Notes: generated from the sequence alone by a model not told the origin. 64,000 bases of DNA from Candidatus Fervidifonticultor quintus (GCA_031459535.1 JAVKIJ010000001.1:32001-96000), one strand, 5' to 3'. Numbered from the stretch's first letter, positions 1 to 64,000 are shown. Numbers and translations: made by a program.

Positions 1-2
1 CG

Positions 3-974
3 GCCGTCCTGGCGGTGCTGACGCTCTCTGGCCGCATCGAAGTCTGGCACATCCTGGCGTTCAGCATCGGCGGCGGCATTGCCGGTGCCCTGGACATGCC
101 GGCCCGGCAGTCGTTCATCCCTCACCTGGTCCCCCGCGAGGACCTGACCAACGCCATTGCGCTCAATTCGGCAGCCTTCAACGGTTCACGCATTGTGGGC
201 CCCGCCGCCGCCGGCCTGATCATCAACGCCTTCGGCCCCCGCGGGGGCCCGGGCGTCAGCTTTGCCGTCAACGCCGTCACATACCTGGCCGTGATCAGCG
301 CGTTGCTCGCCATCCGGGTCACCTCGCGCCCCGAGGACGCCGAGCGCAAGCCCGTGTTGCACGATGTCCGCGAAGGACTGGTCTACGCGTGGCATTCCGC
401 CTCCCTGCGCATGTTGCTGGGGCTGCTGGCCGTGGCCGGGACCTTTGGATTCTTCTACGTGGTCTTGCTGCCGGTCTTCGCCCGTGACGTGCTCGGGGTG
501 GAGGCCCGCGGATTCGGGATGCTGATGACCGCCAGCGGGTTCGGGTCGACCATTGGCGCCCTGGGGATCGCCTCGGTGGACCTGGTCAGGCCCTTTGCGG
601 TGATCCTGGGCCTGATGGCGGCGTTCACCGGGTTGCTCGCCGGCTTCGCGCTCACTACCGACTACGCCATGGCCATTGTGCTGATGGTTGCCGTGAGCGG
701 GACCATGACCGCGTTCATGTCAGCCGGCAACACCACGATCCAGCAGATCACGCCCGATGCGCTCCGCGGTCGGCTGATGAGCCTCTACGTGCTGGCGTTG
801 TTTGGCACCGGGCCGCTGGGAGGGCTGCTGGCCGGATCGCTGGCGTCGCTGCTGGGGGCTCAGGTGGCCGTGCTGCTCTCCGCGGCGGTCTGCGGGGTCG
901 CCGCGCTGGCGGGGTGGGTTACGCGCCGCCGGGAGTCCGGGCGGCTGGCCTTCTCACCAGAAGGCCAGCCGTAG
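3..974 (+). CDS. MFS transporter (MFS_3/H+ antiporter-like), 5' truncated
   Basis: Multi-TM hydrophobic ORF with motifs PARQSFIPHLV..NAIALNS and TIQQITPDALRGR; open from the window start. Confidence 0.85.
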   Translation, partial: AVLAVLTLSGRIEVWHILAFSIGGGIAGALDMPARQSFIPHLVPREDLTNAIALNSAAFNGSRIVGPAAAGLIINAFGPRGGPGVSFAVNAVTYLAVISALLAIRVTSRPEDAERKPVLHDVREGLVYAWHSASLRMLLGLLAVAGTFGFFYVVLLPVFARDVLGVEARGFGMLMTASGFGSTIGALGIASVDLVRPFAVILGLMAAFTGLLAGFALTTDYAMAIVLMVAVSGTMTAFMSAGNTTIQQITPDALRGRLMSLYVLALFGTGPLGGLLAGSLASLLGAQVAVLLSAAVCGVAALAGWVTRRRESGRLAFSPEGQP

Positions 975-1306
975 CATCGCAGGTCTACCGTGCCGGTGCG
1001 GCTGAACCGGACGCCCTCTTGGGCCAACCGGCGGCGCTGCGCCCCGGCTGATGGCCGCGGCGCAATGGTGCCGTCGCCGCGGATCACCCGCCACCAGGGT
1101 ACAGCCTGACCGCGCGGGACCGATGCCATCGCCCAGCCCACCGTCCGGGCGCCACCATGCAGCCCGGCGAGGCGCGCGACCTCGCCGTAGGTCGTGACCC
1201 GGCCGCGCGGTACTTGCAGGACGATGCGGTAGATCTGCTGGAACAGCGAGTGCGCCGGCCCGCCTGCGCGGGATGGGCCCGTGCCGCCTACCGAGCGACC
1301 AGCCAT
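860..1306 (-). CDS. Alkyltransferase-like (ATL/YbaZ, MGMT family) DNA-binding protein
   Basis: VPRGRVTTYGEVA..ARTVGWAM..VPWWRV; Trp replaces the active Cys of PCHRV. Confidence 0.85.
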   Translation of the reverse strand: MAGRSVGGTGPSRAGGPAHSLFQQIYRIVLQVPRGRVTTYGEVARLAGLHGGARTVGWAMASVPRGQAVPWWRVIRGDGTIAPRPSAGAQRRRLAQEGVRFSRTGTVDLRCYGWPSGEKASRPDSRRRVTHPASAATPQTAAESSTAT

Positions 1307-1863
1307 CCCGCGTCCGGCGCCCGGTCCGCGCAGCCACGCGCGCAGGCGGTCTTCGATCCCACGTACAGGCTCTGGGCGGCGATGCCGAGCCGGCGCGTCG
1401 CCGGGTTGGGTGGTGAGTCGCCGGGTACCGTCACCGTGATCACCGTTGGGGCCGTCCGCTGCACGGCCAGGGGTTCAAAGGCCGACCCGGGGCCTTCAAT
1501 GAACAGGGCCAGCGTCCCGCGCGCGTACCGTACCCGGCCCGTGTAGTTGGCTCTGCCGTCGCCATCGGTGTCGAACAGGATCAGCAGGCGGTGGGGCGTC
1601 CCTTCGGCCAGCAGCCGCGCATCCCAGCGGGTCCAGGTGGTGATCGTGATGTGTAGAATCGCTGCGCCTGGGGCCGATCGTCTGGCCTCCAGCCGGCGCA
1701 GGTCGAGGGGGCCGGTCCCGCGCCCATCGGCGACCGAGGCGACGAACGTCGCGGCCGCGGCCACCCCGCCACCGTCTGGCCAGACGGGACTGATCACCAC
1801 CATCGTGGCGATGGCGCCGATGACAATCGTTGAACACAGCCTAGTGTTGGTCACGATGCGCAT
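1288..1863 (-). CDS. Hypothetical secreted protein
   Basis: Hydrophobic N-terminal signal-like segment, DTDGDG motif, directly downstream of sdhB; start uncertain. Confidence 0.55.
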   Translation of the reverse strand: MRIVTNTRLCSTIVIGAIATMVVISPVWPDGGGVAAAATFVASVADGRGTGPLDLRRLEARRSAPGAAILHITITTWTRWDARLLAEGTPHRLLILFDTDGDGRANYTGRVRYARGTLALFIEGPGSAFEPLAVQRTAPTVITVTVPGDSPPNPATRRLGIAAQSLYVGSKTACARGCADRAPDAGWLVAR

Positions 1864-1871
1864 GCGGCCGT

Positions 1872-2570
1872 CTACAGGCGCCGGGCCAGGATCGCCCGCT
1901 TGACGTCCTGGATGGCCCGGGTCACGTCTATACCGCGCGGGCACGCGTCGGTGCAGTTGAAGGTCGTCTTACAGCGAAAGACACCTGACTTCTCGGCCAG
2001 GATCTCTAGACGCTCGGGTGCGCCCTGATCGCGGCTGTCGAAGATGAAGCGGTGGGCGTTCACGATGGCCGCAGGCCCCACGTACTCGCCGTCCGCCCAG
2101 AAAATGGGGCAGGCGGTGGTGCAGCACGCGCAGAGGATGCACTTGGTTGAATCGTCGAACCGCTGACGGTCTTCCGGGCTCTGCAACCGCTCCCGCTCGG
2201 GCGCGGGCTCGTCATTGATGAGATAGGGTAGCACCGCCCGGTACGTGGCGAAGAACGGCTCCATGTCCACGACCAGGTCCTTGATCACCCGCATGCCGCG
2301 GATCGGCTCCACGCGGACCCCGCGGCCGCAGTCGCGGATCAGCACCTTGCAGGCCAACCGGTTCCTGCCATTGATCATCATGGCGTCCGAGCCGCAGATC
2401 CCGTGCGCGCACGACCGACGCAGGGTTAGCGTGCCGTCGATGTGCCACTTGATGTAGTGCAGTCCGTCCAGGACCCGATCGGTGGGGGCGACCGGCACAT
2501 CGTACGTCTCCCAGCGCGGCGCCCGATCGCGCTCGGGGTCGAACCGCTTGACTGTGAACTGAACGCCCAT
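1872..2570 (-). CDS. sdhB: Succinate dehydrogenase iron-sulfur subunit
   Basis: RRSCAHGICGSD, CILCACCTTAC and CKTTFNCTDAC Fe-S motifs. Confidence 0.97.
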   Translation of the reverse strand: MGVQFTVKRFDPERDRAPRWETYDVPVAPTDRVLDGLHYIKWHIDGTLTLRRSCAHGICGSDAMMINGRNRLACKVLIRDCGRGVRVEPIRGMRVIKDLVVDMEPFFATYRAVLPYLINDEPAPERERLQSPEDRQRFDDSTKCILCACCTTACPIFWADGEYVGPAAIVNAHRFIFDSRDQGAPERLEILAEKSGVFRCKTTFNCTDACPRGIDVTRAIQDVKRAILARRL

Positions 2571-2572
2571 GC

Positions 2573-4303
2573 TCAGTACTTCCTCTCCGTGGGCTGGAAC
2601 CGGGTGATGACCACCGGCTTGTGGCGGAACGTGTGGTTGCCGTCGTTCTGTCTGTAGATCAGCGCGTGTGTTAGCCAGTTGGCGTCGTCGCGCCTGGGAT
2701 AGTCCTCGCGGAAGTGCCCGCCGCGGCTCTCGGTGCGGTGGAGGCACGAGGCGATGGTGGCCTCCGCCAGGTCGAGCAGCGCGCCCAGCTCCAGCGCCTC
2801 GAGCAGGTCGGTGTTGTATCGCCGCCCGTGGTCGTCGATCTTGACCCGGGCATAGCGGTCCTTGAGGCTGCCGAGTTCAGCCCACGCTGCCTGGAGCCCT
2901 TCGGCGGTGCGGAACACGCCGACCTTGTCCATCATCATCTCCTGCAGCTCGGCACGGATTCTGGCTACCGACTCGCCAGACGGGCGGGCGAGGATACGGT
3001 CGATGCACTCCCGCACCTCTGAGTCGGGGTTGGCGGCCAGCACCGGCACCCGGGTCTCGCCCCGCACGAACCGGGCCATGTGCCGGCCGGCCCGTCGCCC
3101 GAACACGAGGATGTCCATCAGCGAGTTGGTGCCCAGGCGGTTGGCGCCGTGCACCGAGACGCAGGCGCACTCCCCGGCTGCGTAGAGTCCCGGAACGGGG
3201 GTGTTGTGCTCGTCGGTGATCACCTGGGCGTCAATGGTGGTGGGGATGCCGCCCATGGCGTAGTGCGCCGTGGGCTGGACGGGCACGGGCTCCCTGGCGG
3301 GATCGATGCCCTGGTAGACGCGCACGAACTCGGTGATGTCTGGCAGCTTGTGCTCCAGCACGTCGCGGCCCAGGTGCCGGAAGTCCAGGTAGACGTAGTC
3401 CTGGCCGCCGATGCCTCGGCCCTCGCGGATCTCCTGGTAGATGCAGCGCGAGCAGATGTCCCGCGGCGCCAGGTCTTTGAGGGTGGGCGAGTAGCGCTCC
3501 ATGAACCGCTCGCCCCGATCGTTCAGGAAGACCGCCCCCTCACCGCGGGCCGCCTCGGAGAGCAGGATGCCCATCTTGTAGATCCCGGTGGGATGGAACT
3601 GGAAGAACTCCATGTCCATCAGGGGCAATCCACGCCGCCAGGCGGCTGCGACCCCTTCGCCGGTGAGGGCGTGCGCGTTGCTGGTGACCTTGAAGATGCG
3701 GCCGAACCCGCCAACGGCCAGCAGCACGGCCCTGGCGTGGAACGTGTGCAGCTCGCCGGAGTCAATGTGGTAGGCCACCACCCCGACGCACGCGCCGTCC
3801 TCGATCAGCAGATCCAGCACCTGGAACTCGTTGAAGAACGTGATGTCGTGCTTGATGCACTGCTGGTAGAGGGTCTGGAGGATCATGTGGCCGGTCCGGT
3901 CGGCCGCATGGCAGGCCCGCATGACGGGCCCGGCGCCGAAGTGGTGCGTGTGCCCCCCGAACCGCCGCTGGGCGATCTTTCCGTCCGGCGTCCGGTCGAA
4001 CGGCAGGCCCCAGTGCTCGAGCTCGTAGACGATCTCCACCGACTCGCGGCACATGACCTCGGCCGCGTCCTGATCGACCAGATAGTCACCGCCCTTGACG
4101 GTGTCGAACATGTACCATTCCCACGAGTCTTCTTCCATGTTGCCCAGCGGGGCGGCGATCCCGCCCTGGGCCGTGCCGGTGTGCGAGCGGGTCGGATACA
4201 GTTTGGTGATCACCGCCACCTTGAGGCCAGCCAGCTCGATGGCGGCCCGCAGGCCAGCGCCCCCGGCGCCGACGATCACCGCGTCGTACGTGTGGGTGGG
4301 CAT
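2573..4303 (-). CDS. sdhA: Succinate dehydrogenase flavoprotein subunit
   Basis: GAGGAG, RSHTGTAQGG (FAD-His), QFHPTG, HYAMGG, HGANRLGTNSL. Confidence 0.98.
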   Translation of the reverse strand: MPTHTYDAVIVGAGGAGLRAAIELAGLKVAVITKLYPTRSHTGTAQGGIAAPLGNMEEDSWEWYMFDTVKGGDYLVDQDAAEVMCRESVEIVYELEHWGLPFDRTPDGKIAQRRFGGHTHHFGAGPVMRACHAADRTGHMILQTLYQQCIKHDITFFNEFQVLDLLIEDGACVGVVAYHIDSGELHTFHARAVLLAVGGFGRIFKVTSNAHALTGEGVAAAWRRGLPLMDMEFFQFHPTGIYKMGILLSEAARGEGAVFLNDRGERFMERYSPTLKDLAPRDICSRCIYQEIREGRGIGGQDYVYLDFRHLGRDVLEHKLPDITEFVRVYQGIDPAREPVPVQPTAHYAMGGIPTTIDAQVITDEHNTPVPGLYAAGECACVSVHGANRLGTNSLMDILVFGRRAGRHMARFVRGETRVPVLAANPDSEVRECIDRILARPSGESVARIRAELQEMMMDKVGVFRTAEGLQAAWAELGSLKDRYARVKIDDHGRRYNTDLLEALELGALLDLAEATIASCLHRTESRGGHFREDYPRRDDANWLTHALIYRQNDGNHTFRHKPVVITRFQPTERKY

Positions 4304-4320
4304 ACGTTGTCAGCGCTCCC

Positions 4321-5745
4321 TCAGAGCCCGCCGCCCGGCATGCCCCGCAGACCGGGCTCGGTCATTGGCTCGGGGTCGAGCAGCTCCGCCAGCTTCTCGG
4401 CGGAGAGGACGCCGCGCTCGAGCGCGACCTCGCGGATGGTGCGGTCAGTCCGCGCCGCTTCCTTGGCGATCTCTGCAGCGGCGTCGTAGCCGATGGCCGG
4501 GGCGAGGGCCGTGGCCAGCATCAGCCCGCGCTCGACCATCTCCGGCCCACGTCCGGTGGGCTGGAGCCCGACGATGCACTGCCGGGCGAAGTTGCGCGAC
4601 ACCGCGGCAAGCAGCGAGATGGCGTTGAGCAGGTTGAGCGCTATGACAGGCATCATGGTGTTGAGTTCGAAGTTGCCGGCCTGGTTGCCCAGGGAGACGA
4701 CCACGTCGTTGCCCACGACCTGGGCGGCGGCCTGGATGACGGACTCGGCGATGACCGGGTTGACCTTCCCGGGCATGATCGACGAGCCCGGCTGCACGGC
4801 CGGCAGCACCAGCTCCCCCAGGCCCGCGCGGGGGCCCGAGCCCATCCACCGGATGTCGTTGGCGATCTTGTACAACGCGGTGGCGTAGCCCTTCAGCACG
4901 CCCGAGGCGAAGGTCACGGCGTCCAGGCAGGCCTGGGCCTGGAAGTGCGCCCTGGTCTCCCAGATCTGGACGCCGGTGCGTTGTGAGAGCCTGGCGCACA
5001 CCCGGGCCGCGAACTCGGGATGGGCGTTGATGCCCGAACCCACCGCGGTCCCGCCCAGGGCCACCTCGCCGAGTTCCGCCACGGCGTACTGGAGCCGACG
5101 GCGAGCGGCGGCGACCTGATCGGCATATCCCTGGAACTCCTGGCCCAGGCGCACCGGCGTGGCGTCCATGAGGTGGGTGCGGCCGGTCTTGATGATGCCC
5201 CACCATGCCGTGGCCTTCTCGCGCAGGGCGGCCTCCAGTTCGTCGAGAGCCGGGCGTAACTCGTCCTTGATCGCCAGCAAGGCCGACAGGTGGATGGCCG
5301 TCGGGATGACATCGTTGCTGGACTGGCAGAGGTTGACGTGGTCGTTGGGGTGCACGACCTTGGCGCCGCGGCCGGCGCCGAGCATCTCGGCCGCGCGGTT
5401 GGCAATCACCTCGTTGGCGTTCATGTTGGTGGACGTGCCCGACCCGGTCTGGTAGATGTCCAGGGGGAAGTGTGCGTCCAGGGCGCCGTCGGCTACCTCC
5501 GCCGCGGCCTGGGCGATTGCCTCCGCAATCCGACGGTCCAACAGACCCAGGTCGGCGTTGACCTCGGCGGCGGCACCCTTGATGAGGCCCAGCGCCTTGA
5601 TGAAGACCCGCGGGAAGCGCTCCTTGCTGATGAGGAAGTTCTGGACGGCCCGGGCCGTCGACGCGCCATAGTAGGCGTCCGCCGGCACCTCCATGGGGCC
5701 CAGCGAGTCCCGCTCGACGCGGGTCGTCTTGTCGGAGGGTATCAT
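4321..5745 (-). CDS. fumC: Class II fumarate hydratase
   Basis: QTGSGTSTNMNANEV, GRTHLMDA, GSSIMPGKVNP; SD GAGGTG upstream of ATG 5745. Confidence 0.93.
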   Translation of the reverse strand: MIPSDKTTRVERDSLGPMEVPADAYYGASTARAVQNFLISKERFPRVFIKALGLIKGAAAEVNADLGLLDRRIAEAIAQAAAEVADGALDAHFPLDIYQTGSGTSTNMNANEVIANRAAEMLGAGRGAKVVHPNDHVNLCQSSNDVIPTAIHLSALLAIKDELRPALDELEAALREKATAWWGIIKTGRTHLMDATPVRLGQEFQGYADQVAAARRRLQYAVAELGEVALGGTAVGSGINAHPEFAARVCARLSQRTGVQIWETRAHFQAQACLDAVTFASGVLKGYATALYKIANDIRWMGSGPRAGLGELVLPAVQPGSSIMPGKVNPVIAESVIQAAAQVVGNDVVVSLGNQAGNFELNTMMPVIALNLLNAISLLAAVSRNFARQCIVGLQPTGRGPEMVERGLMLATALAPAIGYDAAAEIAKEAARTDRTIREVALERGVLSAEKLAELLDPEPMTEPGLRGMPGGGL

Positions 5746-5809
5746 GATCCGCTCACCTCGAAGCACTTCACCTGATGTCGCGCCCCACTCTGCGCTCGAG
5801 ACGCCACCT

Positions 5810-6208
5810 CTACCGTCCCGCGGCCGGAGGCTGAAACGAGAAGAGCACCACGGCCCCCGCCGACAGGAACACCACTCCCACGATCCACAGGGCGACCTCG
5901 GCCGCCAGGCGCCAGAGGCGGTGATGGATGTAATCGTCCAGGATGCCGCGCAGGCCCACCAGCCCGTGCGACAGGGCAAAGACGAGGATGACCAGGTCGT
6001 AGATCCGCCAGAACGGGCCGGCGAAGCGCCGGGCGACGAACTCGAAGTCAATAGTCTCGGTCGAGTTGATGACGTGCATGATGTAGAGATGGCCGATTAC
6101 CAAGGCGATCATGCCGACGGCAGAGATGCGCATATACAGCCACAGCGCCAGCGGCAGCCCGCCGGCAGGCCGCGCCCGATACCCTGCCCCGGGGCCGGTG
6201 TGCCTCAT
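5810..6208 (-). CDS. sdhD: Succinate dehydrogenase hydrophobic membrane anchor
   Basis: [27 protein letters not shown]; start overlaps sdhC stop. Confidence 0.9.
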
Positions 6209-6561
6209 CGAAGGCCCACCACGCCGCCCAGCACGAAGTACGCCACCGGCAGCAGCAGTGCCGCATAGACCCCGGCGCCGATCCAGAACATCCGCCGGTA
6301 GGTCCGCGACGGCGTTGGGAGGACATCCAGAATCATGACCAACACCCCGTTGCCGGCATGGTAAAGTACCGCGGCGACCAGCAGGAACTCCAGCGGTTTG
6401 AACCATGGCTGCCGGTAGAGGTCGAGCGCCCGGTTGTAGGCCTGGGGGCTCACGGTGACCATGGAGGTTTCTACGATGTGCAGCAGCAGAAAGACCAGCA
6501 CGGCGATGCCGGTAATGCGGTGGAGAACCCAGGCCAGCATGCCCGGATGGCCCCGGTACAC
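6205..6561 (-). CDS. sdhC: Succinate dehydrogenase cytochrome b556 subunit
   Basis: [21 protein letters not shown], three TM helices. Confidence 0.92.
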
Positions 6562-6735
6562 GGATCGACCTCCAGCGCAGAGATGATGGCAGCCTCTTTC
6601 GGTATGTGCGCGCGGCCTTCCTTTCAGCGGCAGTACCGATGCCGGCGTTCATCGGAATTCTTGATGAGTCCGGCGGCCCACGGTAGAGTTGAGTCGAATT
6701 GTCCCCATTCCACCCGCAAAGGAGCGCTACCGTCT

Positions 6736-8097
6736 ATGCAGGCTACTGACCGCGTCCTTCGCGAAGCCGATGCGGCCCGGGACGAAGCCCTGGAGCTGGC
6801 CTCGGCCCTCGTCCGCTTCGACACCACCAATACCGGCGTCCCGGACTCCGGCCACGAGACCCAGGTCGCCGAGTTCCTGGACAGATACTTTCGGCGCGGG
6901 GGCATCAGGGATGTCCACCTGCTCGGACGGTCCCCGTCCCGGCAGAACGTGGTCGCCACGCTGCCGGGCCGCACCCGGCGCTGTGGTCTGTTGCTCATGT
7001 GCCACAGCGATGTGGTGCCGGCCGGCGACCGCAGCCTGTGGAAGAGTGATCCCTTCGCGCCCACGCTCCGCGGCGGACGGCTGTACGGCCGGGGCGCGGC
7101 CGATATGAAGGGTACGGTCGCGGCCATGGCGACCGCGCTGGTGGTCGCGCACCGGCTGCGCCTGTCGCACCACGAAGGCGTTCGCTTCATCTGCGGGGCC
7201 GACGAGGAGGCCGGCGGGGCCTGGGGATTCGGATGGTTGCTGACCAATCACCCCGATCTGCTGCGGGCACGGTTTGCCTTCAACGAAGGGGGCGGACGGC
7301 CGCACCTGGCGGACAGCGGTATCTACTACGGTCTCGCCTGGGGCGAGAAGGGTCGGTACGAGGCGCACGTGACGTTCCAGGGCCGCGGCGCCCATGCCGC
7401 GTCGCCGTGGCGCGGCCGGAACGCCGTGGCGGCGGCTGCAGAGTTTGTCCGGCGCGTGACCGCCTCGCCGCCGCCGCCGACCGTGGACCGGTCTCTGGTG
7501 GGCGCGTACGCGCCGCTGGCCGGCAGGATACCCACCGACCCACGGCGCCTCGACCGGTTCCTGGAGGTCCTGAATCGGACGGACGAACCCCTGGCCACAG
7601 AGCTGCGCGCGCTCACCCGCCTGACGATCACGCCCACCATCGTGCGCGGCGGCAACAAGTCCAACAGCGTCCCCGACCACGCCGAGGTGATCTGCGACCT
7701 GCGCTCGCTGCCAAGCCACCGCCGGCCTGAGATGCTCCAGCACCTGCGCGCGGCCGCCCGCGGCCTGGGCGCCCGGGTGGCCCTGGTGACTACTGCGGCC
7801 CCCAGCGCGACGAAACCGTCGGCCGCGCAGGTGCGCTTCGTACGCCAAGCCCTGGAGGCAGCGCTGGGCCGGGAGGTCTCGGTATTTCCCACGCTGACCA
7901 TCGGGTTTACCGACTCGCGGTTTGCGCGGGCCGTCGGCACCCCGGTGGTCGGATTCGCTCCCAGACGCCCGGGACGGGCCGAGCCCGAGCGGGCGCACGG
8001 CGCCAACGAGTCGATCCACGTGGAGGATCTGCACCTGCAGCTCCGGTTCTACGCGGCGGCGCTGGCGGGCTGGGCGGCCGCGGGGGAATCGCCTTGA
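6736..8097 (+). CDS. M20 family metallopeptidase/deacylase (ArgE/DapE-like)
   Basis: [27 protein letters not shown]. Confidence 0.9.
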
Positions 8098-8166
8098 ACC
8101 CTGCGTGTGCCGGCGATAGAGTTGAACCAGCGCGACCCATCCGCTTTGCAGGAGACGACTGACATC

Positions 8167-9099
8167 ATGATCAAGCGCCCCAAAGTGTCCATTGTCGGCG
8201 CGGGGACTGTGGGAACCGCCGCCGCCCACTGGATCGCCAGCCTCGAGCTGGCCGACGTGGTCCTGACCGACATCGTCGAAGGGTTGCCGCAGGGCAAGGC
8301 GCTCGATATCCTCCAGGCCGGGCCGATCGCCGGGTTCGACGTCAGGCTCACCGGGAGCAACGACTATGCGGCGACCGCCGGTTCTGACATCGTCATCATC
8401 ACCGCCGGGATCGCCCGCAAGCCCGGCATGACCCGGGAACAGCTCATCGACACCAACGCCGGCATCGTCCGGTCGGTCATCGAGCCGGCGGTGGCGGCCT
8501 CACCCGATGCCGTCCTCATCATGCTGACTAACCCTCTCGATCCCATGACCTATCTGGCCTACCGGGTGTCCGGGTTGCCTCGCACGCGCGTCGTGGGCCA
8601 GTCGGGCTCGCTGGACTCCACCCGCTTCCGGACCTTTCTCGCCATGGAGCTGGGGGTCTCCGTCGAGGACATTACCGGCATGGTCATCGGCGCCCATACC
8701 GACAAGGACATGGTGCCGCTGCCTCGGCTGGCCACGGTGCGCGGGATTCCCATCTCGCACTTTCTGTCCCAGGAACGGATTGACCACGTGGTGGCACGGA
8801 CCCGACGGGGCGGCGCGGAGATTACCGAGTTGATGAAGGCCAGCGGCTTCACCGCAGCCGGCGCGGCCCTGTGCGAGATGGTCGAGGCCATCGTCCGGGA
8901 CAAGAAGCGCTTGATCCCCAGCTGCGTCTACCTCGACGGCGAGTACGGTCAGCGCGACGTGTGCGTCGGCGTCCCGGTGGTGCTGGGGGCGGGCGGGGTG
9001 GAGAAGATCATCGAGATCCCCCTGGACGCGGCGGAGCAGGCGGCGTTTGCGGCCTCGGTGAATGCCGTGCGGGAGATGCTGCCGGCCCTGAAGCTGTAG
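8167..9099 (+). CDS. mdh: Malate dehydrogenase (LDH-like)
   Basis: GAGTVG, TAGIARKPGMTRE, TNPLD, LDSTRF. Confidence 0.93.
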   Translation: MIKRPKVSIVGAGTVGTAAAHWIASLELADVVLTDIVEGLPQGKALDILQAGPIAGFDVRLTGSNDYAATAGSDIVIITAGIARKPGMTREQLIDTNAGIVRSVIEPAVAASPDAVLIMLTNPLDPMTYLAYRVSGLPRTRVVGQSGSLDSTRFRTFLAMELGVSVEDITGMVIGAHTDKDMVPLPRLATVRGIPISHFLSQERIDHVVARTRRGGAEITELMKASGFTAAGAALCEMVEAIVRDKKRLIPSCVYLDGEYGQRDVCVGVPVVLGAGGVEKIIEIPLDAAEQAAFAASVNAVREMLPALKL

Positions 9100-9121
9100 G
9101 CACCGCGCCGTGAGGGGCCTC

Positions 9122-9727
9122 ATGGTTGTCGAACCCGTGGTGCTCCAGGGAGCGCACGTGCGCCTGGAGCCCCTGTCGCTCCACCACCACACCGCGCTGG
9201 TGCAGGTCGGGCTGGACGAAGAGCTGCTCAGGTGGACCGAGGCGTACCCGCCGGCACCAGAGGGGCTGCGGGCCTACATCGAAGCCGCCCTGCAGCTCCA
9301 GGCAGAGGGGACCGCGCTTCCCTTTGCCGTCATTAGCACGGCGGACGGCCGGGCGGTGGGGAGCACCCGCTACGGCAACATCGAGCGCGCCCACCGTCGT
9401 GTCGAGATCGGCTGGACCTGGTACGGGCGGGCCTGGCAGCGCACGGCGGTCAACACCGAGTCGAAGTACCTGCTGCTCGCCCACGCGTTCGAGACCCTGG
9501 GATGCATTCGCGTGGAGTTCAAGACCGACGCGCTGAACGAACGCTCCCGCCGGGCTCTGCTGCGGATCGGGGCAAAGGAAGAGGGGATCTTCCGGCACCA
9601 CATGATCCTGCCCAGCGGGCGCGTCAGGGACACGGTCTACTACAGCATCATTGACGATGAGTGGCCGGCGGTGCGGGCCCACCTTCAGACCCTGCTCGCG
9701 AGCCGCGCCCCAAGGAGCCCAACATGA
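9122..9727 (+). CDS. GNAT family N-acetyltransferase (RimJ/RimL-like)
   Basis: VEIGWTWY..TAVNTESKYLLL..RVEFKTD..N.RSRRA. Confidence 0.88.
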   Translation: MVVEPVVLQGAHVRLEPLSLHHHTALVQVGLDEELLRWTEAYPPAPEGLRAYIEAALQLQAEGTALPFAVISTADGRAVGSTRYGNIERAHRRVEIGWTWYGRAWQRTAVNTESKYLLLAHAFETLGCIRVEFKTDALNERSRRALLRIGAKEEGIFRHHMILPSGRVRDTVYYSIIDDEWPAVRAHLQTLLASRAPRSPT

Positions 9728-10833
9728 AGCTTCACGAGTTCCAGGCCAAGGAGATCTTCGCCAGGTATGGCATCCCGATTCAGAAGGGCGCCGTGATCGA
9801 GCGCCCTGAACAGGTGGACGGCCTGGAGATCCCCTACCCCGTGGTCCTGAAGGCCCAGGTCCTGGTCGGCGGCCGCGGCAAAGCGGGCGGGATCAAGCTG
9901 GCCCATACCCCCCCCGAGGCCAGGGAGAAGGCCGCGCAGATCCTCGGCATGGACATCAAGGGCGAGCGGGTCAGACGCCTGCTGGTGGTCGAGGCCGCCA
10001 ACATCGGCGCCGAGTACTACCTGGCCTTCACCGTGGACCGCAGCGCGCGCCGGCTGGTGTGCATCGGGTCGGCTGCCGGCGGCGTGGACATCGAGGAAGT
10101 GGCCCGAACCACGCCAGAGAAGATCGCCAAGATCCCCATTGATCCCTTCGTGGGCTTCAGACCCTTCATGGCCCGCGAGATGGGCCGAAAACTGGGGTTT
10201 GCGGGAGATGCCCTCCTACAGTTCGCGTCCATCGCCACGGCGCTGGGGCGGCTTTGCACCGAGATGGACGCCGAACTGGCAGAGATCAACCCACTGGCCG
10301 TGGTCGACGGCTCCCTGCTGGCCATTGATGCCAAGCTGATCATCGACGACAACGCCACGTTCCGGCATGACGATCTGCCTCGCAATGAGGAGATGACCGA
10401 GCTCGAAGCCATGGCGAGGGCGCACGACCTCTCGTACGTGGAGCTGGACGGCGACATCGCCGTGATCGGCAACGGGGCGGGGCTGGTCATGTCCACCCTG
10501 GACATGATCGCGCACTTCGGGGGCAAGCCGGCCAACTTCCTGGACGTGGGCGGCGGCGCCACCACCGAGAACATGACCCAGGCCATGACCATTGTGTTGC
10601 GCAAGCCAGGCGTGCGAGCACTGCTGGTCAATATCTTCGGGGGTATCACCCGTTGTGACGACATCGCCCGCGCCATCGCGGCGCAGCCGCCCAGGGTGCC
10701 GATGGTGGTCCGTCTCACCGGGACCAACGAAGCAGAAGGCCGCGCGATCCTCGAGGCGGCCAAGATCCACGCGCACACCGATCCGGAACCCGCGGCCCGG
10801 GAGGTCGTGGCGCTGGCCGCCGGAGCGCGCTAG
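9724..10833 (+). CDS. sucC: Succinyl-CoA synthetase beta subunit
   Basis: MKLHEFQAK, KAQVLVGGRGKAGG, EINPL, NGAGLVMST, ANFLDVGGG. Confidence 0.95.
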   Translation: MKLHEFQAKEIFARYGIPIQKGAVIERPEQVDGLEIPYPVVLKAQVLVGGRGKAGGIKLAHTPPEAREKAAQILGMDIKGERVRRLLVVEAANIGAEYYLAFTVDRSARRLVCIGSAAGGVDIEEVARTTPEKIAKIPIDPFVGFRPFMAREMGRKLGFAGDALLQFASIATALGRLCTEMDAELAEINPLAVVDGSLLAIDAKLIIDDNATFRHDDLPRNEEMTELEAMARAHDLSYVELDGDIAVIGNGAGLVMSTLDMIAHFGGKPANFLDVGGGATTENMTQAMTIVLRKPGVRALLVNIFGGITRCDDIARAIAAQPPRVPMVVRLTGTNEAEGRAILEAAKIHAHTDPEPAAREVVALAAGAR

Positions 10834-11732
10834 TGACAGTGCGAAACCGGATGCCGGCCCTGCTGCTGGCGTTGGTTCTCCTGCTGGCGCCGGTCTGGCC
10901 GGTTGTCGCGGCGCCGCCCCCGGCATCCCCCGCGCCGCCTGCCCGCCACGTGGTCGTCCTGAGCCTCGATGGCGCGCGGGCCGACGCGCTGCGGGCTGTG
11001 GTGCCGGCGTCCCTGGTCGCTCGGGGAGGTGCGTCGTGGACCGCGCAGACCGTGCGACCGAGCCTGACCCTTCCGGCCCACGCCTCGATGCTCTCGGGCC
11101 TGATACCGGCCGTGCACGGAGTGACGTTCAATGACTGGCGCGAAGGCGGGCCGCCCTTCCGCCACCCCACGGTCTTCACAGCGGTCGTCGGCGCCGGCGG
11201 CCGGGTCGCGGCGTTCGTCAACAAGCAGAAGCTCATGATGCTGGTCCTCCAGGGCCCGGGCGCGTACGCCCGGTGGCTGGCCTACCCGCGCTTCCGCCAG
11301 GCCGACGTGGTCGAGACAGCGGCGCGGTACTTCGTGGAGCAGCGGCCGGCGTTCCTGTTCGTCCACGTGGCCGACCCCGACGATCGCGGCCACGCCCGGG
11401 GCTGGATGAGCGAGGAGTACTTGGCCGCCATCGCCGCTGCCCCGGGCCTGATGGAACGCCTGTTGCGCGCATTCGACGATGCCGGGGTCGGGGCGGCGGC
11501 ACTGCTCATCGTCACCGCTGACCATGGTGGCCACGGCACAACCCACGGCACGACCCGCCCCGAGGACATGACCATTCCGTGGCTGGCGCTGGGCGGGGCG
11601 GCCCGGTCGGGGGCGGTGCTGGGCCAGGTCATGGTGTACGACACGGCGCCCACGGCCCTGGTCGCCCTCGGCCTGCCGGTCCCTCCCGACTGGCAGGGGC
11701 GCGCCGTGGCGGAGGCGCTGCGCCCCAGATGA
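10833..11732 (+). CDS. Secreted alkaline phosphatase-superfamily / nucleotide phosphodiesterase-like protein
   Basis: Signal peptide; LSLDG, SLTLPAHASM (Thr nucleophile), DPDDRGH, TADHGG. Confidence 0.85.
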   Translation: MTVRNRMPALLLALVLLLAPVWPVVAAPPPASPAPPARHVVVLSLDGARADALRAVVPASLVARGGASWTAQTVRPSLTLPAHASMLSGLIPAVHGVTFNDWREGGPPFRHPTVFTAVVGAGGRVAAFVNKQKLMMLVLQGPGAYARWLAYPRFRQADVVETAARYFVEQRPAFLFVHVADPDDRGHARGWMSEEYLAAIAAAPGLMERLLRAFDDAGVGAAALLIVTADHGGHGTTHGTTRPEDMTIPWLALGGAARSGAVLGQVMVYDTAPTALVALGLPVPPDWQGRAVAEALRPR

Positions 11733-11756
11733 TGCGATCGCAGATCGGAGGACGCG

Positions 11757-12623
11757 ATGGCCATACTCGTTGATGAACACACCCGGGTGCTGGTGCAGGG
11801 CATCACGGGATACCAGGGCGAGTTCCACACGCGCCGGATGCTGGAGTTCGGCACCAAGGTCGTGGCCGGGCACCGGCCGGGCAAGGGTGGCCAGACGGTG
11901 GCCGGGGTGCCGGTGTTCGACACGGTCGCCGAAGCGGTGGCCCAGACAGGGGCCACGGCCTCGTGCATCTTCGTGCCGGCCCGGACCGCCAAGGACGCGG
12001 CCCTGGAAGCCATTGCCTCGCGCCTGAATCCCGTGGTGATCATCACCGAGCACATCCCGGTGCAGGATGCCATCGAGATCGTGGCTGCAGCCAAAGCATC
12101 CGGGGTCCACGTCGTCGGCCCCAACGGCCCGGGGCTGGCCTCGCCGGGCAGGTGCAAGATCGGCATCATGCCCAACCACCTCTTCACGCCGGGTCCGGTG
12201 GGACTGGTGTCGCGGAGCGGTACGCTCACCTACGAGATCGTGGCAGGTTTGACCGCGGCAGGGATCGGACAGAGCACGGCGCTGGGGTTGGGCGGCGATC
12301 CGGTCGTCGGCCTCAACTTCGTCGAAGCCATCACGATGTTCAACGACGACCCCGAGACCGAGGTCATGGTCATGGTGGGCGAGATCGGCGGCAGCGCCGA
12401 GGAGGAGGCCGCGCAGTTCGTGCGGACGTCGGTGAGAAAGCCGGTCGTGGGCTACATTGCCGGGCTCACGGCGCCGCCGGGCAAGCGGATGGGGCACGCC
12501 GGCGCGGTGATCTCCGGGACCGAGGGCACGGCGCAGGGGAAGATCAAGGCGATGGAGGCGGCGGGCATCACGGTGGTGGACCTGCCCGGCCGCGTGGCCG
12601 GCGCAGTCCGAGGACTCCTCTAG
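11757..12623 (+). CDS. sucD: Succinyl-CoA synthetase alpha subunit
   Basis: VQGITG, GPNGPG, SRSGTLTYE, MGHAGA phospho-His. Confidence 0.96.
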   Translation: MAILVDEHTRVLVQGITGYQGEFHTRRMLEFGTKVVAGHRPGKGGQTVAGVPVFDTVAEAVAQTGATASCIFVPARTAKDAALEAIASRLNPVVIITEHIPVQDAIEIVAAAKASGVHVVGPNGPGLASPGRCKIGIMPNHLFTPGPVGLVSRSGTLTYEIVAGLTAAGIGQSTALGLGGDPVVGLNFVEAITMFNDDPETEVMVMVGEIGGSAEEEAAQFVRTSVRKPVVGYIAGLTAPPGKRMGHAGAVISGTEGTAQGKIKAMEAAGITVVDLPGRVAGAVRGLL

Positions 12624-12671
12624 GCGTGCCCGCCGTGCCCGGGCCGCGCGCCCGCGTGGTGCTTCTTCCCG

Positions 12672-12680
12672 TGCTATAGT
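12672..12680 (+). promoter_or_regulatory. Putative extended -10 promoter (TGnTATAGT) for the yvlD-rapZ-yvcK unit
   Basis: TGCTATAGT in an otherwise GC-rich intergenic gap. Confidence 0.5.
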
Positions 12681-12715
12681 GCGGTGGGGAAAGGCACGCG
12701 CGCGTGGAGGGGACG

Positions 12716-13063
12716 ATGCTGACCGGATTCCTGTTTCGCTGGCTGTGCAATGCCGTTGCCATCTACCTTGCCGCGCGCATCGTCCCCGGGCTCCGCGTAC
12801 CCGACGCCATGGCGGCCGCGGTCGCCGCCCTGGTGTTGGGATTGGCGAACGCTTCGATCCGCTGGGCGATGCTGATTCTGACCCTGCCGCTCAACATCCT
12901 GACCCTGGGGCTGTTCACCCTGGTTGTCAACGCACTGATGCTCTACCTGGTGGCGGCCATCGTTCCAGCCTCGCTGCAGATTGCTTCTTTCCGGTCTGCA
13001 TTCTGGGGAGCGTTGCTCATTGCGGTCATCAGCACGATCCTCAGCCACCTCGCCCGCCGGTAG
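12716..13063 (+). CDS. YvlD/DUF360 4-TM membrane protein ('phage holin family')
   Basis: LGLANASIR..LTLPLNILTLGLFTLVVNA. Confidence 0.85.
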   Translation: MLTGFLFRWLCNAVAIYLAARIVPGLRVPDAMAAAVAALVLGLANASIRWAMLILTLPLNILTLGLFTLVVNALMLYLVAAIVPASLQIASFRSAFWGALLIAVISTILSHLARR

Positions 13064-13067
13064 CGTC

Positions 13068-14003
13068 CTGGCCCGGGCCCGGGGGCTGCGCCCCACACCC
13101 GGCCGCCGGGCGCATCCCATCCAGTTTGTCATCGTCACCGGGCTCTCGGGCGCTGGAAAGTCCACGGCCCTGAAGGTGTTCGAGGACCTGGGGTTCTTCT
13201 GCGTGGACAACCTGCCGCCGGCGCTGCTGCCCAAGTTCGCGGACCTGTGCCTGCACTCCGATGAGAAGATCCGTCGGGTTGCGTTGGGCATAGATATCAG
13301 GGGGGGCGAGTTTTTCGACGAGCTGTTCTCGGCCGTCCGGGAGGTATCGCGCCGGGGATTGCGGGCCGACATCCTCTTCCTCGACGCCTCAGACGACGTG
13401 CTGGTCCGTCGGTTCAAGGAGACGCGGCGCAAGCACCCGCTGGCCCAGACCGGCAGCGTGCTGGCGGGCATTCGCGCCGAGCGCCGCCGGTTGGAGGCGG
13501 TCAAGGGCGCCTCGCACCGGATCATTGACACGTCCAGCCTCTCGGTCAAGGAACTGCGCGACGAAGTCGCGGCAGCCTACCTCGACCGGCGGGCGCCGGC
13601 CCGCCAGCTCGAGATCAGCATCGTCACCTTCGGATACAAGCACGGCATCCCCATTGACGCCGACCTGCTATTCGATGTGCGGTTTCTGCCCAACCCGCAC
13701 TACCATGAGGCCCTGCGGTCGCTGCCGGGCACCCACGGGCGCGTCAGGCGCTACGTGCTGGGCCACCAGGAGACACGGGAGTTCCTCGAGCGCATCTACG
13801 ACTTCACCGGCTATCTCCTGCCGCAGTTCGTGAGCGAAGGGAAGACCCACCTGACCATCGGCCTGGGCTGCACCGGGGGCCGGCATCGTTCGGTGGTCGT
13901 GGGCGAGGTGCTGGCCCGGCATCTGCGCGGCCTCGGCTACCGGGTGAGGGTGCGGCACCGCGACCTCCGGCGAGAGGACCGGGAGTCGGAGACGGCGGGA
14001 TGA
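13068..14003 (+). CDS. rapZ: RNase adapter/P-loop protein RapZ (YvcJ); start codon uncertain
   Basis: IVTGLSGAGKS, CVDNLP, ETRRKHP, DVRFLPNP, GCTGGRHRSV. Confidence 0.92.
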   Translation: MARARGLRPTPGRRAHPIQFVIVTGLSGAGKSTALKVFEDLGFFCVDNLPPALLPKFADLCLHSDEKIRRVALGIDIRGGEFFDELFSAVREVSRRGLRADILFLDASDDVLVRRFKETRRKHPLAQTGSVLAGIRAERRRLEAVKGASHRIIDTSSLSVKELRDEVAAAYLDRRAPARQLEISIVTFGYKHGIPIDADLLFDVRFLPNPHYHEALRSLPGTHGRVRRYVLGHQETREFLERIYDFTGYLLPQFVSEGKTHLTIGLGCTGGRHRSVVVGEVLARHLRGLGYRVRVRHRDLRREDRESETAG

Positions 14004-15340
14004 GCGGCCCGTGGCAGCGCTGGGGGCGGTGGCTGGCGCCGGGCCTCGGGATCAAGCGCTGGGGCCTGCTCATCGGCGCTGGCATTCTGGTTTTCAGTGC
14101 CGGGTTCTCCCTGCTGGTCAACCTGGGCATGCTGGCCCAGTACGAAGCGGCCATCTTCCGGTTTGCCGGGTGGGCCCACCGCCTCACGGGCGGTCTCGCC
14201 ACCTCACCGGTGCTGGGCGTGACCGGCATCGTGTTGGGGGTGCTCATCACCCTGTTCGGCCTGCGCGGGACGCTGCGGTCCATCGACCGGGTGCTCTTCC
14301 CGTCCGGCAGCCCCGGGCTCGTGGAGGCCCTGCGCGAGCACCGTCGGAAGCGCCGCGGCCTCAACATCGTGGCCCTGGGCGGCGGGACCGGGCTGGCCAC
14401 CTTGCTGCGCGGCCTCAAGCACTACACGTCCAACATCTCTGCGGTGGTGACGGTGTTCGATGACGGTGGCTCGTCTGGACGGTTGCGCCGCGAGCTGGGG
14501 ATCCTGCCGCCGGGCGACATCCGTGACTGCCTGGTGGCGCTTGCCGAGGCCGAACCGCTGATGACCGACCTCTTCGAGTACCGGTTCAAGGGAGGCGCCC
14601 TCGATGGCCACGCCTTCGGCAACCTGTTCATCGCCAGCCTGACCGGCGTGACCGGTGATCTGGAGCTGGCGGTCAAGGAGACGAGCAAGGTCCTCAAGAT
14701 CCGCGGTCGCGTGTTGCCAGCCACCGGGCATGACGTGGTACTCGCGGCCGAGTTCGAAGACGGCCGCATCATCGACGGCGAGTCGCAGATCACCGCGGCC
14801 CGCGGCCGCATCAAGCGCGTCTTCCTGCGCGGCGAGGTCTACCCGCTGCCCGAAGTGCTCGAAGCCATCGCCGACGCCGATCTGATCCTCATCGGCCCGG
14901 GCAGCCTGTACACCAGTGTGATCCCCAACCTGCTGGTGAGCGGCGTTGCCGACGCCATCCGCGAGGCGCACGTGCCGTGCCTGTACATCTGCAACGTCAT
15001 GACGCAGCCGGGCGAAACCGACGGGTACACGGCGGCCGACCACGTGCGCGCCATCTTCGCCCACGCGGGCGCTGCGCTGTTCTCCCACGTGCTGGTCAAC
15101 ACCCAGATGCCCCGGAACCGGGCGCTGCTGGAGCGGTATGCCGACCAGGGTAGCGTACCGGTGGCACCCGCGGTGGCCGAACTGGAGAGCCTGGGCCTGA
15201 CCCCGGTGGGGTTCCCGCTGATCAGCGAACAGGAGCTGCTCCGCCACGATCCGGTGGCGCTGGCCGCGGCCATCTTCAAAGTCATGGGGATGGTAACCGG
15301 TCGGTACCGCGACGACAGCCGGATGGTCTTGAGCCGGTAG
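14000..15340 (+). CDS. yvcK: YvcK/GlmR (UPF0052) gluconeogenesis factor with N-terminal TM extension
   Basis: GGGTGL, DDGGSSGRLR, PPGDIR, GPGSLYTS, NVMTQPGET. Confidence 0.92.
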   Translation: MSGPWQRWGRWLAPGLGIKRWGLLIGAGILVFSAGFSLLVNLGMLAQYEAAIFRFAGWAHRLTGGLATSPVLGVTGIVLGVLITLFGLRGTLRSIDRVLFPSGSPGLVEALREHRRKRRGLNIVALGGGTGLATLLRGLKHYTSNISAVVTVFDDGGSSGRLRRELGILPPGDIRDCLVALAEAEPLMTDLFEYRFKGGALDGHAFGNLFIASLTGVTGDLELAVKETSKVLKIRGRVLPATGHDVVLAAEFEDGRIIDGESQITAARGRIKRVFLRGEVYPLPEVLEAIADADLILIGPGSLYTSVIPNLLVSGVADAIREAHVPCLYICNVMTQPGETDGYTAADHVRAIFAHAGAALFSHVLVNTQMPRNRALLERYADQGSVPVAPAVAELESLGLTPVGFPLISEQELLRHDPVALAAAIFKVMGMVTGRYRDDSRMVLSR

Positions 15341-15379
15341 GCCGCGCTCTGGGCGCACCACGGGAAGGGAGCTGATGTC

Positions 15380-16804
15380 GTGAGCGAGGATGTCCTGCCG
15401 CCGGCCGAGCCGTTCCGCGTCAAGATGGTCGAGCCGATCCGCCGACTGACCCGCCAGCAGCGCGTCCGGGCCCTGGAGGAGGCCCACTTCAACCTGTTCT
15501 TGCTCAAGTCCGAGGACGTCTACATCGACCTGCTGACCGACAGCGGCACCTCGGCGATGAGCGATCGCCAGTGGGGCGCGCTGATGGTCGGCGACGAGGC
15601 GTACGCCGGCAGCCGCAGCTTTTACCGGCTGCGAGAGGCCGTCGAGGACGTCCTGGGATTTCCCTACGTGATTCCGACCCACCAGGGCCGCGGGGCCGAG
15701 CACGTGCTGTTCACGGCCCTGGTGCAGCCCGGCCAGCACGTGATCGGCAACGTGCACTTCGACACCACGCGGGCCCACATCGAGCATCGCGGGGCCACGG
15801 CCCACGACCTGGCCGTGGAGGCGATCCACGATCCGCTGGATCCGGCGCCTTTCAAGGGCAACCTGGATGTCGAGCGGGCCGAAGCTCTCATCCGCCACGT
15901 GGGCCCCCGGGCCGTGGCGCTGATCCTGGTAACCGTGACCTGTAACACCGGCGGTGGCCAGCCTGTGGCCCTCTCGAACCTGAGGGACGTACGTGCGCTG
16001 GCCGACCGCTGGGGCATCCCGTTCTTCCTCGACGCCTGCCGCTTCGCCGAGAACGCCTATCTCATCCAGCAGCGCGAGCCCGGATATGCCGCCCGCCCGG
16101 TGGCGTCCATCGTCCGGGAGATGTGTGGCCTCGCCGACGGGTGTACCTTCAGCGCCAAGAAGGACGGCCTGGCCAACATCGGCGGGTTCATCGCGGTGCG
16201 CGACCCTACCCGCTACCGCCAGGTGTCCCCGTGGGCGGTGCTCTTCGAAGGGTTCCTGACCTACGGTGGTCTGGCGGGTCGGGATCTGGAGGCCATCGCC
16301 GTGGGTCTGCGCGAGGTGACCGATGAGGCCTATCTGGAGTGGCGCGTCGGCCAGGTCGCGCGCCTCGGCGAAGGGCTTCGGGCGGCGGGGGTGCCCATCG
16401 TGGAGCCCGTGGGCGGTCACGCCGTCTTCCTGGACGCCAGGCGCTTCCTGCCCCACATTCCGCAGTCGGCCTTTCCGGCGCAGGCGCTGGCCTGCGCCCT
16501 CTACGCCGACGGCGGGGTGCGCGGTGTGGAGATCGGCGGCGTCATGGCCGGCCGCGACCCGCAGACCGGTGCCGAGCGGCCGCCCCGGCTGGAGCTGGTG
16601 CGTCTGGCCGTGCCGCGGCGCGTCTACAGCGATGCGCACATGGCGGTGGTGGTAGCCACCGCGCGGCGCACGCTGGCCCGCCGCGCAGAGATCGGCGGAT
16701 TGCGGTTCGTCTACGAGCCGCCAGTCCTGCGCCACTTCACCGCCGAGTTCGCGCCGATCCCGCAGGCGGTGCCGGGGGACCTGCGGCAGGTGAAGCCCGC
16801 GTAG
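15380..16804 (+). CDS. tnaA: Tryptophanase-like PLP beta-eliminating lyase
   Basis: IDLLTDSGT, GDEAYAGS, HQGRGAE, SAKKDG (PLP Lys), FLTYGGLAGRD; tyrosine phenol-lyase not excluded. Confidence 0.82.
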   Translation: MSEDVLPPAEPFRVKMVEPIRRLTRQQRVRALEEAHFNLFLLKSEDVYIDLLTDSGTSAMSDRQWGALMVGDEAYAGSRSFYRLREAVEDVLGFPYVIPTHQGRGAEHVLFTALVQPGQHVIGNVHFDTTRAHIEHRGATAHDLAVEAIHDPLDPAPFKGNLDVERAEALIRHVGPRAVALILVTVTCNTGGGQPVALSNLRDVRALADRWGIPFFLDACRFAENAYLIQQREPGYAARPVASIVREMCGLADGCTFSAKKDGLANIGGFIAVRDPTRYRQVSPWAVLFEGFLTYGGLAGRDLEAIAVGLREVTDEAYLEWRVGQVARLGEGLRAAGVPIVEPVGGHAVFLDARRFLPHIPQSAFPAQALACALYADGGVRGVEIGGVMAGRDPQTGAERPPRLELVRLAVPRRVYSDAHMAVVVATARRTLARRAEIGGLRFVYEPPVLRHFTAEFAPIPQAVPGDLRQVKPA

Positions 16805-16955
16805 GATTCGCGCCGCCCGGCGCCGAACCAACCAGGGACTCGTGCAGGTCCAGCCGATCGGGACTCTCTGTTCCCCGGGGTGATATGGTGACGGCGCCGG
16901 GTGCCGGACCGTAGGAGGCGCCCGACGCTTCGGCCGACGTGCGCGAGGGACGGAC

Positions 16956-17315
16956 ATGCTGCTGGTTGACTGGCTCTACGTCGGGGTGTTCGTCGTGGTG
17001 GGTCTGCTCATGGCGGCCCTGCCGCTGGCGGTGGTCTGGCTGCTGGCACCCCGGGCCGACTATCCACAGAAGCGCACCACCTACGAGTCCGGCGTCGTGC
17101 CCTTCGGTCAGGCCTGGGCGCAGTTCAACGTGCGCTACTACCTGTTCTCGCTGGTCTTCGTCATCTTCGCGGTGGAAGTGATCTACCTGTATCCCTGGGC
17201 GATCGTCTTCCGCCAGATGGGCAGGTACGCGTTCTTTTCGATGGCGGTCTTCCTCGTCATCCTGTTCCTCGGGTTAGTCTACGCCTGGCGGAAGGGCGCG
17301 CTGGAGTGGTCATGA
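16956..17315 (+). CDS. nuoA: NADH-quinone oxidoreductase subunit A
   Basis: TYESG, RYYLFSLVFVIFAVE, WRKGALEW. Confidence 0.95.
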   Translation: MLLVDWLYVGVFVVVGLLMAALPLAVVWLLAPRADYPQKRTTYESGVVPFGQAWAQFNVRYYLFSLVFVIFAVEVIYLYPWAIVFRQMGRYAFFSMAVFLVILFLGLVYAWRKGALEWS

Positions 17316-18313
17316 GCTGGCCGGTAGAGATCCTCAAGGCCGTCGGGCTCGCCGTCCTGATGTTCACGTTCCTGGCCGTGGTCGCCGCCATGTTCGGCGT
17401 GCTGCTGGAGCGCAAGGTGGGCGGGTGGATCCAATCGCGGCTGGGGCCCAAGCACGTGGGCCCGCAGGGCCTGTTTCAGACCCTGGCGGACACCGTGAAG
17501 CTGCTGCAGAAAGAGCACATCGCGCCGCGCGCAGCCGACCTGGCCATCTTCAACACCGCGCCGCTCATCGTGGCCGTGGCGGGATTGATGAGCTGGATCG
17601 TCATTCCGTTCGGCACCCTGGGAAACCGGGTCCTGGTGGTCCGGGACCTGAACATCGGGATTCTGTTCTTCGCGGGCATGGCCTCCATGACCGTAGTGGG
17701 CATCCTGGCCGGCGGATGGTCGTCCAACAACAAGTACTCGCTGCTCGGCGGCCTGCGCAGCGCCTCCCAGATGGTGAGCTACGAGTTGCCGTTGGGGGTC
17801 GCCCTGGTGGCGGTGGCCATGGAGGCCGGGACGCTGTCCACCGTGGGCATCGTGCAGGCCCAGGGGGGCTGGCTGGGGTCGTTCCTCTTCCGGCAGTTTC
17901 CGGCGTTTGTCATCTTCCTGATCGCGGCCACCGCCGAGGTCAACCGGGTGCCGTTCGACCTACCCGAGGCGGAGAGCGAGCTGGTGGCCGGCTACTTCTC
18001 GGAGTACACCGGCATGCGCTTCGCCCTGTTCCAGTTGGGCGAGTATGCTGAGATGTTCGGGATGGCTGCCATGGCCACCACGCTCTTCCTCGGCGGCTGG
18101 AAGGGGCCGTTCGACACCGTAGCTGGCGGTCGCTTCGCCTTCCCGGTGGCCTGGTTCCTCATCAAGATGTACCTGGTGGTGTTCTTCCTCATGTGGGTGC
18201 GGTGGACGTACCCGCGCTACCGGCTCGATCAGCTCCTGAACCTGTCGTGGAAGGTCTTGCTCCCGGCGGGGTTGGTCTGGATCCTCATCACCGGATACCG
18301 GATCACCTTCTGA
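17312..18313 (+). CDS. nuoH: NADH-quinone oxidoreductase subunit H
   Basis: ERKVGGWIQSRLGP, GGLRSASQMVSYE, RVPFDLPEAESELVAG; ATGA overlap with nuoA. Confidence 0.96.
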   Translation: MSWPVEILKAVGLAVLMFTFLAVVAAMFGVLLERKVGGWIQSRLGPKHVGPQGLFQTLADTVKLLQKEHIAPRAADLAIFNTAPLIVAVAGLMSWIVIPFGTLGNRVLVVRDLNIGILFFAGMASMTVVGILAGGWSSNNKYSLLGGLRSASQMVSYELPLGVALVAVAMEAGTLSTVGIVQAQGGWLGSFLFRQFPAFVIFLIAATAEVNRVPFDLPEAESELVAGYFSEYTGMRFALFQLGEYAEMFGMAAMATTLFLGGWKGPFDTVAGGRFAFPVAWFLIKMYLVVFFLMWVRWTYPRYRLDQLLNLSWKVLLPAGLVWILITGYRITF

Positions 18314-18315
18314 CC

Positions 18316-18807
18316 ATGGGCCAGCTCGCGGCGTTCATCGCCCTCTCGATGATCACCCTGGCGGCGGCCGTAGTCGTGGTCGGTTCCGGCAACATCGTCC
18401 GCAGCGCCCTGTCGTTGATCCCCACGTTTCTGGGGATCACGGGGCTCTATATCCTGCTCCAGGCCGAGTTCGTGGCCGGCATCCAGGTGCTCATCTATGC
18501 GGGCGCCATCACCGTGCTGATCCTCTTCGTCATCATGCTCACCGAGCACGGATCGGGCATCCGCTTCAGACAGGTCACCGAGCAGGTGCCGTTGGGGATG
18601 ATCGTCGCCGGCGGGCTGGCCGCCTTCCTGGTTGCCACGCTGGCCACCACGCCCTGGGCGCTCTCCCCGGCCACCCTGCCACAGTACACGGCCCGCGGGG
18701 TCGGCACCACGTTGTTGACCAGCATGATCCTGGTCTTCGAGGTGACCAGCCTGGTGTTGCTGGTGGCGCTGATCGGCGCCGTGGTCATCGCGCGGCGAGA
18801 ACGCTAG
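18316..18807 (+). CDS. nuoJ: NADH-quinone oxidoreductase subunit J
   Basis: AEFVAGIQVLIYAGAITVLILFVIML, FEVTSLVLLVALIGA. Confidence 0.93.
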   Translation: MGQLAAFIALSMITLAAAVVVVGSGNIVRSALSLIPTFLGITGLYILLQAEFVAGIQVLIYAGAITVLILFVIMLTEHGSGIRFRQVTEQVPLGMIVAGGLAAFLVATLATTPWALSPATLPQYTARGVGTTLLTSMILVFEVTSLVLLVALIGAVVIARRER

Positions 18808-18820
18808 GCGGGAGGGCTTC

Positions 18821-19132
18821 GTGCAGCTGGGTCTGACGCATTTCCTGGTCCTGAGTGCCCTGCTGTTCTGCCTGGGTCTGTATGGGGTCCTGACGCGGCG
18901 GAACGTGGTGGCCATCCTGATGGGCATCGAGTTGATGCTGAATGCGGCCAACATCAACCTGGTGGCCTTCAACAAGTACGTGGCCCCGGCGGCGCTCCAC
19001 GGGCAGGTCTTCGCCCTGGTGGTGATCACCCTGGCGGCGTGCGAAGCGGGCGTGGGCCTGGCGCTGGTCATGTCCGCGTACCGCAACCTGGAGACCGTCC
19101 ACGTGGACGAGATCAACATCATGAAATGGTAG
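18821..19132 (+). CDS. nuoK: NADH-quinone oxidoreductase subunit K
   Basis: RRNVVAILMGIELMLNAANIN, AACEAGVGLA. Confidence 0.95.
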   Translation: MQLGLTHFLVLSALLFCLGLYGVLTRRNVVAILMGIELMLNAANINLVAFNKYVAPAALHGQVFALVVITLAACEAGVGLALVMSAYRNLETVHVDEINIMKW

Positions 19133-19135
19133 CCG

Positions 19136-21079
19136 ATGCGTGAGCTGGCCTGGCTGATCCCGGTCTTCCCCTTCGTCGCCTTCTGGCTCATCGTCGCCCT
19201 GGGCCGGCGCGCACCCGGTGAGGGCGCCTACGTGGCCATGGCCGGCATCGGTCTGTCGGCGTTGCTCTCGCTGGGCATCTTGGGCGAGATGCTCTCCGGC
19301 GCCGCGCCGTACGAGGCGAACCTTCGGTGGATGCCGTTTGGCGCCACGCCGCTCGATCTCGGCATTCGCGTGGACAACCTGACCACCCTGATGCTGCTGG
19401 TAGTGACAGTGGTCGGGTCCATGATCTTCATCTACTCCATCGGATACATGCACGGTGATCCGCGCTACCCGCGGTTCTTCGCCTACATGTCCCTGTTCGC
19501 CGCCTCGATGCTGCTGCTGGTGCTGGCGAACAACCTGGTCTTTCTGTACGTGGGCTGGGAACTGGTGGGGCTGTGCTCGTACCTGCTGATCGGCTTCTAC
19601 TTCGAACGGCCGTCCGCGGCCCGGGCGTCGATGAAAGCCTTCGTCACCACCCGGGTCGGCGATTTCTTCATGTTCCTGGGCATCTTGCTCGTCTTCCTCA
19701 CCGTCGGCACCTTCCGGTTCGAGGAGATCTTCGCCAGCGTGCGCCAGGGTGCCCTGGACGCCCGGACGGTGGGCGGGTTGCCGCTGGTCACCGTGGCCGC
19801 CGTGCTGCTGTTTGGAGGCGCCGTGGGGAAGTCGGCCCAGCTCCCTCTGCACACGTGGCTGCCCGACGCGATGGAAGGCCCGACCCCGGTCTCGGCCCTG
19901 ATCCATGCCGCAACCATGGTCGCGGCCGGCGTCTACATGGTGGCCCGGCTGTATACGCTCTTCTTTCAGTCGGCGGGGCACGCGGCACTGACCGTGGTAG
20001 CGTGGATCGGCGGCGCCACGGCGCTTATGGCCGCCACCATTGCGGTGACCCAGGACGATATCAAGCGGGTGCTGGCCTACTCCACCATTAGCCAGCTGGG
20101 CCTGATGATGCTGGGCCTGGGCGTCCTGGGCTACACCGCGGGGATGTTCCACCTGATGACGCACGCCTTCTTCAAGGCCCTCCTCTTCCTGGGCGCTGGC
20201 AGCGTCATCCATGCCATGCACACCAACGACATCAAGGAGATGGGCGGCCTGGGCAAGGTCATGCCGTCCACCTACTGGACGTTTCTGATCGGGACCCTGG
20301 CCCTCTCTGGCGTGCCGCCGTTCGCCGGCTTCTGGAGCAAGGACGAGATCCTGCTGGAAGCGTACCACCACAATCCGGCGCTGTTTGCCCTGGGAGCGCT
20401 CACGTCGCTGCTGACCGCGTTCTACATGTTTCGGGTGATCTTCTACACATTTAGCGGCACGTTGCGCAGCCACCACGCGCACCCCCACGAGAGCCCGCCA
20501 GTGATGACGCGGCCGCTGTGGGTGTTGGCCATTTTCTCGGCGCTGGTGGGCCTGGTGGGCGCGCCATTCCTCGGAGCTCCGGTCGGCCACTTCATCACAT
20601 TTGAGGGCATCGAGCACATCCCGTTCAGCGTGCAGATGGCTCTGGCCTCCACGGCGATTGCCGGGGTCGGCATCCTGGCCGCAGCGGCCGTGTACTACTG
20701 GAAGATCGTGCCGTCCTCGGCGCTGCGGCAGGCGGCGGGGCCGCTGTTCACCCTGGTGTCGAACAAGTACTACGTGGACGAACTCTACGGCGCGGTCTTT
20801 GTGCGCCCGACGGTGGCCGTGGCGGGATTCCTGCGCAACTTCGACGTCTACGTGGTGGACCTGATCGTCAACCTGTTTGGGTTCGTGGGCGTGGGGCTGG
20901 CCCGCCTGTACCGCGCCTTCGACCTCTATGTGGTGGACGGCGTGGTGAATCTCGTGGGCTGGATGGCGAAGGCGGCGGGCGGGACGCTGCGCTACGTACA
21001 GACGGGTCGCGCGCAGAACTACCTGCTGGTCATTGCCCTGGGCGTGATCGTGCTGCTGGCGGCCGGCCTGTTCCGCTAG
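19136..21079 (+). CDS. nuoL: NADH-quinone oxidoreductase subunit L
   Basis: GWELVGLCSYLLIGF, GKSAQLPLHTWLPDAMEGPTPVSALIHAATMV, THAFFKALLF. Confidence 0.96.
   Translation: MRELAWLIPVFPFVAFWLIVALGRRAPGEGAYVAMAGIGLSALLSLGILGEMLSGAAPYEANLRWMPFGATPLDLGIRVDNLTTLMLLVVTVVGSMIFIYSIGYMHGDPRYPRFFAYMSLFAASMLLLVLANNLVFLYVGWELVGLCSYLLIGFYFERPSAARASMKAFVTTRVGDFFMFLGILLVFLTVGTFRFEEIFASVRQGALDARTVGGLPLVTVAAVLLFGGAVGKSAQLPLHTWLPDAMEGPTPVSALIHAATMVAAGVYMVARLYTLFFQSAGHAALTVVAWIGGATALMAATIAVTQDDIKRVLAYSTISQLGLMMLGLGVLGYTAGMFHLMTHAFFKALLFLGAGSVIHAMHTNDIKEMGGLGKVMPSTYWTFLIGTLALSGVPPFAGFWSKDEILLEAYHHNPALFALGALTSLLTAFYMFRVIFYTFSGTLRSHHAHPHESPPVMTRPLWVLAIFSALVGLVGAPFLGAPVGHFITFEGIEHIPFSVQMALASTAIAGVGILAAAAVYYWKIVPSSALRQAAGPLFTLVSNKYYVDELYGAVFVRPTVAVAGFLRNFDVYVVDLIVNLFGFVGVGLARLYRAFDLYVVDGVVNLVGWMAKAAGGTLRYVQTGRAQNYLLVIALGVIVLLAAGLFR
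20834..20989 (+). repeat. Imperfect 78-bp (26-aa) tandem duplication in the NuoL lateral helix
   Basis: ttcgacgtctacgtggtggac at 20840 and ttcgacctctatgtggtggac at 20918; FDVYVVDLIVNL vs FDLYVVDGVVNL. Confidence 0.85.
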
Positions 21080-21105
21080 CGGGGGGCAGAGGAGGACACC
21101 ACGGC

Positions 21106-22614
21106 ATGGATCGGTACCTGCTGACCATCACCACCTTCCTGCCGCTGCTCGGCGGAGTCATCATTCTGTTGATTCCCAAGGATCAGGAGCGCCAGATGCG
21201 CGAGGTGGCCCTGACCACCTCGGTGCTGACGTTCTTGCTCTCGCTGTTGCTGCTCGGGCCGTTCGAGATCGGGAAGACCGGGATGCAGCTGGTGGAGCGT
21301 TACGCCTGGATCCCCACCATCGGCATCAACTACCACCTGGGCGTGGATGGACTCAGCCTGCCGCTGGTCATCCTGACCACGCTGCTCAGCGTGGTTTCCA
21401 TCGTGTACTCGTGGCGGATCGACGTACGGCTGCGGGAGTACCTGTTCCTCTTCCTCCTGCTGGAAACGGGCATGCTGGGCGTGTTCGTGGCCCTGGACTT
21501 CTTTCTCTTCTATGTCTTCTGGGAGATCACGCTGGTCCCGATGTACTTTCTGATCGGCATCTGGGGCGGGCCACGCAAGGAGTACGCTGCCATCAAGTTC
21601 TTCCTCTACACATTGATCGGGTCCCTGGCTATGCTGCTGGCGATCCTGCTCCTCTACTTCAACGCCTCGCCGCGCACGTTCGGCATCCTGGACCTAATCC
21701 AGCAGCAGCCGCTGGCCCGCGCGCCTTTGCTGGCCGCGCTGGCATTCTGGGGATTCTTCCTGTCGTTCGCCATCAAGGTGCCCATGTGGCCCTTCCACAC
21801 CTGGCTGCCCGACGCCCATGTGGAGGCGCCGACGGCCGGCAGCGTGATCCTGGCCGGCATCCTGCTGAAGCTGGGCACCTACGGTTTCGTGCGGGTCAGC
21901 TTGCCGATGTTCCCCGAGACGTTCAAGCAGTACGCGTTCTTCATCGCGATCCTGGCCCTGCTGGGGATCACCTACGGCGCGCTGGTCGCCATGGCGCAGT
22001 CCGACCTGAAGAAGCTCGTGGCGTACTCCAGCGTCAACCACATGGGCTACGTGATGCTGGGCGTGTCCGCGGCTGCCGGCGCCGTGGGCGTGGCCGAGAA
22101 GGCCGCAGCCGCCACGGTGGCGCTCAACGGCGCCGTCTTCGAGATGGTGGCCCACGGGATCATCACCGGCGCCCTGTTCCTGATCGTGGGCGTGATCTAT
22201 GACTACCGGGCCCACGTGCGGGGGGTGAACGACTTCGGCGGATTGGGCGCCATCCTGCCCAAGTACACCGGCATCACCACCATGGCCATGCTGGCGTCGC
22301 TGGGCCTGCCGGGGCTGATGGGATTCGTGGCAGAGTTCTTGGTCTTCGTGGGGTCGTTCGGCGTCTTCCCTGAGCTCACCGTGATCGCCGTGACGGGTGT
22401 GATCTTCACCGCCGCCATGTTCCTCTGGACCATCCAGCGGATCTTCCTGGGGCCGAAGAACCCCAGGTGGGAGACCCTGCCCGACCTGGACAGACGCGAA
22501 GCCTGGTCGCTGATGCCCCTGGCCGCGCTCATGCTCATCTTCGGGATCTACCCGAAGCCGCTGCTGGACATCATCAACACCGCCATGACCGGCCTGGTCG
22601 CCGCGCTGAAGTAG
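21106..22614 (+). CDS. nuoM: NADH-quinone oxidoreductase subunit M
   Basis: FYVFWE, KVPMWPFHTWLPDAHVEAPTAGS, LVAYSSVNHMG. Confidence 0.96.
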   Translation: MDRYLLTITTFLPLLGGVIILLIPKDQERQMREVALTTSVLTFLLSLLLLGPFEIGKTGMQLVERYAWIPTIGINYHLGVDGLSLPLVILTTLLSVVSIVYSWRIDVRLREYLFLFLLLETGMLGVFVALDFFLFYVFWEITLVPMYFLIGIWGGPRKEYAAIKFFLYTLIGSLAMLLAILLLYFNASPRTFGILDLIQQQPLARAPLLAALAFWGFFLSFAIKVPMWPFHTWLPDAHVEAPTAGSVILAGILLKLGTYGFVRVSLPMFPETFKQYAFFIAILALLGITYGALVAMAQSDLKKLVAYSSVNHMGYVMLGVSAAAGAVGVAEKAAAATVALNGAVFEMVAHGIITGALFLIVGVIYDYRAHVRGVNDFGGLGAILPKYTGITTMAMLASLGLPGLMGFVAEFLVFVGSFGVFPELTVIAVTGVIFTAAMFLWTIQRIFLGPKNPRWETLPDLDRREAWSLMPLAALMLIFGIYPKPLLDIINTAMTGLVAALK

Positions 22615-22623
22615 GGACCGCCG

Positions 22624-24066
22624 ATGCCGCTGCCGCCTGAGGATTTCTGGTCTATCGTCCCGGAACTGTGGCTGGCCGGGCTGGGGCTGGCCCTGCTCCT
22701 CCTCGATCTGGTCCTGCCAGCCGAGCGGAAGACGGCCGTGGGCTGGGCCGCAGTGGTCGGGCTGGCGTTGAGCCTGATCCCGATCTTCGGGATGCTGCAG
22801 ACGACGCCGCGGACGGTCTTCTTCAACACCTACGCAGTGGACGGGTTCGCCGTCTTCTTCAAGCTGATCGCGGTCGCCTCCACGATCCTGGTGATCCTCT
22901 CGGCGATGGACGTGGTGCGCGGGAGGACACAGTTCGAGGGCGAGCTGTACATCCTGCTCACGTTCACGGCTCTGGCACTGTGCCTGATGGCCGGCAGTGC
23001 CGACTTGATCCTGCTGGCCCTGTCCATCGAGTTCGTCAGCCTCTGCTCGTACGTCATGGCCGGGTACTTCAAGGCCGACCCCAAGAGCAACGAGGCCGGT
23101 ATCAAGTACTTCCTGTTCGGCGCCAGCGCATCGGCGGTGATGATCTACGGATTCTCGATCCTCTACGGGCTGACGGGCCAGACGAGTCTGTACGCCATTG
23201 CCGACGCGGTGCGGACCGCGCCCCAGCCGGCGTTGATCGCAGCGCTGGCGCTGGCGCTGGCGGGCTTCGGGTTCAAGATCTCGATGGTGCCCTTCCACCA
23301 GTGGACGCCGGACGTCTACGAGGGCGCCCCCACGCCGGTGGCGGCCTACCTGTCGGTGGCGTCCAAGGCGGCGGGCTTCGCGGCGCTGGTGCGGCTGCTG
23401 GTGGTCGCCGTGGCGCCCAGCGCCCTGGACTGGGTGACGCTGGTCGCCGGTCTGTCGGCGCTCACCATGACCGTCGGCAACCTGCTGGCGCTGCCCCAGC
23501 GCAACATCAAGCGCATGCTGGCGTACTCCAGCATCTCGCATGCCGGGTTCCTGTTGATGGGCGTGGCCGCCTACCGGGGCGACTTCGGTGCGCCGGGGTT
23601 GCTCATCTACATCCTGGCGTATACCTTCACGAACCTGGGCGCGTTCTTCGTAGCCGTGGTCGTGGGCCAGCGTCTGGCCTCCGACGAGATCCCGGACTAC
23701 GCCGGGCTGGCCCAGCGGGCGCCTGGGCTGGCGCTCCTGATGGCGCTGTTCATGCTCTCGCTCACCGGTATTCCGCCCACCGCAGGGTTTTTCGGCAAGT
23801 TCTACGTCTTCGGGGCCGCGGTCAGCAATCAGTTGTTGTGGCTGGCCCTCGTCGGGGTCACGAACAGCGTGGTGGCTCTGTACTACTATGTAGGCGTCAT
23901 CCGGGTGATGTACCTGCTGCCGGCGCCCTCACCTGAGGGCGTGCGCGAACCAGCAGCCCTGCGCCTGGCCCTGGGTATCGCCGCGCTGGGCGTGCTGGTC
24001 ATGGGCCTCTTCCCTCAGCCGTTCATCGGTCTGGTCACCGCTGCGGCGCTGCTGCTACGGCTGTAG
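22624..24066 (+). CDS. nuoN: NADH-quinone oxidoreductase subunit N
   Basis: EAGIKYF, FKISMVPFHQWTPDVYEGAPTP, KRMLAYSSISHAG. Confidence 0.96.
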   Translation: MPLPPEDFWSIVPELWLAGLGLALLLLDLVLPAERKTAVGWAAVVGLALSLIPIFGMLQTTPRTVFFNTYAVDGFAVFFKLIAVASTILVILSAMDVVRGRTQFEGELYILLTFTALALCLMAGSADLILLALSIEFVSLCSYVMAGYFKADPKSNEAGIKYFLFGASASAVMIYGFSILYGLTGQTSLYAIADAVRTAPQPALIAALALALAGFGFKISMVPFHQWTPDVYEGAPTPVAAYLSVASKAAGFAALVRLLVVAVAPSALDWVTLVAGLSALTMTVGNLLALPQRNIKRMLAYSSISHAGFLLMGVAAYRGDFGAPGLLIYILAYTFTNLGAFFVAVVVGQRLASDEIPDYAGLAQRAPGLALLMALFMLSLTGIPPTAGFFGKFYVFGAAVSNQLLWLALVGVTNSVVALYYYVGVIRVMYLLPAPSPEGVREPAALRLALGIAALGVLVMGLFPQPFIGLVTAAALLLRL

Positions 24067-24142
24067 CGCCCCGCACCGGAGGACGCTTCGCGTCGCCAGC
24101 ATGGGATCGCGCAAACCCGCGTCGGTGCTGCTTTTCGGTGCC

Positions 24143-24171
24143 TTGACGTGGGGTAGGGGCTCTGCTATCTT
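24143..24171 (+). promoter_or_regulatory. Sigma70-type promoter of the V/A-ATPase operon
   Basis: TTGACG-17 bp-TATCTT with TG extension. Confidence 0.6.
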
Positions 24172-24240
24172 CACGATGTGTGCCCCCAGGGCCCACGTCC
24201 TGGGGGTTTCGTGTGACGAATTCCCGAGGGGCTCAAACGC

Positions 24241-24594
24241 ATGGAGGCGGAGAAGGCAGCGCACGGGAGTGGCCACCACGCCAACGACAACCTCCTTCAG
24301 ATCATCGCCGCAAAGGAAAAGGAACTCGAGATGCAGCTCGCCGCCGCCCGGGCCGAAGCCGCCGCTCTCGTCGCCGCGGCCCGCGCCGAGGCCGAGCGGA
24401 TCGCGCGGGAGGGCCAGGAGCAGGCGACCCGTCTGATCCGCGAGTACCAAGAGCGCATCAGCGCCGCCACCGCCCGGATCCAGCGTGAGGCCGAGGCCAG
24501 AGCGGCCACCGAGGTGGAGGCCCTCCGCCGGCAGGCTACGGCGCGGGCCCAGGCGGCCGTGCGGACCGTCGTCGAGCGGGTCATCAAAGGTTGA
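24241..24594 (+). CDS. V/A-type ATPase peripheral stalk subunit G/H
   Basis: Ala/Glu/Arg-rich coiled coil; first gene of the operon, as in the Thermus order G-I-L-E-C-F-A-B-D. Confidence 0.8.
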   Translation: MEAEKAAHGSGHHANDNLLQIIAAKEKELEMQLAAARAEAAALVAAARAEAERIAREGQEQATRLIREYQERISAATARIQREAEARAATEVEALRRQATARAQAAVRTVVERVIKG

Positions 24595-24598
24595 TCCC

Positions 24599-26566
24599 AT
24601 GATTGTAGCCATGTCCCGGGTGCTGGTCGTCGGCCCCAAGCGGCTGCTCGGTGATGTCCTGCGGGAAGTACAGCGCGTGGGCGCCGTCCACGTGGAGCAC
24701 CTGGAGACAGCCAGCGAGGGCATTGGGGCGCTCAAGCTCGACGAACGGGCGGCGGCCGAGCAGGGCCGGTTGGAGGCCATGCGCACGCGCATCGACGGCC
24801 TGCTGGGGTTGCTCCCTCACGTGTCCGGGCCCGACCTGCGGCAGCGGCCCGGATCCGACAGCCCTTCCGGCGACAGCCTCGAGGACCTCGAAGCCGGCAT
24901 CTCGGCCGTCGAGGCCGAAGTCCACGAGCTGAGCCGCCGTCGTCTCGAGGCCGAAGACGAGCTTGAACTCATCCACACCTATGAAGGTGCCGTCCGGGCC
25001 CTCTCTCCGCTGCTCGATGCGCTGGCCGGCAGCAGGGCGCTGGAGACCATCGGCTTCATTCTTCGCGGCAAGGACCTCACGGTGGTCACCGCCATCCGCA
25101 ATCAGCTCCGCGAGCTCACCGAGGGGCGCGTCGAGGTCGTGAGCCGGACCATCGAGGAGGGCAAGATCGGCGTCGTCGTGGCGTTCCTGCGGCGTGACGG
25201 CGAGACCGTGCGGGGGTTCCTGACGCGTGCCGGTGTGGCCGAGCTCCGCCTGCCAGCACGCTACGCCGAGTACGGGCCGGCGGAGGCCGTCCGGCTCATG
25301 GCCCAGCGCCGCGCCGCGCTCCCCGGGGAACTGTCGAGTATCGCGTCTGCGCTGGCCGACGCCGCTCGCCGGCACCGCCCCTGGTTGACGGCGGTGCGCG
25401 GCAGGATCGCCGACCACCTGGCCCGGCTGCACGTGGCGTCGCAGTTGGGCGCCTCGCGGTACGTCTTCATCCTGCACGGCTGGGCTCCCGCGGCCAAGGT
25501 GCCCGGGTTGCGTGAGGCGCTCCGTCGCCGGTTCGGCCAGGAAGTCGTCATCGAGGACGCCCCGGTCGATCCCCACCGCACGAGAGAGGTGCCGGTGCTG
25601 CTGGACAACCCGCCCCTCCTGCGGCCCTTCCAGCGCCTGCTGGGCCTGTTCAAGCCGCCCCGGTACGGTACCCTGGATCCGACGCTCTACCTGGCAATCT
25701 TCTTTCCCATTTTCGTCGGCGTCGTGATCGGGGACGTGGCCTACGGCGCCCTGCTCTTCGTGTTTGGCTGGTGGCTGCGCAACAAGGGCCGCCGAGGCGA
25801 GACCTGGGACATCGCGCTGGGGCCCATCCGGCTGGGCATGCGCGTAGAGCCCGAGGTCATCGCCGACCTGTCGTGGATCGTCCGGATCATGGCAATCTGG
25901 GCCATGCTCTTCGGTGTGCTCTACCTGGAGGTGTTCGGCAACCTCATCGAGCACCACCTCGGGCTCCACCCCGTCTTCAACCGGGTGGAGCTGGCCACGT
26001 CGTTCTTTCGTCTCACCGTGGCGCTCGGTATCGTTCAGGTGACCCTGGGCAACATCCTGCATCTGATCCTGGCGCTGCGGCACAGGCATGCCGGCGGTGT
26101 CTTCGAGTCCCTGGCGCTCATCTGCGGTGTCGTGGGGCTCCTGGCCGTGCTGGGCGCCATGAGCAACCAGCTCCCGAGGACATTCTTCACACCGGGGGTG
26201 GCGCTCCTGGCCGCGTTTCTGCTGTTCTTCCTCGTCGGGTTTGTCTTCAACCGGTTCGCGCCCATGTGGTTGCTCGAGGCCGTCTCGGGGATGGGCAATG
26301 TGCTCTCCTATGCGCGGTTGTTCGGTGTCGGGCTGGCCGCGGCGGTGCTGGCCAACGTCTCCAACCAGCTCGGGGGGATGATGGGCCCGGTCTGGATCGG
26401 CGTGTTCGTGGGGATCGTCATCCAAATATTCTTCTTCGTCTTCACGTTGCCCGGCCACATCATCCAGCCCGCCCGTCTCAACTGGGTCGAATTTCTCACC
26501 AAGGTGAAGTACCACGACGAGACCGGCAACTCATACCGCCCGCTGAAGACCACAGGAGGTGACTAG
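24599..26566 (+). CDS. atpI: V/A-type ATPase subunit I (a)
   Basis: Soluble N-domain plus TM C-domain; GDVAYG, NVLSYARLFGVGLA, PARLNWVEF. Confidence 0.94.
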   Translation: MIVAMSRVLVVGPKRLLGDVLREVQRVGAVHVEHLETASEGIGALKLDERAAAEQGRLEAMRTRIDGLLGLLPHVSGPDLRQRPGSDSPSGDSLEDLEAGISAVEAEVHELSRRRLEAEDELELIHTYEGAVRALSPLLDALAGSRALETIGFILRGKDLTVVTAIRNQLRELTEGRVEVVSRTIEEGKIGVVVAFLRRDGETVRGFLTRAGVAELRLPARYAEYGPAEAVRLMAQRRAALPGELSSIASALADAARRHRPWLTAVRGRIADHLARLHVASQLGASRYVFILHGWAPAAKVPGLREALRRRFGQEVVIEDAPVDPHRTREVPVLLDNPPLLRPFQRLLGLFKPPRYGTLDPTLYLAIFFPIFVGVVIGDVAYGALLFVFGWWLRNKGRRGETWDIALGPIRLGMRVEPEVIADLSWIVRIMAIWAMLFGVLYLEVFGNLIEHHLGLHPVFNRVELATSFFRLTVALGIVQVTLGNILHLILALRHRHAGGVFESLALICGVVGLLAVLGAMSNQLPRTFFTPGVALLAAFLLFFLVGFVFNRFAPMWLLEAVSGMGNVLSYARLFGVGLAAAVLANVSNQLGGMMGPVWIGVFVGIVIQIFFFVFTLPGHIIQPARLNWVEFLTKVKYHDETGNSYRPLKTTGGD

Positions 26567-26567
26567 G

Positions 26568-26894
26568 TTGAAGAAGACTCTGTTCGTATGCGCCGCCCTG
26601 GCGGCAGTCCTGCTGTTCGGCACGACGGGCGTCCTGGCAGCCGAGGCACCGCCCGCCGAAGCCGCGAAGGGCCTGACGCTGGCTCACGGTCTGCTGGCTC
26701 TGGCCGCGGCGCTGGCGGTGGCCTTCGGCGCTGCCGGCACCGCGTGGGCGCAGTCCCGGATCGGTTCGGCTGCGGCTGGCGCGATGGCCGAGCGCCCGGA
26801 GATCGGCGGGCAGATGCTGATCTTCCTGGTGCTGCCCGAGACGATGATCATCCTCGGCTTCGTGATCGCGTTCTTCATCCTCGGCAAGATTTAG
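26568..26894 (+). CDS. atpK: V/A-type ATPase proteolipid subunit K/L (c) with signal-like N-terminus
   Basis: AQSRIGSAAAGAMAERPE..LVLPETMIILGF; SD AGGAGGT before TTG 26568. Confidence 0.92.
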   Translation: MKKTLFVCAALAAVLLFGTTGVLAAEAPPAEAAKGLTLAHGLLALAAALAVAFGAAGTAWAQSRIGSAAAGAMAERPEIGGQMLIFLVLPETMIILGFVIAFFILGKI

Positions 26895-26904
26895 TACGGC
26901 GCCG

Positions 26905-27489
26905 GTGGCCACCAGCTCTGAACTCATCACGCTGCTCGAGCGCGAAGCGGCGGCGGAACGCGAGCAGATCCTCAGCGACGCCAGGGCGCAGGCCGAACGA
27001 ATCCTGGCCGACGCGAGGCGCGAGGCCGAGGCGTACGTGGCCGCCACGCGCGATCGCCTGGCTGGCGAGGAGAAGGCGGCGCTGGTCAAGGCGCATAGCA
27101 CCGCGGCGCTGCGGGCATCCTCCATGGTCCTCCAGGCCAAGGAGCAGGAGATCGCCCGGGTCTTTACCACCGCCGAAGCCGATCTGGCGGCGTTCAACCG
27201 GGATCAGACCCGGTATCCCCAGGCGCTCCTCGCGTTCATAGAGGAGGGCTTGCAGGGGTTCCCGGCGCACGCGGTGGTGACGGTCAACCCCGCCGACCAG
27301 GCAGTGGTCCACGATCTGGTGCGCCTGCGGGGATGGCAGGTGACGGTCCGGGCCGATCCCAGCGTCTGGGGCGGCGCGCGGATCATGTCTCCGGACGGAC
27401 GCTTCATGGTTACCAACACTTTGGCATCCCGCCTCGAGCGTGCCAAGCCGGCGCTGGCTGCAGAAGTGGCGAAGATCCTTTGGGAGTGA
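26905..27489 (+). CDS. atpE: V/A-type ATPase subunit E
   Basis: N-terminal coiled coil; VNPAD..GG..VTNTLASRLERA. Confidence 0.9.
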   Translation: MATSSELITLLEREAAAEREQILSDARAQAERILADARREAEAYVAATRDRLAGEEKAALVKAHSTAALRASSMVLQAKEQEIARVFTTAEADLAAFNRDQTRYPQALLAFIEEGLQGFPAHAVVTVNPADQAVVHDLVRLRGWQVTVRADPSVWGGARIMSPDGRFMVTNTLASRLERAKPALAAEVAKILWE

Positions 27490-27501
27490 CGCTCGAGCTC
27501 C

Positions 27502-28536
27502 ATGCCGGATTTCCCCTACATTAACGCCAGGGTGCGCGCCATGCGCAGTCGCCTGTTGAGCGCGGCTCAGCTGGAGGAACTGCTGGCGACGCCGTCGCTG
27601 GCTGCGTTCCAGCATGCCCTGGCCGCGACCCCCTATGGCGATGATCTCCAGCAGGCTCAAACGCGCTACCAGGGGGTGCGCGCCGTCGACGAGGCCCTGG
27701 CCCGCAATCTCCAGCGCACAACGCGCAAGATCCTGGAGTTTGCCGACGGGCTGCCGCAGGTACTCATCACGGTGCTCCTCCTGCGGTGGGACCTGGCCAA
27801 CCTGCGCGCGGTCGCCCGTGGCAAGCACGCCGGCCGGTCACCGGACGACATCGCCGAGGCGTTGATGCCTGCTGGAACCCTGGGCGAGGCGGTCCTGCGC
27901 GAGATGGTGGCTTCCCCGGACATGAGCGGCATCGTCGGCACCCTGGAGGCGTTGAACCACCCCTTCACCGCGGCCATGGCGGAGGCGCTCGCCGCGTATG
28001 GCGAGGCCCGCGACCTCGCTGCGCTGGAGTTGCGGCTGGATCGCGCGTATGCTGAGGTGGGGCTGGGGCGGACCGCAGGCCTCGGTGCCGATGCTCGGGT
28101 GCTGCGGTGGGTGCTGCAGACCGAGATCGATGTCACGAACATCAAGACGGCGCTGCGGCTGGCGGCCGTCGGGAATCTGGATGAAGAGCGCCGGTTGGCG
28201 CTGTTCATCCCCGGGGGATCGGTGCTCTCGCCAGAGTTGTTCCTGGAACTCTCTGCCCTCGCCACTCAGGCCAGGACCTGGCGGGTGGTGAGGGCAGCAG
28301 GGTTCCCGATCGGTGACACACCTACGGATCTGGTGGCGTTCGAGCGCCGGATCGACCTGGCGCTGACCAGGGCCATGGTCCGTCGCTACACTCACGGTGA
28401 CCCGCTGGGGCTGGACATCGTCATGGGGTATCTGACCATGAAGTCGGTGGAGGTCGCCAACATTCGGTTGATCGCCCGCGCCAAACTCCTTAACTTGCCG
28501 CGGGAGCGAGCCAGAGCGGAGATGGTCCTTGTTTAG
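27502..28536 (+). CDS. atpC: V/A-type ATPase subunit C (d)
   Basis: DFPYINARVRAMRSRLL, WDLANLR, EVANIRLIAR. Confidence 0.9.
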   Translation: MPDFPYINARVRAMRSRLLSAAQLEELLATPSLAAFQHALAATPYGDDLQQAQTRYQGVRAVDEALARNLQRTTRKILEFADGLPQVLITVLLLRWDLANLRAVARGKHAGRSPDDIAEALMPAGTLGEAVLREMVASPDMSGIVGTLEALNHPFTAAMAEALAAYGEARDLAALELRLDRAYAEVGLGRTAGLGADARVLRWVLQTEIDVTNIKTALRLAAVGNLDEERRLALFIPGGSVLSPELFLELSALATQARTWRVVRAAGFPIGDTPTDLVAFERRIDLALTRAMVRRYTHGDPLGLDIVMGYLTMKSVEVANIRLIARAKLLNLPRERARAEMVLV

Positions 28537-28846
28537 GTTTGCGGTGATCACCGACAGCGAGTCCGCCACCGGCTTCCGCCTGGCCGGCGCCGAGGTCCGC
28601 GAAGCGTCCACGCCACAGGAGGCGCTGGAGCACCTGCGCCACTTCATGGCACTGGACTATGGGTTGGTGGCGATCAACGAAGCGCTGCTGGAGGGCACCG
28701 AGGCGGAGCGGGCACGCCTGATGCGCGGTCGCGACCTACCCATCGTCGTGCCATTTCCGGCGCCGCAGGCTCATATTGAGCGTGGCGAGGCCTACATCGC
28801 GCGCCTGGTCAAGGAGCACATCGGGTTCTACGTGAGGCTGCGCTAG
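28529..28846 (+). CDS. atpF: V/A-type ATPase subunit F
   Basis: AVITDSESATGFRLAG..IGF. Confidence 0.9.
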   Translation: MFRFAVITDSESATGFRLAGAEVREASTPQEALEHLRHFMALDYGLVAINEALLEGTEAERARLMRGRDLPIVVPFPAPQAHIERGEAYIARLVKEHIGFYVRLR

Positions 28847-28873
28847 CGGGACGGGTCCATGGGAGGGGCAGTC

Positions 28874-30634
28874 ATGTCGAGCCGGGGTTCCATCATCAAC
28901 ATTGCCGGACCTGCGGTCATCGCGCGGGGCATTCCCGGCGCCCGCATGTACGACCTGGTCCGGGTGGGCCGGGAGGGCCTCCTGGGAGAGATCATCCGCC
29001 TGGATGGCGACACGGCGTTCATCCAGGTCTACGAGGATACGTCGGGCCTGATGGTGGGTGAACCGGTGGCGAGCACCGGCGCACCGCTGGCGGTGGAACT
29101 GGGGCCGGGACTCCTGACAGGCATCTTCGACGGCATCCAGCGACCGCTGCAGGCCATCCGCCAGCAGAAAGGCGACTTCATCGCCCGCGGCGCTGTGACC
29201 GAGGCTGTTGATCGGTCGAAGAAGTGGGAGTTCACCCCCACTGTGGCCCCCGGGGCCACCGTCGGGCCCGGCGACGTGGTGGGAACCGTCCGTGAGTTCG
29301 GCTTCGAGCACCGGATCATGGTGCCGCCTTCGGCCCGGGGTGGGCAGGTGACCGAGATCCGCAGCGGTGAGGTCACGGTGACGGACGTGGTCGCCAGGCT
29401 CTCCGACGGGACGGACGTGCGGCTGCTGCAGCACTGGCCGGTCCGCCAGGCGCGGCCGGTGGCGCGCAAGCTCGACCCGCGGGAGCCGTTCATCTCAGGG
29501 CAGCGCATCATTGATGTGCTCTTTCCCGTGGCCATGGGTGGCGCGGCCTCCATCCCCGGGCCGTTCGGCTCGGGCAAGACCGTCATGCAGCAGACGCTGG
29601 CCAAGTGGTCCAACGCCGACGTCATCATCTACGTGGGTTGCGGCGAGCGCGGCAACGAGATGACCCATGTGCTGGACGAGTTCCCCGAGCTGGAAGATCC
29701 GCGCACGGGCCGGCCGCTGATGGAGCGCACCATTATCATCGCCAACACGTCCAACATGCCCGTCGCCGCCCGTGAAGCGTCGGTCTACACCGGGATCACC
29801 ATGGCGGAGTACTGGCGCGACCAGGGCTACAAGGTGGCGCTCATGGCCGACTCGACCAGCCGCTGGGCCGAAGCCATGCGGGAGATTTCGTCCCGGTTGG
29901 AGGAGATGCCCGCCGAGGAAGGCTATCCTCCGTACCTGTCCAGCCGCCTGGCGGCCTTCTACGAGCGGGCCGGCCGCGCGGTCTGTCTGGGTTCGCCCGA
30001 GCGCACCGGCTCCGTGACGGTGATCGGCGCCGTCTCGCCGCCCGGCGGTGACCTGTCCGAACCGGTCACGCAGGCGACGCTCCGCATCACCGGCACGTTC
30101 TGGTCGTTGGACGCCGGCCTGGCCAACCGTCGGCACTTCCCGGCGATCCACTGGCTGCGCAGCTACAGCCTCTACATGCCCCTGTTCCAGGAGTGGTACC
30201 GGGAGCACATGCCGGAAGACTTTCCGCACCTGCGCGATCGGGCATCGGCGCTGCTCCAGCGCGAGGCGGAGCTCCAGGAGATCGTCCAGCTCGTGGGCCC
30301 CGACGCGCTGCAGGACGACCAGCGTCTCGTCATCGAGGCGGGCAAGATGCTCCGGGAGGACTTCCTCCAGCAGTCGTCGTTCTCCGAGGTAGACGCCTAC
30401 TGCTCGCTGGAGAAGGCCTACGGCATGCTCAAGGCCATCATCACGTTCTACGACGAGGCGTCAGCGGCACTCCGACGCGGCATGGCCATGGACGACCTGC
30501 TGAACCTGAAGCAGCTCGAGGAGATCGCGCGCATGAAGGAAGTGTCCAACGAGAGCTGGCGGTCGTGGTTCGAGCCGTGGCTGCGGGCGCTGCCCGAGGC
30601 GTTTGGCGCCAAGCCCGCCGCTGAGGGGGCGTAG
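28874..30634 (+). CDS. atpA: V/A-type ATPase catalytic subunit A
   Basis: [38 protein letters not shown]. Confidence 0.98.
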
Positions 30635-30638
30635 GTCC

Positions 30639-32057
30639 ATGTCGCTGGTCACCAAGCAGTACCAGAGCATTTCGTACATCTCGGGGCCGCTGCTGTTCGT
30701 GGAGGGGGCGCGGGACCTGGCCTATGGCGCCATCGTGAACATCCATCTCCCCGATGGCGGCGTGCGCGGTGGTCAGGTGATCGAGGTCTCGGAGAAGCAC
30801 GCCGTCATCCAGGTTTTCGAAGAGACCGCAGGGCTCGATCTGGCCAGGACCTCGGTGAGCCTCCGTGAGGACGTGGCACGCATCGGCGTCTCGCGGGAGA
30901 TGATCGGCCGCCGGTTCAGCGGCCTGGGCGAACCCATTGATGGCCTACCCCCCATCATTCCCGAGAAGCGGCTGCCTATCATCGGCGCGCCCATCAATCC
31001 CGTGGCCCGGCAGCGCCCGCAGGAGTTCATCCAGACCGGCATCTCCACCATTGACGGACTGAACACCCTGGTCCGGGGGCAGAAGCTGCCGATCTTCTCT
31101 GGCGCGGGGCTGCCCCACAACGAGATCGCGGCGCAGATCGCGCGCCAGGCCAAGGTCCTGGGCGCCGCCGAGGAGTTCTCGGTGGTGTTTGCGGCCATGG
31201 GCATCACCCAGCGGGAGGCGGCCTACTTCATCGAGCAGTTTGAAGCCACCGGCGCGCTGGCGCGCAGCGTCGTCTTCCTCAACCTGGCCGACGACCCGGC
31301 CATCGAGCGGCTGCTCACCCCGCGCATGGCGCTCACGGCGGCCGAGTACCTGGCCTTCGATCTGGACATGCAGGTGCTGGTCATCCTGACGGACATGACC
31401 AACTACTGCGAGGCGCTCCGCGAGATCGGCGCCGCCCGCGAGGAGATCCCTGGCCGCCGCGGCTACCCCGGGTACATGTACACCGACCTAGCCACCATCT
31501 ACGAGCGGGCGGGCCGCATCTTCGGCCGCAAGGGCTCGATCACACAGCTCCCGATTCTGACCATGCCGGACGACGATATCACGCACCCCATCCCCGACCT
31601 GACCGGCTACATCACCGAGGGACAGATCGTGCTCTCAAGGGCCCTGCACCGCAACGGCATCTATCCGCCCATCAACCCGCTGCCCAGCCTGTCCAGGCTG
31701 ATGAACGACGGCATCGGTCCCGGTCGGACCCGGGCCGACCACGCCAACGTGAAGGACCAGCTCTTCGCCTCGTATGCCAATGGCGTGGACCTCCGCCGGC
31801 TGGTGGCCATTATCGGTGAGGAGGCACTGACCGAGCGCGACCGGCTCTACCTCAGGTTCGCCGAGGACTTCGAGCGCGAGTTCATCGGCCAGGGCCAGAC
31901 CGAGCGCTCCATCGAGGAGACCCTCACGATGGGGTGGAAGCTGCTGTCCATGTTCCCGCGGGCCGAGCTGAAGCGCATTAAGCAGGACCACGTGGACCGG
32001 TACTACTTCGGCGAGCAGATGGAGAAGCTCTGGGAGGACCGCTCGCTCCGCAGGTAG
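30639..32057 (+). CDS. atpB: V/A-type ATPase subunit B
   Basis: [42 protein letters not shown]. Confidence 0.98.
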
Positions 32058-32100
32058 GCGAGGCGCACCGGAGGGCTACGAGGGGTCGAGGAGCCGCACG

Positions 32101-32742
32101 ATGGCCGAGGTCATCAGCCCCACCCGCATGAATCTCCTGCAGCGGCGCAACCAGCTCCGCGTCGCGCAGCAGGGTGTGGATCTCCTCAAGCGCAAGCGGG
32201 ACGCGCTGGTGGCCGACTTCTTCAAGATCGTGCGCCAGTCGCTGGCGGCCCGCGACCAGTTGGCCTCGGCGTGCAGCGAGGCGTACGTCATGCTGACCCT
32301 GGCCAAGGCCTGGGAAGGCCGGGAGGCCCTGGAAGCCGCGGCCATGGCCTCCCAGCGAGACATCCTGCTCGACATCGAGGTTCGCAATGTCTGGGGCACG
32401 AAGATCCCTGAGGTGACGGTGACCCCGGTGCGCCGGTCGGTGCTCGAACGTGGCCAGAACCTGGTGGCGACCAGCGCGCGCACCATGGAGAGCACCTCGA
32501 ACTTCGAAGAGGTCATCACCGCCATCCTGGCGGTGGCCGCCACGGAGATCAAGCTGCGCAAGATCGGCGAGGAGATCAAGAAGACAACCCGCCGGGTCAA
32601 CGCCCTGGAGCAGGTGGTGATTCCGCGGCTGAGGGGCGAGACGCGTTACATCGCGTCGGTGCTGGAGCAGCGGGCCCGCGAAGACGTCTTCCGCCTCAAG
32701 CGGATCAAGCAGAAACTGGAGACCAAGGCGAGTCATGGGTGA
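32101..32742 (+). CDS. atpD: V/A-type ATPase subunit D
   Basis: PTRMNL..LLKRKRDAL..KTTRRVNALE. Confidence 0.96.
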   Translation: MAEVISPTRMNLLQRRNQLRVAQQGVDLLKRKRDALVADFFKIVRQSLAARDQLASACSEAYVMLTLAKAWEGREALEAAAMASQRDILLDIEVRNVWGTKIPEVTVTPVRRSVLERGQNLVATSARTMESTSNFEEVITAILAVAATEIKLRKIGEEIKKTTRRVNALEQVVIPRLRGETRYIASVLEQRAREDVFRLKRIKQKLETKASHG

Positions 32743-33505
32743 TGACGGTGCTGGCCGATCGGTCTTCTTCGGCGTCTTCCGGCGCGCCAGCCGTCTGCAT
32801 GCGGTCATGGCGGTGCTATTTTGCGTCGTGGGGTTCGTGGCCGTCACCCAGGTCCGCACCGAGTGGCTCATCAGGCGCACCCTGCGCATTCCCTCCACGC
32901 AGCTCGAGGAGTTGGCCTTCGTGCTCCGGGAGCAGGAGCGCGACCGGTCCCGCTTGGAGGCCCAGATCGCCGACCTGCGCACCCGTCTGGCGGAATACGA
33001 GCGCGTCGCCGCCGAGGGCCGCAGCGTGGCGGCACGCATGAACCGGCAGCTCCAGGACCTGCGCGCGCTGGCTGGCCTGACGGCCCTGGAAGGCCCCGGC
33101 ATCGTGATCACCCTCGATGACAGCCCCCGGCCATCGCAGCCCGGCGAGGACCCCAACAAGACGATCCTGCACTACTCGGATCTGGCGGCAGTCGTGGCCG
33201 AGTTGTGGGCCGCCGGGGCCGAGGCCGTGGCCATCAACGGCGAACGGGTCACCTCCACCAGCGGCATCAACTGTGTGGGAACCACGATTCTCTGCAACAT
33301 CAAGCGCATGGCGCCCCCCTACGCGATCACGGCCATCGGCGATGCCGCCCGGCTCCAGGGGTATCTGCGCAGGCCCGGCGGGGTGCTGGACCAACTGGCG
33401 TCGTTCGACTTTCCCATCAGGTTGGCGACCTACACCCGGGTCCGGGTGCCACCCTATCGCGGGACGTTCCGGTTTGAGTATGCTGGAATCAGCGAGAGGG
33501 AGTAG
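32735..33505 (+). CDS. DUF881 family protein (YlxW/YlxX-like)
   Basis: TM plus coiled coil; AGLTALEGPGIVITLDD, ELWAAGAEAVAINGER. Confidence 0.88.
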   Translation: MGDDGAGRSVFFGVFRRASRLHAVMAVLFCVVGFVAVTQVRTEWLIRRTLRIPSTQLEELAFVLREQERDRSRLEAQIADLRTRLAEYERVAAEGRSVAARMNRQLQDLRALAGLTALEGPGIVITLDDSPRPSQPGEDPNKTILHYSDLAAVVAELWAAGAEAVAINGERVTSTSGINCVGTTILCNIKRMAPPYAITAIGDAARLQGYLRRPGGVLDQLASFDFPIRLATYTRVRVPPYRGTFRFEYAGISERE

Positions 33506-33511
33506 AGTGCC

Positions 33512-33859
33512 ATGTGGTTGCCGTTCGTCGGCCTGGTCCTGGGCATCGCACTCGGCTTTCTGATCTATGTGGAGATCCCGCTGGGCTATGTCAAGTACAC
33601 TGCGATCGCCATCCTGGCCGCCATTGATACCATTCTGGGCGGCCTGCGGGCTCAGCTCGAGGACCGCTTCGACCTGGCCATTTTCCTGTCGGGTTTCGTC
33701 GTCAACGCCGCATTTGCGGCGCTGCTGGCGGGCATCGGTGACCTGCTGGGCCTGGACATCTATCTGGGCGCCGTCCTCGCGTTCTCGATCCGGATCTTTG
33801 ACAACGTGGGGTTCATCCGGCGGGACGTGCTGATGCGCTACCTGAAAGGCGGGAGGTGA
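33512..33859 (+). CDS. sbp: Small basic protein Sbp / DUF1290
   Basis: YTAIAILAAIDTILGGLRA..GFVVNA..RIFDN. Confidence 0.85.
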   Translation: MWLPFVGLVLGIALGFLIYVEIPLGYVKYTAIAILAAIDTILGGLRAQLEDRFDLAIFLSGFVVNAAFAALLAGIGDLLGLDIYLGAVLAFSIRIFDNVGFIRRDVLMRYLKGGR

Positions 33860-33862
33860 GCA

Positions 33863-34876
33863 ATGGCAGTCCGTGTGGGCATCAACGGCTTCGGGCGGAT
33901 CGGCCGGCTGGTGCTGCGCGCCATGCGCCAGTACTATCCCCAGGAGATCGAGGTGGCTGCCGTCAACGACATCGCCGATCTGGCCACCAACGCCCATCTG
34001 TTCAAGTACGACTCCAACTACGGCACCTACGGCGGGTCGGTGGAGACCCGGGAAGGCAAGTTGGTCATCGATGGCCAGGAGATCATGGTATTCGGCGAGC
34101 GGGATCCGTCCACCATCGCATGGTCCAAAGCTGGCGTCGAGGTCGTGGTGGAGTCCACCGGCCGGTTCACCCAGGCCGAGAAGGCCAAGGGGCACCTGCA
34201 GGGCGGGGCCAAGAAGGTCGTGATTAGCGCGCCGGGCAAGGGTGAAGACATCACCATCAATATGGGCGTCAACCATGAGCTCTACGATCCGGCCAGACAC
34301 ACCATCATCAGCAACGGTTCCTGCACCACCAATGGGCTGTCGGTGACGGCCAAGGTCCTCAGTCGCCAGTTCGGCATCAGGCGCGGCTTCATGACCACCG
34401 TGCACTCCTACACCAACACCCAACGCATCCTGGACGTGGTCGGGGAAGATCTGCGGGAGGCCCGGGCAGCGGCGCTCAACATCATCCCGGCCAGCACCGG
34501 CGCCGCGAAGGCCATCTTCCTGGTGCTCCCGGAGCTGAAGGGCAAGATGACCGGCATCGCGCTGCGCGTGCCCACGCCCACGGTGTCCATCGTGGATCTG
34601 ACCGTGGAGCTGGAGAGGCCCACGACCGCCGAGGCCATCAACGCGGCGTTTGCAGCTGCGGCCGCGGGTGAGATGAAGGGCTACCTAGGGTACAGCGAGA
34701 TCCCGCTGGTGTCCATGGACTTCAAGGGCGACCCGCACTCCGGCGTGGTGGACGGGCCACTGACCGCAGTCATGCACGAGACCATGGCCAAGGTCATGAC
34801 CTGGTACGATAACGAGTGGGGCTACGCGTGCCGGGTGGCCGATCTGGTGCACTACATGGCACAACGAGGGCTCTAG
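33863..34876 (+). CDS. gap: Type I glyceraldehyde-3-phosphate dehydrogenase
   Basis: [23 protein letters not shown]. Confidence 0.98.
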
Positions 34877-34890
34877 GTGAGGCGCAGCCG

Positions 34891-34918
34891 GGGGCCGCGG
34901 GCGACCGCCCGCGGCCCC
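34891..34918. other. Perfect 12-bp GC hairpin between gap and pgk
   Basis: GGGGCCGCGGGC-GACC-GCCCGCGGCCCC; no U-tract. Confidence 0.7.
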
Positions 34919-34978
34919 TCGCATGACCGGCCGGCTTGGTGCTGGCGCGGCGAGACTCCGCCAAGTAGGGAGACTGAG

Positions 34979-36157
34979 ATGAAGAAGACCATTCGCGACG
35001 TGGATCTGGCCGATCGACGGGTGCTGGTGCGCGTGGATTTCAACGTGCCCATGGACGGCGGCATGGTGACCGACGACAGGAGGATCCGGGAGTCGCTCCC
35101 GACGGTGCGTTTCCTGGTCGAGCGCCGCGCCAAGGTCGTGTTGTGTTCGCACCTGGGGCGGCCGGGGGGCAAGGTGAACCCCGCGTTCAGCCTGGCACCG
35201 GTGGCGGCGCGGCTGGGCGAGTTGCTTGGGCGACCGGTGCCGCTGTTGCCCGATTGCGTCGGCCCGGCGGTGGAGGCCGCGGTGACGGCCATGCGGCCCG
35301 GTGATGTGGTGCTGCTGGAGAACCTGCGGTTCCACCCAGAGGAAGAGGCCAACGACCCGGCGTTTGCGCGGCGCCTGGCGGGCCTGGCCGATCTCTACGT
35401 CAACGACGCGTTCGGCACGGCCCACCGCGCCCACGCCTCCACCGCCGGCGTGGCCGCCTACCTGCCCGGTGTGGCGGGGTTTCTGATGGAGAAGGAGCTC
35501 AGGCATCTGGGCCAGGCCCTGGATGCCCCCCTACGGCCCTTCGTCGCCATCCTGGGGGGCAAGAAGGTCTCCGACAAGATTGCGGTGATTAGGAACCTGT
35601 TGACCCGGGCCGACGCGCTGCTGGTCGGCGGCGGCATGGCGTACACGTTCCTGAAGGCCAAGGGGTACGAGATCGGCGGCTCCATTCTCGATGCCGAGAA
35701 CCTGGCCATGGCCAGCGACTTCCTGGCCGAGGCCGACCGCCGCGGTGTGCGGTTCGAACTGCCGGTGGACGTGGTGGTAACCACGGCGCCGGACGGGAGC
35801 GCAGGTGCCCGGGTCGTTGATGCCAGAGCGATCCCGGCTGGCGAGGTGGGGGTGGACATCGGACCGCAGACTGCCGCGCGGTTCGCAGGGGTCATCCGCG
35901 GTGCGGGCACCGTGCTGTGGAACGGCCCGATGGGCATCTTCGAGGTGCCCGCGTTCGCGGCCGGCACCAGGGCTGTGGCCGAGGCCATGGCCGCTTCCCA
36001 GGCCGTGACCGTGGTGGGCGGCGGAGACACGGCCGCAGCCGTCGAAGAGTTTGGTCTGGCGGACCGCATGACCCATATTTCGACGGGCGGCGGTGCGTCG
36101 CTGGAGTTTCTCGAAGGCCGCGAGCTCCCCGGCATCGCGGCCTTGCAGGACGCGTAG
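34979..36157 (+). CDS. pgk: Phosphoglycerate kinase
   Basis: [34 protein letters not shown]. Confidence 0.98.
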
Positions 36158-36181
36158 ACGTCATCGTCATTCGGAGGACGC

Positions 36182-36949
36182 ATGCGCACGCCCTTGATCG
36201 CGGGTAACTGGAAGATGCACAAGACCGTGCGGGAGGCGAGGGAGCTGGCCGAGGGTCTGCGGGCGCGCCTGGCTGGTTTCGCGGGCGCCGACGTGGTGGT
36301 CTGCCCGCCATTCACCGCGCTGGCCGAGGTGGGCAGGATGCTGGCCGGATCGGCCATCGAACTGGGCGCGCAGGACCTGCACTGGGAGCCTGCGGGGGCG
36401 TTCACCGGCGAGATCTCGGCGCCGATGCTCTGGGACCTGGGGTGCACCTATGTGATCATCGGACACTCGGAGCGTCGGCGTCTGCTCGGTGAGGACGACG
36501 AGGCGGTGCGCCGCAAGGTGGCCGCCGCCCTCGCCAACGAGCTCATCCCGATCCTGTGCGTGGGGGAGTCGCTGGAGGAACGGGAGGATGGGCGGACCGA
36601 GCGGATCGTGCAGACCCAGGCGCGCATCGGTACCCTGGAGGTGCCCGACGGCCAGGCGGGCCAGCTGGTCATCGCCTACGAGCCGGTGTGGGCCATCGGG
36701 ACCGGCCACCCGGCCACCGGGCAGGAGGCCAATCGGATCGCCGGCCTGATCCGTGGCTGGCTACGACAGTGGTTCGGGAGTGCCGCCGAGGCCGTGCGGG
36801 TCCTTTACGGGGGCAGCGTGACGCCGGAGACCATTGCCGAGTTCGCCGGTCAGCCCGAGATCGACGGCGCGCTGGTCGGCGGCGCCAGTCTCGATGCGGA
36901 CGCGTTCGCCAGCATTGTGAGGACGGTGGCCGAGCAGAAGAGATCCTGA
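36182..36949 (+). CDS. tpiA: Triosephosphate isomerase
   Basis: AGNWKMH, GHSERR, AYEPVWAIGTG, LVGGASL. Confidence 0.98.
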   Translation: MRTPLIAGNWKMHKTVREARELAEGLRARLAGFAGADVVVCPPFTALAEVGRMLAGSAIELGAQDLHWEPAGAFTGEISAPMLWDLGCTYVIIGHSERRRLLGEDDEAVRRKVAAALANELIPILCVGESLEEREDGRTERIVQTQARIGTLEVPDGQAGQLVIAYEPVWAIGTGHPATGQEANRIAGLIRGWLRQWFGSAAEAVRVLYGGSVTPETIAEFAGQPEIDGALVGGASLDADAFASIVRTVAEQKRS

Positions 36950-36960
36950 CCGGGCTCCGC

Positions 36961-37401
36961 CTACGACTCCACCGTTACCCGCACCGGGCGCGGCCGCACC
37001 GCGGGGTTCTTGGGCAGGATGATCTCCAACACGCCTGACCGCAGGGATGCCTTCACCCCCGATGCGTCAATCTCCACGGGGAACTCCACCAGGCGGGCAA
37101 ACTTCCCTGACAGGCGCTCACAGCACAGGTAGCCCTCGGGCCTGCCTTCTGCCGGCCTCCGCTCGCCGCGTAGGGACAGCACCGCGCCTTCTACAGAGAT
37201 CTCCAGGTCCTCGGCTCGCACCCCGGGGAGGTCTGCGCGGACCACGAAGTGCTCGCCGCCGTCGTACACGTCCACCTCGGGCGCGAACACGTACTCGGCC
37301 TGCCCACCCCGCGCGCCGGCTCTGCCCTCGATGCGCATCGGATGCCAGCCCATGCGACCGTACGGCCCTTGCCGCCACGGTCCGGTTCCCCATGTCTTCA
37401 T
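36961..37401 (-). CDS. Hsp20/alpha-crystallin small heat shock protein
   Basis: PEVDVYD..ADLPGV..ER..GKFAR..GVLEIILPK; SD AGGAGG. Confidence 0.9.
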   Translation of the reverse strand: MKTWGTGPWRQGPYGRMGWHPMRIEGRAGARGGQAEYVFAPEVDVYDGGEHFVVRADLPGVRAEDLEISVEGAVLSLRGERRPAEGRPEGYLCCERLSGKFARLVEFPVEIDASGVKASLRSGVLEIILPKNPAVRPRPVRVTVES

Positions 37402-37444
37402 GCGCGTGTCCTCCTGTGGCAGGCGCACTCACTGACACCCTGGA

Positions 37445-37894
37445 TCATGGTCCGCTCACCGCCGGGTACCCTGCCGCGACCCAGGCCTGGATGCCGCCCG
37501 CCATGCTGGTCACCTTCGTGTACCCGGCGCGGCGCAGGATGTCTCGACCCTGGCGGCTCCGATTGCCAGTTCGACAGACGACGACCACGTCCCGATCGCT
37601 TGGCACCTCGTTGACCCTCGACGCCAGGGCGCCCAGCGGAATCAGCGTGGACCCGGGAATGTGCACCTGGTGCCACTCCTGGGGTTCGCGCACATCGAGG
37701 ATGAACGCCCCGTTCCCACGCCTGGCGGCGGCCTCGGCTGTCGAGATCTCGTCTGGATACGACGCGCGACCGCTGCCTCGCAGCCCCCAGGTCGCTGCTG
37801 CGGCCACGGCCAGGAGCACCACGAGGCCGACGACCAGATAACCGGTCGTTGACGGCTGCTGGGCACCGCCTCGCCTCGTCGTCCTCAAGCTCAT
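37445..37894 (-). CDS. Membrane-anchored rhodanese-domain protein
   Basis: N-terminal TM; LDVREPQEW..HIPG..CRTGNRS..GGIQAW. Confidence 0.9.
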   Translation of the reverse strand: MSLRTTRRGGAQQPSTTGYLVVGLVVLLAVAAAATWGLRGSGRASYPDEISTAEAAARRGNGAFILDVREPQEWHQVHIPGSTLIPLGALASRVNEVPSDRDVVVVCRTGNRSRQGRDILRRAGYTKVTSMAGGIQAWVAAGYPAVSGP

Positions 37895-37920
37895 CGGTTC
37901 ACCTCGGTCACCAACGCTGT

Positions 37921-37975
37921 GGAGGGCGCTGTGTCCCGCGCCGGCACCCGGCCGGCGCTAGAACCGGACCCCTCA
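37921..37975 (-). promoter_or_regulatory. Candidate bacterial SECIS element
   Basis: TGA followed by stem GCGCCGGC/CGGGT/GCCGGCGC with G-containing loop 22 nt downstream; outer pairings GTCC/GGAC and GAGGG/CCCTC. Confidence 0.5.
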
Positions 37976-38176
37976 GCCCCCTCCGGTCGAGCACGCGCCC
38001 TCCCCGCCGCCCGCCGTGGAGCGGCCGCGGCCGATGGCCGCGAACGCCGAGATCCTGCGTCTGATCTGCTGGCTGCCGCAGTGGGGACAGCCGACGTCCT
38101 TGACTTCGCTGTGGCTCCAGACCAGCGCCTCGAAGGCCTCGCCGCACGACTGACAGGTGAATTCGTAGACCGGCAC
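37973..38176 (-). CDS. FmdB-family zinc-ribbon protein (probable Sec read-through to 37958)
   Basis: PVYEFTCQSC..CPHCGS; ends CSTGGG-TGA followed by a SECIS-like hairpin. Confidence 0.85.
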   Translation of the reverse strand: MPVYEFTCQSCGEAFEALVWSHSEVKDVGCPHCGSQQIRRRISAFAAIGRGRSTAGGGEGACSTGGG

Positions 38177-38177
38177 C

Positions 38178-38588
38178 TCACTCACCCTCCAGGAGCGCCG
38201 CCACACGATCCAGGCGCGCCCGGGCCTCCTCGGCTATAGGGCGCAGGTCGGCAGCTCCGATCACACCCAGCATGGCCACCGGATCGACCAGCGAGACCTC
38301 GTTGACCCCGGGCTCGACCTCCGACACGGTGACGTTGCAGGGCAGCAGCAGGCCCACCGCGGGCACGACGCTCAACGCCCGGTACGCCAGCGGAGGGTTG
38401 CACGCGCCCAGGATCGTGTACGGCCGGAACTCCACGTTGAGCTTCTGTTTCAGGGTCTCTCTCACGTCGATCGTCGTCAACACCCCGAATCCCTCGGTCT
38501 TGAGGGCGTCGGTCACCCGCGCGATCGCCTGACGGTGGTCGGCCCTGAGGCGAACCGTGCGGCCAATCGCGCTTGGCGCAACGTTCAT
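38178..38588 (-). CDS. DUF302 domain protein
   Basis: LKTEGFGVLTTIDV..YTILGACNP..GLLLPCNV. Confidence 0.9.
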   Translation of the reverse strand: MNVAPSAIGRTVRLRADHRQAIARVTDALKTEGFGVLTTIDVRETLKQKLNVEFRPYTILGACNPPLAYRALSVVPAVGLLLPCNVTVSEVEPGVNEVSLVDPVAMLGVIGAADLRPIAEEARARLDRVAALLEGE

Positions 38589-38656
38589 GGTGGTGTGCAC
38601 CTCCTTGTGTGACATGGCAGCGATGACCAGTGTCCGACGAACCTCGAACGCGGCAC

Positions 38657-40045
38657 TCACTCGACCGGGAAGCCGCTCCGCACCCAGGCGGCAGTGCCTC
38701 CGCTGACGTTGTAGACCGCGGCGAACCCTCTGTGGACCAGCAGCGCCGCCGCCGACTGGCTGCGGTTGCCGGTTTCGCAGATGACCGCCGTGGGCCGGGC
38801 CGGATCCAGCTCGCGCACCCGCTCGAGCAACTGGCCCAGCGGGAACAGCCGCGCCCCTGGCACGTGACCCTGCTCGAATTCCCAGGGCTCGCGCACGTCC
38901 AGCACGACCGGCGCGCTGCCGCCGCCCGCCCCGAGCATGGCGCGCAACGCTTCGGCGGAGAGGTCGTGCACGCCTCCGCTGGCAAGCGGAAGACCCATCG
39001 CCTGCCAGGCGTTCAACCCCCCGTTGAGACAACCGAGTACTTGCTCGAATCCCACACGGGCCAGCGCCAGGACCACCCGGCTATACGCGGCGTGATCGTC
39101 GAGCAACAGGATCACCGGTGCATCCGCCGGGAGGACGAAGCCGCTGCGGTTGCTCAGTTGAGGATCGGCCTGCAGGTGCACCGACCCGAGGATGTGGGCC
39201 CGGACGTACTCCACCCGCGGCCGCACATCGAGCAGCACCGCGCCCTGGTCGAGGCGCGCGAGGGCTTCACCGATCGGAATGGCTCGCGGGGTGACCTCAC
39301 CGAGCGGGGTCGGACCTCGTCGGTTGGCCTGTTTGATCCACGCGTGGTTGGCCGGCTGTTCCGGTAGCCGGTCAGTGGCGAACTGGACGAAGCCGGGCTT
39401 CGGGCGCGGGCGCAGCGCCGGGTTGAACCGCCGCTCGAATCCCAGGGTCGTGGTCGGCATGGCGCCGATAGACCTGCCGCACAACGATCCCTTGCCGTGC
39501 CCCGGGTAGACCAGCACGCTGTCGGGCAGCGCCAGGAGCCTGCCGAACAGGCTGTCGTACAGGTGGCCCGCAAGCTCGCGCGCCGCGTCCAGGCCGACCA
39601 GGTCCGGCCGGCCCACGTCGCCTACGAAGAGCGTGTCGCCGGTAAACGCCAGCCACGGTTCGCCCGAGCGCCGCAGGTCGGCCGCCAGCACTGTGACGCT
39701 GTCAGGCGTGTGCCCCGGCGTATGACGCACCTGCAGCCGCGCCGTGCCGAGCTCGAGGATGTCGCCGTCTCGCATCGGAGCGTGCGGAAACTCGGCGCGG
39801 CCAGCCTCGTGGACGCAGATGGTCGCCCCGGTCCGCGCGGCCAGATCGGTATTGCCGGAGATGTGATCGGCGTGGAGGTGCGTTTCGATGATGTGGCTAA
39901 TGCGCGCGCCGCGGGCCGCGACGGCGTCCAGGTACCGTCTGGTGTCGCGGTCGGGATCAATGACCGCCGCGACGCCGTGCACCTCGCAGCCGATCAGGTA
40001 CGACGCGCACCCGAGCCCATCCACGGTGAACTGCTGGACGTACAT
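38657..40045 (-). CDS. MBL-fold persulfide dioxygenase fused to two rhodanese domains (CstB/Blh-like)
   Basis: ETHLHADHISG, TPGHT, TGDTLFVGDVGRPDL, PGHGKGSLCG; C-terminal rhodanese CETGNRS. Confidence 0.92.
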   Translation of the reverse strand: MYVQQFTVDGLGCASYLIGCEVHGVAAVIDPDRDTRRYLDAVAARGARISHIIETHLHADHISGNTDLAARTGATICVHEAGRAEFPHAPMRDGDILELGTARLQVRHTPGHTPDSVTVLAADLRRSGEPWLAFTGDTLFVGDVGRPDLVGLDAARELAGHLYDSLFGRLLALPDSVLVYPGHGKGSLCGRSIGAMPTTTLGFERRFNPALRPRPKPGFVQFATDRLPEQPANHAWIKQANRRGPTPLGEVTPRAIPIGEALARLDQGAVLLDVRPRVEYVRAHILGSVHLQADPQLSNRSGFVLPADAPVILLLDDHAAYSRVVLALARVGFEQVLGCLNGGLNAWQAMGLPLASGGVHDLSAEALRAMLGAGGGSAPVVLDVREPWEFEQGHVPGARLFPLGQLLERVRELDPARPTAVICETGNRSQSAAALLVHRGFAAVYNVSGGTAAWVRSGFPVE

Positions 40046-40080
40046 GACCGCCCCCTCCGCGCCTCGGGCGTGTCAGGGCC

Positions 40081-40365
40081 CTACCGCAGCATCAGAAACA
40101 CCTTCCGCAGGCGCGCCATGTTTGCCCGAGCCTGCGGAGTGCCCCCGGCGTCTGTGCGCAGACACTTCTCCATGCCGGCGGCGATCAGGTCGATCGCCAC
40201 CCGATCCAGCGCGGCCCGCGCCGCCGCCACCTGCTGGGCCACATCGGCACAGTCGCGACCCTCAGCCAGCATCCGCTGGAGGCCCTGGACCTGCCCTTCA
40301 ACCCGGCGCAGCCTGCGGATGATCTCGTCGACCTCGGGCTCCCCCAGCTGCAGCACCGGCGTCAT
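40081..40365 (-). CDS. CsoR/RcnR-family repressor, CstR-like
   Basis: RLRRVEGQVQGLQRM..DCADVAQQVAAARAAL..GMEKC. Confidence 0.9.
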   Translation of the reverse strand: MTPVLQLGEPEVDEIIRRLRRVEGQVQGLQRMLAEGRDCADVAQQVAAARAALDRVAIDLIAAGMEKCLRTDAGGTPQARANMARLRKVFLMLR

Positions 40366-40377
40366 CGTCTTCTCCTG

Positions 40378-41043
40378 CTACGCAGCGTTCAGGATCTCAG
40401 CCAGGAACGCGGCCTCCGGCTGGGCACCTTCGAAGCCGCCGGTCTCGTTGATAACGACCTTCGGCACCCCGTAGACATGGTAACGGGCTGCCAACTCGGG
40501 GAACTCCATGGCCTCGTACACATCGGCCCGAATCCGGGCTGACTCCTGCGCAAACGCGTGCGCCAGGCGCGCGGCCTTGGGGCAGTAGGGACAGGTCGGC
40601 GTCACGAAGACTTTGAGGTGCACATCCCTCTGGAGGCTGGCCAGCGCTGCCCGGGTCTGCGCCGACAGCCCGCTGTCGCCGCGGGAGACCGCCACTAAGT
40701 CGTCGAGGAAAGCCGCGAACTCGAACCCCGACGGGATCCCGTAGTACCGTAGGTTGTTCTGGCCGTTGCGGCCGATCAGCACCGCCGGCAGGTGCTCGAT
40801 GGCCAGGGCGCGGGCGGTGACCGGGTCGCCGGCCGTGCTGTGGACCTGCAGGCGAATGCGGGGGTCGAGGGCCGCGACCTCCTCGAGGAGCTGCCTGGTG
40901 GTTTCGCAAGTCTCGCAGTCGCGGCCGGGAACCGCCAGGCCCCCGATAGTGTTGACGAAGAGCCTCACCGTGACGTCGCCGGCTAGCTCAGCCTGGAGCC
41001 GCTGCCGGACCTGCTCGGCCTGCTTGGCGCTCATGAGAGCCAT
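40378..41043 (-). CDS. Protein-disulfide oxidoreductase (PDO / AhpF N-terminal-like, two thioredoxin folds)
   Basis: CETC and CPYC; RYYGIPSGFEF, VYGVPK. Confidence 0.9.
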   Translation of the reverse strand: MALMSAKQAEQVRQRLQAELAGDVTVRLFVNTIGGLAVPGRDCETCETTRQLLEEVAALDPRIRLQVHSTAGDPVTARALAIEHLPAVLIGRNGQNNLRYYGIPSGFEFAAFLDDLVAVSRGDSGLSAQTRAALASLQRDVHLKVFVTPTCPYCPKAARLAHAFAQESARIRADVYEAMEFPELAARYHVYGVPKVVINETGGFEGAQPEAAFLAEILNAA

Positions 41044-41090
41044 TGCGCATCGCTCCTTCCCAGGAATGTTCCCAGACGCGGGCATAACCG

Positions 41091-41104
41091 TACCCTGTAG
41101 GGTA
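41091..41104. promoter_or_regulatory. CsoR/CstR-type operator palindrome
   Basis: TACCCT-GT-AGGGTA matches the TACCC-n4-GGGTA pattern and overlaps the -10/+1 region of the operon encoding the repressor. Confidence 0.8.
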
Positions 41105-41133
41105 TAATAGCAAACGTCTTGCGGATCTGTCAA
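41104..41133 (-). promoter_or_regulatory. Sigma70 promoter of the persulfide operon
   Basis: TTGACA-18 bp-TATTAT with TG extension, on the minus strand. Confidence 0.75.
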
Positions 41134-41240
41134 CAGGCTGGCGAGGCTGGCGCCGGCGGTTGCCGGTGGCGGAGCTGGGTGGTAGGATAAGTTGACTTCG
41201 GGGGCCGCGGGGCCTCGAGGCCGCGTCTGGAGGGGTGGCG

Positions 41241-41459
41241 GTGAATGAAGTCATCCTGATCGTTCACCTGGTCGTGTCCTTGGCTCTGATCGGGATCATC
41301 CTGCTGCAGGGGCCCAAGGGCGAAGGGCTCGGCGCCATCGGCGGCAGCGCCCGGATGTTTCACGGACCGCGCCCGCGCGAGACGCTGCTCACGCGGATTA
41401 CCGCCGGCGCCTCGGTGTTGTTTCTGGTGACGGGTGGACTGCTGGTCTTCTTGAAGTAG
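41241..41459 (+). CDS. secG: Preprotein translocase subunit SecG
   Basis: LIGIILLQGPKGEGLGAIGG..LTRIT. Confidence 0.9.
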   Translation: MNEVILIVHLVVSLALIGIILLQGPKGEGLGAIGGSARMFHGPRPRETLLTRITAGASVLFLVTGGLLVFLK

Positions 41460-41539
41460 CGCGACTGGCCGCGTGGGCGCCCAGGCGGCAGTGGAGGGAG
41501 CTCTGGCAGGAGGCCTGCCAGGGCTCCTCGCGTGGTGAG

Positions 41540-41914
41540 ATGCCCCCTGTCCTTGCCATAGCCCTGATGGTGGCCGCCGCGACCGCTCCGGCGCCGTCGT
41601 GGAAGGCGCTGTACCCCGGCGCGTATGGGGTGACCGTGCCGGCTGGAAGCGTCAAGATGCTGACGCTGCCCATCCCGTCCAGGCTTGCCAGCGCCGAGCG
41701 CCCGATGAGCTTCGCCTGGATTGTCCTCCGCCCTCTTCCCATCCCGGTCATGGTCGTCATGGAGCAGTGCAACCAACCCGACGTCTGCATTCCGTTGATC
41801 ATGCGCGCGAGCGGTCAGGGGAGCGGGACGACGGTGACCACCTTCAGGGTGACCAATCGGAGCGGGCGGGCGCTGGACGTCCAGTTCCGTTACACCATCT
41901 GGGACGCGCGCTGA
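41540..41914 (+). CDS. Hypothetical secreted protein
   Basis: Signal-peptide-like N-terminus; beta-rich sequence with a Cys pair. Confidence 0.55.
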   Translation: MPPVLAIALMVAAATAPAPSWKALYPGAYGVTVPAGSVKMLTLPIPSRLASAERPMSFAWIVLRPLPIPVMVVMEQCNQPDVCIPLIMRASGQGSGTTVTTFRVTNRSGRALDVQFRYTIWDAR

Positions 41915-41935
41915 GGGCGCTGGCGTCGGCGGCGT

Positions 41936-41965
41936 TTGACACCCCGAAATCGGCGTTCCTATAAT
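41936..41965 (+). promoter_or_regulatory. Consensus sigma70 promoter of tRNA-Leu
   Basis: TTGACA-18 bp-TATAAT. Confidence 0.85.
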
Positions 41966-42015
41966 GAAGTGCGCTTTCTCCCGACGGCCTCGGTCGGGCC
42001 CACCGCGCGTGCAAT

Positions 42016-42101
42016 GCCGGGATGGCGGAACTTGGCAGACGCGCACGCTTGAGGGGCGTGTGGGGTTTCCCGTGGGGGTTCAAATCCCCCTCCCGGCACC
42101 A
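42016..42101 (+). tRNA. tRNA-Leu (anticodon GAG)
   Basis: Acceptor GCCGGGA/TCCCGGC+ACCA, anticodon arm CACGC-TTGAGGG-GCGTG, long variable arm, GGTTCAAATCC T-arm. Confidence 0.96.
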
Positions 42102-42112
42102 AGTGTTGTCAA

Positions 42113-42160
42113 GGCGATGGAGTCCGCCTGAACCGCCCTGACGGGCTGATGGCTCCTACC
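42113..42160 (+). ncRNA. Fluoride riboswitch (crcB motif) 1
   Basis: GGCGATGGAGTCCGCC-TGAACC-GCCCTGACGGGC-TGATGGCTCCTAC; P1, P2 and GGAG/CTCC pseudoknot present. Confidence 0.92.
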
Positions 42161-42189
42161 CAACTCAGCGGGTAGGAGCCCTCTCTGTT
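42151..42189 (+). terminator. Riboswitch 1 expression-platform terminator
   Basis: GGCTCCTACCC-AACTCAGC-GGGTAGGAGCC followed by CTCTCTGTT; the left arm is the aptamer 3' end. Confidence 0.75.
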
Positions 42190-42213
42190 CCCGCTGTCAA
42201 CAGAGGCGGATCC

Positions 42214-43410
42214 GTGGAGCAGGTCTGGTTCACCGCAGCCATCTGGCTTGGACTCGCCCTCATCGCCACCCTCCTGTCGATCTGGCTGCGGGTGTCCGTC
42301 GCCCTAACCGAGATCACCGTGGGCATGGTGGCCCAACTGGTCGTCGCGGGAATCGCCGGGCCGGGGGCGCTGGGTGCCCGGGAAGGATGGATCGCCTTCC
42401 TGGCCGGCCTTGGGGCGATGGTGCTCACGTTTCTGGCCGGCGCAGAACTCGACCCGGACTCCTTCCGAAGGAACTGGAAAGAGGCAACCGTCATCGGGCT
42501 CGTGGGATTCTTCGCGCCGTTTCTGGGAGCCACGTGGGCGGCGCGGGCCTTGCTGGGGTGGGGTGTCCAGGCCAGCCTGCTTGCCGGCGTCGCCCTCTCC
42601 ACCACATCGGTCGCCGTCGTCTACGCCGTACTCCTGGAGCTCGGCCTCAACCGGACTGCCTACGGCAAGATCATTCTCGCTGCCTGCTTCATCAACGATC
42701 TGGGCACGGTGGTCGCTCTGGGCCTGATCTTCGCACCGTTCACGCTGCGCAGCCTGGCGTTTGTCGTGGGCCTGGGGGCGGGCCTTGCGGTATTGGTCCG
42801 GGCCACCGGCGCGCTTTTTGGGCGGTACGGGGGGCGGACTTCAGAGCTCGAGGCCAAGCACCTGCTGTTCGGCCTCTTTGTGCTGGGCGGGCTCGCGGTA
42901 TGGTCGGGCTCCGAGGCGGTGCTCCCTGCCTACCTCATCGGCATGGTCCTGGCGGGCACCGTGGGCCGTGATCAGGCCCTGGTCAGGCGGCTCCGGACGC
43001 TGACCTTCGGGTTATTGACCCCCTTCTACTTCATCCGGGCCGGATCGTTCGTCGATGTGCCTGCGGTGGTGGCGGGTCTCGGCGTGTTCACCGTGCTCTT
43101 CCTGGCGAAAGCGGTCAGCAAGTTCGTCGGCATCTTTCCGCTGACGCGCCGGTACGGCTATCCCCACAATGAGGGCATGTACACCACGCTGTTGATGTCC
43201 ACCGGCCTGACGTTCGGCACCATCGCCGCGCTCTACGGCCTCTCTCACGACATCATCACCCAGAAGCAGTACTCGTTCCTCGTAGCCACGGTGATCGCGA
43301 GCGCTGTGGTACCCACCTGGGTGGCCAACAAGTTTTTCCTGCCGGTGCGCCATCTCCCGTCCGAGGAGGCACGCGACCCCCAAGATGCGCTGACGGCTGA
43401 GCCCGAGTAG
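42214..43410 (+). CDS. Cation:proton antiporter (CPA family)
   Basis: Multi-TM; LTFLAGAELD, ALSTTSVAVV, FINDLG, TPFYFIRAG. Confidence 0.88.
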   Translation: MEQVWFTAAIWLGLALIATLLSIWLRVSVALTEITVGMVAQLVVAGIAGPGALGAREGWIAFLAGLGAMVLTFLAGAELDPDSFRRNWKEATVIGLVGFFAPFLGATWAARALLGWGVQASLLAGVALSTTSVAVVYAVLLELGLNRTAYGKIILAACFINDLGTVVALGLIFAPFTLRSLAFVVGLGAGLAVLVRATGALFGRYGGRTSELEAKHLLFGLFVLGGLAVWSGSEAVLPAYLIGMVLAGTVGRDQALVRRLRTLTFGLLTPFYFIRAGSFVDVPAVVAGLGVFTVLFLAKAVSKFVGIFPLTRRYGYPHNEGMYTTLLMSTGLTFGTIAALYGLSHDIITQKQYSFLVATVIASAVVPTWVANKFFLPVRHLPSEEARDPQDALTAEPE

Positions 43411-43438
43411 AGATGCAGGAATGCGGAGGGAGCGGACA

Positions 43439-43858
43439 ATGATCACGCACATCCTCATTGCTCACGACGGTTCCGATGTGGGGCGGCGGGCGGTTGAAGT
43501 CGGCACCGACCTGGCCCTGCGCTATGGGGCGAAAGCGACTCTGCTGACGGCGATTCAATATCCCGCCTATGCGGCCACGGTGGACGAGGTCCAGGGCGCC
43601 GACGAGGAGCAGCGGGCCTTCGCCGAACGGGTCCAGCGTCAGGCGATCGAGTACGCTCGGATGCGCGGCCTCGACATGTCGGTCGCGATTGTGGCGGGCC
43701 ATCCGGCCGAGGTGATCGTGGACTATGCAGGGCAGCACGGGATTGACCTGATCGTGATGGGACATCGGGGGCTGTCCGGGTTGAGGCGGTTTCTGGTGGG
43801 CAGTGTTGCGGACCGAGTGGTGGATCACGCACCATGCATGGTGTTGGTGGTGAGGTAG
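43439..43858 (+). CDS. Universal stress protein
   Basis: ILIAHDGS..GHPAEVI..DLIVMGHRG..VGSVADRVVDHAPCMVLVV. Confidence 0.93.
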   Translation: MITHILIAHDGSDVGRRAVEVGTDLALRYGAKATLLTAIQYPAYAATVDEVQGADEEQRAFAERVQRQAIEYARMRGLDMSVAIVAGHPAEVIVDYAGQHGIDLIVMGHRGLSGLRRFLVGSVADRVVDHAPCMVLVVR

Positions 43859-43970
43859 GGGGCCGGGACGCGGCCCGGCGGCTGACGCCCACTGTGACCG
43901 GTGTGGGACTGACCAGCCTGTTCTTTTGACTGGAGTCATAAGCTGGTCCCGGCGCTCATCGACGCCGGGC

Positions 43971-45587
43971 CTACGGGCTCGCCGCAGACACGGGGCTTGG
44001 GGGCATGCCGAAGACGCGCCGATACACGTCCTCTCCATGGCTGGTGGCGAGCGGCTCGCCTTCCAGGATTCGGTAGGTCCGACGCCCGTCGGGGAGTCGT
44101 TCGGCGCGAAGGAAGAGAGCCTCATCCAGTTGCTGCCGGTGCAGTGAGCGTGCGAGATCGAACAGGTGGGTGACGAAGACGATTCGCACACCGAGGTCCG
44201 CGAGCGCTCGGAGCACCTGGCGCGCGATCTCTGATCCTTCGCGCTCGTTGGTGGCAGCAAAGGACTCGTTGAGAAGAATGACAGAGTCCGGGCGGACGTG
44301 ATCGATGATCTCACTCATACGCCGCAGTTCTTCGTCGAACTTGCCGCTTCTCATCTCGACGTCCTCTTCCCTCTTGAAGTGGGTGAAGAGACCGCGGCAG
44401 AGGCTGGCGTGGAACGAGCGGACCGGAACGATCATACCCGCCTGCATCATCAGTAGCGCCGTGCCGATCGTGCGCAGGAAGGTGGACTTGCCGCCGGAGT
44501 TGGGACCGGTGATGATCAGGAGATTCTTCCGGTTCGCGTAGAGGTCGTTGGGGACCACGGGGCTATCGAGAGTCAGGGCGAGAGTGACGTCGTGCAGGCC
44601 CTGAAACGACAGCCGCCGCTCGCTCGCGGGAGAGGGCAGGGGCAGGGACGTGGGGTACCCCTTGCGGGTCAAGGATTCGTGGAGATTCAGACAGCCGATG
44701 TAGAAGGCGAGTTCCGCTCGCAGCATGGTGAAGAAGTCGCGCACGTGGTTGGCGGCTTGGCCCAGGGCGTCGGCGGCCGAGGCAGTGGCCCGATTGCGGA
44801 GCTCGGCCAGGGCCTGGACGCCGGCTTCGTCGCGGGGGGAGAGCTCGAAGCGATAGGTGGCTGGGTGCTCTTCGAAGAGGTTCTTCCACCAGTCGATCCA
44901 GGCTCGCCTGCGGGCCGAGGTCCGGTGCAAGCGGTAGTGGGTGCCCTTGTTGGCGGGGCCGAGCTCGGCACTGAACAGCAGGCCGTGTGGGAATGTGAGG
45001 TCGTGCAGGTGGCGTTCGACCGCTGTGAGGTAGTCGCCGCCGAGGTTCTGTTGGACCATGGCGAAGAACGTGGTCCAGGCCTGGGCGCCGAAGTGCCGTG
45101 CGTGGAACTCGGCGAGGTCGCGGAGCTTCCGGAGCGGTCCGAGGAGCTTCGTCATCGTCTCGCGGGAGTCGCGGAGCACCCAATCCGGGTAGCGAGAGAG
45201 CACGCCGAGATAGTGCCCCCTCAACGGTTCTGTGGCTTCCACCGCGAGGGCGTAGAGATGGCGGACCACAGCCGGTTGGCGGAGGCAATCGGCCAGAACA
45301 CACTGACGATACAGAATCGTGTCGAGATCACCTTGCACGGCCTCCAGGAGGACTCTGCGGCTGACCTCAAAGACCCAGTCGTCGCCCCGTGCCATGGCGT
45401 CCAGGAGGGGAATCAGGGCCAGGTCCCGCTCGAGGTCCTCGGCGTTCCAGGGAAAGCCGGCATGGGGATTGAAGCCAGCGGGACGGGAGCGTCGTTGTCC
45501 AGTACGCGCGGCGGTGCGCTCCACTGCCGCCTGCTGTACGTGCTCCCAGTCCAGATCCAGCGTGGGATGCAGAAGGTGGGCCTTCAT
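43971..45587 (-). CDS. MutS-related ATPase (domain V; MutS4B-like)
   Basis: ITGPNSGGKST, FTHFKREED, SGKFDEE, ILLNESFAATNEREG, FVTH; no mismatch-binding or Smr domain. Confidence 0.88.
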   Translation of the reverse strand: MKAHLLHPTLDLDWEHVQQAAVERTAARTGQRRSRPAGFNPHAGFPWNAEDLERDLALIPLLDAMARGDDWVFEVSRRVLLEAVQGDLDTILYRQCVLADCLRQPAVVRHLYALAVEATEPLRGHYLGVLSRYPDWVLRDSRETMTKLLGPLRKLRDLAEFHARHFGAQAWTTFFAMVQQNLGGDYLTAVERHLHDLTFPHGLLFSAELGPANKGTHYRLHRTSARRRAWIDWWKNLFEEHPATYRFELSPRDEAGVQALAELRNRATASAADALGQAANHVRDFFTMLRAELAFYIGCLNLHESLTRKGYPTSLPLPSPASERRLSFQGLHDVTLALTLDSPVVPNDLYANRKNLLIITGPNSGGKSTFLRTIGTALLMMQAGMIVPVRSFHASLCRGLFTHFKREEDVEMRSGKFDEELRRMSEIIDHVRPDSVILLNESFAATNEREGSEIARQVLRALADLGVRIVFVTHLFDLARSLHRQQLDEALFLRAERLPDGRRTYRILEGEPLATSHGEDVYRRVFGMPPSPVSAASP

Positions 45588-47116
45588 GGACGAACGCGTT
45601 CTCGGATCGCGTCGTACGTCAGGCCGTGCTTCCGCGCCAGTGTCAGGGCGTAGGCAAGGCCGTCGGCGGGCCGCCGGACGATCTTGAAGGTGCGCACCTC
45701 GGGATTGTCGGGGGTGACCGTGGCGACCATGCTGACGGTCTTGGCGCTCCACGAGGCCAGCTCATCGAGGAATGTCACCCACACGCAGAAGGCGTCGAGC
45801 TCCGAGATGGCAGAAATGACTTGTCTGGCCAGAGAAAGAGCATCGCGCAAGGTGGTGGAGGAAAAAACCTCGTTGATGACGAGGACACTGCTGGCTGTGG
45901 CAGCTTGGAGGATCTGGTGGATCCTGAGCACGTCGTGCTCCAACTGGCCCTGGGGGCTCGCGACGGGCTCCCCTCGTTCGAAGTGGCTGAAGATCCGATC
46001 CGGCAGAGATAGCCGCGCTGAGGCGGCTGGGACGGGGCATCCCAGTGACGCTAGGTAGTGAAGCTGACCGAAGGTGCGGGCAAAGGTGGTCTTTCCACCC
46101 TGGTTTGGACCGGTGACGATGATGATGCGCTCCGGATCATTCAGGCAGAAGTCGTTGCACACCGGCAGGGAGCCCTCTCGGACGAGTCTGGCCGCCAGCG
46201 CCAGATCGAAGCACTGATGAGCGTACACCCGCTGGGACGAATCGCCGATCCGAGGATAGCAGAAGTTCAGACCCGCACGCTTCATTGGTGCGATGTACTC
46301 GAGATAAGCCATGTAGAATTGCACTTCTCGGTCAAAGGCCTCGATAGCGGGTTCGAGGAACGATCCATGGGCGCCGCGAAATGCGGCGAGGTCGGCGAAG
46401 AGTTCGGGGTACAGGGCTGCGACGCCGTCGAGGACTTGGGCCTCGACGTGGTTCATGTTGGAGGAATTTGGGAAGGTGAACTGGTAGCCAGAAGAGTGGG
46501 TCTGGCGGAAGCGTTGGAACGTGTGGGTGATTTCTGCGCTGTAGTCGGTCTCACCCTGGTGGTGGCGCACCTCGACGAGCAATCCGCGGATGAGGGTAGC
46601 GTAGCGGAGCGAGGAAAGCGCAGCCCGAAGACGGTCGGCTTCGTCTCTGAGTTGCCTGAAGGCCGGCCCAGATGCGTAGGCGAGGAGGAAGCGGCGAAAC
46701 TCCAGGAGCCCGGCGGACTGAAGTCGCGCGGCGGAGAGGTGCTCGGCTAGGCGGGAAACGGCGTGGCAGTAAAGCCCGACGGCATCCAGGAACCAGCGCT
46801 CCTGCTGCCGCTGCCAGTACGCTTCTCTGGAGAGAGCGAGATGCGATCGAACGGTGCGCATGGCCGATGCAAAGTCAGCCACCTGGGCGAACAGCATGGA
46901 ATCTTCCAGATCCTTCATGACCGCCTGGCGGAAGAGGACCCCGCGGACCGAGGGGAGAGGGGTGTAGAAGAACGGGTTGAGATGATACTCCTCGCGGCCG
47001 GCGGCGACGCCGTTGACGACTTGGTCGAGAAGCAAGTCGGTAAAGAACGGCGGAGGCTCTGGCTGGAGGACCAGGCGCGCCTGATCGGGCGGAAAGAGCA
47101 GGCTCAGCCTCGTCAT
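45584..47116 (-). CDS. MutS-related ATPase (domain V; MutS4A-like)
   Basis: VTGPNQGGKTT, FSHFERGE, GQLEHD, VINEVFSSTT, WVTF; stop overlaps the partner's ATG. Confidence 0.88.
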   Translation of the reverse strand: MTRLSLLFPPDQARLVLQPEPPPFFTDLLLDQVVNGVAAGREEYHLNPFFYTPLPSVRGVLFRQAVMKDLEDSMLFAQVADFASAMRTVRSHLALSREAYWQRQQERWFLDAVGLYCHAVSRLAEHLSAARLQSAGLLEFRRFLLAYASGPAFRQLRDEADRLRAALSSLRYATLIRGLLVEVRHHQGETDYSAEITHTFQRFRQTHSSGYQFTFPNSSNMNHVEAQVLDGVAALYPELFADLAAFRGAHGSFLEPAIEAFDREVQFYMAYLEYIAPMKRAGLNFCYPRIGDSSQRVYAHQCFDLALAARLVREGSLPVCNDFCLNDPERIIIVTGPNQGGKTTFARTFGQLHYLASLGCPVPAASARLSLPDRIFSHFERGEPVASPQGQLEHDVLRIHQILQAATASSVLVINEVFSSTTLRDALSLARQVISAISELDAFCVWVTFLDELASWSAKTVSMVATVTPDNPEVRTFKIVRRPADGLAYALTLARKHGLTYDAIRERVRP

Positions 47117-47454
47117 GGCTTCGGCATCTGACGCTCGCATCGTAAGAGCAGCCCGCGCGCGGGCTCGAATCCTGGTTGGTCGTCGAGGATCTCGCGCAGG
47201 ATCTTCGCCGCGTCGGCGAACTGGCGTTGCTCGACGAGACTGTGGGCGAGGTGTAAGCGAAAGTGTGGTTCATACGGGTTGAGCCAAACAGCCAGCCGGA
47301 AGAAGCGCTCGGCAGGTTGGTACGCTTCGCACTTCATGAGATGTGCGCCGATTCGATCCTCGGCGTATCCCAGATGGGGACTAGGGCGCAGCAGTTCGTT
47401 GCGTCGCTCGTGAGGCGTGCCCCGGGTTCGACGCGCCGCCGCTACCATCGCCAC
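47113..47454 (-). CDS. Small tetratricopeptide-repeat protein
   Basis: IGAHLMKCEAYQPAERFFRLAVWLNP / LAHSLVEQRQFADAAKILREILDDQP; overlaps both neighbours. Confidence 0.75.
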   Translation of the reverse strand: MAMVAAARRTRGTPHERRNELLRPSPHLGYAEDRIGAHLMKCEAYQPAERFFRLAVWLNPYEPHFRLHLAHSLVEQRQFADAAKILREILDDQPGFEPARGLLLRCERQMPKP

Positions 47455-48170
47455 ACCACGCCCGGCGCACCCACGTACTTGTGGAGCACACGCTGCCAGG
47501 AGGTGGCCTCCCCCTGGCTCATGGGCTCGTGCCTAAACCGATAGTCGTGCTTTCGCCAGAATTCCGACAGGTCGTTCAACAGACCCTCCAGGAGCGCTCG
47601 CTCCGCATTCGTTAGCCACTCGAGGTCCGAGGAGGACTCGGTCTGGGTCATCACGGTGGCGAGATGTCGGAGACACAACCCCAGGCTCGACGCGTAGCGG
47701 GCGCGGAAGTCCTCGTCCGGCAGCGCCTGGGCCGTGGCCCACGTGTACCGCTCCTCCGCCTGCCACTGGTCGGCGCAGGCGAGGCAGGGCCGCTGGGGAG
47801 TCAGCCATGCTGACAGGCTGCGGCCGAGCCCTCCGTTCGATCCACCGAACAACGCCAGGCGCAGCCCGACGGGCTGACTCACGCGTCCAGCGGCTTCCGT
47901 AATGAAGGTGTCATAGAACTCCTGCAGCAGATGGCGATAGACAATGGCGATGCCGGTCTGGCTGTCCAGGATGTGTGTCAACCGCCAAGCGTGCGCCGCG
48001 CAGAAACCGCGCGAGGCGAGCAGGTCCTCTCGGGTCCAGGGGTCATTGACCCGCTCGTACAGAAATCCGTCGATCAGCCGCTCGACCCCCTGCACGCTGA
48101 GATGACAGACCGCGCAGTGCTGCCAGTCGAGGGCATGATAGACCGCGAGGAACAACTGGTCGTGCTGCAT
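47442..48170 (-). CDS. DUF6062-like Cys/His Zn-binding protein
   Basis: CAVC..YERVND..GFCAAH..CLAC..GLCLRH..KHDYRF. Confidence 0.75.
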   Translation of the reverse strand: MQHDQLFLAVYHALDWQHCAVCHLSVQGVERLIDGFLYERVNDPWTREDLLASRGFCAAHAWRLTHILDSQTGIAIVYRHLLQEFYDTFITEAAGRVSQPVGLRLALFGGSNGGLGRSLSAWLTPQRPCLACADQWQAEERYTWATAQALPDEDFRARYASSLGLCLRHLATVMTQTESSSDLEWLTNAERALLEGLLNDLSEFWRKHDYRFRHEPMSQGEATSWQRVLHKYVGAPGVVWRW

Positions 48171-48173
48171 GGG

Positions 48174-48620
48174 CTATCGGCGCTCTCCAACGGGGCTGTC
48201 GCGCCCGGGCCGTGGTCCTGCACCATCGCCGGTGCTGATCAGACTGGCCTCGAGCTCGGCCACGGCCCGACGCAGCCGATCGTGCCGTGCCCGCTGGATG
48301 GCCAGCGATCGCTGATACTGGGCGTTGGACGCTTCCAGCCCCGTGATGTTGAGACGGAGAGTGCGGATGGCCTCATCGGCCAGGTAGGCCCGGTGCCGGA
48401 GGATAGCCATCTCGGCCCTGGCAGCCGACCACTCATTGTGGAGCTGTTCGGTGGGTCGCTCCGATGCCGTCAATGCGTCAGCGGCATATGCCAGGAGGAT
48501 CTTGACTCCCTCCTCAGGCGTCCAGCCCCTCTCGCGGATGAAGGCCTCGAACCGCGTACGGAGCCGGGCCGGGATCGGAACGGCGATCCGCTCCATCCGT
48601 GGAAAGACGAACTCACTCAC
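48174..48620 (-). CDS. Hypothetical coiled-coil protein
   Basis: Operon-coupled ORF; short beta-alpha-alpha-like N-terminus followed by a heptad-rich helix. Confidence 0.65.
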   Translation of the reverse strand: MSEFVFPRMERIAVPIPARLRTRFEAFIRERGWTPEEGVKILLAYAADALTASERPTEQLHNEWSAARAEMAILRHRAYLADEAIRTLRLNITGLEASNAQYQRSLAIQRARHDRLRRAVAELEASLISTGDGAGPRPGRDSPVGERR

Positions 48621-49116
48621 GCCTGAACCTGCCCACGCCAAGGAGCCTGGCCAACCGGTTTCCCAGCGCCTGTGGACGCCTAGGCGATGGCGTCGGTGCA
48701 GTCAGCGCCTCTCGAAGTGATCGAAGCTTCGCGTCCAGCGCGTCCGTCTCACGTCGCAGAGGCCACATCTGCCCCCGGTTGGTCCGTAGCTCAGCCCCCA
48801 GGGCGTGCACCCTCTCCGAGAGCTCATGCATGAGTTTCTCGCTGGCAATGGTGCGGGCACGCAGGGACACCAGGAGGGCCTCGGTCTCCCGTCGCTTGAG
48901 TTCCTCACGCCGCCTCTGGGCGTCGAGGCCCGATTCTCCCTCCAAGGCTCGCCAGGAGGCTTCGTCCTGGGCGAACAGATCGATCCCCTGCTCCAGGAGC
49001 CATGGCAGTCCCGCGTCGACTTCACGGCCGGCCATCTCAAGGGCTCGCCGGATCACAGCCCAGTCGTCGCTCAGCAACTCTACATCGATTGTCATTGCTT
49101 CAGCGAACTCCTGCAT
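48613..49116 (-). CDS. Hypothetical coiled-coil protein, first gene after riboswitch 2 (alternative start 49095)
   Basis: Heptad-rich ORF overlapping the next gene; lies just after the riboswitch terminator. Confidence 0.65.
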   Translation of the reverse strand: MQEFAEAMTIDVELLSDDWAVIRRALEMAGREVDAGLPWLLEQGIDLFAQDEASWRALEGESGLDAQRRREELKRRETEALLVSLRARTIASEKLMHELSERVHALGAELRTNRGQMWPLRRETDALDAKLRSLREALTAPTPSPRRPQALGNRLARLLGVGRFRRE

Positions 49117-49121
49117 CCCGT

Positions 49122-49161
49122 AAACAAGAAGCCCCTACCGATCCACAGATCAGTAGGAGCT
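49122..49161 (-). terminator. Riboswitch 2 expression-platform terminator
   Basis: AGCTCCTACTGATC-TGTG-GATCGGTAGGGGCT (14 bp, 2 G-U) followed by TCTTGTTT. Confidence 0.8.
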
Positions 49162-49201
49162 ATCAGCCTCGCGACATGAGGCGACGGCGAGCTCCATCGC
49201 C
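49153..49201 (-). ncRNA. Fluoride riboswitch (crcB motif) 2
   Basis: Minus strand GGCGATGGAGCTCGCC-GTC-GCCTCATGTCGCGAGGC-TGATAGCTCCTAC; P1 GGCGA/TCGCC, P2 GCCTC/GAGGC, pseudoknot GGAGC/GCTCC. Confidence 0.85.
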
Positions 49202-49229
49202 TATTCGATTTGAGCCTGCTTTGTAACAC

Positions 49230-49259
49230 AGTCTACCTTACCGGAAGTCACTGTGTCAA
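49230..49259 (-). promoter_or_regulatory. Putative promoter for the riboswitch 2 operon
   Basis: TTGACA(49259-49254)-18 bp-TAGACT(49235-49230). Confidence 0.6.
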
Positions 49260-50614
49260 CGCGCCGAATCGCGCCGCCTGAGATCTTACCCTGGGGCCTA
49301 TCGTCGCGTCATAGAAGATCTTACCGAGCCAAACCGGCATGCCAGGGTCCTGGGAGTAGAGATGAGCCCTACGTCGAGACGAGAATACATCCAGGCAATC
49401 CGCCAGCGCTATGTCCGCGCCCCGCGTGCTGTCAAGCAGCACCTGCGCGATGAGGTCTGTGCCGTGACTGGGTACCAACGCAAGTACGCTAGCCAGGTCC
49501 TCAACAGCGCGTCCCCGGCCAAGCACCCGTGTCCCCGGCGGCGCCGGGCTCCCACGTACGGCGCCAGGACCATCGCCCTCCTGGCCGCAATTTGGGAAGC
49601 CGCCGGGTACCCCTGGTCGGCGCGGCTCAAGGCCCTGCTGCCGCTCTGGTTGCCCTGGGCCACGCCGCGGTTTGCGATCACCCCCGAGCAGGAGCGCAGT
49701 TGCTGACGATCAGCCCCCGGACCATCGACCGTCGCCTCGAGGCCACGAAAACCCACCTGCGGTGCCGCCTCTATGGTCGCACCAAGCTTGGCACGCTACT
49801 CAAGCACCACATCCCCCTCAAGACCGATCGGTGGGACGTCACCACCCCCGGCTTCGCCGAGACGGACTTGGTCTCGCACTCCGGCAACGCCGCCGACGGC
49901 GAGTTTGTCCACTCCCTCAATCTGACCGACATCCAGTGCACCTGGGTCGAAACCCGCGCGGTGCTGGGCCGCGGGCAGACCGGCGTCCTCGCAGCCGTGG
50001 ACGAGATCGCGGAGGATCTCCCCTTTCTCCTGCGAGGACTAGACGCCGACAACGGCTCCGAGTTCATCAACCACCACCTCTTCCGGTACTGCCAGGACCA
50101 CGGGATCCAGCTCACCCGCGGCCGGCCCTACAAGAAAGACGACAACGCCCACGTTGAGCAGAAGAACTGGACGCACGTCCGCAAGCTTCTGGGCTGGGAT
50201 CGCTACGACTCCCACCAAGCCCTGGAGGCGATCAACGACCTCTACCGCCACGAGCTCCGGCTCATGATGAACCTGTTCCAGCCCTCGGTGAAGCTCGTCC
50301 GGAAAGTCCGCGTCGGCTCCCGGCTCAAGCGGGTCTATGACCGGCCCCAGACGCCCTTGGATCGTCTCCTGGCCACCGGCGCTGGCGACCCGGCGAAGGT
50401 CGCCGCCTTCCAGCAGCTGCGCACGCGCCTGGATCCCTTCGCGCTCACCCAGCCGATCGATCGGAAACTCGCCCGAATCTACCGCCTCGCGAACCACCGC
50501 CCCAGCCTCCCGTGCGTCGCCCCGCCACAAGGTCCGCCAGTGAAGTGCAAGGGGTGGGGTCCCGGCAGTGCCGCCGCGGAGGACTGGTTCGTCATCCGCG
50601 CGAAAGCAGACTGA
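49254..50614 (+). mobile_element. Decayed insertion sequence (rve/DDE, ISNCY- or IS481-like); left end present, right end not found
   Basis: TGTCAAC terminus, two subterminal repeats ending AGATCTTACC (49281, 49316), then the transposase. Confidence 0.7.
49362..50614 (+). pseudogene. Frameshifted DDE transposase/integrase
   Basis: N-part SRREYIQAIRQRY..WEAAGYP continues in another frame near 49697 as QLLTISPRTIDRRL; catalytic ETD..DADNGSEF..EQKN. Confidence 0.85.
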
Positions 50615-50651
50615 GAAAGCCCTGGGGCATCCTTCGGTGGAGGATTTTGCC

Positions 50652-52493
50652 ATGTTCGGATGGACCGGAAACATCCTCAGAGTCGATCTGACGCACAAGA
50701 CATTCCGAAGAGAGACGTTCGACGAGGCATTCGCCCACAAGTGGATCGGCGGCCGGGGATTCGCCGTGAAGACTCTCTGGGACGAGCTCGAACCGGGCAT
50801 TGATCCCTTGGGGCCCAAGAACAAGTTCGTCGTGGCCCTGGGCCCCATCGCCGGCATTGCCGCGCCCAATACGGGCAAGACCGTGGTCGCGGCCAAGTCG
50901 CCGCTGACCGGAGGGTACGGGGACGGCAACCTGGGCACCCGGGTCACGGAGCAACTCCGAAAGGCCGGCTACGACATGCTCATCGTCGAGGGGGCGGCGG
51001 AAGCACCCACGGTCCTCTTCATCGAGGATGATCGGGTGGAGTTCCACTCTGCCGCCGAGGTCTGGGGCCAGGGGACGTACGCAACTCACCACTGGATCTA
51101 CGAGCGCTACGGCAAGACGGTTGGGGTGCTGGTCATCGGGCCCGGAGGGGAAAACCTCAACCGCTATGCCGTGGTCCGGAGCATGGAGGGACGCTCGGGC
51201 GGCCGGCCCGGGATGGGCGCGGTGATGGGGTCGAAGAAACTGAAGGCCATCGTGGTGAGGGGGCGCGGGTCCGTTCCCCAGGCCGATCCCGCAGCCATGA
51301 AGAAGCTGGGCTCCGCCGACCTGCGCGCGGTGCACCAGATCGACAAGAAGACCGGTTGGTCCCTCCAGGGCACCACCGGCATTCTCGCGTGGTGCAATGA
51401 GGTGGCCGCGCTGCCGGTCCGCAACATGAGGAAGACCCATCACCCTGATGCCAGGTTCATCGACGGGGAGCGGCTGCACGAAGCGCGGGTGGCGACCTAC
51501 GGCTGTCCGATCTGCACCATGCCCTGCGGGATCGCCATCCACGACCGCGAAGGCCGGGAGTCCGAACTCGACTACGAGAACATCGGCATGCTAGGCAGTA
51601 ACCTGGAAATCTTCGAACTCGACCAGGTTGGCTCCCTCAACTTCCTGTGCGACGACTACGGCCTGGATACCATCTCTGCCGGCGGCGTCCTCGCCTTCTA
51701 CGCCGACGCCATCGACCGGGGAGCGGTCAGTGGCGATTTCCGGTTCGGCGATGGCGAGCGAGCCAAGGTGCTGCTCCGTCTGGCGGCCCTCAGGGAAGGG
51801 GAGGTGGGCAACCTGCTGGCCGAGGGCACCATGCGCATGGCGCAGAGATTCGGCCGGGGCTCAGACGCCTACGCCATGCACGTCAAGGGGATGGAGATCT
51901 CCGCGTACAACTGCAAGCTCTCGCCCGCCATGGCCCTGGCGTACGGGACGAGCCCGATCGGTGCGCATCACAAGGACGCCTGGGTGATTACCTTCGAACT
52001 CAACCAGACGGTTCGGGATTCCTACGGCCGGGAGAAAGCTCAAAAGGTCGTCGAGCTGCAGAGGATTCGGGGAGGCTTGTTTGAGTATCTGATTGCGTGC
52101 CGCTTTCCCTGGATCGAGGTCGGCTGGGAACTCGATCACTATCCGGTGTATTTCAACACCGTCACCGGGCTCCACTGGACGCTGGACGACTTCTGGAAGG
52201 TCAGCGACAGGATCTACGCACTCATGAAGTTCTTCTGGTTGCGGGAGTTTCCGGATTGGAACCGCAAGATGGACTACCCGCCTATGGTCTGGTTCGATCC
52301 CGCCAACGCCGATACCGACGGACCCATCGCGGGCAAGGTCCTCGATCTGGCACAGTACGACCGCCTCCTGAGCCACTACTATGATCTCCGCGGCTGGGAC
52401 GAGAGAGGCGTGCCAACCCGGAGGACGGCGGCAGCCCTCGGCCTCGAGGACGAAGCTCGGCGGGCGGAGACGTTCGGAAGGTTGGAAGACTGA
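50652..52493 (+). CDS. Tungsten aldehyde:ferredoxin oxidoreductase family, FOR-like
   Basis: IGGRG, KSPLTGGYGDGNLG, GRPGMGAVMGSKKLKA, CPICTMPC, ELDYEN, DDYGLDTIS, GAHHKDAW, YYDLRGWDERG. Confidence 0.93.
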   Translation: MFGWTGNILRVDLTHKTFRRETFDEAFAHKWIGGRGFAVKTLWDELEPGIDPLGPKNKFVVALGPIAGIAAPNTGKTVVAAKSPLTGGYGDGNLGTRVTEQLRKAGYDMLIVEGAAEAPTVLFIEDDRVEFHSAAEVWGQGTYATHHWIYERYGKTVGVLVIGPGGENLNRYAVVRSMEGRSGGRPGMGAVMGSKKLKAIVVRGRGSVPQADPAAMKKLGSADLRAVHQIDKKTGWSLQGTTGILAWCNEVAALPVRNMRKTHHPDARFIDGERLHEARVATYGCPICTMPCGIAIHDREGRESELDYENIGMLGSNLEIFELDQVGSLNFLCDDYGLDTISAGGVLAFYADAIDRGAVSGDFRFGDGERAKVLLRLAALREGEVGNLLAEGTMRMAQRFGRGSDAYAMHVKGMEISAYNCKLSPAMALAYGTSPIGAHHKDAWVITFELNQTVRDSYGREKAQKVVELQRIRGGLFEYLIACRFPWIEVGWELDHYPVYFNTVTGLHWTLDDFWKVSDRIYALMKFFWLREFPDWNRKMDYPPMVWFDPANADTDGPIAGKVLDLAQYDRLLSHYYDLRGWDERGVPTRRTAAALGLEDEARRAETFGRLED

Positions 52494-52503
52494 GCCGCCG
52501 ACG

Positions 52504-52731
52504 ATGAAGGTCACGGTGAAGCTGATCGGCGGCTTTGTCTACGCCGCCGGATTCAGCGAGAAGACATTCGAGCTCGCCCCCGGCAGCACCGTGGAGACCG
52601 TGCTCGAGTCGCTGGGGCTGGACGCATCGATACCGAAGATCGTGGCCCGCAACGGCGCCGTGGTCGCCACGGAAGAGGCGCTGGAAGAAGGCGACCGTGT
52701 GGTCATCTCCCCCATCTATTCAGGAGGATGA
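52504..52731 (+). CDS. MoaD/ThiS family sulfur carrier
   Basis: 75 aa ubiquitin-like protein ending in GG, directly after the oxidoreductase. Confidence 0.9.
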   Translation: MKVTVKLIGGFVYAAGFSEKTFELAPGSTVETVLESLGLDASIPKIVARNGAVVATEEALEEGDRVVISPIYSGG

Positions 52732-53937
52732 CCGCCGTACCCGCGGCAGCAGGGCCAGGGCGCTGCCGGCAGCGACGCACCCGCTGATCGCCAGGGCCAC
52801 CGGCGCACCCAGCAGCGTCGCCAGCAGTCCGACCCCGAATCCCGTCACCTGGTTGAACCCGATGGTGGCGGAGTAGAATCCCTGCACCCGTGCCCGCATC
52901 TGGTCAGACGCCGCCAGCAGCAGCACGGTGGCCATGCCAGCGTCGTAGAGGCTGCCGAGCGCGCCCACGGCCCCGACCAGGGCCAGCGACGCAGGGTACC
53001 AGGGCGATAGGCCGAACAGCGCAACTGCCAGCCCGAAGCCGATGGCCGTGGTCACCGTGAAGCGGTCCTTGTGGGCGAGATCACCCTGCGACGCCAGCCC
53101 CAGGGTGGCGGCCAGTTGCCCCAGGCCGCCGGCCGCCGAGAGATACCCGAGCCCGAGGCCGCCAACCTGGAGCACGTCGCGGGCCACGACGGGGAGCATC
53201 GAGCTGTAGGAGAACCCAAACCCCTCGGTCATCAGGCTGAGCCAGAGGAACTGACGGACCTGCGGCGTGCGCGCCACGTATCGGACGCCGCTGGTGACCG
53301 CCGCCAGGAACGGCTCGGCCACCCTGCTGGGTGTGGCCTGAGTCTGCAGGGCCAGCACACAGGCAGCCCCGGCGACGTGCGCTGCCGCCGCCAACACGTA
53401 GTTCTGGCCGATGCCGAAACGGTCGATGATGTAGCCGCCGGCGACGGCCCCGATGACGCGCACGGCGCTGCCCGCCATGAACCGGAAGACGCTGGCGTTG
53501 AGCAGCCGGGCCTGCCCCACCAGGTCGTAGGTGAGCCCGCTGGAAGCCGGCTTTTCCAGCGCCGAGGTGACACCCGTCAGCAGGGAGAAGGCGATGACGT
53601 GCCCGAGGCGCACAGCACCCCACAGCACCAGCGGCGCCAGTACCAGGAGCCCCAGCGCCGGCAGGATCTGACTCAGGAGGAGGAGGCGGCGGCGGTCCAT
53701 GCGATCCCCGAGTACTCCACCCGGCACACTGAAGGCAAACAGGCCGACGCCGCGCACACCCGCCACGATCCCCACCCAGAACGGCGAGTTGGTCATCTCC
53801 AACGCCAACCAGCCATTCGTGAGCGTCTCGACGGTCCAGGCCACGGCGCTGAAGAGGGCGCTCAGCCACAGCCAGCGGAACCCGGGCGCTTCGAACGCCC
53901 GGGTCGTCCCGGCGCGTCTCGTCCGGTCATGTTGCAT
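52720..53937 (-). CDS. MFS transporter (MFS_3-like)
   Basis: FRWLWL..SPFWVG..GGVLGDRMDRRRLL; multi-TM. Confidence 0.88.
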   Translation of the reverse strand: MQHDRTRRAGTTRAFEAPGFRWLWLSALFSAVAWTVETLTNGWLALEMTNSPFWVGIVAGVRGVGLFAFSVPGGVLGDRMDRRRLLLLSQILPALGLLVLAPLVLWGAVRLGHVIAFSLLTGVTSALEKPASSGLTYDLVGQARLLNASVFRFMAGSAVRVIGAVAGGYIIDRFGIGQNYVLAAAAHVAGAACVLALQTQATPSRVAEPFLAAVTSGVRYVARTPQVRQFLWLSLMTEGFGFSYSSMLPVVARDVLQVGGLGLGYLSAAGGLGQLAATLGLASQGDLAHKDRFTVTTAIGFGLAVALFGLSPWYPASLALVGAVGALGSLYDAGMATVLLLAASDQMRARVQGFYSATIGFNQVTGFGVGLLATLLGAPVALAISGCVAAGSALALLPRVRRSSS

Positions 53938-53960
53938 GGGCCATCAGGGGAAGGGATTGA

Positions 53961-55211
53961 TTACCCTGACGGCCGCGCCGTAGGGTCGGACGCCTGACCG
54001 ATTGCGATTGGTTGCTCCGGGTCGATCGCCTGCAGCTGCGGCTGCACCAAGTCCGCGTACTTCATCCCGGCACCGGTCAGCAATAAGAGCACACGATCAT
54101 CAGGGCGGAGCGCTCGGCTCTCCAGCAACGGGTCCAGGGCCGCCACAGTCGCCGCCGCCTCTGGGGCCGCGAAGACGCCCTCGAGCCTGGCCAGCTCGGC
54201 CATGCCGGCCTGCAGGTCGGCGTCGGTGACCGCGAGCGCGCCCCCCTCGCTCTTGCGGATGGCCCGCAGGATGAGGTAGTCACCGATCGCCGCCGGCACG
54301 CGGAGGCCGGCGGCGATGGTGTGCGCGTTCTCGAACGGCTCCGCATACGGCTGGCCCGAGCGGAACGCGCGGACAATGGGCGCGCACCCGGCGGCCTGGA
54401 CGGCGAACATCCGAGGCCGTCGCGGGCCAATCCAGCCCAGGGCGTCCATTTCCTCGAAGGCCTTCCAGATGCCGACGATACCGGTGCCGCCGCCGGTGGG
54501 GTAGACAATGGCGTCGGGGAGATCCCAGCGGAGTTGCTCGGCGATCTCGTATCCCATGGTCTTCTTGCCTTCGACACGGTACGGTTCTCGGAGCGTGGAC
54601 AGATCGAACCAGCCGCGCGCCCGTGCTACCTGACGGAGCACGCGACCGGCGTCGTCGATCAGACCCCTGATGCTGTATGCGCGGGCGCCATAGATGGCAC
54701 ACTCGGCCTTGTTGATCGGCGGGGTGTCCTCGGGCATGACGATGTAGGCGTCCAGTCCACCCCGGGCCGCATAGGCCGCCAGCGCCGCCCCCGCGTTGCC
54801 CGCCGTGGGCATGGACACCGCCCCAACCCCCAGTTCCCTGGCGCGCGATGTGGCCACGCATAGCCCGCGGGCCTTGAAGGTCCCTGTGGGGTTCTTGCCC
54901 TCGTCCTTCATCAAGATCTGACGGAGGCCGTAGCGGGAGGCCAGTCGGCGGGCTTCGAGGATAGGGGTCATGCCCTCGCCGAGGGTGAGCACGTGGCGCG
55001 GGTCGCGGATCGGGAGGACCTCGTGGTACCGCCACATGTCCGGGGGCCGGGCGCGCAGGGCGTCTTTGGTCAGCGAGCGGCCTGCGGCGACCAGGTCATA
55101 GCGTGGAAAGAGGACCTTGCCGCACTGCGGGCAGGTGCCGTGCAGGGCGTCGGCGTCGAGGATCGTCCCGCAATGGGTGCACTCCAGGTGGGAGAGAAAG
55201 CTGAAGGCCAC
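53961..55211 (-). CDS. Threonine synthase-like PLP enzyme
   Basis: N-terminal CxxC..CxxC, TLGEGMTP, NPTGTFKARG, PTAGNAG, EGKKTMG, PTGGGTG; start GTG 55211 after GAGGAGG. Confidence 0.88.
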   Translation of the reverse strand: MAFSFLSHLECTHCGTILDADALHGTCPQCGKVLFPRYDLVAAGRSLTKDALRARPPDMWRYHEVLPIRDPRHVLTLGEGMTPILEARRLASRYGLRQILMKDEGKNPTGTFKARGLCVATSRARELGVGAVSMPTAGNAGAALAAYAARGGLDAYIVMPEDTPPINKAECAIYGARAYSIRGLIDDAGRVLRQVARARGWFDLSTLREPYRVEGKKTMGYEIAEQLRWDLPDAIVYPTGGGTGIVGIWKAFEEMDALGWIGPRRPRMFAVQAAGCAPIVRAFRSGQPYAEPFENAHTIAAGLRVPAAIGDYLILRAIRKSEGGALAVTDADLQAGMAELARLEGVFAAPEAAATVAALDPLLESRALRPDDRVLLLLTGAGMKYADLVQPQLQAIDPEQPIAIGQASDPTARPSG

Positions 55212-55298
55212 GTCGATTCCTCCTCGGGTCTTGGACGGCAGGGCGATCGCCCCAGTCCAGAGTATACCCTGCGCAGCACTCACCCGAGGTGTGGTCGC

Positions 55299-56336
55299 AT
55301 GGAGCTCACTATTGTCGGTGCGGGTGCCGTCGGTGGCGTGATCGGTGCGCACCTGGCCAGGGCCGGCCACCGCGTCCAGCTCATCGACCGAAACCGCGAC
55401 CACGTGGAGGCGATCCAGCGTCATGGCCTACACGTGGGCGGCGTCGTCGACTTCACGGTGCACGTACCGGCGTGCCTGCCCGATGAGGCCGCCGGTCCGA
55501 TCCACACCATCATTCTGGCGGTGAAGACCCTCCACACGCGCGAGGCGCTGGCGCCGCTGGTACCCGCCCTGTCCCCGGATGGGTGTGTGGTCTCCATGCA
55601 GAACGGCCTGGAAGAGCCCAAGGTTGCTGCGCTGGTCGGCTGGCCGCGCACAGTGGGGGCGTTCCTCACCTTCGGTGCCTACTACGAAGGGCCGGGCCGC
55701 CTGGTCTACAGCGGTCCGGCATCGCTGCGGGTCGGCGAGCCCGACGGTCGCATCACCCCCCGCGTCCTGGCCCTCGCTGGGGTCCTCTCAGACTTTCACC
55801 CCACGGAGCCGACGGACAACATCTGGGGATTCCTGTGGGGGAAGCTGATCCTGGGCACGATCTACTTCGCCACGGCCACCGTCGACGCCGATGTGACGGA
55901 GATCCTCGCCCGCGATGAAAACCGGCGCGTCCTGGCCGAGCTCGCCACCGAGGCGTGTCAGGTCGCCGATGCCCTGGGGGTCCGCGTCGAGTCCGTGGAT
56001 GGCTTCAATCCTCATGCCGTTCGGACCGATGCGATGGCCAGTCCGACCGCGGCCGACGCCGCCTGGGCGGCGCAGGTGGCCTACTGGCAGCGGGGCACAG
56101 CGCGGCGGGCCGGCGTCTGGCGCGATCTGGCGATCCATCACCGGAAGACCGAGGCGGAGCCGATCCTGGGAGCGCTGATCGAGGCCGCCCTGCGGGCCGG
56201 CCGGCCGGTGCCCCGCGTGCGGGCGCTCCTGCGGATCATCGGCGAACTGGAAGGAGGGCGCCGGCGGATGGGGTGGGCCAATCTCTGGGAGATCGCGCGG
56301 GCTGGCCCCGGCTCGTCAACCCGGTTGCCGGGCTAG
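55299..56336 (+). CDS. Ketopantoate reductase family oxidoreductase
   Basis: GAGAVGG, LAVK, SMQNGL, LWGKL, RKTE. Confidence 0.88.
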   Translation: MELTIVGAGAVGGVIGAHLARAGHRVQLIDRNRDHVEAIQRHGLHVGGVVDFTVHVPACLPDEAAGPIHTIILAVKTLHTREALAPLVPALSPDGCVVSMQNGLEEPKVAALVGWPRTVGAFLTFGAYYEGPGRLVYSGPASLRVGEPDGRITPRVLALAGVLSDFHPTEPTDNIWGFLWGKLILGTIYFATATVDADVTEILARDENRRVLAELATEACQVADALGVRVESVDGFNPHAVRTDAMASPTAADAAWAAQVAYWQRGTARRAGVWRDLAIHHRKTEAEPILGALIEAALRAGRPVPRVRALLRIIGELEGGRRRMGWANLWEIARAGPGSSTRLPG

Positions 56337-57130
56337 ACCCGGGTGCCGAGGCCGCTGGCTGCGGCCATGTGCGTGCGGCCGCAGTGCGCCCCGCCCGTGA
56401 CATAGAGGATCTCGCCGTGGACGTAACTGGCGCGCTCCGACGCCAGAAAGAGCACGGCGCTAGCGACCTCGTTCGGGCTGCCGGTCCGTGCCAGGGGAAT
56501 GGCCGCGAGCATGTCGCGGACATACGGGTGGGGCGCTTCGTCGCCCTGGCGCAGGACGCCGTCGAGGAACAGACCCGGTGCCACGGCGTTGACGCGGATC
56601 CCATACGGCCCCAGTTCAATGGCCAGCACGTGGGTGAGCATGTTCACGGCTGCCTTCGATCCGCAGTAGTGGGCTGCGCCGGCCCGGGCGGAGGTCGCCG
56701 CTGCCGACGAGATGTTGACGATGGCGCCCCGGGCCCGGCGGGCGATCATCTGGCGGGCGACCGTTCGGCAGGTCAGCATCGTTCCCTTGACGTTCACGTC
56801 GAAGACCTGATCCCACTCTTCTTCGTCCATGTCCACCACGAAGCGCGTTGGGACATACCCGGCAAAGTTCACGAGGACGTCCACGGGGCCAAGCAGGCGG
56901 CTCCCTTCGCTGACGACCCGCTCGATGTCGGTCGCCGATCGCACGTCGGCTGGAATCGCGGCAACCGGCGCCCCCGCGTCCCGGGCCGCGGCGGCTGTTT
57001 CGGCGAGCGGGGCTTCGGCCAGGTCGGTGAGCAGCAGACATGCTCCTGCGCGGGCAAAGGCCAGCGCGCACGGCGTGCCCAGGCGGCCCGCCGCGCCGGT
57101 GATCATGACCACGCAGTTCTCAAACTCCAC
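56333..57130 (-). CDS. SDR family oxidoreductase
   Basis: TGAAGRLG, VNFAG, NISS, YCGSK, IRVNAVAPG. Confidence 0.9.
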   Translation of the reverse strand: MEFENCVVMITGAAGRLGTPCALAFARAGACLLLTDLAEAPLAETAAAARDAGAPVAAIPADVRSATDIERVVSEGSRLLGPVDVLVNFAGYVPTRFVVDMDEEEWDQVFDVNVKGTMLTCRTVARQMIARRARGAIVNISSAAATSARAGAAHYCGSKAAVNMLTHVLAIELGPYGIRVNAVAPGLFLDGVLRQGDEAPHPYVRDMLAAIPLARTGSPNEVASAVLFLASERASYVHGEILYVTGGAHCGRTHMAAASGLGTRV

Positions 57131-57182
57131 AAGGTCCTCCTCAGGCTGGGGCCGCACGGTGTGCGGCCCGACGTGATGCTGG

Positions 57183-58037
57183 CTACCGCGGCAACATCCG
57201 ACGCAGATCGACCCCGCGGGAGAGTGCGAACGCCAAGGCCAGCAGCATCCCTGCAAACCCGATCAGCAGCGTCGAGAGTGCGGCGATGGTCGGGTCCTGC
57301 CACTTCTCCATGTAGAGGAACATCTCGATCGGCAGGGTGTTGTTCTCGCCCCGGGTGAGGAAGATCGAGCTCTCCACCTGATCAAAAGAGACGATGAAGG
57401 CGAACAGGGCGCTGATGACCAGGCCCGAACGGATCTGCGGCAGGACGATGCGCCACAGCACCGTGACGGCCGACGCGCCCAGGTCTTGAGCCACTTCCTC
57501 CAGTGAGACGTCAAGCCCGACCAGGTTGGCGGCCAGAATGTTGATGACGAAGGGCAGCACCACGATGGTGTGGGCCAGGGTGATGGGCACAATCCCGCCC
57601 TGCATGCCCAGGCGGGCGAAGAAGATGAACCACCCCACGCCCAGCACGATCTTGGGCATGACGATCGGCGACAGGAGGAAGCCGCGGAGCGGCTCTTTGC
57701 CCGGGAATCTGGCGCGCACCAGAGCCAGGGCGCACAGCAGGCCCGAGACCAGGGCCAGCGTCGTGGCCAGCAGGCCGATGACCACACTGCGCAGGAACGC
57801 CGCTCGAAACGCCCCCTGCTGGAGCAGGTGGCTGTACCAGCGCAGCGACAGCCCCGGCGGCGGGAAGACGCCGTAGGCGACGCTGCTGAACGAGTAGATG
57901 ACCACGATGGCGAGCGGCAGCAGAATGAACCCCACGCCCACGGCCAGGGTGGCACGCAGCAGGGCCGTGCGGATGGTTTCGGCCCGGGCTTCTTGCGCCT
58001 CGATGCGAGCCTCCCCCATGGCTGCCCCGGCGTTCAT
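57183..58037 (-). CDS. ABC transporter permease (PotC-like)
   Basis: PPGLSLRWY, LSPIVMPKIV, SLEEVAQDLGA, FIVSFD. Confidence 0.9.
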   Translation of the reverse strand: MNAGAAMGEARIEAQEARAETIRTALLRATLAVGVGFILLPLAIVVIYSFSSVAYGVFPPPGLSLRWYSHLLQQGAFRAAFLRSVVIGLLATTLALVSGLLCALALVRARFPGKEPLRGFLLSPIVMPKIVLGVGWFIFFARLGMQGGIVPITLAHTIVVLPFVINILAANLVGLDVSLEEVAQDLGASAVTVLWRIVLPQIRSGLVISALFAFIVSFDQVESSIFLTRGENNTLPIEMFLYMEKWQDPTIAALSTLLIGFAGMLLALAFALSRGVDLRRMLPR

Positions 58038-58894
58038 CGGGACGCCTCGATGCTGGGGAGCCTGCGCAAGAGGGCGTTCAGGGCCCAGACTGCCGCGACC
58101 GACATCAGCAGCAGCGCGAGGCCCGTGACGGCGCCGCTCGGCCAGTTGATTTCCACCGTGTTGTTGTAGACTGCAAGCGGCATCACCTGGACCCGGCCCC
58201 CTCCCAGTAGCCGCGGCGTGACAAAGGCGGAGAGGGCCAGGGTGAAACAGATCAGCGCGCCCGCGACGACACCCGGCATGGTGAGGGGCAGGGTGATGTG
58301 CCGGAAGGTCTCCCACCAGCCTGCGCCCAGATCCCGGGCGGCTTCTTTCAGCGAGATTTCCAGCCTCCCCATGACACTGTAGATGGGGAAGATGGCGAAC
58401 GGCAGCAGAATGTGCGTCAGGCTGATCACGACCCCCGTGGCGTTGAAGAGCAGGCTGAGCGGCTGGCCGATGACGCCCGTCCGCAGCAGGACCGTGTTGA
58501 CCAGCCCCTGCCCGGCCAGCAGGATGAACCACCCGTAGGTGCGGACTACGACGCTCACGACCAGGGGCGAGAAGATCAGCAGGGACACCACCGCGCGAGC
58601 CGCAGGGCTGGAGACGCGGGTGTGCAGGGCATAAGCGATCGGATAGCCGATCAACAGCGCCAGGCCGGTGACGATGGACGACAGGCGGATCGACTCACCG
58701 ATGATCTTGTAGGAGAACGGGTCCGTAAAGTACTCGACGTAGGTCCTCAGCGTCCAGACGGGCAGGATCCGGCCATCCTTGAACAGGTGGAAGCTGTTGA
58801 TGAGGTAACTGCCGAGCGGGATGACATAGAGGAGCACCATCAGCACCACCGCGGGTGCCAGCAGCCCCAGGGCGACGGGGCCGCGAATCCTCAT
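58034..58894 (-). CDS. ABC transporter permease (PotB-like)
   Basis: IGYPIAY, SVVVRTYGW, EAARDLGA, FVTPRLLGG. Confidence 0.9.
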   Translation of the reverse strand: MRIRGPVALGLLAPAVVLMVLLYVIPLGSYLINSFHLFKDGRILPVWTLRTYVEYFTDPFSYKIIGESIRLSSIVTGLALLIGYPIAYALHTRVSSPAARAVVSLLIFSPLVVSVVVRTYGWFILLAGQGLVNTVLLRTGVIGQPLSLLFNATGVVISLTHILLPFAIFPIYSVMGRLEISLKEAARDLGAGWWETFRHITLPLTMPGVVAGALICFTLALSAFVTPRLLGGGRVQVMPLAVYNNTVEINWPSGAVTGLALLLMSVAAVWALNALLRRLPSIEASR

Positions 58895-60021
58895 TCGTTG
58901 GGTACCGCCACGGCCTGCCTGGGATCCCAGTGGGCGGCGACGACCTGATCGATATCGTAGAGGGGGGTGTCGCTCGCATAGGGCACGGTCGCATGGAGGC
59001 GTAGCCCATCGGCCAGCAGTCGGTACTTGACCACGTGGCCGGAGAAGGCTCGCTCTTCGATGCGGGCGAGCACGGCGCCGGGGGCGCCCGGCGCCGTCTC
59101 CAGGCGCACCCGCTCCGGGCGCACACAGACGGTGAGCGACTGCCCGACCCGCTCCCACCCCTGGCGTCTGGCTCGCACCAACCGCTGGCCGGCCCGGACG
59201 GTGATGGTAGCCCCCTCATCGAGGCTCTCCACGGTGCCGTCGATGAGGTTCGCGTCCCCGATGAAGTTGGCGACGAAGCGGGTGGTGGGACGCTCGTAGA
59301 TCTCCATGGGCGATCCCACCTGGTAGAGGCGGCCGCCGTCCATGACACCGATCCGGTCGCTCATCGCCAGCGCTTCACCCTGGTCGTGGGTCACGTAGAT
59401 GAACGTGGTCCCGAGCTCACGTTGGAGGCGCTTCAGTTCCTCCTGCATCTGCAGCCGCAGCTTCAAGTCCAGTGAGGAGAGCGGCTCGTCGAGGAGCAGG
59501 ACCCGGGGCCGGTTGACCAGGGCCCTGGCCAGGGCGACCCGCTGCTGCTGGCCGCCCGAGAGTTCCGCGATTCGACGGCTCGCCAGGCCCGGCATCTGCA
59601 CCAGGTCCAGCGCCTCACCGACGCGATGCCTGATCAAGGCCTCGGGCATCCTCTTCATGCGTAGCCCGAAGGCCACGTTGTCGAAGACCGTATAGTGCGG
59701 GAACAGGGCCAGCCGCTGGAAGACCATGTTGGTCGCCCGGCGGTTCGGCGGGGTGCGCCCCATCACCTGACCGTCGATGCGGACCTCGCCCTCGTCCACG
59801 TGCTCGAAGCCACCGATGATCCGCAGCGTCGTGGTCTTCCCGCATCCAGACGGCCCGAGCAGCGAGAAGAACTCCCCCGCCTGCACCGCAAAGGAGACCG
59901 ACCGGACGGCCGTCACCGGTCCGAACCGCTTGGTGATCTCCCGGACCTCGACGCCGGCGCCGTGGGCGCCGGGTGTGTCCGCGCAGACCGCTACAGCCGC
60001 GACTTGACTTCCTTCTCCCAC
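58891..60021 (-). CDS. ABC transporter ATP-binding protein (PotA-like); start uncertain
   Basis: GPSGCGKTT, LSGGQQQR, LLLDEP, YVTHDQ, TOBE-like tail. Confidence 0.92.
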   Translation of the reverse strand: MGEGSQVAAVAVCADTPGAHGAGVEVREITKRFGPVTAVRSVSFAVQAGEFFSLLGPSGCGKTTTLRIIGGFEHVDEGEVRIDGQVMGRTPPNRRATNMVFQRLALFPHYTVFDNVAFGLRMKRMPEALIRHRVGEALDLVQMPGLASRRIAELSGGQQQRVALARALVNRPRVLLLDEPLSSLDLKLRLQMQEELKRLQRELGTTFIYVTHDQGEALAMSDRIGVMDGGRLYQVGSPMEIYERPTTRFVANFIGDANLIDGTVESLDEGATITVRAGQRLVRARRQGWERVGQSLTVCVRPERVRLETAPGAPGAVLARIEERAFSGHVVKYRLLADGLRLHATVPYASDTPLYDIDQVVAAHWDPRQAVAVPNE

Positions 60022-61064
60022 CGCACACGCCACTCGCTGGCCTTCTGGCCCATGGTTGCCCAGTCCAGCCAGATCGCCGAGTCGAGCAGTCGGGGATTCA
60101 GGATGTTCCTCACCGTTTCCGACACCTCGGCCTCGGGCAGCGACGGGATGCCGAAGGTCAGGCGCGCGTACCGCGCGTTGTTCTCGGGCAGCAGCAGTTC
60201 GTTGACAATCTCCTCGGCCACCCTGATCTGCTCCGGGGTGCTTCCCTTGACGATCTGCAGGTAGATCGGAAACGCCACGACCCCTTCCTTGGGGACAGAG
60301 AAGCCCAGTGGCGCGCCGTCCATCTCCCAGTACTTCCAGATGCTGGTGAACCAGGGGGCAACCCACGCCTCGCCCGTGACCAGCAGCTGCAGCAACTGGT
60401 CGTTGCTGTTGGCCAGCGCCCGGATGTTCTTGGCGTTCTCGGTCCAGACCTTGAAGCCTGGATCGATGTTTGTCTCGCTGCCGTTGTGGAAGCGCGCGGC
60501 CAGGACCAGGGGGATGAAGTTGTTGTCGAAGATCGTCACCTTACCCCGCCACTTCGGGTCCCACAGCGCGGTCCAGGATGTGGGCGGTTCTTTGACCAGG
60601 TTCTTGTTGTACATGAGGCCGACCCCGCTGATGCCGTATCCGATGCCGCGGTTGCCCGGACGGCGCAGGGTCCTGTGGACGCGGGTCATGTTGGGGATCC
60701 GGGCGGGATTCATGGCGATCCACATGTCGTCGGCGTCGCCGCGGTTGCTGATATCCACGTTGAAGTAGCCGAAGTTGATCAGCGGTTTGTTGGGATCGAC
60801 CTGCTTTGCCGCGATCATGCGGGGGTAGGTCACCGCGTTGTTCGACTCCCAGAACTCGATCTCTACCTCCGGGTGCGCTCGCAGATAGCGGGCTACGACC
60901 TCACGGGGCACCACGCCCTGGTTGGAGCCGGCCCAGATGAACATGGTAAGCTTCACCTTGGGGGCTGCGCTGACCGGGGGGAGCGTGAACGCGCCCACGG
61001 CCAGGCCGGCGGCCACTGCCAGGGTCAAGAGCGCTCGACGAGACGGCGCGCGGACCACTCTCAT
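59991..61064 (-). CDS. ABC transporter substrate-binding protein (PotD/polyamine-opine-like)
   Basis: SRRALL signal peptide; GLMYNK..PPTSWTALWDPKWRGKV, PKEG. Confidence 0.88.
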   Translation of the reverse strand: MRVVRAPSRRALLTLAVAAGLAVGAFTLPPVSAAPKVKLTMFIWAGSNQGVVPREVVARYLRAHPEVEIEFWESNNAVTYPRMIAAKQVDPNKPLINFGYFNVDISNRGDADDMWIAMNPARIPNMTRVHRTLRRPGNRGIGYGISGVGLMYNKNLVKEPPTSWTALWDPKWRGKVTIFDNNFIPLVLAARFHNGSETNIDPGFKVWTENAKNIRALANSNDQLLQLLVTGEAWVAPWFTSIWKYWEMDGAPLGFSVPKEGVVAFPIYLQIVKGSTPEQIRVAEEIVNELLLPENNARYARLTFGIPSLPEAEVSETVRNILNPRLLDSAIWLDWATMGQKASEWRVRWEKEVKSRL

Positions 61065-61166
61065 CAGAGACCTCCTCTTTCCCTTCACGGGATTTGGCAC
61101 CGGTTTCTACGCTGGAATTCGCAATCCTGCAGGGCCGCGCGGCAGCGGCGAGGCCAGGAGGCCGTC

Positions 61167-61220
61167 TTGACGGCGGCGAGACTTCTTTATAGGCTTTGTT
61201 ATAACGCAATTCAAAAGTTC
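61167..61220. promoter_or_regulatory. Divergent promoter/operator region between the ABC operon and the ROK regulator
   Basis: TTGACG and an AT-rich block CTTTGTTATAACGCAATTCAAAAG with loose dyad symmetry resembling ROK operators. Confidence 0.4.
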
Positions 61221-61233
61221 CGCTCCGGGGGCG

Positions 61234-62448
61234 GTGCCGGGAGTGCCACGGTCTGGGGCCAAGCCGCAATCGCGGGTGCGCACCCGCCGTCCGTCTCCCG
61301 AGCTGTTCGCCGGCTCCCTGGCCGTGCTTGGCGCACTGCGCGGGCGCACCTGCTCCGTCGCTGAGCTCGAACGGGCCACCGGCTTGAGCCAGCTCACGGT
61401 CCGCCGCCACGTCTCGGCACTCGCCGGGTTGGGGCTGGTGGCGCCGGCCGGGTTCGGTCGGTCGAACGGCGGCCGGCAGCCACGCCTCTTCACGCTGGTC
61501 TCAGACAGCCGTCTGGCGGTGGCCATGCACCTCCAGTTTCCCGGTGCCAGCGTGGCCACTGTCGGGCTGGACGGCACCATCGCCGCGACACGCCACGTGC
61601 CGGCAGACGGCGGTGAGGACCCCGTCACCGTGCTGGACCGGCTTGCCGCTGCCGCGCGGTCCCTCGTGCGGCGGGTGCCCGAGGGACGGCTGATCGGCGT
61701 TGGCGTGGCCCTGCCTGGGTACGCGGACCTTCCCCGGGGGATCGCGCTGCGCATCGGCCGGGCGCCGGCCTGGCGGGACGTCCCTGTCACCGACACCCTG
61801 TCCCGGTGCCTGGGGCTTGCGACCTTGCTGGTGCACGACACCGCGGCCATGGCGCTCGCCGAGTCCGAGGTGGGGGACGCGCGCGGGCAGCGGCACTTCG
61901 CGTTCGTCCTGGCTGAAGAGGGCGTCAGTGCCGGACTGTTCCTGGAAGGGACCGTCTATCAAGGCGCGTTCGGCAATGCTGGCCTCCTCGGCCACATGAC
62001 GGTCCGGCCAGCCGGCCGTCTCTGCCTCTGCGGCAGCGCGGGGTGCGTGGAAGCCTACGCCTCAGCGCGCGCCCTGGTGGAGCGGTCCAGGGAGCTCGCT
62101 CCTGAGCTCACCGAGCCGTCGCTGTCGCACCAGGACGTGATCCGGTATGCCCTGTCCGGACGCGAGCCCTTCCGCACCGTGCTCGAGGAGGCCCTGGAGC
62201 TCCTCGGTATCGCCATCGCCAACCTGGCCAAGATCCTGGAGGTCCGCGCGGTCTTCGTGGGAGGCTACCCCGCCAGCCTGCCGGAGGGGGCCCGCCACCG
62301 CGTCTTCGAGGTAGCGCACGCGCACCTGCAGCCGCCGCTGCGGGTCAACTTCGAGGTCCGCTCCAGCCGGGTCCGCGAGGCCGGGCTGATCGGCGCGGCC
62401 ATTCCCGTGATCCGCCGGTTCCTCGGGATGCCGGTCGCCACGCGATGA
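61234..62448 (+). CDS. ROK family transcriptional regulator
   Basis: N-terminal HTH (SVAELERATGLSQLTV), GGRQP, GVALPG, GNAGLLGH, CLCGSAGCVE. Confidence 0.92.
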   Translation: MPGVPRSGAKPQSRVRTRRPSPELFAGSLAVLGALRGRTCSVAELERATGLSQLTVRRHVSALAGLGLVAPAGFGRSNGGRQPRLFTLVSDSRLAVAMHLQFPGASVATVGLDGTIAATRHVPADGGEDPVTVLDRLAAAARSLVRRVPEGRLIGVGVALPGYADLPRGIALRIGRAPAWRDVPVTDTLSRCLGLATLLVHDTAAMALAESEVGDARGQRHFAFVLAEEGVSAGLFLEGTVYQGAFGNAGLLGHMTVRPAGRLCLCGSAGCVEAYASARALVERSRELAPELTEPSLSHQDVIRYALSGREPFRTVLEEALELLGIAIANLAKILEVRAVFVGGYPASLPEGARHRVFEVAHAHLQPPLRVNFEVRSSRVREAGLIGAAIPVIRRFLGMPVATR

Positions 62449-64000
62449 GCGCCGTGGAAGCCGCGCTGGTGAGCTCCGACCGGGTCCGTGCCGGTGCGCA
62501 GACCCGGGTGGAACTGCGGCTGCGGCTGCGCGAGGCGCTGGAGGCCGGGGCGTCGCTGCGCCTGGCCGTGCCGCTGGGTTGGACGCCGCCTGCGCTGGAG
62601 GGCGGGGCCGGGCTGACCCGCTGGCGCGTGTCGGGCCGCGCGATGGTGCTGGGTGAGGTCGTGCGCCGACGCTATCTGCAGTTGAACGTGACCGGTGGCC
62701 GCCTCCGTCGTGACGACGAGATCCTCATCACCTACGGCGCCGGACCAGACGGAGCGGTGGCCCAACCGTGGGTGACCGACGTTTCGGCCGCCTTTGAGGT
62801 GGAGATCTGTCGGCACAGTGAGGGGTCGCACGTCCCAGACTGCTCGGTCCCCGTCATCGTGGACCCCGGCCCGCCCGCGTACCTGCACGTCGTGGCGCCC
62901 TCCGGCGCGTCGCCTGGCGTCGGAGTCCCGATCCGCCTGCGGGTGCTCGACCAGTTCGGCAATCTCTGCCAGGGCTGCACAACCGAAGCGCTGATCGCCG
63001 GGGCGCCGGCTGTCCCCATTCATACCGGGTGTGGCGAAGCATGGCTCACCTTTCCTGCGGAGGGGATCTATCGGGTTGATGCCACCCTGGACGGGCTGGG
63101 GCTGTCGGGCCGCTCGAACCCGTGTCGGGTCGCGCGGGACGCTGTCGGGATCTGGTGGGGGGATCCCCATGTGCACACCACGCTCTCCGACGGCGTGGCG
63201 TCGCCTGAGTTCGCCCTGGCATACGGGCGCGATGTGGCCTGCTTGGACTTCGCCGCCATCACCGACCACGACATCGAGTACCATCACGCCTGGTTCACGC
63301 GGCGGTGCCAGCGTCTGACGGACGAGGCGTGGCTGGCCCTGGCCCAGACTATCGGCCGGTACCGTGCCGACGGACGGTTCGCCGTCCTGCGGGGGTACGA
63401 GTGGACCGGCCGACCGTACGGCGACCGCTGTGTCTACCTGCGCTCCGATGGGACTGCCATGTACCGGTACGAACCTGGTAGCGCCCCCACGCCGGAGGCG
63501 CTGTGGAGGGAGCTGAAGCGCACGGCTCCCCGCGAGGCGCTCGTGGTCCCCCATACCCCTGCATCGGGCTTCATGGGGACGGACTGGACCGAGCACGATG
63601 AGGACCTGGAGACCCTCGTGGAGATCTACTCGATGCATGGAGCGTCAGAGTGCCCCGGCGGGCCGGCCGAGATGACCGGAGCAGTGCCGGGCCGATACGT
63701 CCGGGACGCGCTGGCCCGGGGATACCGGCTGGGGTTCGTGGCCGGAGGCGACATGCATAGCAGCCAGCCGGGCAATCCGTTGCTGGCCTTCGGTCCGTAC
63801 CGCACGCTGCGCTTCAAGCCGGGCCTGACCGCGGTCCTGGCTGATCGCCTCGACGAGGGTACGATCCTGGACGCCATGCGAGAACGGCGCACGTATGCCA
63901 CCACCGGGGCCCGAATCCTGCTGCAGTTCTCGGTGAACGATGTGCCGCTGGGGGGCAGCCTCGTCCCCGGCGCTGGCCGACCGGTCATCGTGCGCGGCCG
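62445..64000 (+). CDS. DUF3604/PHP-like metallohydrolase, 3' truncated (absent from the ORF track)
   Basis: ATGA overlap with the ROK gene; open to the window end; WGDPHVHTTLSDG, LDFAAITDH, GYEWT, VVPH, EIYSMHG, GFVAGGDMH, RRTYATTG. Confidence 0.85.
   Translation, partial: MSAVEAALVSSDRVRAGAQTRVELRLRLREALEAGASLRLAVPLGWTPPALEGGAGLTRWRVSGRAMVLGEVVRRRYLQLNVTGGRLRRDDEILITYGAGPDGAVAQPWVTDVSAAFEVEICRHSEGSHVPDCSVPVIVDPGPPAYLHVVAPSGASPGVGVPIRLRVLDQFGNLCQGCTTEALIAGAPAVPIHTGCGEAWLTFPAEGIYRVDATLDGLGLSGRSNPCRVARDAVGIWWGDPHVHTTLSDGVASPEFALAYGRDVACLDFAAITDHDIEYHHAWFTRRCQRLTDEAWLALAQTIGRYRADGRFAVLRGYEWTGRPYGDRCVYLRSDGTAMYRYEPGSAPTPEALWRELKRTAPREALVVPHTPASGFMGTDWTEHDEDLETLVEIYSMHGASECPGGPAEMTGAVPGRYVRDALARGYRLGFVAGGDMHSSQPGNPLLAFGPYRTLRFKPGLTAVLADRLDEGTILDAMRERRTYATTGARILLQFSVNDVPLGGSLVPGAGRPVIVRG

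Follow-up and report, generated by a model that had tools for sequence, protein, structure and literature searches.

A fluoride riboswitch on the minus strand of Candidatus Fervidifonticultor quintus precedes six tightly coupled genes, the last two of which encode MutS-like ATPases. The window analyzed was a 64,000-nucleotide stretch of this genome. The explanation that we consider best, and to which we give somewhat better than even chances, is that the operon is a fluoride-induced, lineage-specific mosaic of separately fluoride-linked modules that does not encode an exporter. Because the six genes combine such modules, the known MutS4 pair included, we regard the locus as a new configuration of a known but unexplained theme and not as a new system.

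The aptamer (crcB motif, RF01734) lies at 49147-49210 on the minus strand and matched the full Rfam covariance model (positions 1-64) at 40.8 bits, against a gathering threshold of 34 (E 7e-08). Its alignment with 15 other riboswitches contained 24 invariant columns. The upper bound initially set for the locus, 49201, falls inside the aptamer and leaves out its initial 9 nt. A sigma-70-like promoter (TTGACA-18-TAGACT, 49230-49259, minus strand) matches 10 of 12 hexamer positions and is the sole promoter-like site in 43700-49500, a region for which shuffled sequences average 0.6. The expression platform is an intrinsic terminator (49120-49161, minus strand) with a 14-bp stem at 49161-49130 and a T-rich tail (TCTTGTTTAC; tail as read with the stem, TCTTGTTT). 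The 5' arm of this terminator and the 3' end of the aptamer have 15 nt in common, and the leader folds with a minimum free energy of -48.9 kcal/mol (z -3.57), a value equalled by none of 200 shuffles. A terminator that competes with the aptamer 3' strand is the platform expected of a fluoride riboswitch, and this is the arrangement found here. The sequence-only reading had proposed an ON switch made of a minus-strand crcB-type aptamer and an overlapping terminator upstream of the operon; that architecture is present, and the covariance-model search it had suggested gave the above-threshold match. Fluoride binding would retain the aptamer 3' strand and block terminator formation, and transcription would therefore read through into all six genes.

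In its above-threshold aptamer and its terminator overlapping the aptamer 3' end, the locus resembles the known fluoride riboswitch regulon, and regulon families such as the Na+/H+ exchanger, Usp, enolase, pyrophosphatases, CrcB, DUF190 and MFS are present in related loci. It differs in being a six-gene operon without an exporter. A search of this genome, which is 88.85% complete, detected neither CrcB nor CLC. The earlier statement that fluoride riboswitches have MutS-annotated genes among their targets holds and was already in the literature, mutS having been named among the genes downstream of the crcB motif (Weinberg 2010, PMC2864571).

All six genes lie on the minus strand. CC1 (48613-49116, 167 aa) and CC2 (48174-48641, 155 aa) are coiled-coil proteins whose genes overlap. 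A 3-nt gap separates CC2 from the gene for an all-helical DUF6062 protein (47442-48170, 242 aa; PF19538, 63 bits, cutoff 27), which in turn overlaps by 13 nt the gene for a small TPR protein (47113-47454, 113 aa; a marginal TPR_19 match of 25.5 bits, cutoff 25). The MutS4A-type ATPase (MutS-V A; 45584-47140, 518 aa; 74.3 bits) follows with a 28-nt overlap, which shrinks to 4 nt if translation starts at the ninth codon (47116), the start used by the public 510-aa gene call P0041. The MutS4B-type ATPase (MutS-V B; 43971-45587, 538 aa; 80.7 bits) is joined to it by a 4-nt ATGA overlap (45584-45587). Every element of the predicted gene series is thus in place, and no transporter occurs among the six products, in agreement with the initial view that the operon encodes something other than an exporter.

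Comparison with other genomes shows that the riboswitch-CC1-CC2-DUF6062 core is ancestral in the genus, and that Candidatus Fervidifonticultor quintus has added to it the TPR gene and the MutS4A/MutS4B pair. The core was found in four of five same-genus genomes, the fifth having a DUF6062 fragment only, and the MutS4 pair in none of the five; each of them carries two MutS_V genes, compared to four here. Among 12 loci from relatives, CC1, CC2 and DUF6062 were all matched in 10, while one of the remaining loci had CC2 and DUF6062 and the other a DUF6062 fragment alone. CC2 and DUF6062 were thus together in 11 loci; Rfam placed a riboswitch upstream in 8 of these, and our own model R1 added the other three. 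MutS4 occurred in a single one of the 12 loci, within a Na+/H+ exchanger-Usp operon.

We extended these observations to 75 distinct metagenome loci encoding MutS4, in which riboswitches were called with our own model; an Rfam re-check of 13 loci confirmed 13 of its 16 matches. At least one riboswitch was present in 54 of the 75 loci. In 34 it lay no more than 600 nt upstream of MutS4A; another 13 had one farther upstream on the same strand, at 600-5000 nt, and 7 had one elsewhere in the locus. Eight loci without a riboswitch had less than 400 nt of upstream sequence, and a further 13 lacked one. DUF6062 was riboswitch-linked in 34 of 80 loci from several phyla (at a distance of at most 400 nt in 23), and the riboswitch was absent in 43. 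With 13 of the MutS4 loci and 43 of those with DUF6062 showing no riboswitch, fluoride control of these modules is frequent but not universal. Sister lineages show the same MutS4 pair at the end of the other fluoride operon, the type that here adjoins the mosaic on the plus strand (42104-43858), in the order riboswitch-Na+/H+ exchanger-Usp-MutS4A-MutS4B (L034, L035, L039 and L108-L110).

These distributions bear on the claim, made from the sequence alone, that the operon encodes a multi-subunit, fluoride-induced ATPase machine, which may rescue or remodel enzymes or nucleoprotein complexes trapped by metal-fluoride; in its strongest form, all six products would assemble into one obligate machine that strips such targets. 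The six genes do overlap or nearly abut behind a single riboswitch. Of the 75 MutS4 loci, 18 contain DUF6062, which in five immediately precedes MutS4A, and the order DUF6062, HEAT/zinc-ribbon protein, MutS4A, MutS4B in L037 mirrors that of the operon. A predicted DUF6062-MutS4A complex weakly supports a contact, scoring 0.47 compared to 0.00 for the best control; among solved complexes 7 of 80 scored 0.60 or less, as did both mismatched pairs that passed (2 of 110). Contact agreement between runs was at least 6% and partner pLDDT at least 80, and one of three runs scored 0.00. Against such a machine, the modules are far more often apart than together: the MutS pair and DUF6062 each stand behind riboswitches of their own, and same-genus genomes retain the core without MutS4. 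Recurrence of the small genes with the MutS pair, proposed earlier as a check, was seen for DUF6062 and for the TPR protein, relatives of which (37-52% identity) occur in four of the 75 loci (L121, L122, L125 and L160), just downstream of a riboswitch in L121 and L125. CC1 was found in none of the 75, and CC2 in one. Nothing observed links metal-fluoride complexes to these proteins, and we consider the obligate machine very unlikely.

The two ATPases fit the published description of MutS4A and MutS4B (Lin, Nei and Ma 2007, PMC2190696). As in that description, the genes are adjacent, the A stop codon overlapping the B start codon, and the ATPase domain alone is recognizable by sequence. MutS4B followed MutS4A in 65 of 66 loci with enough sequence, and of 50 related pairs 42 overlapped by 4 nt. 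A patchy distribution, suggestive of horizontal transfer, is common to the present pair and the published subfamily (PMC2190696, PMC5742357); in contrast to published pairs, the one studied here is joined to a DUF6062 operon. Given this fit, and the report of mutS behind the crcB motif (PMC2864571), the suggestion of an undescribed system is not supported. What we add on the pair is the Walker B Asn, the MutS4A Phe and the MutS4B domain model described below; the available portions of the MutS4 literature (PMC2190696, PMC5742357) contain no mention of fluoride, of the Walker B Asn or of the His-to-Phe change.

Pfam detected PF00488 and a weak AAA_22 match in the pair but no MutS-I, MutS-II or Smr domain, and matches of the MutS4 sequence profile to the PDB were limited to positions 282-506. 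A MutS1 mismatch-repair identity was rejected (domains I and II absent; NCBIfam 81.6 and 80.2 bits, cutoff 480), as were those of a MutS2 endonuclease (55 and 88.7 bits against 400; no Smr) and of the KamC reactivase (NF052383; 44.3 and 76.6 bits against 300). Public annotation nevertheless labels relatives 'DNA mismatch repair protein MutS'.

MutS4A carries the Walker A motif GPNQGGKTT, Asn-Glu in Walker B and a Phe at the conserved His position; N423, E424 and F457 were invariant among 76 sequences. In MutS4B, Walker A is GPNSGGKST, Walker B is again Asn-Glu and the conserved His is retained (N440 in at least 90% of 52 sequences, E441 and H474 invariant). Both subunits thus have Asn at the position of the Walker B Asp, and alignments with MutS2 and MSH2 showed Asp and His at the Asn and Phe positions. 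The MutS4B model (pLDDT 83.5, pTM 0.83) corresponds to MutS domains III-V, and Foldseek aligned it with MSH2, MSH3, MutS and MutS2 over roughly 460-630 columns at E about 1e-16.

From these features, MutS4A and MutS4B would form an asymmetric heterodimeric clamp ATPase consisting of the MutS core/lever, clamp and ATPase domains, without the mismatch-binding, connector and nuclease domains. At the ATP site formed by the Walker motifs of MutS4A the conserved His is missing; this site is probably degenerate, whereas that on the MutS4B motifs appears complete. Replacement of the magnesium-coordinating Walker B Asp by Asn in both subunits predicts a weakened magnesium site. In E. coli MutS, the D693N substitution left the metal pocket empty and abolished high-affinity ATP binding while ATP hydrolysis was kept (PMC2857095); that study did not include fluoride compounds. 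MutS2 shares the three domains (core/levers, clamp and ATPase) and likewise has no mismatch-binding or connector domain, but it forms homodimers, carries KOW and Smr nuclease domains and has Asp and His in its catalytic motifs, whereas MutS4 is a two-gene pair without KOW or Smr that bears the Asn and Phe substitutions. The eukaryotic MSH2-MSH6 and MSH2-MSH3, which gave the best Foldseek matches (E about 1e-16), resemble the proposed MutS4 clamp in combining two different MutS subunits and two unequal ATP sites, but contain mismatch-binding domains and a canonical Walker B Asp in both subunits.

A DNA clamp is the likeliest role for the MutS4 pair. The clamp would act on DNA, at recombination or stalled-replication intermediates, during fluoride stress, and its altered magnesium site would keep it working while magnesium-fluoride species poison ordinary NTPases. 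Taken jointly, action on DNA under fluoride stress and resistance to magnesium-fluoride are a guess to which we give slightly less than an even chance. Among sequenced colonies of Mycobacterium smegmatis, recombination of a diverged rpoB fragment was seen in 27 of 36 with the MutS4 operon of M. yongonense, compared to 5 of 16 otherwise (Kim et al. 2017, PMC5742357), a modest effect from a single heterologous assay. No recurring nuclease, helicase or recombinase family was found among ten annotated cluster representatives of the MutS4 loci.

The fold alone cannot select DNA as the substrate, because MutS2 uses the same clamp fold on ribosomes: the B. subtilis MutS2-collided-disome structure 7qv3 was matched by Foldseek at E 2.0e-15. 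Domains III-V correspond to the N-terminal part of MutS2, and GTPases recur in the same fluoride islands, so that the pair could conceivably clamp and split ribosomes stalled by fluoride-trapped translational GTPases. We hold this to be improbable, since the pair has neither Smr nor KOW and scores far under the NCBIfam mutS2 cutoff, the genome retains a MutS2-sized MutS_V gene of its own (an 842-aa frame), and the sole published experiment favors DNA recombination (PMC5742357).

Nor is the MutS-V fold confined to nucleic acids, as the existence of the NCBIfam MutS-V family 'lysine 5,6-aminomutase reactivase ATPase KamC', which MutS4B matches at 76.6 bits, makes clear. By analogy, the pair might be an ATP-driven reactivase or chaperone for magnesium enzymes poisoned by fluoride, for example enolase; DUF6062 and the TPR protein would then serve as adaptors. 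An enolase cluster was found in 15 of the 75 MutS4 loci, and enolase directly precedes DUF6062 in eight Anaerolineae loci; this link is one of synteny only, and enolase is independently a known fluoride riboswitch target. The KamC match lies far under the cutoff and covers the ATPase core only, while the pair keeps levers and a clamp, domains characteristic of proteins that clamp nucleic acids. A reactivase is accordingly given a very low probability, and we retain the DNA clamp as the preferred role.

DUF6062 carries two Cys-Cys-Cys-His sites (C19, C22, C57, H60 and C129, C132, C166, H169), the eight positions being invariant across 14 sequences, together with an invariant RKHDYRF motif at residues 206-212. 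Its model (pLDDT 85.7, pTM 0.80) had no match in the PDB (best Foldseek E 0.68, best VIA Z 5.0), and its structural neighbors in the ESM Atlas were dynamin fusions. Dynamin_N and DUF6062 occurred in one protein in five of six ORFs tested from MutS4 loci, and P0040 is the same fusion. The fusions end 18 nt (L115) and 2 nt (L178) before MutS4A; in L115, the DUF6062 part scored 26.1 bits, just below the cutoff of 27. Like these GTPase operons, the present one has a two-site DUF6062 behind a fluoride riboswitch; the GTPase, fused or adjacent elsewhere, is missing here, where DUF6062 is joined to CC1/CC2, the TPR protein and the MutS4 pair. Literature searches for DUF6062, and for 'fluoride riboswitch' with 'dynamin', found nothing. 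We suggest that DUF6062 is probably a helical domain that binds metal and partners NTPases, and that it may work with the TPR protein here and with HEAT proteins elsewhere.

By sequence, CC1 and CC2 are paralogs within a small family (hhalign probability 97.4%, E 1.4e-11, 147 columns). A search of 1.84 billion proteins gave 99 representatives of the CC2 family at E <= 0.001, 16 of them at E <= 1e-30. CC1 has no Pfam family and gave only coiled-coil matches in the PDB. CC2 has a possible ribbon-helix-helix-like N-terminus, its profile (positions 9-51) weakly matching the RelB antitoxin (E 0.0037 and 0.016). This match and the paralogy are consistent with a module unrelated to MutS4, in which CC1, CC2 and DUF6062 would be second-tier regulators, ribbon-helix-helix DNA-binding proteins plus a zinc-containing modulator, of further fluoride-response genes; CC2 and DUF6062 stand behind a riboswitch in 11 of the 12 relatives' loci, and CC1 in 10. 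No ribbon-helix-helix Pfam family was detected in CC1 or CC2, though, and in other phyla DUF6062 occurs without them and is fused to a GTPase instead, which does not suggest a transcription factor. Such a regulatory module seems unlikely to us; CC1 and CC2 probably form a heterodimer specific to the phylum of the host.

A second fluoride operon, absent from the earlier description, adjoins the mosaic on the plus strand (42104-43858). Its riboswitch (42104-42165, 59 bits with Rfam) precedes a Na+/H+ exchanger gene (42214-43410; Na_H_Exchanger, 134.2 bits) and a Usp gene (43421-43858; Usp, 122.1 bits), both of which converge on MutS4B.

Six minus-strand genes, separated by tiny gaps or overlapping, lie downstream of a full-length fluoride riboswitch (49147–49210, minus strand) that scores 40.8 bits against the Rfam model (gathering threshold 34, E 7e-08). 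The sole promoter-like site of the region, TTGACA-18-TAGACT (49259–49230, minus strand), is found just upstream of this riboswitch. The 3' end of the aptamer has 15 nt in common with a terminator (49161–49130, minus strand), a 14-bp stem followed by TCTTGTTT. The predicted fold of the leader was more stable than 200 of 200 shuffled sequences (z -3.57). Promoter, aptamer and overlapping terminator make up the usual ON-switch layout, and the riboswitch and overlapping terminator that the sequence-only reading had placed ahead of six genes are present. The upper coordinate it gave stops 9 nt short of the 5' end of the aptamer. Gene calls and domain matches agree with its description of the six genes, all on the minus strand: two coiled-coil proteins, CC1 (48613–49116) and CC2 (48174–48641); a DUF6062 protein (47442–48170; 63 bits, cutoff 27); a small TPR protein (47113–47454; 25.5 bits, cutoff 25); and MutS4A (45584–47140) and MutS4B (43971–45587), each with MutS domain V only. 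A second and stronger fluoride riboswitch, absent from that reading, was found at 42104–42165 on the plus strand (59 bits). It drives genes for a Na+/H+ exchanger and a universal stress protein (Usp) that converge on MutS4B, the two operons being 112 nt apart. In a metatranscriptomic run from the same study, 0.59 of sampled words were present, a value that distinguishes neither region nor strand.

The two MutS genes agree with the published description of MutS4A and MutS4B, neighbouring genes in which the stop codon of A overlaps the start codon of B and only the ATPase domain is recognisable (Lin, Nei and Ma 2007; PMC2190696). Here the overlap is ATGA. Compared with the NCBIfam models for MutS1, MutS2 and KamC, the pair scores far under every cutoff. 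The mismatch-repair label routinely given to it is wrong. The pair is very common: a metagenome scan with a MutS4A alignment gave at least 558 related stretches, and when 8000 candidates from the protein collection were scored, 7999 reached E <= 1e-20. Eighty of the metagenome stretches were kept as loci, and 75 remained after removal of 5 near-identical ones. Of the 66 loci long enough to show it, 65 have MutS4B after MutS4A, and in 42 of 50 pairs the two genes overlap by 4 nt.

To look for riboswitches we used our own covariance model, built from 16 riboswitches, which gave 123 matches in the 80 MutS4 loci. A riboswitch lay within 600 nt upstream of MutS4A in 34 of the 75 distinct loci, 600–5000 nt upstream on the same strand in 13, and elsewhere in the locus in 7. 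In a further 8 no riboswitch was found and the sequence upstream was shorter than 400 nt, and with this model 13 had no riboswitch at all. When 13 loci were re-checked, Rfam upheld 13 of 16 matches, some at only 23 bits. The gene mutS had been noted among those downstream of the crcB motif (Weinberg 2010; PMC2864571). Our literature search for the fluoride riboswitch together with MutS, MutS-related, DUF6062 or dynamin returned nothing relevant (supplementary gene lists of the riboswitch papers lay outside the search), nor did it return a functional study joining MutS4 to fluoride. The gene list of Baker 2012 is said to include a MutS-related class. A 2024 review of fluoride resistance contains 0 occurrences of MutS.

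A model of MutS4B computed from 52 sequences (pLDDT 83.5, pTM 0.83) matched MSH2, MSH3, bacterial MutS and MutS2 with E of about 1e-16 over roughly 460–630 alignment columns. These matches suggest that MutS4B has core/lever, clamp and ATPase domains; mismatch-binding, connector, KOW and Smr domains are absent from the model. In MutS4A, Walker B reads Asn-Glu and a Phe replaces the conserved His, all three positions being invariant in 76 sequences. In MutS4B, the Walker B Asn is found in at least 90% of 52 sequences, and the Glu and the His are invariant. In contrast, MutS, MutS2 and MSH2 carry Asp and His at the sites where MutS4 has Asn (both subunits) and Phe (MutS4A). The corresponding E. 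coli MutS mutant, D693N, has an empty metal pocket and loses high-affinity ATP binding, while ATP hydrolysis persists (PMC2857095). We infer that MutS4A and MutS4B form a heterodimer that is asymmetric, one of its two sites being degenerate, and that both coordinate magnesium more weakly; this weakening may be tied to magnesium-fluoride chemistry. The conserved Asn and Phe substitutions allow a direct biochemical test of the fluoride sensitivity of the ATPase.

The only MutS4 experiment found in the literature is one in which the Mycobacterium yongonense MutS4 operon, placed in M. smegmatis, increased recombination with a diverged rpoB fragment; among sequenced colonies, rpoB recombination was seen in 27 of 36 with the operon and in 5 of 16 in the comparison (PMC5742357). 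The M. yongonense island also has enolase and NADH-dehydrogenase-like genes, a content that resembles the fluoride islands of the present analysis, and the accessible part of that paper makes no mention of fluoride. In the mechanism that we favour, MutS4A/B would act during fluoride stress as an asymmetric clamp ATPase on DNA intermediates. Two rivals to such a role on DNA remain: rescue of ribosomes by the MutS4 pair, and reactivation of enzymes by it. Sequestration of fluoride through ADP-MgFx trapping was rejected on stoichiometric grounds, by reasoning only.

The DUF6062 protein has eight invariant Cys/His positions, forming two Cys-Cys-Cys-His sets, and an invariant RKHDYRF motif. Its model is confident and all-helical (pLDDT 85.7). 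The fold had no match in the PDB: the best Foldseek E was 0.68, VIA-align over 48,161 chains gave a best Z of 5.0, and the profile compared with PDB sequences reached E 0.014 at best. No paper on DUF6062 was found in the literature search, nor one combining 'fluoride riboswitch' with dynamin. DUF6062 is also the C-terminal domain of dynamin-family GTPases, for example the protein P0040, and its structural neighbours in the ESM Atlas are such fusions; hhalign found no similarity between DUF6062 and a 499-aa GTPase of the fluoride islands. Five of six ORFs tested in MutS4 fluoride islands are dynamin–DUF6062 fusions, namely those of loci L115 (246–2069, with a DUF6062 score just under the Pfam cutoff), L178 (1674–3695), L160 (5654–7405), L120 (6230–8119) and L152 (4902–6836). 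The fusion stops 18 nt upstream of MutS4A in L115 and 2 nt upstream of it in L178. In the Anaerolineae locus L037 (5900–8700), a riboswitch is followed by DUF6062, a HEAT/zinc-ribbon protein, MutS4A and MutS4B, with frame changes, due to decay or assembly errors, interrupting both MutS genes. The link between DUF6062 and MutS4A is recurrent, and possibly physical. Complex prediction for this pair gave a median score of 0.47 (best control, 0.00), weakly favouring contact: among 80 solved complexes, 7 scored 0.60 or less, and so did the only 2 mismatched pairs, out of 110, that passed; runs shared at least 6% of contacts, with partner pLDDT of at least 80.

A scan of species genomes gave 184 relatives of DUF6062, from which 80 loci were kept. 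Their hosts are Candidatus Fervidifonticultor and relatives, Chloroflexota, Thermodesulfobacteriota, Omnitrophota, Aerophobetes, Pseudomonadota, Bacillota and others. A riboswitch lay on the same strand within 400 nt upstream in 23 of the 80, 400–1800 nt upstream in a further 11, and solely elsewhere in the locus in 3, with none in 43. Genes often found downstream encode a second DUF6062, a HEAT protein (at times with a zinc ribbon), MFS proteins, pyrophosphatases, DUF190, a Na+/H+ exchanger and Usp. Enolase immediately precedes DUF6062 in eight of these 43 loci, all Anaerolineae-type (L056, L062, L065, L069, L070, L075, L085 and L091). That our own model had missed riboswitches hidden in these loci was rejected, Rfam finding none in 8 of 8. 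In a quick tree, the DUF6062 proteins of the eight fall within one clade of ten, and riboswitch-linked members are scattered over many clades, the starred branches forcing at least 8 changes.

Relatives of the small TPR protein, at 37–52% identity, occur in four MutS4 loci. Two relatives lie just downstream of their own fluoride riboswitches (L121, 5210–5527; L125, 3646–3948), and this small family therefore looks like a further riboswitch-linked gene. The operon joins the MutS4 pair physically to DUF6062 and a small TPR protein, each riboswitch-linked by itself. CC1 and CC2 are paralogous (hhalign 97.4%, E 1.4e-11) and belong to a small family, a search of 1.84 billion proteins having given 99 representatives at E <= 0.001; the CC2 profile gives a weak hint of a ribbon-helix-helix at the N-terminus.

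Twelve loci of relatives carrying DUF6062 were compared. CC1, CC2 and DUF6062 were found together in 10 and CC2 with DUF6062 in 1; the remaining one, in a same-genus genome (L027, 9084–9260), has the first 58 DUF6062 residues alone and no CC1 or CC2 match. Wherever CC2 and DUF6062 occur together (11 loci), a riboswitch lies upstream, found by Rfam in 8 and by our own model in the other 3. Just 1 of the 12 has the MutS4 pair, in the order riboswitch, exchanger, Usp, MutS4A, MutS4B, which recurs in L034, L039 and L108–L110; in sister lineages, the pair sits in the exchanger–Usp operon. MutS4A had no match in five same-genus genomes, each with two MutS_V genes compared to four here, so that in this species the DUF6062 operon has gained the MutS4 pair and the TPR gene. 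Throughout these rearrangements the pair has remained behind one fluoride riboswitch or the other, which is good evidence for the importance of fluoride control to it. The sequence-only reading took the six genes for one multi-subunit machine; they are best explained as a mosaic whose modules are each linked to fluoride separately, and not as an obligate machine.

The genome contains three fluoride riboswitches, the third (513–577 of L003, on another contig) preceding Usp and MFS genes. The assembly, which is 88.85% complete, yielded no gene for CrcB (PF02537) or CLC (PF00654), and the usual exporters may be replaced by the Na+/H+ exchanger and MFS proteins under riboswitch control. With three fluoride riboswitches and no known fluoride exporter detected, the genome is useful for studying fluoride tolerance that does not depend on export. 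As a long shot, the MutS4A/MutS4B clamp, brought in by DUF6062 and a TPR or HEAT adaptor, could be a remodelling ATPase specialised for fluoride: a magnesium site free of carboxylate, owing to the Walker B Asn in both subunits, would make it immune to magnesium-fluoride transition-state trapping and hence able to remove fluoride-frozen NTPases from DNA or ribosomes. If true, this would be an export-free repair branch of the fluoride response.

An IS-like gene (49362–50614, plus strand; integrase core domain rve at 23.6 bits, where Pfam requires 32.6) is the immediate upstream neighbour of the riboswitch promoter and may relate to local rearrangement. A defence or mobile-element reading of the operon could appeal to this gene, yet the riboswitch association spans phyla, and we rejected it. 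The aldehyde:ferredoxin oxidoreductase gene (50568–52493, plus strand; AFOR_N 246.9 bits, AFOR_C 337 bits) is an ordinary neighbour.
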